Shown piece by piece: positions 1 through 37,940 of a DNA stretch of 37,940 nucleotides. Within the stretch, counting starts at the first letter, position 1. Each line of letters begins with the position of its first letter. The notes beneath the pieces were generated by a model. It did no database searches, had not been told where the DNA came from, and saw only the letters and a list, made by a program, of their open reading frames with translations. This stretch comes from Octopus bimaculoides. Lineage: Eukaryota. A program made the translations under genes and the position numbers. Location of the stretch: assembly GCF_001194135.2 (NCBI RefSeq), contig NC_068982.1, positions 171,247,743 to 171,285,682 of the forward strand, read 5' to 3'.

Positions 1-962
1 TATACAATATTTTTTTCTCGTTTTTTTTTCTGTCCTCTCCATTTTTTCCTCGTATTCCTTTCTGTCGAAGAGCGTAGGCTCGAAACGTAAAATACATTTC
101 CATTTTTCCCGAGTGTTAAATTAATACACCTCTCTATATATATGCACGATAGAGAGATATAACCCGCCAAAATGCATGCAGCTTGTATTATTTTTATACT
201 CCAAATCGAAATCTCCATTTGAACTGCATTACTAGCTCACAGATCAGTTCTAAGAGGTCGCTTCCCCACCTCTATTCGATCATGCCTTATATCAATTATA
301 AGATAACACGTCGTATTATATACGGCTGTTTAATTTACGATGTTATGACTGCGTAGCTTTTGTTGTTTTGTGTTTACTTTTCCTAACAACTATTCATTTT
401 GTCTGCTTGTCTTTCTCCTCACCTGACTTGCTAATTACTTACCTATGTCAGTTCTATTCGTATCAGTCAAAGCCTATTTAGTTAGGTATTAATGTGCATG
501 TGACGAAGGCTACAAATCTTCTATGATTATATATATTTTCGGGTCTATGAATTCACAAACACAAACACACTCACACATGCATAGTCACAGGCACCGCTAT
601 ACGCCCTCGCTCATTTCTGTGTGCGTGTATAGTTGATACACGCGCGTGCGGACGCGCGCACAAGTGCACACTCAGATACGCAGACACACATATATATATA
701 AATACATTTGCCAGTATCAAAATAAACGGATGCATATTGGTGTAAACATGGAAGTAAACTATGTAAATAAGTATATATAATACACACACACACACACATA
801 CACACACACACACGCACACATGTTTTGATGTATATGTATTTATATGCATATAGTACATATATATATATATACTATGTAGTAGGCCCTAATAGCTATTACA
901 TACACAAACACACACACACATGCACATGTATATATATGTATTATGTATGTATGTATGTAAGT

Positions 963-966
963 ATGT

Positions 967-1012
<46 letters not shown>
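963..1012. repeat. (GATA)n microsatellite
   Basis: Direct reading. Similar tracts at about 1470-1556, 21661-21730 (as CTAT) and 28975-29056. Confidence 0.95.
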
Positions 1013-1485
1013 GAACGAATGTGTGTGCATCAATTAAGTTTAAATATGTCCCTCCTGTTCACATATATTCTCGTACACGCATTCTATACATTTCGTATAC
1101 TTTTACATATAACCATTGTTACTGTAATTATTAAATCCCATCGGTGGCGCACAAGGATATAAAAAACGGAATGCAACTAGATATAACAAGTGGTAAATAA
1201 GCGAATTAGGTCTTGAGGACATTATAGTAAATAGGAAGGTAAGATGTAAAAATATCCTATGCTTGCTGGTGTATTGTGTTGAATAAACAGAATTACTTAG
1301 TGATTCTGAGAGAAGTTCGTGGAATGAAAGGAGGAATGTTGTTTGCAGTTTAATTGAACCTCGAAGTCACTTCGTTAATATTTTACAAATAAAGAGTAGC
1401 TTTATACATGCGTGTGTGTCTGTGTGTCTGTGTGATGTGGGCTTGTGCTTACGTGTATGTATGCGTGGGTAGATAGATAGACAGG

Positions 1486-1556
<71 letters not shown>

Positions 1557-2006
1557 TCCTCATACGAGTAACGTTCGTACCTTAATTAACACACACCGAA
1601 ATTTAAAGCAAAATCTCATATACAAACATGCGTACTATTCGTAAGACAACTGATTTATAGATAAAGATTTAACTTCTATATTATTGCTGAATTTTATTTA
1701 GAAATCAGAACTGAATGAGGCAACTAATTTTATTGTGACTTGACTGGTTCAGAGAACAGGCATATTAAAGATTTGGTAGAATTGTTTGGCGGGTTTAATT
1801 TTATATTTTATGCATTAGGGAAGTGTGGAGGTTTTTGATGTGATCTGACTTCAGTTTAAATACTGTTGAGAACGTTGTGCAAATTATTACAGCGGAGCAA
1901 ATCCACTAAATCAACTTCGAACCAACACTACGATTGAACAAGTTTGCGTGATGTATGCAATAACTTATATGCATAAGACTGGAAAAGCCAGGATGTTTTC
2001 ATCAAT

Positions 2007-2303
2007 CTGTTCATTGGTTTCTGGATCATAAAAGTATATCCAGCTTTCGTCACAGGTCAGCAGAGACTCAAGTACCCTTGGTTTGGAGGTAATGAATTCA
2101 ACGATTTCTTTTCCGACAGCAACGCGTCTTTCCTTCTGTTCGGCAATGAGTACCCTGACAACTCACTTTGCACAAATTTTGTGCATGTTTAAATCGTTAT
2201 GAAAAATTCTGTGTGCACCAACTCAAAACATTATGCTAGTTATTTTTATAGACACATGACAGTCTTTATTTATAAAATTCTGTTTTTTTTTTTTTTCATC
2301 CAT
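2007..2303 (-). pseudogene. Mariner transposase fragment, internally deleted, with stop codons
   Basis: Minus strand reads MDEK..TEF, then VGAHRIFHNDLNMHKICAK*VVRVLIAEQKERRVAVGKEIVEFITSKPRVLESLLTCDESWIYFYDPETNEQ. This carries a WVPRxL-like motif (W to stop) and the first catalytic motif TCDESWIYFYDPE. No TIRs were located. Confidence 0.88.
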
Positions 2304-2497
2304 CTCTGATATAAACAGCTAGGCGCAACATGATATCGTAAGAAAATATTTTATCCCCGCTAATTGTGAGTGAGGGTCCCGAAGCACTTATATTACAAGA
2401 AATATAGACATTAGCATTTCGCTAGATCAGACATAAATTTATATAGTAAATATATATACTGATAGATCGATTTAGCCAAACCGGCTTGCGATTGGCT

Positions 2498-2552
2498 AGT
2501 CACTGCTGATGAGCCTACGACTGATAGGCGAAACTAGTCTAGTCCAGTGATT
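2498..2552 (+). ncRNA. Type I hammerhead ribozyme with short, near-palindromic stem III (Penelope-like/retrozyme style)
   Basis: Stem I AGTCACTG (2498-2505) pairs with CAGTGATT (2545-2552), one G-U. Core CTGATGA at 2506-2512. Stem II GCCTA (2513-2517)/TAGGC (2525-2529) with loop CGACTGA. GAAA at 2530-2533. Stem III ACTA-GTC-TAGT (2533-2543). Cleavage triplet GTC, predicted cut after C2544. All canonical core nucleotides are present. Confidence 0.93.
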
Positions 2553-2745
2553 CTGTAGTCACTCATGGAGCGATTATCTCCCCTGTCAGTCTATATATAT
2601 TGCGCGTTTCCAACTGCATTAATAGTTTCTAACTCTTATCTCTTGCAATATAGCTGCTTCGTCACCCTCTATCACAATTAATGATAAAAATTTTCATTTA
2701 TGGTATTATACTCCACCTAACTGTTTATATTTATTGTGTGTGTGT

Positions 2746-2786
<41 letters not shown>

Positions 2787-3126
2787 GCCTTATGCTTAAA
2801 AGCGATGCATGATACGATTAATTTTCGACTCGAGTTAAATATATCAAGCTACTCTTAAATTCTTGTTTGAGTACACTCGTAAGTGATGTCAGGACAGGCT
2901 AGTTTGTATTAGCATCAATTTGTAATAGTGAAGTCAGAACAAATAGTGCTATTTTGATAGCATTTAATATGTGCATTTCAAGAAATATATCCCTTATAGA
3001 AGACCTTCCTCGGTTAATAGACTTTAAAAGATGCAAAATTGAAGTGTATTAACTAAGAAAAGACTTGCATGACGGATGTTTTTACCTATTATAAATTACG
3101 CAGATCTGAAATGATCAAAGTATATA

Positions 3127-3355
3127 TTGGGTTGTCTGGAAAGTTCGTGCCGATTTATAGAAGCTTACCTTTCGATTTATTTGCCATGAAACCACCTCAA
3201 TTCTGGGAAGAGAGTATTTTCAAGTTAAAGGAAAGATGGAGACCCATGGTGCAACAAAATGGTTCATATTTGGTTGATTAAAAATGTAATGGCAAGTATC
3301 TATTGACTCTTTTTCTTTCCTTTAAAAGTCGGCACGTACTTTCCGGACAACTCAA
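3127..3355 (+). mobile_element. 229-bp non-autonomous mariner derivative (MITE-like)
   Basis: 27-bp TIRs TTGGGTTGTCTGGAAAGTTCGTGCCGA (3127-3153) and the reverse complement of 3329-3355, 24/27 identical. TA on both sides (3125-3126, 3356-3357). Interior keeps only the transposase C-terminus KPPQFWEESIFKLKERWRPMVQQNGSYLVD*. Confidence 0.92.
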
Positions 3356-3363
3356 TAGTGTGT

Positions 3364-3407
<44 letters not shown>

Positions 3408-4334
3408 ATGTGTGTGTATGTGTCTGTGTGTGTATGTGTCTGTGTGTGTGTCTGTGTGTGTGAGAGAGAGTGTGTGTGTTTGCATGTTTATGTAACAATG
3501 TGTGCACGTATGTATATGTGTGTATGTGCATATTTGAGGGCACACGCAGAAACATTCATATGCGTTGATTTCTCTGTGTGTGTTTGAAGAAGTTTGGAGC
3601 GTGTGCGTGCGTGTTTGTGTAAATGTTTATATGTGTATTTGTGAATATGTATATTTGTCTGTGCCTTTGTGTATGTGTGTGTGTGTATTTTTGTGTGACT
3701 GTGCTTGAGTTCATATACGCCTTGAGAATTTGAGATCATTAAATCCTGCGAAATACCCAAATATAGCAATTAAAGGGCGAAGTGTGATTCAGAGAGGAAG
3801 GCTGAAAAACAGCCTGATAGTCGGAGTGAGATGAATAGTAAAAAGAGAAGAAAGAGAAACAAAATGTTTAAGAGAGAATTAAGATATAGAAAGTGAGGAG
3901 GAGGGATTATCTCAGATAAATGCAACATGACAGCAACTGTTGGCAGAATCCTCTCACTCATAACTAATACGAAAACTGTGTAATGAGACGTCAGGTGGCG
4001 CTTACTGTCGGAACTACTCCAAAACGAAACCATGGTTTCAATGACGAAATTAGTTTTGACTTCATCTACAATGAATTACTTTCATATCACCTACAACATT
4101 TTTTCTGTCATTGTGTGTTTTCCGCCCTCACCCGTTCTTTCCCTCTCGCTTCTCCCCTCTCTATTTATCTATTTATTTATTCGTCATATTCTATACTTAT
4201 CACCTTTGTGATGGTATTTTTCTCTCGTTTGAAAAATGTGATTTGTTTCGTAGAGTACAAGAAGTTATAGTAAATGGAGATACAAGGATAGCAAGCAAAC
4301 AGATGGTGGGCATTATATGTATCAGAAGGATAGA

Positions 4335-4626
4335 GGAAGGAGGAGGAGGAGGCGGAGGGGGAGGAGGCGGAGGAGGAGGAGGCGGAGGAGGANNNNNNNN
4401 NNNNNNNNNNNNNNNNNNNNNNNNNNNNNNNNNNNNNNNNNNNNNNNNNNNNNNNNNNNNNNNNNNNNNNNNNNNNNNNNNNNNNNNNNNNNNNNNNNNN
4501 NNNNNNNNNNNNNNNNNNNNNNNNNNNAGAAGAAGAAGAAGAAGAAGAAGAAGAAGAAGAAGAAGAAGAAGAAGACGACGACGACGACGACGACGTCGAC
4601 GATGATGATGATGATGATGATGATGA
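4335..4626. repeat. Compound trinucleotide repeat (GGA)n-gap-(AGA)n(GAC)n(GAT)n
   Basis: Direct reading; N gap 4393-4527 lies inside. Confidence 0.93.
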
Positions 4627-6041
4627 TTTCGGCTGGCAATTTGATTTTTTACGAAGTAGAAAATAGCGAATAGTATTTCGTAAAAAGACTTAAGTGATTT
4701 CCTACTAGGTAATGTAAGGGTAACCTACACCTCTGCCCATTTCCACACTTTGCCCTTGGTCATGTTACTTGTCAAAATTTTGGTGGATTGACAGAAATTC
4801 TTTGAAATGTTTCTAGCTTACTGGTGGTCGCTTAATGAAAAATCTGCTCCTATTCTAACGCAACCAAATTGTCTTCTGGGAATAATTAGTTTTCAATCTT
4901 GTATTTCGCGTCATAGTATGCATTATTTAGCCGTATACTGCTGCACACCTGACGAATCCCATGAGATTTTTCAAAATAATAGGATGGAGAGACCTCCTCT
5001 TAATCTTTCTAGTTAGCTTTTGCGGTATTTTATCCGTTTTGTAAGGGTTCTTTTTTTTTTGTTTTTCATACTCTTGGACAGTTTGGAAAACTAGTTCAAT
5101 ATCCTATTTCTATCTCAAGTCCTCTTGAGGTGATACCGATGATTCAATAAATATACAAGGCATTTGGTTACTAGATTCCATGTCCTTACTCGAAGTGACT
5201 TCTTCCGCTATATCAGGAACTGTGACCCCCCCGCTTCCCTACAGATTAGAGACTACTGCTGTTGTAACTGTTGCCTCTGATACCTTCCTTTTTTATCTTT
5301 TATAGTTGTTCATATACCATCTTGACAATTTGCCCTGCATCACGAGATTCGTGTCCTTGCTTTTGTGCATGCAACAATGGACAGCTCAGCATGATCCTGT
5401 TCCAGTCCATTTAAAGTGTCTACTAACCGTACGACCCTCTCAGCACTAACAGTTCACCTATACTGCAATAGAAGATATTGGGGAGGTAGGGTTTAACTCC
5501 ATTGTCAAAGCTTTTGATACTATAGCAGTGTTTTTTTTTCAGTCAAATTCTAATGTAAAATACCACAGTTTGTGTGTCTCGTTCGTTCTTATATTTTCCA
5601 CTAGCAATTGCCAGAACTTTCTTCATTTATAATTCTGAAGGCGTTTGAAAGCTTCCATATTTTAGGAAACAAACAATTTTTTTCTCTGCTTGCCCCTGTT
5701 TACATTTGTCAAGCAAAGGGGTATTGTCCATCAAAAAGCAACTACCCGACGTTAAACTTTTCCCCAGGTGATTAATCATATGAAGAAATGCAGGGGTGCT
5801 TACCATGTTAGGAAAGCTGCCATTGGAATACAATATATCGGAATTCTTTACGTTCGGAGAATAGCTTATGCTTTATGTGTCAACGTCGTTGTTATCCCAA
5901 AGTGGAGGCAAAGAATACATAGTGTGATTTGGAGTGCCATACCACTGATAAACACACACGAAAAAAGAACAAGCATTTATTCTTGTTCTTTCTTTGAACC
6001 TTCTGATACTTAATTTATACACTAACACATTAGTAGAAAGG

Positions 6042-6042
<1 letters not shown>

Positions 6043-6122
<80 letters not shown>
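6043..6122. repeat. (TTA)n microsatellite at the 3' end of RLE copy A
   Basis: Uninterrupted TTA run. Confidence 0.97.
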
Positions 6123-6123
<1 letters not shown>

Positions 6124-6580
6124 TTGGTGTTGTTTTCGCTGTTGTTGTTGTTTACTTTTAATCTGCATGTTTGTAGCAATCACTTGCCGAATCCTACCCA
6201 AAGCCCTAGGGCAAATGAAGTGTAAGGGGTGCTGCAGCATGACTAAAAGCTTCGGGACGGGGAGTGGCAGGGACGATAGCGAAATATCTCCATTTAGTAC
6301 AACACAGACGTTTATATTAAAAGGGTTTTTTTCTTAGGATATGGGCTGTACTTGTGAGCACAATCTTTTGGATTTCTCTGAGGCATGATTCTCCTGGGAT
6401 CTTGTCTAGATGTTTTTGATATCCCTTTCTTATCATACCTAGGAAGCTTACAATAACAGGAACAGTTCTAGCTTTAAGATGCCATATATTTTGTATTTCA
6501 ATATCCAGATCCTTATATTTACTTAATTTATTAAATTCCTTTACAGTTATATATTTATTTGTTGGAACACTTATATCTAT
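6123..6580 (-). mobile_element. 5'-truncated RLE-type non-LTR retrotransposon (R4/Dong-like), copy A
   Basis: IDISVPTNKYITVKEFNKLSKYKDLDIEIQNIWHLKARTVPVIVSFLGMIRKGYQKHLDKIPGESCLREIQKIVLTSTAHILRK matches the PD-(D/E)xK restriction-like endonuclease C-terminus of R4/Dong-type elements. It is followed by a 3' UTR ending at (TAA)n 6043-6122. Confidence 0.88.
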
Positions 6581-6596
6581 TATTATTATTATTATT

Positions 6597-6936
6597 TTAT
6601 GTTTGACTTTTGTTTTGCATTTGTACAAGTTGGATCCAAGTCTCACCCAGAGACCTCAAGAGACAACAAGTTAGAAGTTCATGTAGGTGTTATGCCTAGG
6701 GTACCATATATTTGGATTTGTACAGTTTTGTCCAAGTGAATGTTTAAGAAACCATAAGAAAATTATGTGTTTGCTTTAAAATTTGAGATCACATAGGCAG
6801 TATTTTACGTAGGATATGGGCAGTTCCCATGAGCACTATCTTTTGAACTTCAGCCATTTTGGGGTTTCCTGGAATCTGAGCTAGGTAGTAATCAGCCCGT
6901 TTCGCTGTCATTCCCAGGGCACCTATGACAATAGGT
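6597..6936 (-). mobile_element. RLE-type non-LTR retrotransposon (R4/Dong-like), copy B, 3' end; continues into the assembly gap
   Basis: Minus strand 6935-6789 reads PIVIGALGMTAKRADYYLAQIPGNPKMAEVQKIVLMGTAHILRKILPM*. The 3' UTR ends ...GGTCTCTGGGTGAGACTTGGATCCAACTTGTACAAATGCAAAACAAAAGTCAAACAT, followed by AAT repeats. Confidence 0.88.
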
Positions 6937-7680
6937 NNNNNNNNNNNNNNNNNNNNNNNNNNNNNNNNNNNNNNNNNNNNNNNNNNNNNNNNNNNNNNNN
7001 NNNNNNNNNNNNNNNNNNNNNNNNNNNNNNNNNNNNNNNNNNNNNNNNNNNNNNNNNNNNNNNNNNNNNNNNNNNNNNNNNNNNNNNNNNNNNNNNNNNN
7101 NNNNNNNNNNNNNNNNNNNNNNNNNNNNNNNNNNNNNNNNNNNNNNNNNNNNNNNNNNNNNNNNNNNNNNNNNNNNNNNNNNNNNNNNNNNNNNNNNNNN
7201 NNNNNNNNNNNNNNNNNNNNNNNNNNNNNNNNNNNNNNNNNNNNNNNNNNNNNNNNNNNNNNNNNNNNNNNNNNNNNNNNNNNNNNNNNNNNNNNNNNNN
7301 NNNNNNNNNNNNNNNNNNNNNNNNNNNNNNNNNNNNNNNNNNNNNNNNNNNNNNNNNNNNNNNNNNNNNNNNNNNNNNNNNNNNNNNNNNNNNNNNNNNN
7401 NNNNNNNNNNNNNNNNNNNNNNNNNNNNNNNNNNNNNNNNNNNNNNNNNNNNNNNNNNNNNNNNNNNNNNNNNNNNNNNNNNNNNNNNNNNNNNNNNNNN
7501 NNNNNNNNNNNNNNNNNNNNNNNNNNNNNNNNNNNNNNNNNNNNNNNNNNNNNNNNNNNNNNNNNNNNNNNNNNNNNNNNNNNNNNNNNNNNNNNNNNNN
7601 NNNNNNNNNNNNNNNNNNNNNNNNNNNNNNNNNNNNNNNNNNNNNNNNNNNNNNNNNNNNNNNNNNNNNNNNNNNNNNNN
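6937..7680. other. Assembly gap (N run)
   Basis: Other gaps: 4393-4527, 19699-19955, 20723-20732, 26365-26611, 35002-35463, 36404-36835. Most abut microsatellites, as expected for a short-read assembly. Confidence 1.
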
Positions 7681-7697
7681 TACTGAGTAAGATGCTT

Positions 7698-7699
<2 letters not shown>

Positions 7700-7767
<68 letters not shown>

Positions 7768-7840
7768 CATTATTATTATTATTATCATTATTATTATTAT
7801 TATTATTATCATTATTATTATTATTATCATTATTATTATT

Positions 7841-7911
<71 letters not shown>

Positions 7912-7940
7912 TATTATTAGTAGTAGTAGTGGTAGTAGTA
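7700..7940. repeat. Compound (ATT)n/(ATC)n/(AGT)n microsatellite upstream of RLE copy B
   Basis: Direct reading. Confidence 0.97.
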
Positions 7941-8473
7941 GTATTCCAACCGTATCTGTTCTGGTAATGATTAATTACAGTGATCACTGAAATATAATGA
8001 AGTGCGTATTGGCCCTGTATATATGTAAGACTATGTGCACCCACACAAATGCGCACGCGCGCACAACATACACACACATTTGTGTGTTTGTTAGTTATTT
8101 TAGAATACTTTTATGTATTTCGTTTTTTTCATCTTTAAATTTTTTTTGTTTATTTCGCAATTTCTCAACCTACATACGAAATCATTCTCACTATGCATAT
8201 ATCTTAATAAAAGTCCTGCAAACATAATATTATAGTCTATTAGCTAAACCATATCCATCATTGCTCGACTGATAAAGCCTAAAAATACTTTATTAAAACT
8301 GGCTCTCCTAAATTTTTCAACTTCCTATGAAAGGAAATCTAAAAATCTTCGTTTTGGTAATCATTGCCATAGTTTAGTCATCATATCGAATATGCTAGCT
8401 AGAATTTCAATGGAAGGCGTTGGGATGGAGTAGCAATCATAACAATTTGATCATTCATTAACAATTATTGATT

Positions 8474-8474
8474 C

Positions 8475-8537
<63 letters not shown>

Positions 8538-9008
8538 GTAGTAGTAGTAGTAGTAGTATTATTATTCATTTATTTGTTTTTCTTTAGAGTGACATATTTT
8601 TCAATTTTACCAATTTCGAGTTTATTCCTTTATTTAATTATTTATTTTTACATTGATCTTTTCAAATGAATTTATTAATAATAATTTTCCATTCTCTTTC
8701 TTATTTTCTTTTCATTTGATCATTTATTTTGGGTATTGCTGTTGTTTTTATTATTAGTTTCTTCATTACCATGATCATGATCATCAACTTCTACCACCTC
8801 CTCCCGCTACTCTCCTCCTCATCATCATCATCGCCATCATCATCGTCGCAGTCATCATCATCATCATCACCATAATAATGATGATGATCATCATCATCAT
8901 TACAGTTCTGCCTTAATTAAAATGTCTCTTGAATGCAGAACTGTTGGAATTTAAAAAAAATATGAATGCATTTTAATTGTCTTCTCTCCACATCTATTTC
9001 TGTCTCCT

Positions 9009-9041
<33 letters not shown>

Positions 9042-9156
9042 GCTTTATATTCTTTCCCACTTACCCTTTATATATTCCCCACTCCAAACCTCTCTCCCCT
9101 TATCTCTCCCGCTCTATCCATTCTTCTTCTTCTTCTTCTCATTATTTTTATTATAA

Positions 9157-9221
<65 letters not shown>

Positions 9222-9338
9222 GTTATTATTATCCAATCACTCTCTTTCTAAATTGATAATCTTCACGCAGACTGTCCTTCAATACATCTTGTGTACTCTC
9301 GCGTCACCTCACTTTATATCTTCACTCCATCCTCCATA

Positions 9339-9374
<36 letters not shown>

Positions 9375-9540
9375 GTCTATTTTTTCTTTCTCTCTCAGTC
9401 ATTCTATGTCTCTCTCTCACTCTCTCTCTCTCTATCTCTCTCTTACTTCATCTTTCATCTGTCTACATTTTTCTTTCTCGATCTCGACTACTATTTCTCA
9501 TAGCCTTTCTCTTTGTTATATGTCTCTCTTTCAGACTTTT
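8474..9540. repeat. Cluster of (TTA)n, (ATC)n and (CT)n microsatellites in pyrimidine-rich low-complexity DNA
   Basis: TTA at 8474-8560 and 9150-9230, ATC at about 8815-8900, CT at 9010-9033 and 9342-9440. Confidence 0.9.
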
Positions 9541-12500
9541 CCTTCCTGATTCTCCTTCTCCTTCTTCAATTCTCCGCTTTCTCCGTTCACAATTTGTGAC
9601 ATCTTTTTGTATTTATCCCCCTCATCTTCCTCTATATTTCTCTCCACATTATTCATTTAAATTAATATCTTTTCCTCTCTTTACTCTCTTTACCACTCCC
9701 TCTTCTGTTATCTCTATCTCCTTTTTCTCTCACCTTTATCTACTTCTATTTACTTTTCTTCTTCTGTCTCATATCTCTTCTCATGTCGCTCACCCCTTTT
9801 TCCCCTTTGCTTTGGTTCAGTTAATAGCTTTTATGAGAGAAACGAGAAGAAAAGTCTTTTGAATGACTCTCAAATCGCTGACGAGGCCAAGTCTATCTAG
9901 AGCCATCATATTTGGTTTACAGTTCCTTACAGAAGAATCGACGGGTAACTTCAAGTCAGCAAACAATAGCTTGTTGATTACTGTTACATCTAGTTTACAG
10001 ACAGACTATCAATGCAACAGAGATTATTTAATCATTTTGTTTGTAAGCTTTTGTTTGATTTTCCTGGAATTTTATGCACAGGAATTTTACATAGTTTTTA
10101 ATGTAAGACATGAATGATGGGAGAAACAGATTCATCACTGAAATCTTATTTGTGCTATCTAAAATGGAATTTTTATTTCCCTCATAATAATTAATTTTGA
10201 AGAATTACAATATTCCTGCATTTATATTCAGTTATGTCACTCAACTCACGTTACCACTAATCTCGAAATAACATTTGTAAAATGAATAATATTTCAGACG
10301 GCCTTTTTTCATAGAAACCAGTGAATATGTGCCGTAAGTATCGTTTCGTTAAAAGAACGTTGATGAAATCACGTTGCGGCTTTGTCACTCGTAACTGTCG
10401 TCAAACTTAACGAATGAGGAGTTCGAGTTTGCTTCTATTGAGTGATGCGAACCACCGAATCAACCAGTCTCACATGGTTCACTGTTCTATTTGCAGATTT
10501 TGAAATGCATCTAAGTATTTATGGCAACAGGTAAAACTGCTGCTTTATCACTTTTCTATCATTTCTTAGAGACGTTTAGGAGAACCATTTACGAATGAAA
10601 ACAAATCGGTTTATGAAAGACATCTTCGCATTATAACGTTTATTCCATCATTTTCTATATATTTCATGCAGAATTTTTCAATTATTCTCAAAATGTTAAC
10701 ATGCATATTTTGGAATAAATTATTTAACAACAAATAAGGTATAGAAATTAGAGCTTCTGTTGAAAGAATTTTAAATTAAGAAACTATAGATGAAAACTTG
10801 AAGCTGTTTACAATCAATCATTGCAATGTAACCAACCACAAATTTTCGTAAGTCATTCTTAAAATAAAGCAATAGTTTTCACGAGTTTGTTGATTGCTGG
10901 TTGATATACAAAATTAAGAACATTCTGTCACGAATATATTCTAGATGGAAGTATAGTTTTCCATATTATGTGTAGAGGTAACTGAAAACGGCTGGTAGTC
11001 GATGGCACAAGGGATAACTGAAGTGAAATTTCTCAATCAGGAACGTGCTACGGTCCTATGATCATTGCACGGTCCTCGAATTGTTTAATTTTAACTTCTT
11101 TTAAAATAAATTAAGCATTATGGAATTCTTAGAAATAAATGGGGAAAGCGTGAGTGTTGGTTTATGAAATTTACTTTTCACAACTAGGTGTCTCAATGTT
11201 AGATCATCATTTGAGGTAATTTGGATAAAATATTTTACTATATATTCGAGTCACCCTAAAATATTTGAGCATAATTTACTAGCCACAAACTGCGGAAAAC
11301 CGGCCTATCGTCTCTTCGATGCTCTAAATAGTAGACAAAGTAGAGTCAATATAATCGACTAATCTTCTTAAGCTTGTTGCAATTCAATGACTGAAACCTA
11401 TAAAAGAATGAAGACGAGTAAACAAAAAAAAAAGCGAACTAAAAATGGAAGACATAATGAAGGAAAGCTAAAAATTAAAAGGAAATAATTTTAATTATGA
11501 CTTCATGCATAATTACACTTACATACAATATAGACACGGATGTATAAAAGATGAAATTGTGATAACAAAAACTACATGAACACCAGTCTATTCATAACCC
11601 GTCTATTAAAGTACACGCTTAACATACATCATATAGGAATGCGTTCTTTTCTTAATGACAGTTTAATAATAATGGTTTAATTCGCTCCCATTATTTTCAT
11701 GTTTATGTGTATACCAAATTGAAAGTAATGTTTTTTTCTTCAAACTGATGCCGATTTTATAAATGATAAGATAATCATATAGCTTATATAATTCGCCTTG
11801 GTGTTTTTGTGCTACTTATTTTAACGACGCTCTTATGAGATGAAAGACAAAGTAATCCGATGAATATTTGAACTTATAAACATGTGGTACCTAACTAGAT
11901 AACGTTTTTAATGAATCTGTCTAGTTTGGCATTCTAACGTTTGCGCTAACTCACATGCCCTTGAAGATGTAGATATAAGATTAGTTGCTCTTAAGTGTTG
12001 CCATGTCAGACAATCGTATTGCTTACAACAAAGGCCAAGTATTTGATTGGCACAATCTTCACTGACAACATTTACTCGTTGATCTGCACTTCATAATATT
12101 GTAATCCCTCCCCCCACCAACGAGATTACATGTACCTCCCCGACTCCGACTTACTTGGCTTCATCCCAACTCCACCCACATAAAATAACTAAATAAACAG
12201 ACAAGTTATTTACTGCACCTGTCATTCTGCTTTCTGACATCTACTAAACCACACTAAAATAACGTATACTCACATATATACACACACACAAACACACACA
12301 CACACATACGCACGTACACTCACACACACATACACGCACACTCTTCTCTAGGTCCTTGCACTAAAAAACACGCTCGCTCCTATGTTTAGCATATTGCTTC
12401 TCTATGCAACGTCAGTGCCTGCTTACGAATTACTTACCTTCATCATCTCAAACGAAACATTAACCGCACTAACCTTCCCCACTATGCGTCCCAACCTTCC

Positions 12501-13149
12501 GCTCTAGGTGGCGCTATAGAGGTTATGGGCACAGTTCTTCCTTTTTAAGAGCAGAGTAAAGTAAAATATTCAGACAATAAATAAACAACTTACAAGAATT
12601 GTGTTTATGAGTCTAGCAGACAATGAAAGAAACCAAGGCCTCGTTGATAGAACGTTAGAAGTAAGGATTGGATGTTACATTTGCTTCTTAAACGTGTAGT
12701 AGCATCCTGTTCGGTAACTGCACTTATTAGTCCTTCTTATAATATTTTGTTATTATTTTTATTATTAGTAGTAACATCATTATTATCAGTACTGTTATCG
12801 GTGCGGTGAGGCATCGTTTTTTTTCTTTTAAATTACATTACAGTTTTAATCCTCTGTGTATTGGCTCATAAACCACTCGGTTCAACATTGCTTTTAATGG
12901 TTCGACGAAAGAAATGCCTGTGTGTATAATTAAAGAAGCCATTAATATTATTATCGTTGAGCTGTAGAGTAACTGAATCGGTAGATTGACGTAAGTGTCC
13001 CCTGTTATTTAGTTTCTACTACGTGATGAGACAAACTTCCCTCTCATCTTTCCAACGTGTGGAAATATGTACCAGTTATTTAATGGTGTTAATTGAATCG
13101 ACTATGCCATTCAACATGCTCGCCCTGTGCCAATGTAGGGAGAAAAGTT

Positions 13150-13380
13150 TAGTATAACTGTGTAGGATGGTGGTTTTACAGAACTGTAAGACTATTGGAT
13201 TGTAAAATTTGTTCCGGCTTTTCATTCTCTAAGTTCAAAACCTAACGAGGCCAACATTCTTTTCGTTTTTCTAGGGTCAATAAGTAAAGAAACAGTCAAC
13301 TCCTTGTGTCGATACAAACAGCGGTTCGCTTCCCCAAAATTAGGGGCCCTGTGAATTTTGTAAATCATCATTATTGGTCC
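13150..13380 (+). mobile_element. SINE family 2, highly degenerate
   Basis: TTCTCTAAGTTCAAAACCTAACGAGGCCAACATTCTTTTCGTTTTTCTAGGGTCAATAAGTAAAG resembles the family 2 B-box and central region. Confidence 0.5.
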
Positions 13381-13895
13381 ATTAATGATGTTAGTGTTGA
13401 TAATAAAATGAGGTAGTAGTGGAGATTATGGTGAATCCTCGAGTTTTGGGAGAATTTCTTCAGTTCTCACGTGAAAAAAAGCAACTAATTTATTAGCTTA
13501 GTATCATTGCTCTCTCATCATGTATCTACTGTTTTATCTCTATTCCATTTCTTGGTGTAGTACTGATAATGAAACTAGTATTGTGGATGTTGCAATTGTC
13601 ATAGTTTCAGTGGAGGTTCGGTGACATTTAAACAATTTTGTGCATTGCATTTTTTAGGTGAGGTAAATGATGTTCCGACTTTAAAGAATTCTCTCCATCT
13701 CACACTGGCGACAACGATTCTGTCAATGATCAGCTGAAAAAGTTTTGCAGGATGATGTCTACAGAGTGAGCAAAAGTGGGGTTGAAGTTACAGAGATTTG
13801 CTCATCCGCTAAGGGGGAAAGATTAATCAAAATGTTTGTACATAGTTTGAAGGAAGAAACACTAAAGAAATGTGAAGAATAGCAGGATATATCCG

Positions 13896-14030
13896 ACAGG
13901 TTTCTGCATAGTTTCCATCTACAGAATTTCACCTCACAAGGCTTTGCATGATCGGTGACAATAGTAGAAGACAGTTGCTAATGGTGTTGCAAAGTGAAAT
14001 CGCATCTCGAATCAACTGCCTGATATGCTT
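13896..14030 (-). mobile_element. Old, degenerate family 1 SINE
   Basis: TTTCCATCTACAGAATTTCACCTCACAAGGCTTTG..ATAGTAGAAGACAGTTGC aligns with 32795-32865. Confidence 0.6.
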
Positions 14031-15780
14031 TTATCGTTTAACTATACGAATTTCGAAATAGAGGATAAGAAGTCATTTTAGTTGCCAAACGACACAGAAG
14101 AAATGAACGGCATGTATATAAGCCTATAGTATTTTGATAAATAGTCGAAGGAAAGGAAGGGAGGGACGTAGTCTAGGCATCAGCAACAGATTTGCGAACA
14201 GTACTTTTATTTGAGTTGCGCTTGATTGTTGAGGAGGTGAGCAACTAATCAGATCTAAAGTACTTTCCGTCTCCTGAAGAGGAAACCTAATCTTTATGAT
14301 GGAGTGTATGCAATGTTATCTATGTGCTGTAACAATGTGATATCCTGAGATTTTTCGAAGTCCAACATTTCTTGCTACTTTGAACGTTTTAGATGTGTGT
14401 TATTCATATAAAGGATGCGTAAGTGTTTCCTTAATATAAAATGTTTTCTCGATATAAGCAGCTGTTGAAAATAATTAGTTTGCTATGTCATAAGAAGTTA
14501 TTTTCAGAGTTTCTGATCATAGATGGAGTGCGAGTGATGCGTGAATTGTAGAGGTAAAATGTGGATATTGCTTGTGTACAAAGCAGTAAAGTTAGAGTGG
14601 TACTTTTAGCTACAAGCATAGTAATTTTGTATTATTTTTGTTACTGTTATTGATGGTACTGTTTCAACCCAGGTTACCTCAGACCAAGCAGGTTATAACG
14701 GAAGAACTTTCAGCTTTCACAATCCACACTTCTATTTATGATTACATAGGACAAGATTATTGTCATATGTCGTTCCTTTTTATATAGCAATAGGTATATA
14801 TTTGGGCCTTGTAATATTACGGTTGATAATGATGATATATACTGTGATAGGCATTATGGTAATAATAGTCACTGTTCAGATGTTAGTCGGAGTAGTAATG
14901 TTAGTGACCATAATGCTTGCTATAAAGTCAATTTAGTTGCTAATAGTAGTGCTATCAGCAGGAAAATAATAGTAGGTGTGGGTTCGTAGTACATTCGACT
15001 GCAGAAGTCATAATGGTTCGTGCCATGGCTTAACCGTTAGTTATGCTGAAACAAGATCACATCTTTCATTCTATTTAGTGGTAATTTTTACGATGACCAA
15101 TCCAACATTCTCTGCAAAATGACATGAATATCTCAGCATCACATAGCAATGTTCATGAAAATATCTTTCGAGGTCCTTCATAAATTACTTATTATTCCAG
15201 GGTATCCTTTGTAAATGCCAAAGAATCCACCACCGCTGATGTAGGTATACCCACTCTTTTTCACTCTCTCTTTCTCTCTCCCTCTACCCCACTCTCTCTT
15301 TGTTCTCTGCACGTAATTTTATTATTATTTTTTGCTGGTGTTTGTACATATATTATATTTTTTTGCTGGCTTTTGTACATATATTATAATTTTTGCTTTA
15401 TTTTATCGAATTATCTTCATATATCTATTCATTTAATTTATTTTTGGTTAAATATACGTTGCTTGTTTGTCTTCAATTTTCTTTCCTGCCGTTTTCTTAT
15501 CTTAATTTTCTATTATCGCATAGATTTGTTTCGACACGCCGTCAAAACAAATAAAAAGAGTAAAATATACAATTTCAAAAAAAAAAAAAAAGCAAACATG
15601 ATGAATGCTTGTCATTGTTGTTGGTGTTCTTTGTTAGGTTCTATTTTCTATCTAGAAAACATTACAATAATAGATATTACAATTACTGTAGAGAGGTTAC
15701 CCACCAAACATCGGATAAAAAGTATGAGTAAAATAAATGTTAGTTTGTAAAAACAAAAAAAATAGCAGAAGCAACAAGAC

Positions 15781-15782
15781 TG

Positions 15783-15879
<97 letters not shown>

Positions 15880-15880
15880 T
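15781..15880. repeat. (AAT)n microsatellite
   Basis: Direct reading. Confidence 0.97.
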
Positions 15881-16400
15881 AATAATGAGAAGGAGGATGA
15901 TAATAACAATAATAATGTTCATGGTGATGATTATAAAAATTAAATAGTAACAAAAACATCAAAATTAGTAGTTATTAGTAATAACAGAAATAACAAGAAG
16001 AATAGTACTGATAACAGAAATAATAACTAAACAAAAAACCAAACAGATAATTATCAATTTTGGCATTCCGGCCCAATGATGGGTGCCTGAGATGACTCTC
16101 TGTCTGGCTTGCTGGCTTGCTGGCAGGCTGTCTAAGTAGCTGGCGCAAGATTTTGGCTTAATTTATTTTTGTATTTCACCATGTTAAACTTTCTACAAGG
16201 TACTTACTCCGCCGTTTGTTTACGTACATCGTAGTACGCAGATGCCTCTGGGGTAAACCAGCACAGGCAGTCTGGTGAGGGTGATAATGCTTTGTCTTGA
16301 GGATGTTGCAGGTTTTGTTATCTATGTGTATTATGCTTCTGTCTATGTATATATGTATTATATCTCCATATGTATGCATTTAAGTACGTGTGTACCTCTC

Positions 16401-16401
<1 letters not shown>

Positions 16402-16481
<80 letters not shown>

Positions 16482-16614
16482 TCATATACATATGTACACA
16501 CACACACACACACACATATATTCACATAAATACAGATACGTACATAGGCGCACACACAAACATTCCTACATATATATGAAATCATAAAAATTTATATATA
16601 TGTGTTAGTGCGTG

Positions 16615-16674
<60 letters not shown>

Positions 16675-16757
16675 TACATACATACATACATACATACATA
16701 CGTACATACATACATACGTACATGCATACATACATACATACATACATACATACATAA
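16402..16757. repeat. Compound (AT)n/(GT)n/(CA)n/(GA)n/(CATA)n microsatellite field
   Basis: Direct reading. Confidence 0.93.
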
Positions 16758-17794
16758 ATGTGAGAACATATATGTATAATTATATTTATTTATCTAGTTA
16801 TGATAATGTATATGCGTATACTGTATTTTATATATAGTATTTGTCTGTGTAATATGCATGCATAAGTTCACAGAAGCATGTATATAAAAACGAGGTGTGC
16901 ATGCATGATTGCATGCATGTATCAGATGTTACATGTATGAAAATAGTGACTTTATATCGCAGTAAAAGATGTGGTGGTGGTGGCGGTGGTGGGAGTGATA
17001 GGGGTATATTTGTAGTATTAGCAGCAGCAATATTCGTTGTAGTAATAGCAAGTAAAGTGGCAGCAGTAGCAGCAGCATCTCGCAACAGGACGGGTGGGTA
17101 AGAACGTGAATAAATAGCAAAATGGGTATATTTTGTCGATGAAGCTTCGGTGTTAAGGGGAAAGATAAATATAGAGCAAAAATGATACAAAAAGCGAATA
17201 GATAAATACCACAAAGAGAAGCAAAGAAACAACGTGAATATTGTTGATTATTTTCTTCTATCTACTGTTTTATTTTCATAATATTTTTTTATTTTTAGTT
17301 AGTTATATGTTTGAAATGAAAAATAACAAAAAATCAAATAGTCATTTAAAACAAAATTCTAAAGAAGATAAAATATATGAATATAAAAGCAAGGAACATA
17401 ACAACAATAATTCCTCTTACGAGACAGAAAGTGTGAGTTGAGAAGGAAGGGTAAAAAAATATTTTTCTTCAATTTCAGTCATTAATTGGTTATGTGTACG
17501 TGTGTCTATGTGTGAGTTTATGTGTGTGTGTGTGTATGTGTGTGTTTATGTGTGTGTGCGCGCATGTAGATATTCGTGCGTGTGTGGTCTTAATGCCCAC
17601 GATACCGAAAGCGGGCCAGTATTACAGAGAAATCAGGAATGGAATCGGTACCAACGTATAATACAACTTAGACCGACGGACTTTATCTATTAGCTGCAAT
17701 TTTCTCTATTCACGTAGGCATTCATAGACACAGGTTACATGCAATGAAATATATATGTATATCCTTTTCTCTATATTTATTAGTATTCTTCATT

Positions 17795-17960
17795 TGCCTC
17801 CGTTCTTAAGTCCTGTGTTCACATTCCGCCGAAGTCCACTTTGCGTTTCATACTTTCATGGGTTGATAAAATAAGTATTACTTGCGCATTTGGATCGATG
17901 TAATCGATATACGCTCTTCCCCCAGAAATTTCTGGCCTTGTACCAAAATTTGAAAACAAT
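17795..17960 (+). mobile_element. SINE family 2, 5'-truncated, directly upstream of the copy at 17981
   Basis: GTTCACATTCCGCCGAAGTCCACTTTGCGTTTCATACTTTCATGGGTTGATAAAATAAGTA..GGATCGATGTAATCGA. Confidence 0.78.
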
Positions 17961-17980
17961 ATTTACTAGTATTCTTAAAC

Positions 17981-18187
17981 GCGGCGATCTGGTAGTAGCG
18001 TTAGTACGCCGGACATTATGCTTAACGATATTTGGTCAGTCTTTACGTTCTGAGTTCAAGTTCCACCGAGGTCGACTTTCATTCTATCGGGGTCGCTAAA
18101 ATAAGTGCCAGTTGAGCACAGGTGACAACGTAATCGAATTAGACCTTCCCAGATATTGCTGGCCATGAGCCAAAATGTGAAACCAAT
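17981..18187 (+). mobile_element. tRNA-derived SINE, family 2, near full length
   Basis: GCGGCGATCTGGTAGTAGCGTTAG (A-box-like), GAGTTCAAGTTCCACCGAGGTCGACTTT (B-box), and central CGGGGTCGCTAAAATAAGTGCCAGTTGAGCAC. At least six relatives occur in the window. Confidence 0.82.
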
Positions 18188-18499
18188 ATTCTTTGATATT
18201 CTTTCTAGAATGAGGGGCACTGGTTTCAAACAAACAAAAAAAAAAAAGAAAAAGAAAAGATCCCCTCCATTGGAGTTTGGTTAACAACAACGATAATTGT
18301 GGTAGGCCATGGATTTCTGAACGTTATCCATGCTAGTACTTGGCCCAAAAGCCATCCAAAACAGACCAGCTAGTTTATCCTCCTGAACGCTAAGAGATTT
18401 CCCAAAAGCATTATCGCTCTTACCACCACCTGATTTCTATACTATATTGCTAGTATAGAACTTCGACCAACCGCATTGCCAGACTGGTAGAGGGCAATG

Positions 18500-18690
18500 A
18501 ACGCAAGGCCAGCAGTTTTGAGAGGAGGGTGCTCGTCAAAATCGTTGTCTATAGAATTTGAATGAAGCTATATTTATTGATTCCCGAAAAGATGGGAGGA
18601 ATGTTGACCGAGTTTGTATTTGAACTCAGGAAGCAAAGAACCGGAAGAGATGCCACAAATAACAAAACTAGCAATAACGACAACAGCGAG
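18500..18690 (-). mobile_element. SINE family 2, degenerate
   Basis: Reverse complement contains GAGTTCAAATACAAACTCGGTCAACATTCCTCCCATCTTTTCGGGAATCAATAAAT. Confidence 0.55.
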
Positions 18691-19955
18691 TGAACTTCTG
18701 CGTACTTTACTCGCTATTTTTTTTGTTGAATCACATCGTACCAGCTTTTAAAGAAATTCAACATTGAATAAAGTGACAATTGGTTCCATACGCACATAAC
18801 AAAAATGGCTGAAATATCTATGAGATTTAGGACTAAAGATCATTCGTAGCAACACCAATAATTGCCATCTTAGATGGAAAACAGCAACAACAAAAACATA
18901 AGCGTTATGAATCACCAGCATCATAAACAATACCACCATAATCACTACTATTATAATGTGACAACAAGGGAGAGTCTGGATTTGGGTGTCTTAATCTGAG
19001 TTTCCTTTGTTGCAAGGGGTCAACCTAGGCCTCCTATTTGAGGGTTATTCTACCCTTCCTACAACCAGTCTCGGAGACTGAAAAAATATAGTCACGCGTG
19101 TTATACATTCATCTTATTCTCGACTAAACGGTTAAACATATGATAGGTAAAATAACACTCGACTAATACAGATTAGAGACAAAGTATCTTAACAAAAATA
19201 ACATAGAGTTACCACTACTTACACGATAAACATAAGAGCAACAGAAAAGCAGCCACACTACGAAAACATAGACACCATCCATCTCTATTACTACCAGAAA
19301 TTTCTCCACCACCACCTACAACACAAACTTCAATACCACCAAACACAAACACCAATACCACCACCGACATCACCACTTCGAACATAACAGCGGCACCAAT
19401 CATATCAAGATACACCAATCATATCAAGATATCAGCTATTTCAATCTACATCAGTCACCACAACAATATATAGGAAACCACCAACTAACAACAATAGTAA
19501 TCACTGCGATAATAATAAAAGCAAAAACAACGAAAACATCAATAACGACAATTATAGCATCATTGCAAGGTGAAGAGAAAATGAAAAGGTGTGGAATCTG
19601 GTGAAGGTGGAATGACGTTTGGGATGGGGGAGAGAGAGGGAGGGAGGGAAAGAGAGACGGGGTAACTTTATAATGCAAACCCTAACAACATTATATATNN
19701 NNNNNNNNNNNNNNNNNNNNNNNNNNNNNNNNNNNNNNNNNNNNNNNNNNNNNNNNNNNNNNNNNNNNNNNNNNNNNNNNNNNNNNNNNNNNNNNNNNNN
19801 NNNNNNNNNNNNNNNNNNNNNNNNNNNNNNNNNNNNNNNNNNNNNNNNNNNNNNNNNNNNNNNNNNNNNNNNNNNNNNNNNNNNNNNNNNNNNNNNNNNN
19901 NNNNNNNNNNNNNNNNNNNNNNNNNNNNNNNNNNNNNNNNNNNNNNNNNNNNNNN

Positions 19956-20012
<57 letters not shown>

Positions 20013-21003
20013 CATACACATAGACATACATACACATACACACACATACATATATGCATACATACATAAATGTACAGTTATACATATGCATGCATACCTA
20101 TATATATATACACATATATATGCACATATATATATATTAAATACGTATATATGAATGCATTATATATATATATGTTAATACATGTTTATATACGCGGGCG
20201 TGCGTACGTGTGTGTACGATATATATCCATGTTTTGTATTTTTATACATATATATTTATAAATACAGATATTTTCCTACATATACTCTCTATGATGTCGC
20301 GAATAGCTTAATTTTTTTTTTTATGCCTATGGTCGAATATATGAGGAGGAGAGGTCGTTTTTTACTGTTAAAGATATATCTAAACTCAAATATTGGAATT
20401 TATTTCGCAGTTGTGTATAACGTGAATATTTTTAATGTTTTCATCGATCTTAGAAAATAATACGTAAAAAAAAAATATTTCTGCAAAAATTGTATTTCAG
20501 TTCGAATTGCGCAAATACGAAACCCATTAATACCCTGCACACTTTGAGCAATTCAATATTAATAATTACGAGTCAGCTGAAGCTACGAGAGTTATTGTAT
20601 TGCGTTGAAAATCTCTTCAGCTTCGCAGTTTGCTAAATATACTAATCGTTCAAAAATTAAGTCTGAACATCAAACACTTGTAAACAAACAAAGAAAGGTG
20701 GGTGAAAGAGGAGAGAGAGGGGNNNNNNNNNNGAGGGATGGAGAGAAAGTGGGAGAGAGAGTGATAGGGAACACTTGTAATTAAGAAATTTATAATTGTT
20801 TCTGGAAAATGTGTTGGTGTGCCTCAGGAACATGGTTAGAATGTAATATGATAACAAGATAATGCTGTTAGCAGGAGAAGCTAGGAAAGACAATAGAGAT
20901 GAAAGAATTATACAATAAGATATAATAAAAGACAATGAAAGTAGTAAACTACAAGAAGGTATAAGTAGGTATAATTTTCTGTTATAGGTGTACGGATATA
21001 AAA

Positions 21004-21157
<154 letters not shown>

Positions 21158-21169
21158 CGAGATTGTCCT

Positions 21170-21650
21170 ACATGTGGTATGTAACTTAGAGCGAGCCTTG
21201 TTCCTGGGTGTTATAGTTAGCTTCCTTGCGAGCAGTTCCGAATCGAAGATTCCTCATCAGACTTTCCTAACTAATTAATTTTCTTAAATGTTGGCTAGTG
21301 CCGATTTATACTCCTGGAAGCGGTAAATGCGTTTCCAATGCAATTAGGCTTAACGAAGTATGCCACTGTAATTCTGAGGTTGACATCATCTGTCACCCTC
21401 GCTACTGTCTGAGTGGGAAAATTCCCCTCTACACTGTTTGCCGTGTTGTATTACTGCACTGGGTGGTGTGGCCTTGTAGAAATGCACCTTCACTCAATGG
21501 TGAAAGTGTCTTTAAGTCGATCCTATGTATATCGTTCAACAAGACCGGATGCTTCATTGATTAGATCATTCTGGTTGGGCATTGATTTATTGAGCATGCG
21601 TCCAGTGTGTCGTTGGTGTTATTGTTATGGCTGAGTGAGAGATAGTTTCT
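21170..21650 (-). mobile_element. Penelope-like element remnant: decayed GIY-YIG endonuclease followed by an eroded hammerhead motif
   Basis: Minus strand reads MI*SMKHP..SC*TIYIGST*RHFHH*VKVHF..SAVIQH..VARVTDDVNLRIT (YIGST at 21529-21515), which fits the PLE GIY-YIG pattern VIYxIxC..C...YIGxT.R.L..R..EH. Just downstream is CTGATGA (21260-21254) plus hairpin GAATC-TTC-GATTC and GGAA. Boundaries are approximate. Confidence 0.78.
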
Positions 21651-21660
21651 GACTGTGGCC

Positions 21661-21730
<70 letters not shown>

Positions 21731-21884
21731 GATAGTACATCAATCTATATACTTTTAAAACCGTAAACATATAGAAAATTAAACCTTTCTATACTTTACT
21801 AACTTGTATTTTATTTTATCTCATCTTATTTCTTTAACTGTCTTTCCTAAACTCTCCTACTAAGGGAATTACACAGTTATCTTA

Positions 21885-22101
21885 CTAGAATTATTTCGGC
21901 ACTAGGCTTGAAATTTTAGGGGAAGAGCTTTGTCAATACCATCAACTCCGATACTTGGTTTGGTAGTATACTTTATTGATCTCTAAAGAATGGAGGACAA
22001 AAGTGAGCTCAGCGAGTCTTGAAGTCAGAATGTAAAAAGTCAGAAGAAATATCGCATTGAATGTTTCCAACGCTCTAGCGATTCTGCCAGTTCGCCGCCT
22101 T
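21885..22101 (-). mobile_element. SINE family 2
   Basis: Reverse complement starts AAGGCGGCGAACTGGCAGAATCGCTAG and continues TTCTGACTTCAAGACTCGCTGAGCTCACTTTTG. Confidence 0.75.
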
Positions 22102-22134
22102 TGCTAAAAGTTTTGGCAAAATGCTAGCCGTTTT

Positions 22135-22310
22135 AAAGGAAGAGTGGTAGTCGATTACATCGACCACAATGTTCAACTGGTACTTACTTTTTCTACCTCG
22201 AATTGATGAAAGACAAAGTTGACCTCCACGGAATTTGAAGTCAGAATTTAACGAGGGATGAGATGCCGCCAAGCAGTGTGCGTGACGTGCTAAAAATTCT
22301 GTCACCTCAG
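22135..22310 (-). mobile_element. SINE family 2
   Basis: Reverse complement TTCTGACTTCAAATTCCGTGGAGGTCAACTTTGTCTTTCATC..AAGTAAGTACCAGTTGAACATTGTGGTCGATGTAATCGACT. Confidence 0.8.
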
Positions 22311-23594
22311 ATCTTGTATTCATATTATACATATAGATTACTTAGATAAACGGTCACTATTAAAATATGTGACGTAGTTATAGAAAAGTTAACCATCAAT
22401 ATTTGCACGGAGTTCTGACTGCGCCAATATACTCGCTTAACAAGCATGTGAATTAAGGTCCGACAATATTGTTCAAGTGTATCTTCTGAAGATGTCTAGG
22501 CTTGACTCATACTTTGTAGGTGGAATTTACTATTCGAAAATTATGAAACCCGCCATCGCCACGCACCTTACACGTATGTGGGTTTTCTGTTGGCCCTATT
22601 CGGACTTATCTTAGTTTCATGTTTATAAAATGTTTAATTTAATTCTCTACACACATACATATGCGTGTGTCTAAAATATTTATTCTCTGTCTCTCTGTCT
22701 CCCATCACACGCGCGCGCGCACACATATCACCCACTTAAAAATGGACACATGCATACATACGCACAAACCTACTTTTTCATTCCGCTTGCATTCTCTTTC
22801 TTCAAAATGTTTCATTTACTGTCTGTCTATCGCTCAAATTTTCTTTCTTTCTTTCTTTCTTTCTCATTTGTCTCTGCTCTCTGTACTTTTCACTTATTCC
22901 CTTTTTTCTCCTTTTCTCATTAGCGGATGCTTCTTACCCCTTACCTCCTTAAATCACTTAACATTTTATCATAAAAACCACTCCCACAACAACCACCAAC
23001 ATTACCGTTGCATCTTCATAACACAAGTCAACCGACAGAGCATTTTGTTACGTTGATGAATCCGTACAGATATATTGTGCAGCTAGATGTGTAAGTTACA
23101 TCTACTTAGCTTACACAGCAAAATTTATTCCAATTAGTGCAGCTATGTAATTATGTAACGTTACAAATTAATACCAAGTAATTAGAGCATCGGCTTCTCT
23201 ATAAACGATGGAAATAAAGAGGTAGAAATGCTGGAGATGATTTTTGTAGTTAATGTAATGTTAGGAGCGTAGAAGCTGTGTTGATAATGTTGACAGATAG
23301 TAGTTGTATTTGTAGTCATGATAATATCTGTGGTCAAGATTAGTGGTGGTGGTGGTGGTGGTGGTGGTTGTGGTGGTGGCGGCGACGGTGGTGGGTTTTG
23401 GTGTTGTTGTTGGTGGTGGTGGTGATGTTGGTGTTGGTGGTGGTGATTTTGAGAAGGATTGTAATACTTTTTTGTGATAGTGTTGGTTGCAGTGATTCTA
23501 ACTACGGTGAAGGTCACGAGAGAAGGATTGATTGTAGATATAGTGATGGTAAAAGCGGTGATAGTGGCGTTAAAGCAAATAGTGCTTGCTGGTA

Positions 23595-23730
23595 CATGGA
23601 GTTCTGAGTTCAGATACAGCCGAGGTTGACTTTTAATTAATCCTTTCGCGGTCGATGAAATAACTACCAGTTGTGCACTGGAGTCGATGACAAGCCCCTT
23701 CCGACAATTTTTCAGGCCGTGTACCTATTA
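23595..23730 (+). mobile_element. SINE family 2, partial
   Basis: GTTCTGAGTTCAGATACAGCCGAGGTTGACTTTTAATTAATCCTTTCGCGGTCGATGAAATAACTACCAGTTGTGCACTGGAGTCGATG. Confidence 0.75.
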
Positions 23731-24770
23731 CTGATACTTGTTATATTTGTTGTTTTATCACGTACAAACCCTGATCAAGCGCGTTCCGACTGTGACAACA
23801 CAATATTTTCGTATATTCACGACTACATCGCCCTATTTTTTAGAACGGCTGGAGGATTTCATTGTAAGTTAATTGTTACTTATTTCAGCTGGAGTGTTCG
23901 TACGGCCTGACTTGTAATGATAAATAACCTTGCCTGTCATATGGGAGGACGCGGTTAGATCCTCCGCCAAGGAGACTACTAAACAATAACGACGGAATGA
24001 GAGAACAGTAGCATTGTTCTTATAGTGATCTGATAATGTACTCATAATTACATTGTGATCGTAATAGGAATAGTTATATTGCGCTTAATGTGCTAAAGTA
24101 GTGACACAGCATGTTGAAATGGTGATCGTTGTCCAAGACAATGATAATAATGGGTGTGGAAAAAGCTTTAATCAAGTCATTTATGTGATGCAATTTAAGA
24201 AGACATAAATCCATTTAAGAACATAAAAACCATTTCCTTTTCGTTCATTTTTTGAAGTGCTAAAACATTCACCTCTCTGATACAATTCTTCTAAGTTGCT
24301 AGTAAGCACTTATTAGCGAGAATTTATAAATATCAGGATGTTTCCTATTTCATTTTCCCTTCCTTTTTCTTTTTAACTTACGAATCTATGGATTTACTAC
24401 GTAACTGCAATCTAATCTTTTGACAGGGGCTAATACCTCCATTTTTCTCTTTTTATCTGTTATAAATTTATATATTTAAATATTTCGTTTTTGTACTTGA
24501 TTTGCGAGAGTTTTGATGTGAACTCGTATGCAGAAAATTATTTTATGTATCTCGGGAGGGTCATTTTACCAACGATAAACACACGCACGGGCTCTATTCA
24601 ACTTTATTATTCGTTAATTGCTTACAAGAAAATATTTCAATATTGCTATTCATCCTGTATCATGCTTCCAACAAAATAGACGTCCTATAGCACTATTTAG
24701 TAACTGTATTTTAAAACATACACTGATGGCGAAATTTGCATTGCTATGCCATATGTTTACTTTTTATATA

Positions 24771-26157
24771 TCAGGTCATCACATAAGTTCTGTCCGATTT
24801 TACCTTTTTTAAAATTGAATGAAATTTAATAGTATTGTCTAATGGAATTAAAAATTATTTTCATGCATTTCTGTACATTTAAAGGAATTGAATATTCTTT
24901 TATAGAATAATAGAATTAAAATTTCTTTGATTATAGCCCTTTCTAACATGGAAGTATCCAAAGAAAATTTGAGGCACATGATGCTTTATGAGTACAAGAA
25001 AGGAAACTCTGCAGCTGAAGTGACTCGAAACATATACTCAGTTTATGGGAAAGAATGCAGAAGATGGCTTGCAAAATTCAGAGTTGGAGATTTCAGCCTT
25101 GAATTGTTCTTAATTGCGATAGTGGCGGCGATGTTGAAGAAGATTACTCTCACCATCGGTTTCATAGTAATGATAACTCTAATAGAGGTGGTGGTGGTGG
25201 TGGATGAAGAGGAAGTAGTGGTGCTGGTGGTGATGGTAAAAGAGGACGTCCAGTTGAGTTTGATGATAAGCTCCTTGAGGCATTACTTGAAGAAAATCCT
25301 GCATTATCAGTTGAAGAATTGGCAATAAAGCTTAGTTCAAACCATACAACTGTTCATCGTCATCTTCAACAACTTGGGAAGGTTCCTAAACTTGAAAAAT
25401 GGGTGCCTCATGAATTGTCCGAAAGTAACCGCAAATCCCGAGTTGATGTCTGCTCTTCTCTCCATTCTCGCAAACTCATTTCACCCTTTTTGGATAGACT
25501 TGTGACTGATGACGAAAAGTGGATTTCTATCGAAATGTTAAACGTCGTAAACAGTGGCTTGGTAATAGGGAAAAAAACTCAAACACAAACGAGAAGGGAA
25601 CTTCATGGAGAAAAGGTCCTTCTCTTTATCTCGTGGGATTACAAAGGAGCAATTCACTCTGAATTGTTACCACCTAATGCAATAATCAATGCTCAAGTCT
25701 ACTGTAAGCAATTAGAGCGTTTGAACCAAGCTTTGAAGAAAAAAAGACCTGTTTTATTGAATCGAAAAGGAGTGATGTTTCATCGGTTCAATGTGTGACC
25801 CCCACACTGCAAAGATCACATTACAGAAGATCGAAGAGCTTGATTGGGAAAAAAATCCTCATCCACCTTATTCTCCCGACCTTGCTCTTTCAGACTACCA
25901 TTTGTTTGGTAGTTCACAGAATCATTTGGAAGACATAACTTTCGCAAGCCAGGAGGAGGTCGAAACTGACATTTCAGAGTCCTTCGCTTTGAAACCAAAA
26001 GAGTTTTCCATTGATGAGATTAAAAAGCTTGAAAATAGATGGCAGGAAGTCCGATAATCAGGGAAAGTACATTGATGATTAAATTTCAACTAAATATAAC
26101 ATTTGATCACTTGTTTTCTTTATTCAAATTTCGGACAGAACTTATGGGATGACATCA
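24771..26157 (+). mobile_element. Full-length decayed mariner (DD34D) transposon, 1387 bp
   Basis: 27-bp TIRs TCAGGTCATCACATAAGTTCTGTCCGA (24771-24797) and the reverse complement of 26131-26157, 24/27 identical. TA flanks at 24769-24770 and 26158-26159. Contains a transposase pseudogene. Confidence 0.96.
24948..26082 (+). pseudogene. Mariner transposase pseudogene (frameshifts, stop, insertion)
   Basis: MEVSKENLRHMMLYEYKKGNSAAEVTRNI..RRWLAKFRVGDFSLE, RGRPVEFDD, KWVPHEL, LVTDDEKW (from GDEKW), decayed HDNARPH (FHRFNV*), PHPPYSPDLALSDYHLF. Spread over the supplied ORFs 24927-25328, 25319-25798 and 25791-26057. Confidence 0.95.
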
Positions 26158-27206
26158 TAGTTTATTGTCACTGCTAATCTTTCTTATTGTTATTGGTGTT
26201 GTTTAACACATTGTTAGCTTCTATCTTGTTAAACATATGACCAATACATAAGAAATATTCATCCACAAAATATAACCTCGACTTTATTTTTCGAATGTCC
26301 CCTACTTCATTTTTATTTATATATTTATATATTTATTTATTTATTTGTCTATTTATTCTGTTTANNNNNNNNNNNNNNNNNNNNNNNNNNNNNNNNNNNN
26401 NNNNNNNNNNNNNNNNNNNNNNNNNNNNNNNNNNNNNNNNNNNNNNNNNNNNNNNNNNNNNNNNNNNNNNNNNNNNNNNNNNNNNNNNNNNNNNNNNNNN
26501 NNNNNNNNNNNNNNNNNNNNNNNNNNNNNNNNNNNNNNNNNNNNNNNNNNNNNNNNNNNNNNNNNNNNNNNNNNNNNNNNNNNNNNNNNNNNNNNNNNNN
26601 NNNNNNNNNNNTGGTGGTGGTAGTGGTGGTGGTGGTGGTGGTAGTGGTGGTGGTTGTGGATGGTGGTGGTGGTGGTGGTGATGGAGAGTGAAGCTTGATA
26701 CGCTGAAAAATGGATTTCTGGTGCTTCTTGGCTCTGAAGAAAGAATTGCTATATGTGTGTACTTGTGTATGTGGTGGTGGTGGGGAAGTTGTATGGATGT
26801 TTGTAGATGCGTGCTTGCGTGTGCGCTCTGTCTGCGTGTATGCTTGTGTGCGTGTGAGTATATATCTGTGTTATGTATGTGTGTACATGTGTGTTCTTCT
26901 GTGCCCGTGTATGTATGCGTGCACGAGCACAGAGAACCAATTCTTAAGAATTCAGTGAGCATAATACATTCGTTTAATCCCGCGAGGCACAATCTGATAT
27001 CTCTATTATCAGAATTCCTTAATGAAAAATGTCAATTCATCTATTTCGAACACCTGTTGAGCAACTACTTTAAAGAAAAACAGATACACCGAGAAGTCAC
27101 TGACGTCAAGGCTAAACATGCAACTTTGCAGCTTTGGTGCACTACTATAAAGCATGTGCAGATGAGCATCAATCACCCATTTCCTTTCTCTTCTATCTCC
27201 CTCACT

Positions 27207-27590
<384 letters not shown>

Positions 27591-27599
27591 ATAATGGAC

Positions 27600-27840
27600 T
27601 CTCCTGTTGAAGATGATAAACGAGCGTTCAACTTTTGCTGAACGACCTTCACAAATGATTCGTCAGTATTAGTCAAATGTATGTGCTCTACATTAGCTCA
27701 GTCCCGCCATTAAATTGACATTGTCTGATCAGGTGTACGCTGTTCCACGCGTTAAGTGCCCAAGTTATCGCAGACCAACGTGAGATGAAGTGTTTTGCTC
27801 AAGAACACAATGCACATCACAGTCTAAGAATTGGAGCCAC
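27600..27840 (-). mobile_element. Putative CORE-like SINE (third family)
   Basis: Reverse complement contains TTGTGTTCTTGAGCAAAACACTTCATCTCAC, resembling the CORE-SINE motif TGTG.CCTTGGGCAAG..ACTT. Single copy in the window; boundaries approximate. Confidence 0.5.
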
Positions 27841-28040
27841 GTTCCTGGCTTTGGATAAAAGAAAATACAGGAGAATCAGTAAATTATGATTTTATTGAAC
27901 ATATCCCCCCCCCCTACTAAGATTCACACGCTGAAAAGTTCCTTCAGTTTTTCTAAGCCCTATAAAAGAACTAGGAAGGTTTGGCCTCCAGCCAGGCCTT
28001 TCGCAACATCTTTAAACCCAGGAACTTTGCAGCATTCCAT
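27841..28040 (-). mobile_element. Short mariner-derived MITE with truncated left TIR
   Basis: GTTCCTGGCTTT (27841) is an inverted match to AAACCCAGGAAC (28015-28026). The minus-strand interior resembles a mariner C-terminus (FFY.A.KN..CVNL.GG.YVQ*) with frameshifts. Confidence 0.65.
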
Positions 28041-28046
28041 TTTATT

Positions 28047-28629
28047 CGAGGGTGAGTCAAAAAGTAATGCCATTTTGTTTAGGACAGGTATAATTACCAA
28101 CACAGGAACATGTATCATTCATCAAAGTGAAGCTGGTCCTCTGTGGATCAAATCCCTACTTCTCAACATAGTCACCGTTTCTCTCAATAGCAATGTTCCA
28201 CCTTCGAATGAGAGCATGTATCCCTGCTCCGTAAAATTATGTTGACTGTTCTTTGAGCCACTTCTTCACTATAGTTTTCACTTCCTCGTCACAGGAATAA
28301 TGTTTGCCGCTCAAACCCTCTTTCATGAGGGCGAAGAGATGATAGTCCAGAGACGATGATAGTCTAGTGACGATGGTAGTCCAGTGACGAAGAAGTGAAA
28401 AGTGTAGTGGAGAAGTAGCTCAAAGAACAGTCAACAGAATTTTACGGAGCAGGGATACATGCTCTCATTCGAAAGTGGAACATTGCTATTGAGAGAAACA
28501 GTGACTCTGTTGAGAAGTAGGGATGTGATCCACAGAGGACCAGCTTCATTTTGATGTACGATACATGTTCCTGTGTGGGTAATTATATCTGTCCCAAAGA
28601 AAATAGCATTGCTTTTTGTCTCACCCTCA
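28047..28629. mobile_element. Foldback element: two inverted mariner 3' ends (246-bp arms, 91-bp spacer)
   Basis: Arms 28047-28292 and 28384-28629 are reverse complements with scattered mismatches. Both encode DEEVK..V.KWLKEQST.FYGAGIHALIR.WNIAIERN.D.VEK*, pointing outward. Termini are CGAGGGTGAGTCAAAAAGTAATGC and its inverse; TA at 28630-28631. Confidence 0.93.
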
Positions 28630-29000
28630 TATATTCAGAGAAAAAGAGAAAGGTGCAGAAAAGAGACAAATATACTGACAGGGAAAAATAAAAAAATGAG
28701 ATGTGCGTGTGTGCTTGTGTGATTATTAGTGCTTATCTGAAAGGGTTGTACAGTGAGTAAAAGCTTCTATCCAGTACTTGCAACCGGACCTCCATGTGTC
28801 TAGTCTATCTAAAAATTCTTCCAACGATTACGGCAGTGAGACACTGTCACTTCATTACGCCAAAGCAAAAATTCATTATACTAAAATAAATGCGTGAATC
28901 CACACACACGCATACACATATGCACACACAAACACAAAACACAAACACACACACACACGCTCACGTGTGCATGCATAGATAGATAGATAGGTAGGTAGAT

Positions 29001-29057
<57 letters not shown>

Positions 29058-29469
29058 TTAAGAGTACACTCGAACTTTCTTGGCAAAACAGATGAGCTTA
29101 CGGTCAAACCTGTGCCTGATCAGCAGATGCAAATTTGATTCTTCTGATCAACAAAAACAGAGATCTAACCCGAAGCACTTGTAATCAAATATGTGACAGC
29201 CGTGATCAATCCGTGCTCATTATCATTATTATTTGTTTTTTGCTTTGTATTCTTGTGTTTCTTTTGCATAATGTAAGTGGTGTTATATTGCTCATTAAGG
29301 CATCCCTATTTAAATCCAAGTATTAATTGTAAGTATCTTGATTTTTCAGAACTGCACTTTAATATTTCATTGTTTTCTATTAATTACCACTATTTGTAAA
29401 TTTATAATTATAGTTTATCAATGTGAAACTTTTATAGAACAATAGTAAAATATCACCTAAGTAAATCAG

Positions 29470-29800
29470 AACATACATATATATATACACACACATACAT
29501 TAATACACACATACATACACACATACATACATACATGCATACATACATACACACATGATACTTACGTACATACATATATGTATGCATATATGCACACATA
29601 CATACATATATATACACACATACATACACACATACATGCATACATACATGCATACATACATATATACATACATACAAACAAACATGATACGTACATACAT
29701 ATATGTATGCATATATGCACACATACATACATATATACACACATACATACATACATACATACATACATGCATGCATATATACATACATACATACATACAT
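29470..29800. repeat. Degenerate (CATA)n satellite with an internal higher-order duplication
   Basis: A block beginning CATGATAC occurs at 29554 and again at 29683. Confidence 0.88.
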
Positions 29801-29805
29801 CTTAT

Positions 29806-29975
29806 ACTTGCTTCAGTCATTAGACTGCGGCCAGTCTGGGGCACGGCTGTGCACTTTTGGTCGAATTAATCTTTTTATTTAATGTCTGGTAATATTCTAT
29901 CGGTTACTTTTGCTGAATCGCTAGTCACACGGACGCAAACACACGAACACCGATTGTCAAGCGACAACGTGTGCG
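29806..29975 (-). mobile_element. SINE-like repeat, second copy of the 31700-31925 sequence
   Basis: Colinear similarity to 31700-31925, flanked by CA/TG-type simple repeats. Confidence 0.65.
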
Positions 29976-30113
29976 CAATGATAGCGTTTTCATACGAATG
30001 TTCTATGTGTATATGTGTGTGTATGTGAGTGCATGTATGTATGCGTGTATATATGTATGCGTGTATTTGTGTGTATTTGTGTGCGTGCGCGTCTGTATAC
30101 ATGCATACATGCA

Positions 30114-30525
30114 TGCGCTGAGCTATTGAGAAATCAACTTTTACTCTATCCAGATTACAAGTTCGGGTTTATACCTGTAATTGGCGGGGCCCTTGGATAT
30201 GTAGCTCACTGCCTAAATACGAATCTTGAGAAAGTTGGCTTCTCAAAACTAGAAAGGAGAAACCTAATTCGATGACTACAGATCCAACCCATCACTGGAA
30301 CAGAAGTTTATCATTTAAATATGCATGAGCCTGTCCAGATACGCAACTATATGCATGAGAATACATTCATAAAGCAAAACATACAAGTCTGCACATATAC
30401 ATACAAACAAACAAAAAATACCCTGATGCTGATGTTGAAATTTCAGTGAAGGAACCTTGGATCTCGGTTAGAAACCAGCTCTTTCTCCATTGGAAAGACA
30501 TTTTGAAATAAAACTGAACAATGAC
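30114..30525 (+). mobile_element. 3' fragment of an RLE-type (CRE/NeSL/R4-like) non-LTR retrotransposon with 3' UTR
   Basis: AELLRNQLLLYPDYKFGFIPVIGGALGYVAHCLNTNLEKVGFSKLERRNLIR*LQIQPITGT contains the P(I/V)(I/V)xGALG motif of RLE C-termini, also seen in copies A and B at 6.1-6.9 kb. AATAAA at 30507-30512. Clade not resolved. Confidence 0.72.
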
Positions 30526-31023
30526 GTACATATATACATACGTACTTATTACTTTCCGAAGAGTTTTTAATGTAATCAGCTCATAAGATTTGCGCTAAAT
30601 AATTGATTATTTTCCATTGTAAATGAAACGCACACCAGCTAATGTAACTAAATATCTAATGAACAAACTCACCTGTTTTCTCTGCTTTTCTGTATATGCA
30701 TATATATACACACATTTACAAGTACTCACACTCATGTGTAGACATTTGGCTACGTATTCTCTTTTATCTTTTAGTTGTTGCAATTATTTGACTGCGGTCA
30801 TGCGGGAGCACCTGTATTACCAAAATCTTCATTTTGGACTACATTCTCGCTTATTGGTCGTCATTTTGAGATTTTTGTACAACGTCTTATACAATTAATC
30901 TAGTAACCTCGCAAGTTACTACACGAAATTTCCTTCGTTGGCACACTCATGCCCATCTCGTATTTTTGAAACAAGATGTGCAATATTCATTTAATGTGTT
31001 CTTCATTTTAACTGTAGAAAGTA

Positions 31024-31564
31024 TAGGGTGGAACAGAGAGGACGGACGTTTTTGAAAAATTCCCCAAATCATTAATGTTTGATGCAGATAAATTTTATTG
31101 ACATCAGGGTATTCGTATTGAATTAGCATTTGTCAAAATCAAATGTGGAAAACGACATCTGTCATGTGATGTCCGTTTTCATTGGTGCATTTGTGAAGGC
31201 ATTCTTGGAAGATGGCCTCCACCCTCTCCAGCATTGCTCTGTGCATAATCTCATGGTTTCAACTGTTGCCCAATTACCAATTTGTACGGGTGGAAATGCA
31301 GGTTTTCATGCAAAATACGCCTTTATGATCGATTACCAATGCCAAGTTCAATGGAGTGCTTCAGAGCATAGCGATTCGAACTCCGTATCACAGCTTGTCT
31401 GATGCGTAACTGTCGTAGGCAAACACGTGATGCTCTATCATCCACAGCACCATGGTTTCACTTGAAAAGAAGAAAAAATGTTAAGACACCACAGACCGAA
31501 TGCTACCCGTCGGGGCTGAGTCATAGCCATTTCAAAAAACGTCCGCTCTCTCTACTCCGCCCTG
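31024..31564 (-). mobile_element. Internally deleted Tc1/mariner-superfamily element, 541 bp
   Basis: Imperfect TIRs TAGGGTGGAACAGAGAGGACGGACGTTTTTGAAA and (reverse complement) CAGGGCGGAGTAGAGAGAGCGGACGTTTTTTGAAA. TA at 31022-31023 and 31565-31566. Minus strand reads MVLWMIEHHVFAYDSY.., RRILHENLHFHPYKLVIGQQLKP*DYAQ, then AMLERVEAIFQECLHKCTNENGHHMTDVVFHI*. The catalytic core is deleted. Confidence 0.85.
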
Positions 31565-31654
31565 TAGTTTGCTGCAGAAGTGTGTTATTATGTGCAGCAG
31601 ACTGAGCAATCGCATACTAAAAGGCTCATTAACTGTTTTATCAAACAAAAATGC

Positions 31655-31696
<42 letters not shown>

Positions 31697-31699
31697 CAT

Positions 31700-31925
31700 T
31701 TATTCTTTTACTTGTTTCATTCATCTCCATTCGGCCCTGCTGGAGCACCACTGGAAAGGTTCTTTTAGTCGAAAGAACCTACCCCAGGAATTATTCTTTG
31801 CAATCCTGGCAGTTATTCTATCAGTCTCTATTGCCGAATAGCTAGGTTACGGGGACGCTGACACATCAATATCGGTTTCAAGCGATGGTGGGGAGACAAA
31901 GACACAAAGACAGACAGACAGAACA
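31700..31925 (-). mobile_element. SINE-like repeat, probable 3' half of family 1
   Basis: Homologous to 29806-29975 (TACTTG.TTCA.TCAT..GCGGCC..CTGG.GCAC..TTCTATC.GT..CT.TTGC.GAA..GCTAG..AC..GGACG). The minus strand contains GATAGAATAACTGCCAGG..CTGGGGTAGG..TCGACT, similar to the family 2 central motif. Confidence 0.7.
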
Positions 31926-31960
31926 CACACAAACATACACACACACGCACGCACACGCAC

Positions 31961-32005
<45 letters not shown>

Positions 32006-32007
<2 letters not shown>

Positions 32008-32664
32008 AGGTGAAGTCAAAAATTATCCGTACTGTCGCCATAATATATATTTATTATTGTCACACTGCCTTCTGCGCATGCGTGCTTATAGTTGGTACCA
32101 TTGCAGTCACGTGATTGCTGGTTGAGCCTGATCACGTCATTTTCTGGCTTTACAATGTAAGCATGGCCGCTCCACTAGCGATGCGCACCAAATGAGAACA
32201 AAGAGCAGTGATTCGATTTCTTTGGAAGAGGAGTGTACGATCAACAGTGAAAGGTACAGTGCTTTGGTGGCCAACAAACTGAAGCCTGCAATTCGCACCG
32301 AACGCGAGGTTATTATCAAAAAAAGTTTTGTTGCTGCACGCCCACACACGGGCACCCAGACTGTTGAAACCATTGACCAATTGGGTTTTGAGGTGCTGGA
32401 ACACCTTGCTTAGAGTCCAGATTTCGCCCCCTATGATTATTATATCTTTGGACCGCTCAAAATGGTTTACGATGTTGTCGATTTACTGCAGATGAAGATG
32501 TGAAGGTAGCGGTGCATAAATATTTGCGCCACCAACCGAAAACTTTCTTCTTGGAGGAAGTACCAAGTGCATCGAAAAGGAAGGAGACTATATAGAACAA
32601 TACCGCACTTGTTTATCTCTTGACTTTTGTGTAAATACATTGAAAAAACAAGAGTTCGTATAAT
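32006..32664 (+). mobile_element. Internally deleted mariner element with eroded 3' TIR
   Basis: The 5' end TGAGGTGAAGTCAAAAATTATCCGTAC is TIR-like. Coding remnants: MAAPLAMRTK*EQRAVIRFLW, TINSERYSALVANKLKPAIR, ARPHT, LGFEVLEHLA*SPDFAPYDYYIFGPLK, RFTADEDVKVAVHKYLRHQPKTFF, TKCIEKEGDYIEQ. Only a partial inverse (GTTCGTATAAT) remains at the 3' end. Confidence 0.88.
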
Positions 32665-32749
32665 ATATGTATGTGTGCATATGTATGTGTATATGTATGC
32701 ATACACATCTATATATATATATCTATATATATATATATATATATATCTA

Positions 32750-32780
<31 letters not shown>

Positions 32781-32784
<4 letters not shown>

Positions 32785-32940
32785 CAGGCTTCTTTCCATT
32801 TCTGTCTACCAAATCCATTCACAAGGCTTTGGTCGACCCGAGGCTATAACAGAAGACACTTGCCCAAGGTGCCATGCAATGGGACTGAACCCCTAACCAT
32901 GTGGTTGGGAAGCAAGATTCCTACTATACAGCCACGGCTA
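32781..32940 (-). mobile_element. tRNA-derived SINE, family 1, 5' half
   Basis: Reverse complement GTGGCTGTATAGTAGGAATCTTGCTTCCCAACCACATGGTTAGGGGTTCAGTCCCATTGCATGGCACCTTGGGCAAGTGTCTTC.. aligns with 34782-34946. Confidence 0.85.
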
Positions 32941-33589
32941 TATATATATAGATAAATCACTTATATTTTGGTGTAAATATAACAACTGCTCAACATTTGG
33001 ATTTGACTTGCTTAGTGCAGTGAATACGATAACGTGAAGATAGCCGCGCACGGCCATCTTCAAATAAAACATACCAGCGTTTCGTCACTAAATCAATGAG
33101 CGATGAGTAAGATAATGTAGAGGCATAGAAATGATGACTGAATCCATAATGCTTACAGGAATTGTTTTGGCATCAAATTGTCAATGGAAGAAGTATAAAT
33201 GTAATATGTTCTTAAAAGTTACTGGAAATCAGTTATACAAAATTATTAGTAACAGAAAGAATTATAAATATTATTCTTTCTTTGTTCATGAATATTTTTT
33301 GTTAACTAAATACTTGTTGACATATATGATCTTGATCTTATCGCTTTCAGATAGTCATTTTCAACTATGGCCGAATGTCACACCATAGAAATAATTGGAT
33401 TGCAGTGATTTTTTTCCCTTCTCACATCCACTTATAATTTATGGTGTCGTGTTGCGTGGCTGTGTAAACAAGAAGGTCAACGTAACAAACAGTGAATCAG
33501 AAAATATATTTGCCATAATTGTCGTGATTTCACGTCATCTTTGATATTAAGAGGAAGAAGTGTAATATTATGTTGAAAGCTATTTCTGT

Positions 33590-33920
33590 TGTTGCTGTTT
33601 TTGTTGTTTAACCCCAGGTCAACCATGATCAAATTGGCGTAGGATCGAGAACATTCTAGCAATGAATATCCCACCAGTTATTCAAATATAGCGTGCTTTA
33701 AACAGCATAATCTAACGTGTCATCTTTTGTTGGACAAGAGGTTGTAGCTTGAAGGAGATTTCTAGTAGGTTGAGCTATCTATTACCAAAAGTATTTTATG
33801 CATGGGCATCCCTTATTTCTTTATCACAAAGGCTACACTATCCAATATGCCTTTCATATTTTCTAAGGCGGTCTGTTGAGATTTGAGGAAATTTTTGCTG
33901 TTAATTCCAATAGTTTGGGG
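33590..33920. repeat. Unclassified interspersed repeat family
   Basis: GTTTAACCCCAGGTCAACCATGATCAA at about 33606 resembles GTTTCAACCCAGGTTACCTCAGACCAAGCAG (about 14661). Class not determined. Confidence 0.35.
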
Positions 33921-34781
33921 AGCTCACAAAGAGTATTTTGTAATGGTAGGTCATGCGAGATTATCATGAGAGAAAAGGAAATTCGATTCCTCACCTAAGA
34001 GGCTATTAAACAGCAAAGATTGTGCTAGAGAACGGTAACATTTCTATTAGAGATCTGATAGTTAGTGGTAAAATCCAGCAATATTATTGATGTTTTTGTA
34101 GTGTGTGAGCATCAAATTGTCTCTCGTATGTAATGGTTCGGTAATGCAGAAGTGTAGATACATATAACGTAGATCTGTTCAAAAACACTGAATCCGTGGA
34201 GTAGTTACCAATATTCCAATGTCATAGTCTGCTAAAATATTATCATGTCATTATTTTATTACTAAGATCTCATTGTTTCTTTTCTCTTAGTTTATCCTTC
34301 TCAATGCAAAGTCTGGAGATGGGAATTTAGCCAGGTTAATGTCACTGTATATAAAACTGAAGCTTTGGTCTCAACGCATGATAAACCTCTGACATTTTCT
34401 TCAACAATGACATGAGAATCTAGTGTTATTAAACTTCTGTCATTGTGTGTAATACATGTGTAAACAAAGCAAGGGGTTACAAAAAGAAAGGTTTTTGGTG
34501 TCTAGCACGACTTTGATCTTCTTTTCATATTATCAATCCTTACCACGTATTCTGTCATACCGCAATAACTTGAAACGTTTATGGTACTGGTTAACCCAGA
34601 CGTAATGAAGTGAGAAGATAATAAATTTTCCTAATTTAACATGAAGCAGGAATCCAAAATTGCTTTCAAAATATTTTCTCTACTGTATTATGAGGAAGTG
34701 TATTAAATGCATTAAACGCGATGCAACAATATATTAAAACTATTAGAATAAGTCCTCCCATCTCAATAATATATATATATA

Positions 34782-34943
34782 GGTGCAGGAGTAGCTGTGT
34801 AGTAAGAGGCTTGCTTCCCAACCACATTGTTCCAGGTTCAGTCCCACTGCGTGGCACCTGGGACAAATGTCCTCTACTATATCCTCGGGCTGACCAAAGC
34901 TTTGTGAGTGGATTTGGTAGGTGGAAACTGAGAGTAGTCCGTC

Positions 34944-34946
<3 letters not shown>
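34782..34946 (+). mobile_element. tRNA-derived SINE, family 1, 5' half (CORE-like segment), followed by (TG)n and a gap
   Basis: A-box-like TAGCTGTGTAGTAAG, B-box-like GGTTCAGTCCC, and CORE-like GGCACCTGGGACAAATGTCCTCT. Closely matches the reverse complement of 32781-32940. Confidence 0.82.
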
Positions 34947-35001
<55 letters not shown>

Positions 35002-35489
35002 NNNNNNNNNNNNNNNNNNNNNNNNNNNNNNNNNNNNNNNNNNNNNNNNNNNNNNNNNNNNNNNNNNNNNNNNNNNNNNNNNNNNNNNNNNNNNNNNNNN
35101 NNNNNNNNNNNNNNNNNNNNNNNNNNNNNNNNNNNNNNNNNNNNNNNNNNNNNNNNNNNNNNNNNNNNNNNNNNNNNNNNNNNNNNNNNNNNNNNNNNNN
35201 NNNNNNNNNNNNNNNNNNNNNNNNNNNNNNNNNNNNNNNNNNNNNNNNNNNNNNNNNNNNNNNNNNNNNNNNNNNNNNNNNNNNNNNNNNNNNNNNNNNN
35301 NNNNNNNNNNNNNNNNNNNNNNNNNNNNNNNNNNNNNNNNNNNNNNNNNNNNNNNNNNNNNNNNNNNNNNNNNNNNNNNNNNNNNNNNNNNNNNNNNNNN
35401 NNNNNNNNNNNNNNNNNNNNNNNNNNNNNNNNNNNNNNNNNNNNNNNNNNNNNNNNNNNNNNNAAAACAAATAATAAATGAGTATACGC

Positions 35490-36400
35490 ATATATACGTA
35501 CAAGTATGTGCATACCAACATCTTCTTGTATATATAGGTGCATATCTGGGTACAGGACATTGCAAACAAAACGTAGACAAAAAAATGATAATAACCAGAG
35601 TACAGAAAACACACAGGCCACATAGAGAAAATTTTCCTTCATCAGCTGCCCCCATTCTAACACAGGCCGGCGTACGTACCCCTGTCGTTTATATGTAAGT
35701 ATACATTTTTCTAAATCTTGTATGACTCTATTTCTCACCCTTATTCGTTCATTCCACTGTTCGTTCTTTCGTCCCACTTCGATCACATTTCCTTGCCTTC
35801 TCTTCTCCCTCCACTTTTCACATCACTGTGTCTCTGTCATTTTTTCTCGCCCCTCCTTAATTCTTTTGTCCCTTTCTCTCTTCTCTTCCCACGTGACAGT
35901 GTTCCGCCAAGCCTGACCTTTCTTTCTTGGGCGGCCGTTAAGCGTGCAACATCGTTATTCCTCCCTGTGCCTGTAAAATCTTGTATCCCGGCTGTAAGGC
36001 TTTATTTCCATATACGCCAGATTAATTTTATTCGTCCTTAGTCGAAAGACATCTGTTGGTTTATCCTGTTATTATTCCTACTGTATTTGTACTACTGCAT
36101 TTGTGTAACATTGTTTTTTTTTTTTTCCTTGTTTTTGTATACATTCGCTGCTTTCTTCCAAAGAATCTAATGCTCTTAGCTTAGCTTTTCCTTGGGGTTG
36201 GCCAGATTGGAGCAATATCGAGAATAACCAACCGAAATTGCAAAGATAATCTGGATCTCGACTGATGAAAGAAAACTCCGAATGACCTGACCGTGTTTTC
36301 TTTCTATCGTCTGTCTATCTGGATGTCTTGTCCCTTTCTTCTATCACCTAACTGTCGTGATGTTTTGCATTCTTGTCCCATTGTGTATTATATATATATA
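35490..36400. repeat. Unclassified pyrimidine-rich interspersed repeat(s), possibly Penelope-like terminal sequence
   Basis: Two divergently oriented modules share CTGATGAA.GAAAA..GTGTTTTCT..ATGTC.TGT.CCC (35645 minus, 36262 plus). A relative lies at 37684-37830. No coding motif was recognised. Confidence 0.35.
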
Positions 36401-36835
36401 TATNNNNNNNNNNNNNNNNNNNNNNNNNNNNNNNNNNNNNNNNNNNNNNNNNNNNNNNNNNNNNNNNNNNNNNNNNNNNNNNNNNNNNNNNNNNNNNNNN
36501 NNNNNNNNNNNNNNNNNNNNNNNNNNNNNNNNNNNNNNNNNNNNNNNNNNNNNNNNNNNNNNNNNNNNNNNNNNNNNNNNNNNNNNNNNNNNNNNNNNNN
36601 NNNNNNNNNNNNNNNNNNNNNNNNNNNNNNNNNNNNNNNNNNNNNNNNNNNNNNNNNNNNNNNNNNNNNNNNNNNNNNNNNNNNNNNNNNNNNNNNNNNN
36701 NNNNNNNNNNNNNNNNNNNNNNNNNNNNNNNNNNNNNNNNNNNNNNNNNNNNNNNNNNNNNNNNNNNNNNNNNNNNNNNNNNNNNNNNNNNNNNNNNNNN
36801 NNNNNNNNNNNNNNNNNNNNNNNNNNNNNNNNNNN

Positions 36836-36900
<65 letters not shown>

Positions 36901-37940
36901 ACATACACGTATGCTCTCGCACACACATACATACACACACACACAAAGAAGCATAACCATATATATTTATATCTGTCTTCATTCACATGTATTCATGCAT
37001 ATATACATACGCAAAAAAAAAAACAAAAGTTGGAGGGAAGAAGGAGATATTATGTTGATCAAGAAAAAAGAAATAAATTTTTCGGTGTTCTCATTTTGGT
37101 ATCAGATCTACTTACCAATATCGTCTCAAACGCACGCATTTAGTTCTTACACATAATGTACATACATACACACACGCCCTCACCCACATAATATATATAT
37201 ATATATATATATTCCCGGTAAGCTTCTTTTTGATTCCACTATCTACTCTATACTGTTTTATTCCTCTATCCGTCTCTATTTCCCTTTTTCTCACCTCCCT
37301 CCATCACCATTTTTATCTGTCCATCTCTTTCGATGCTCACACGTGACCATCGTTCATCTTTCTTTTCCTCGCGTGACTATCTTTATTTACCTGCACTGAC
37401 GTTTAAATGAACGAATGTTTTTCTCTCTCTCTTCTATCCTTACTTTTTTCAAAAAAAAAAAGCATTTCTCCCAGCGTTCACTATCTTCCTTTTGTTCTGG
37501 TCTAATGACCCTCCATCTTTATTTTCGTTCGGTTTCTTTGTATGTCTACACTCTCATTTTTGTTCCCAACTTTGACCCTCCACATTTCCTAAATTTTATG
37601 TTAGAATATATGGGAGCAACTGTCTTTGAAGACTCATATTACCGTTTAATCCTCGAAATGAGGAGTAGACAGACAGCCGACAACTGATGAGGGTGTCCTT
37701 TCTTGTCTTAACGTCTTCTGCTTTACACTTTTTTCTCGTCTTTACGCATTTCACTCATTGTCCCTCATTTGTTTGCGTATTTTATGTTATTTGCATCGTT
37801 GGTGACGTCCTGTGCTCATGTCCCATTCTGTATTATTTATATATGTGTGTGTGTGTGTGTGTGTTGTATGTGAGTGTGTGTGTATGTGTGTGTGTGTGTG
37901 TCTGTGTATATATGTATATATATGTATGTATATATATATA

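What the first reader, a model, noticed from the sequence alone, without database searches (positions are those of the whole stretch)
2519..2591. Hammerhead followed by its own imperfect antisense copy: candidate ribozyme off-switch
Seen in sequence: 2557-2591 is an imperfect reverse complement of the ribozyme's 3' two-thirds. GACUGAUAGG (2519-2528) pairs with CCUGUCAGUC (2582-2591), 10 bp with one G-U. UAGUC (2535-2539) pairs with GAUUA (2572-2576). UCC (2543-2545, includes the cleavage-site C) pairs with GGA (2567-2569). AGUGAUU (2546-2552) pairs with AGUCACU (2557-2563) around a CUGU loop. These helices nest into one long hairpin that would break stems I, II and III. Three differences are G-U wobbles on the ribozyme strand (A-C on the other strand), a weak hint of selection on this RNA. 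Inference: the ribozyme is complete at 2552 and could cleave before the antisense arm is made, giving a kinetic switch like the alternative rod folds of viroid and retrozyme hammerheads. Alternatively only GACUGA/UCAGUC pairs, forming an activating loop II pseudoknot. I do not know of this arrangement being described for this family, but cannot check.
Basis: partly seen in the sequence, partly recalled or inferred. Interest (0 to 1): 0.85.

Follow-up and report, generated by a model that had tools for sequence, protein, structure and literature searches.

The report
Self-masked hammerhead in an old foldback repeat
A textbook-looking self-cutting RNA motif sits at the tip of a 420-base hairpin-forming repeat in an octopus-like genome. 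The sequence just after it can pair with it and hide it, as in viroids and plant retrozymes, but this is one old, decayed copy with no relatives found, so the masking cannot be shown to be functional.

Summary
Bases 2519-2552 pair with 2557-2591 in one nested 27-bp hairpin with three G-U pairs. That exceeds chance: 1 of 1000 tail shuffles and 0 of 1000 genomic tails match it.

The hammerhead at 2492-2552 has a fully canonical type I core but scores below Rfam's gathering threshold (27.8 against 52 bits).

The context changes the reading:
- **Foldback:** ribozyme and arm are the apex of a roughly 420-nt imperfect foldback (2309-2730, arms 78% complementary, z = -8.2).
- **Two partners:** the 3' arm can also pair with the 5' flank (2450-2466, -15.5 kcal/mol) instead of loop II and stem II (-14.9 kcal/mol).
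- **Ribozyme fold never favoured:** this holds at every transcript length tested. A 5' hairpin (2494-2515) can form first. Helix III is the quasi-palindromic type that works in dimers.
- **No strand bias:** G-U against A-C mismatches in the arms are 11 to 12, and both strands fold equally well.
- **Old copy:** it abuts a broken mariner pseudogene and a T15 run.

No related copy was found in any reachable collection, so conservation could not be tested.

Masking of hammerheads by complementary sequence is already described for viroids, plant retrozymes and some mussel retrozymes. Verdict: a new member of a known kind, of modest interest.

The parts
2492..2553 (+). Type I hammerhead ribozyme motif. 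Stem I is 2498-2505 with 2545-2552. CUGAUGA is 2506-2512. Stem II is 2513-2517 with 2525-2529, closed by the loop CGACUGA (2518-2524). GAAA is 2530-2533. Helix III is 2533-2536 with 2540-2543. The predicted cleavage is after C2544.
   Evidence: Sequence. Rfam HH9 27.8 bits, E 7e-5 in 500 nt and 0.0055 in the whole window. Pair list. It is the only hit of my structural scan in the window plus 42 kb of other loci.
2519..2591 (+). It sequesters loop II, the stem II 3' strand, GAAA, helix III, the cleavage site and the stem I 3' strand.
   Evidence: -27.2 kcal/mol. Significance.
2553..2598 (+). The 3' arm, which has two mutually exclusive partners: the ribozyme (blocking register) or the 5' flank (rod register).
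   Evidence: (I4, I8).
2450..2466 (+). The 5' flank partner of the 3' arm (AUAUAUAUACUGAUAGA). It shares the 8-mer ACUGAUAG with loop II and stem II (2520-2527).
   Evidence: D6, I4. Inverted match reached by 1 of 2000 shuffles. Duplex energy -15.5 kcal/mol.
2494..2515 (+). Alternative 5' hairpin that pairs the stem I 5' strand with CUGAUGAG. It can form before the ribozyme's 3' half exists.
   Evidence: -8.6 kcal/mol.
2557..2561 (+). AGUCA. It pairs either with UGGCU 2493-2497 (a distal extension of stem I, leaving CUGU 2553-2556 as a bulge) or with UGAUU 2548-2552 (the blocker).
2309..2408 (.). Left outer arm of the foldback.
   Evidence: I1, I2; z = -8.2.
2634..2730 (.). Right outer arm of the foldback.
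2458..2581 (+). Two direct-repeat units of about 62 nt (2458-2519 and 2520-2581). Their identity is concentrated in ACTGATAG, GATT and TAGTCACT.
   Evidence: 4 of 5000 shuffles and 0 of 804 genomic windows reach the score. (D4, D6).
2283..2297 (.). T15 run at the breakpoint. On the minus strand it reads as a poly(A) tail.
1998..2282 (-). Mariner-like transposase pseudogene whose homology stops exactly at 2282.
   Evidence: tblastn with P0025, E 2e-31, ending at 2282.
2735..2783 (.). (TG)24 microsatellite directly after the right arm.
2847..2857 (.). Weak candidate for a target-site duplication (TTAAATTCTTG, against ATAAAATTCTG at 2272-2282). It is not statistically significant.

Best explanation
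This is a single, old and probably inactive genomic copy of a hammerhead-bearing, rod-forming mobile element. It is of the kind known as retrozyme or Penelope-associated repeats, and it lies in an octopus-like genome.

The type I hammerhead occupies the closed end of a roughly 420-nt imperfect hairpin. The 3' strand that leaves stem I (2553-2598) can pair in two registers:
- **Rod register:** it pairs with the 5' flank (2450-2466 and 2493-2497). This prolongs stem I into the rod and leaves the ribozyme free.
- **Blocking register:** it pairs with the ribozyme's own loop II, stem II, helix III and stem I 3' strand.

Both registers are possible because ACUGAUAG and a UGRYU segment occur twice.

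The logic matches viroids and plant retrozymes. The ribozyme acts in nascent or multimeric (dimeric) RNA and is hidden in the stable monomer fold. Here helix III is of the dimer-dependent type.

Shown here: the anatomy, the non-randomness, the energy ranking and the competition between the two partners. Inferred: that the masking served the active ancestor, and that this copy is now dead.
For: - Canonical core and topology.
- Foldback with z = -8.2 and 78% arm complementarity, with its apex inside the ribozyme.
- The blocking hairpin is non-random and is part of the global minimum-free-energy fold.
- The two competing helices have nearly equal strength, -14.9 and -15.5 kcal/mol.
- The masked fold is favoured by 7.7-16 kcal/mol, with barriers of 17-33 kcal/mol.
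- The homodimer is predicted to fold into a double hammerhead with an extended helix III, -38.3 against 2 x -16.4 kcal/mol.
- Literature: metazoan type I hammerheads have short palindromic helix III and work as dimers (PMC4209133). Retrozyme RNAs are highly self-paired, with GC below 50%; solo monomers are common; and masking by complementary sequence is known in plant retrozymes, viroids and some mussel retrozymes (PMC7229834; bioRxiv 10.64898/2026.07.22.740005).
- The element has 36.5% GC.
- It abuts a breakpoint in a mariner pseudogene, so it arrived by insertion or rearrangement.
Against: - No second copy was found anywhere, so neither family membership nor conservation of the arm is shown.
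- There is only one hammerhead and no tandem repeat.
- The T15 run at the breakpoint suggests that the retroposed RNA was the minus strand. That strand carries no hammerhead.
- There is no excess of G-U over A-C mismatches, and both strands fold equally well. The self-complementarity could therefore be purely a DNA-level feature.
- The Rfam score is below the gathering threshold.
- Stem I (8 bp) and stem II (5 bp) differ from the 6 bp and 4 bp usual for metazoan hammerheads (PMC4209133).
Confidence: 0.4

Rival explanations
1. DNA-level by-product. The region is a palindromic DNA repeat (a MITE, a foldback element or an inverted duplication) that carries a relic hammerhead. A local direct duplication of about 62 nt inside a palindrome automatically gives the 3' arm a second partner. 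No RNA-level selection is involved.
For: - Units 2458-2519 and 2520-2581 are significantly similar.
- G-U against A-C mismatches are 11 to 12, with 16 transversions, as expected for neutral decay.
- Plus and minus strands fold equally well.
- The same window holds other DNA foldbacks and MITEs: 28200-28520 and 3120-3358.
- The terminal inverted repeat ATATAAACAGYTAGG matches 14 of 15 positions.
Against: - Similarity between the two units is 20 of 20 in the three segments that do the pairing, and near random in between. That pattern fits constraint better than uniform decay.
- No target duplication flanks the inverted-repeat ends (sequence).
- A perfect palindrome cannot contain the asymmetric hammerhead core, yet the core is intact.
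Confidence: 0.3
2. The local hairpin is a selected co-transcriptional off-switch: the ribozyme cleaves in the window between synthesis of 2552 and 2591, and is then locked off.
For: - Non-random complementarity.
- A sharp drop in the share of hammerhead fold when the 3' end reaches 2591.
- High barriers between the two states.
- Three G-U and no A-C mismatches within the local hairpin.
Against: - The hammerhead is not favoured at any length.
- The 5' hairpin 2494-2515 forms first.
- Helix III is of the dimer-dependent type (PMC4209133).
- The window is only 39 nt. From my own knowledge of polymerase speeds and hammerhead rates, that is a second or two, enough for at most a minor fraction to cleave.
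- Three against zero is not significant, and the element-wide count is 11 to 12.
Confidence: 0.12
3. Not a ribozyme. A hammerhead-like motif arose by chance at the apex of a palindrome, which supplies stems I and II for free.
For: - The Rfam score is about half the gathering score.
- The hammerhead fold is never the minimum-free-energy fold.
- It is a single copy.
Against: - All invariant positions are present (CUGAUGA, GAAA, A15.1-U16.1, C17, G10.1-C11.1), together with a helix III of the typical metazoan palindromic kind.
- The window-level E-value is 0.0055.
- It is the only structural hit in about 80 kb scanned on both strands.
Confidence: 0.08
4. Activating pseudoknot. Only GACUGA (2519-2524) pairs with UCAGUC (2586-2591) while the hammerhead stays folded, and this replaces the loop-loop tertiary contact.
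For: - A 6-bp duplex of -6.6 kcal/mol is possible.
- The 33-nt linker is long enough (inference).
- Stem I lacks the usual 6-bp geometry for a loop 1 to loop 2 contact (PMC4209133).
Against: - The full 10-bp helix plus the nested helices is far more stable (-14.9 and -27.2 kcal/mol). It consumes stem II.
- The tools here cannot score pseudoknots.
Confidence: 0.03

Closest known systems
Metazoan non-LTR retrozymes (Cervera and de la Pena 2020, PMC7229834)
   Same: Type I hammerhead; low GC (36.5%); highly self-paired RNA with the ribozyme at one end of a rod; size near the 170-400 nt range. Solo monomers are common in genomes (bioRxiv 10.64898/2026.07.22.740005). Some mussel members have the ribozyme masked.
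   Different: There is no tandem repeat and no second hammerhead. The element is about 420 nt. A T15 run on the opposite strand lies at one end. No other copies or circular RNA evidence are available. [quoted passage not shown]
Avsunviroidae and plant LTR retrozymes
   Same: The hammerhead is hidden by a complementary strand in the stable rod and is thought to act only in nascent or multimeric RNA (PMC7229834, PMC4209133). This is the closest match for how the element would work.
   Different: Those carry type III hammerheads. Viroids have ribozymes in both polarities and no DNA stage. Here there is one type I motif on one strand of genomic DNA.
Dimer-dependent hammerheads of newt satellite 2 and Penelope-like element repeats (PMC4209133)
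   Same: Short, quasi-palindromic helix III (ACUAG-U-CUAGU). A double hammerhead is predicted for the dimer.
   Different: No Penelope reverse transcriptase or GIY-YIG reading frame was seen nearby. Helix III has 3-4 bp rather than 1-2. There is no neighbouring second copy to dimerise with in cis.
MITEs and foldback DNA transposons
   Same: A near full-length imperfect palindrome, AT-rich ends, both strands folding equally well, and other such elements in the same window.
   Different: No flanking target duplication is evident. No MITE family with a hammerhead is known to me, and a literature search found none.
Rfam Hammerhead_HH9 (RF02275)
   Same: It is the best-scoring Rfam model and it aligns the core and all three helices.
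   Different: The score is 27.8 bits against a gathering score of 52. HH9 is a conserved intronic amniote ribozyme, and nothing suggests orthology.

Membership tests
Hammerhead ribozyme, type I | Invariant core: CUGANGA, GAAA, A15.1-U16.1, a non-G residue at position 17, and G10.1-C11.1 | tested here: met
Hammerhead ribozyme, type I | Three helices around the core, with helix I open and helices II and III closed by loops | tested here: met
   helix I 8 bp, helix II 5 bp, helix III 3-4 bp.
Hammerhead ribozyme, type I | Reaches the curated Rfam gathering score | tested here: not met
   27.8 bits against 52.
Hammerhead ribozyme, type I | Self-cleavage at the predicted site | not testable with these tools
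   Needs in vitro transcription.
Hammerhead ribozyme, type I | Loop 1 to loop 2 tertiary contact with the usual geometry (helix I 6 bp, helix II 4 bp) | tested here: inconclusive
   Helix I is 8 bp before the CUGU bulge and helix II is 5 bp with a 7-nt loop. The reference geometry is from PMC4209133.
Metazoan non-LTR retrozyme | Tandem repeats of 170-400 bp, each with a type I hammerhead | tested here: not met
   One hammerhead and no tandem unit of that size. It could still be a solo monomer.
Metazoan non-LTR retrozyme | Highly self-paired RNA with GC below 50% | tested here: met
   z = -8.2; GC 0.365.
Metazoan non-LTR retrozyme | Many copies in the genome, expressed as circular RNA | not testable with these tools
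   No eukaryotic genome or transcriptome collection could be searched by DNA. Indirect searches found nothing.
Penelope-like element terminal repeat | Adjacent reverse transcriptase and GIY-YIG reading frame, with a hammerhead in each flanking repeat | tested here: not met
   No such reading frame appears among the window's open frames. Pfam found nothing in ten nearby frames. The scan was not exhaustive.
Viroid-like RNA (Avsunviroidae) | Hammerheads in both polarities | tested here: not met
   No CUGAUGA-like core lies on the minus strand of 2283-2860.
MITE | Terminal inverted repeats flanked directly by a short target duplication | tested here: inconclusive
   Inverted ends 2309-2323 and 2716-2730 match 14 of 15 positions. 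No duplication is visible at their edges.
LINE-mobilised retroposon (SINE-like) | Poly(A) tail and a 7-20 bp target duplication | tested here: inconclusive
   A T15 run sits exactly at the mariner breakpoint. The candidate 11-nt duplication is not significant, with about 0.36 chance matches expected in a 200-nt range. The right flank is not demonstrably mariner.
LINE-mobilised retroposon (SINE-like) | tRNA-like or other polymerase III head | tested here: not met
   ARAGORN finds nothing in 2100-3000.

The most novel reading that the evidence does not exclude
The active ancestor of this copy was a cephalopod hammerhead element with a built-in three-way conformational switch. One 3' strand chooses between the 5' flank (rod-extended, active ribozyme) and the ribozyme's own loop II and stem II (masked). 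The choice is made possible by a duplicated ACUGAUAG box. This would be a viroid-style masking mechanism in an animal genomic element, in a phylum class where hammerheads have not been described in the literature I could search.
Probability: 0.12. Interest if true: 0.6.

Novelty: new member of a known kind. Interest (0 to 1): 0.3.

Why it matters
If the masking arm proved conserved and covarying in other copies, it would give an animal example of the viroid and plant-retrozyme strategy of hiding a hammerhead in the stable fold. PMC7229834 says most metazoan retrozymes lack such self-pairing and must block the ribozyme in some other way. The duplicated-box competition would also be a simple natural design for a ribozyme switch. 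As it stands, this is one decayed copy in transposon debris. It mainly adds a probable cephalopod hammerhead element to the catalogue.

Tried and rejected
- **Rfam at gathering thresholds:** no hit anywhere in the window. At relaxed thresholds everything except HH9 is a microsatellite artefact.
- **Search for relatives by DNA pattern:**
  - IMG/VR gave only unrelated phage hammerheads that share stem I or stem II letters by chance.
  - JGI metagenomes gave five unrelated matches.
  - GTDB genomes gave nothing in two scans.
- **Search for relatives by protein:**
  - A pseudo-protein made of all stop-free frames of the element found nothing at E up to 10.
  - Exact look-ups of two window reading frames were not on record.
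- **Other copies in the data held:** none in the window, in 20 kb each of Octopus bimaculoides and Limulus, or in a 1.3-kb Logan contig (L010).
- **Direct repeat as the explanation of the antisense arm:** not significant by strict local alignment, but significant as a 62-nt unit alignment. I kept it as part of a rival explanation.
- **A hammerhead on the minus strand:** none.
- **A tRNA-like head:** none.
- **Pfam on nearby frames and on the conceptual mariner:** nothing.
- **A long duplication between the two flanks:** none.
- **The 11-nt candidate target duplication:** not significant.
- **Mariner N-terminus on the right flank:** not significant, 0.8 bits. Only the left breakpoint at 2282/2283 is solid. 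I withdrew my earlier idea of a cleanly delimited 564-nt insertion.
- **The 11-mer shared with the 17-nt tandem at 28338-28390:** it lies in mariner-derived sequence, and I judge it a coincidence.

Full report
**What is at the coordinates.**

The plus strand at 2492-2552 reads as a type I hammerhead:
- Stem I: 2498-2505 with 2545-2552 (8 bp, one G-U).
- CUGAUGA: 2506-2512.
- Stem II: GCCUA/UAGGC (2513-2517 with 2525-2529), closed by the loop CGACUGA.
- GAAA: 2530-2533.
- Helix III: 2533-2536 with 2540-2543.
- Cleavage is expected after C2544.

Every invariant core position is canonical. Rfam gives nothing at gathering thresholds. The best relaxed match is HH9 at 27.8 bits against a gathering score of 52. 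Its E-value is 7e-5 in a 500-nt search and 0.0055 for the whole window. A structural scan of my own found this motif and no other in the window and in 42 kb of other eukaryotic loci, on both strands.

The four helices are all present. They nest into a 27-bp hairpin (2519-2591) with three G-U pairs and an energy of -27.2 kcal/mol. This hairpin is the minimum-free-energy fold of 2470-2600.

I kept the ribozyme fixed and replaced the 43-nt tail. Only 1 of 1000 dinucleotide shuffles reached the observed stability, and 0 of 1000 random genomic 43-mers did. The complementarity is therefore not chance. At the plain DNA alignment level it is only marginal (97 of 2000 shuffles).

The ribozyme and its arm are the apex of a much larger imperfect foldback.
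- Arms 2309-2408 and 2634-2730 are complementary, as are 2450-2465 and 2583-2598.
- A global alignment of the left half with the reverse complement of the right half gives 154 of 198 aligned positions (78%), with the centre near 2521, inside stem II.
- The 456-nt stretch 2290-2745 that contains the foldback folds at -142.5 kcal/mol, z = -8.2.

The 3' arm therefore has two partners.
- **Rod register:** CUGUCAGUCUAUAUAU (2583-2598) pairs with AUAUAUAUACUGAUAG (2450-2465), and AGUCA (2557-2561) pairs with UGGCU (2493-2497). This prolongs stem I past a CUGU bulge and leaves the hammerhead free.
- **Blocking register:** the same bases pair with GACUGAUAGG (2519-2528) and UGAUU (2548-2552).

This works because ACUGAUAG occurs twice, at 2458-2465 and 2520-2527 (D6). 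The two competing helices are nearly equal in strength: -15.5 and -14.9 kcal/mol.

**Energetics.**

- Folds that contain the hammerhead are less stable than the masked fold by 11.4 kcal/mol (2470-2600), 7.7 (2440-2610), 9.5 (whole element) and 16.2 (2492-2595).
- The isolated 2492-2555 RNA also prefers another fold, -16.4 against -12.7 kcal/mol.
- That other fold includes a 5' hairpin (2494-2515, -8.6 kcal/mol). It pairs the stem I 5' strand with CUGAUGAG and can form before the 3' half of the ribozyme is made.
- In the nearest-neighbour ensemble, the share of hammerhead fold is 1e-3 to 1e-5 for transcripts ending between 2550 and 2585. It falls to 1e-7 to 1e-12 once the 3' end reaches 2591.
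- Estimated barriers are about 17 kcal/mol from the active to the masked state and 25-33 kcal/mol back.

These models ignore tertiary contacts, so the absolute numbers are soft. The ranking is clear.

A switch is physically possible. But the active state is never the favoured one, and the order of synthesis favours the inactive 5' hairpin.

From my own knowledge of polymerase speeds and hammerhead rate constants, 39 nt leaves roughly a second or two. That is enough for only a minor fraction to cleave.

**The ribozyme is of the dimer-dependent kind.**

Helix III reads ACUAG-U-CUAGU, a near palindrome. Two copies of 2492-2556 are predicted to fold into a double hammerhead with an extended intermolecular helix III. 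Its energy is -38.3 kcal/mol, against -32.8 for two monomers.

PMC4209133 describes exactly this as the normal design of metazoan type I hammerheads. It notes that the design is thought to allow cleavage in multimeric RNA while sparing monomers. Helix I (8 bp) and helix II (5 bp) differ from the usual 6 and 4 bp given there, so the loop-loop contact is uncertain.

**Is the complementarity selected at the RNA level?**

The evidence does not say so.
- Over the aligned arms there are 11 G-U mismatches, 12 A-C mismatches and 16 transversions.
- The minus strand folds as well as the plus strand: -145.0 against -141.8 kcal/mol for the element, and -24.2 against -27.2 for the local hairpin.

One feature points the other way. 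Units 2458-2519 and 2520-2581 are significantly similar as direct repeats (4 of 5000 shuffles and 0 of 804 genomic windows reach the score). Yet their identity is concentrated in ACTGATAG, GATT and TAGTCACT, exactly the segments that create the two registers. It is near random in between. That pattern fits either a local duplication with constraint on those segments, or selection for two partners. I cannot tell which.

**Genomic setting.**

The window is eukaryotic: 35% GC, dozens of microsatellites and assembly gaps. It shares several non-mariner repeats at 75-86% identity with an Octopus bimaculoides chromosome locus. I therefore take it to be from an octopus or a relative.

A mariner-like transposase pseudogene runs on the minus strand from 1998 and stops exactly at 2282 (tblastn with P0025, E 2e-31; homologues). 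A T15 run follows directly (2283-2297), then the foldback, then (TG)24.

The abrupt break shows that the element arrived by insertion or rearrangement. The T15 run suggests a poly(A) tail on the minus strand. That would mean the retroposed RNA carried the reverse complement of the hammerhead, and the minus strand has no hammerhead core. I cannot explain this.

The right boundary is not established.
- A candidate 11-nt target duplication (2847-2857) is not significant.
- The right flank is not demonstrably mariner.
- No tRNA-like head and no Penelope reading frame were found.

**Search for relatives.**

Nothing related was found:
- Elsewhere in the window.
- In IMG/VR, which gave only unrelated phage hammerheads.
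- In JGI metagenomes.
- In GTDB genomes.
- In a protein-space search with all stop-free frames of the element.
- In 20 kb each of octopus and Limulus, or in the 1.3-kb Logan contig L010.

No tool here searches eukaryotic genomes by DNA.

**Comparison with what is known.**

Functionally the closest match is the masking of hammerheads in viroids and plant LTR retrozymes. [quoted passage not shown]

By anatomy the closest family is the metazoan non-LTR retrozyme: type I hammerhead, low GC, highly self-paired RNA. Solo monomers are common (bioRxiv 10.64898/2026.07.22.740005). Membership fails on tandem organisation. It cannot be tested for copy number or circular RNA.

I found no paper describing hammerheads in cephalopods in the searchable library, and none describing a hammerhead in a MITE.

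**Verdict.**

It is weakened by the context, by the dimer-type ribozyme, by the lack of strand bias and by the existence of close precedents.

The most likely reading is an old solo copy of a hammerhead-bearing rod-forming element, whose self-masking follows a known principle (confidence 0.4). The main rival is a purely DNA-level palindrome with a relic ribozyme (0.3).

Novelty: a new member of a known kind. Interest: 0.3.

Noticed in passing
L001 10529-12444 (-) and L002 3232-5147 (+): Two IMG/VR phage contigs each carry three near-identical hammerheads in intergenic spacers. Each is followed within about 25 nt by a ribosome-binding-like GGAG and an ATG. This looks like ribozyme processing of a polycistronic transcript.
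   Followed up: partly
L011-L056 (46 IMG/VR contigs): Many phage contigs hold hammerheads with the same stem II letters (GCCUA/UAGGC) as the window's ribozyme, but with different stems I and III. They fall into a few recurring sequence families.
   Followed up: partly
L005 152-195, 945-989, 1418-1462: A 2.2-kb metagenome contig (JACCDR010639453.1) has three matches to a generic hammerhead pattern on one strand, 473-793 nt apart. The first has convincing stems. It may be a tandem ribozyme repeat.
   Followed up: no
window 28200-28520: A second foldback. Two inverted copies of a mariner 3' end (roughly 28200-28260 and 28420-28480) flank three 17-nt tandem units, GATGATAGTCCAGTGAC. The units share an 11-mer with the hammerhead cleavage region, which I judge a coincidence.
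   Followed up: partly
window 3120-3358: A mariner-derived MITE of about 240 bp. It has both terminal inverted repeats (TTGGGTTGTCTGGAAAGTTCGTGCCGA...) and retains only the last 35 or so codons of the transposase.
   Followed up: partly
window 24768-26161: A frameshifted mariner pseudogene. It is 94% identical in DNA to a Logan contig from run SRR20902413, 85% to a Limulus polyphemus copy and 78% to an Octopus bimaculoides copy. This suggests a horizontally spread family.
   Followed up: partly
window 32765-32949 (+) and 34766-34985 (-): Copies of a SINE-like repeat also present many times in the Octopus bimaculoides locus L009. Each is flanked by (TA)n or (CA)n microsatellites.
   Followed up: partly
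window 6320-6655 (-): An open frame resembling, from memory, the conserved C-terminal region found after the reverse transcriptase of some invertebrate LINEs (DISVP...KY.DL...VPV..G.LG). Pfam found nothing.
   Followed up: partly
window 4393-4527, 6937-7680, 19699-19955, 26365-26611, 35002-35463, 36404-36835: Runs of N (assembly gaps), mostly next to microsatellites. The window comes from a draft assembly.
   Followed up: no
window 2283-2297: A T15 run lies exactly where the mariner homology breaks. It implies an A-tail on the strand opposite the hammerhead. This remains unexplained.
   Followed up: partly
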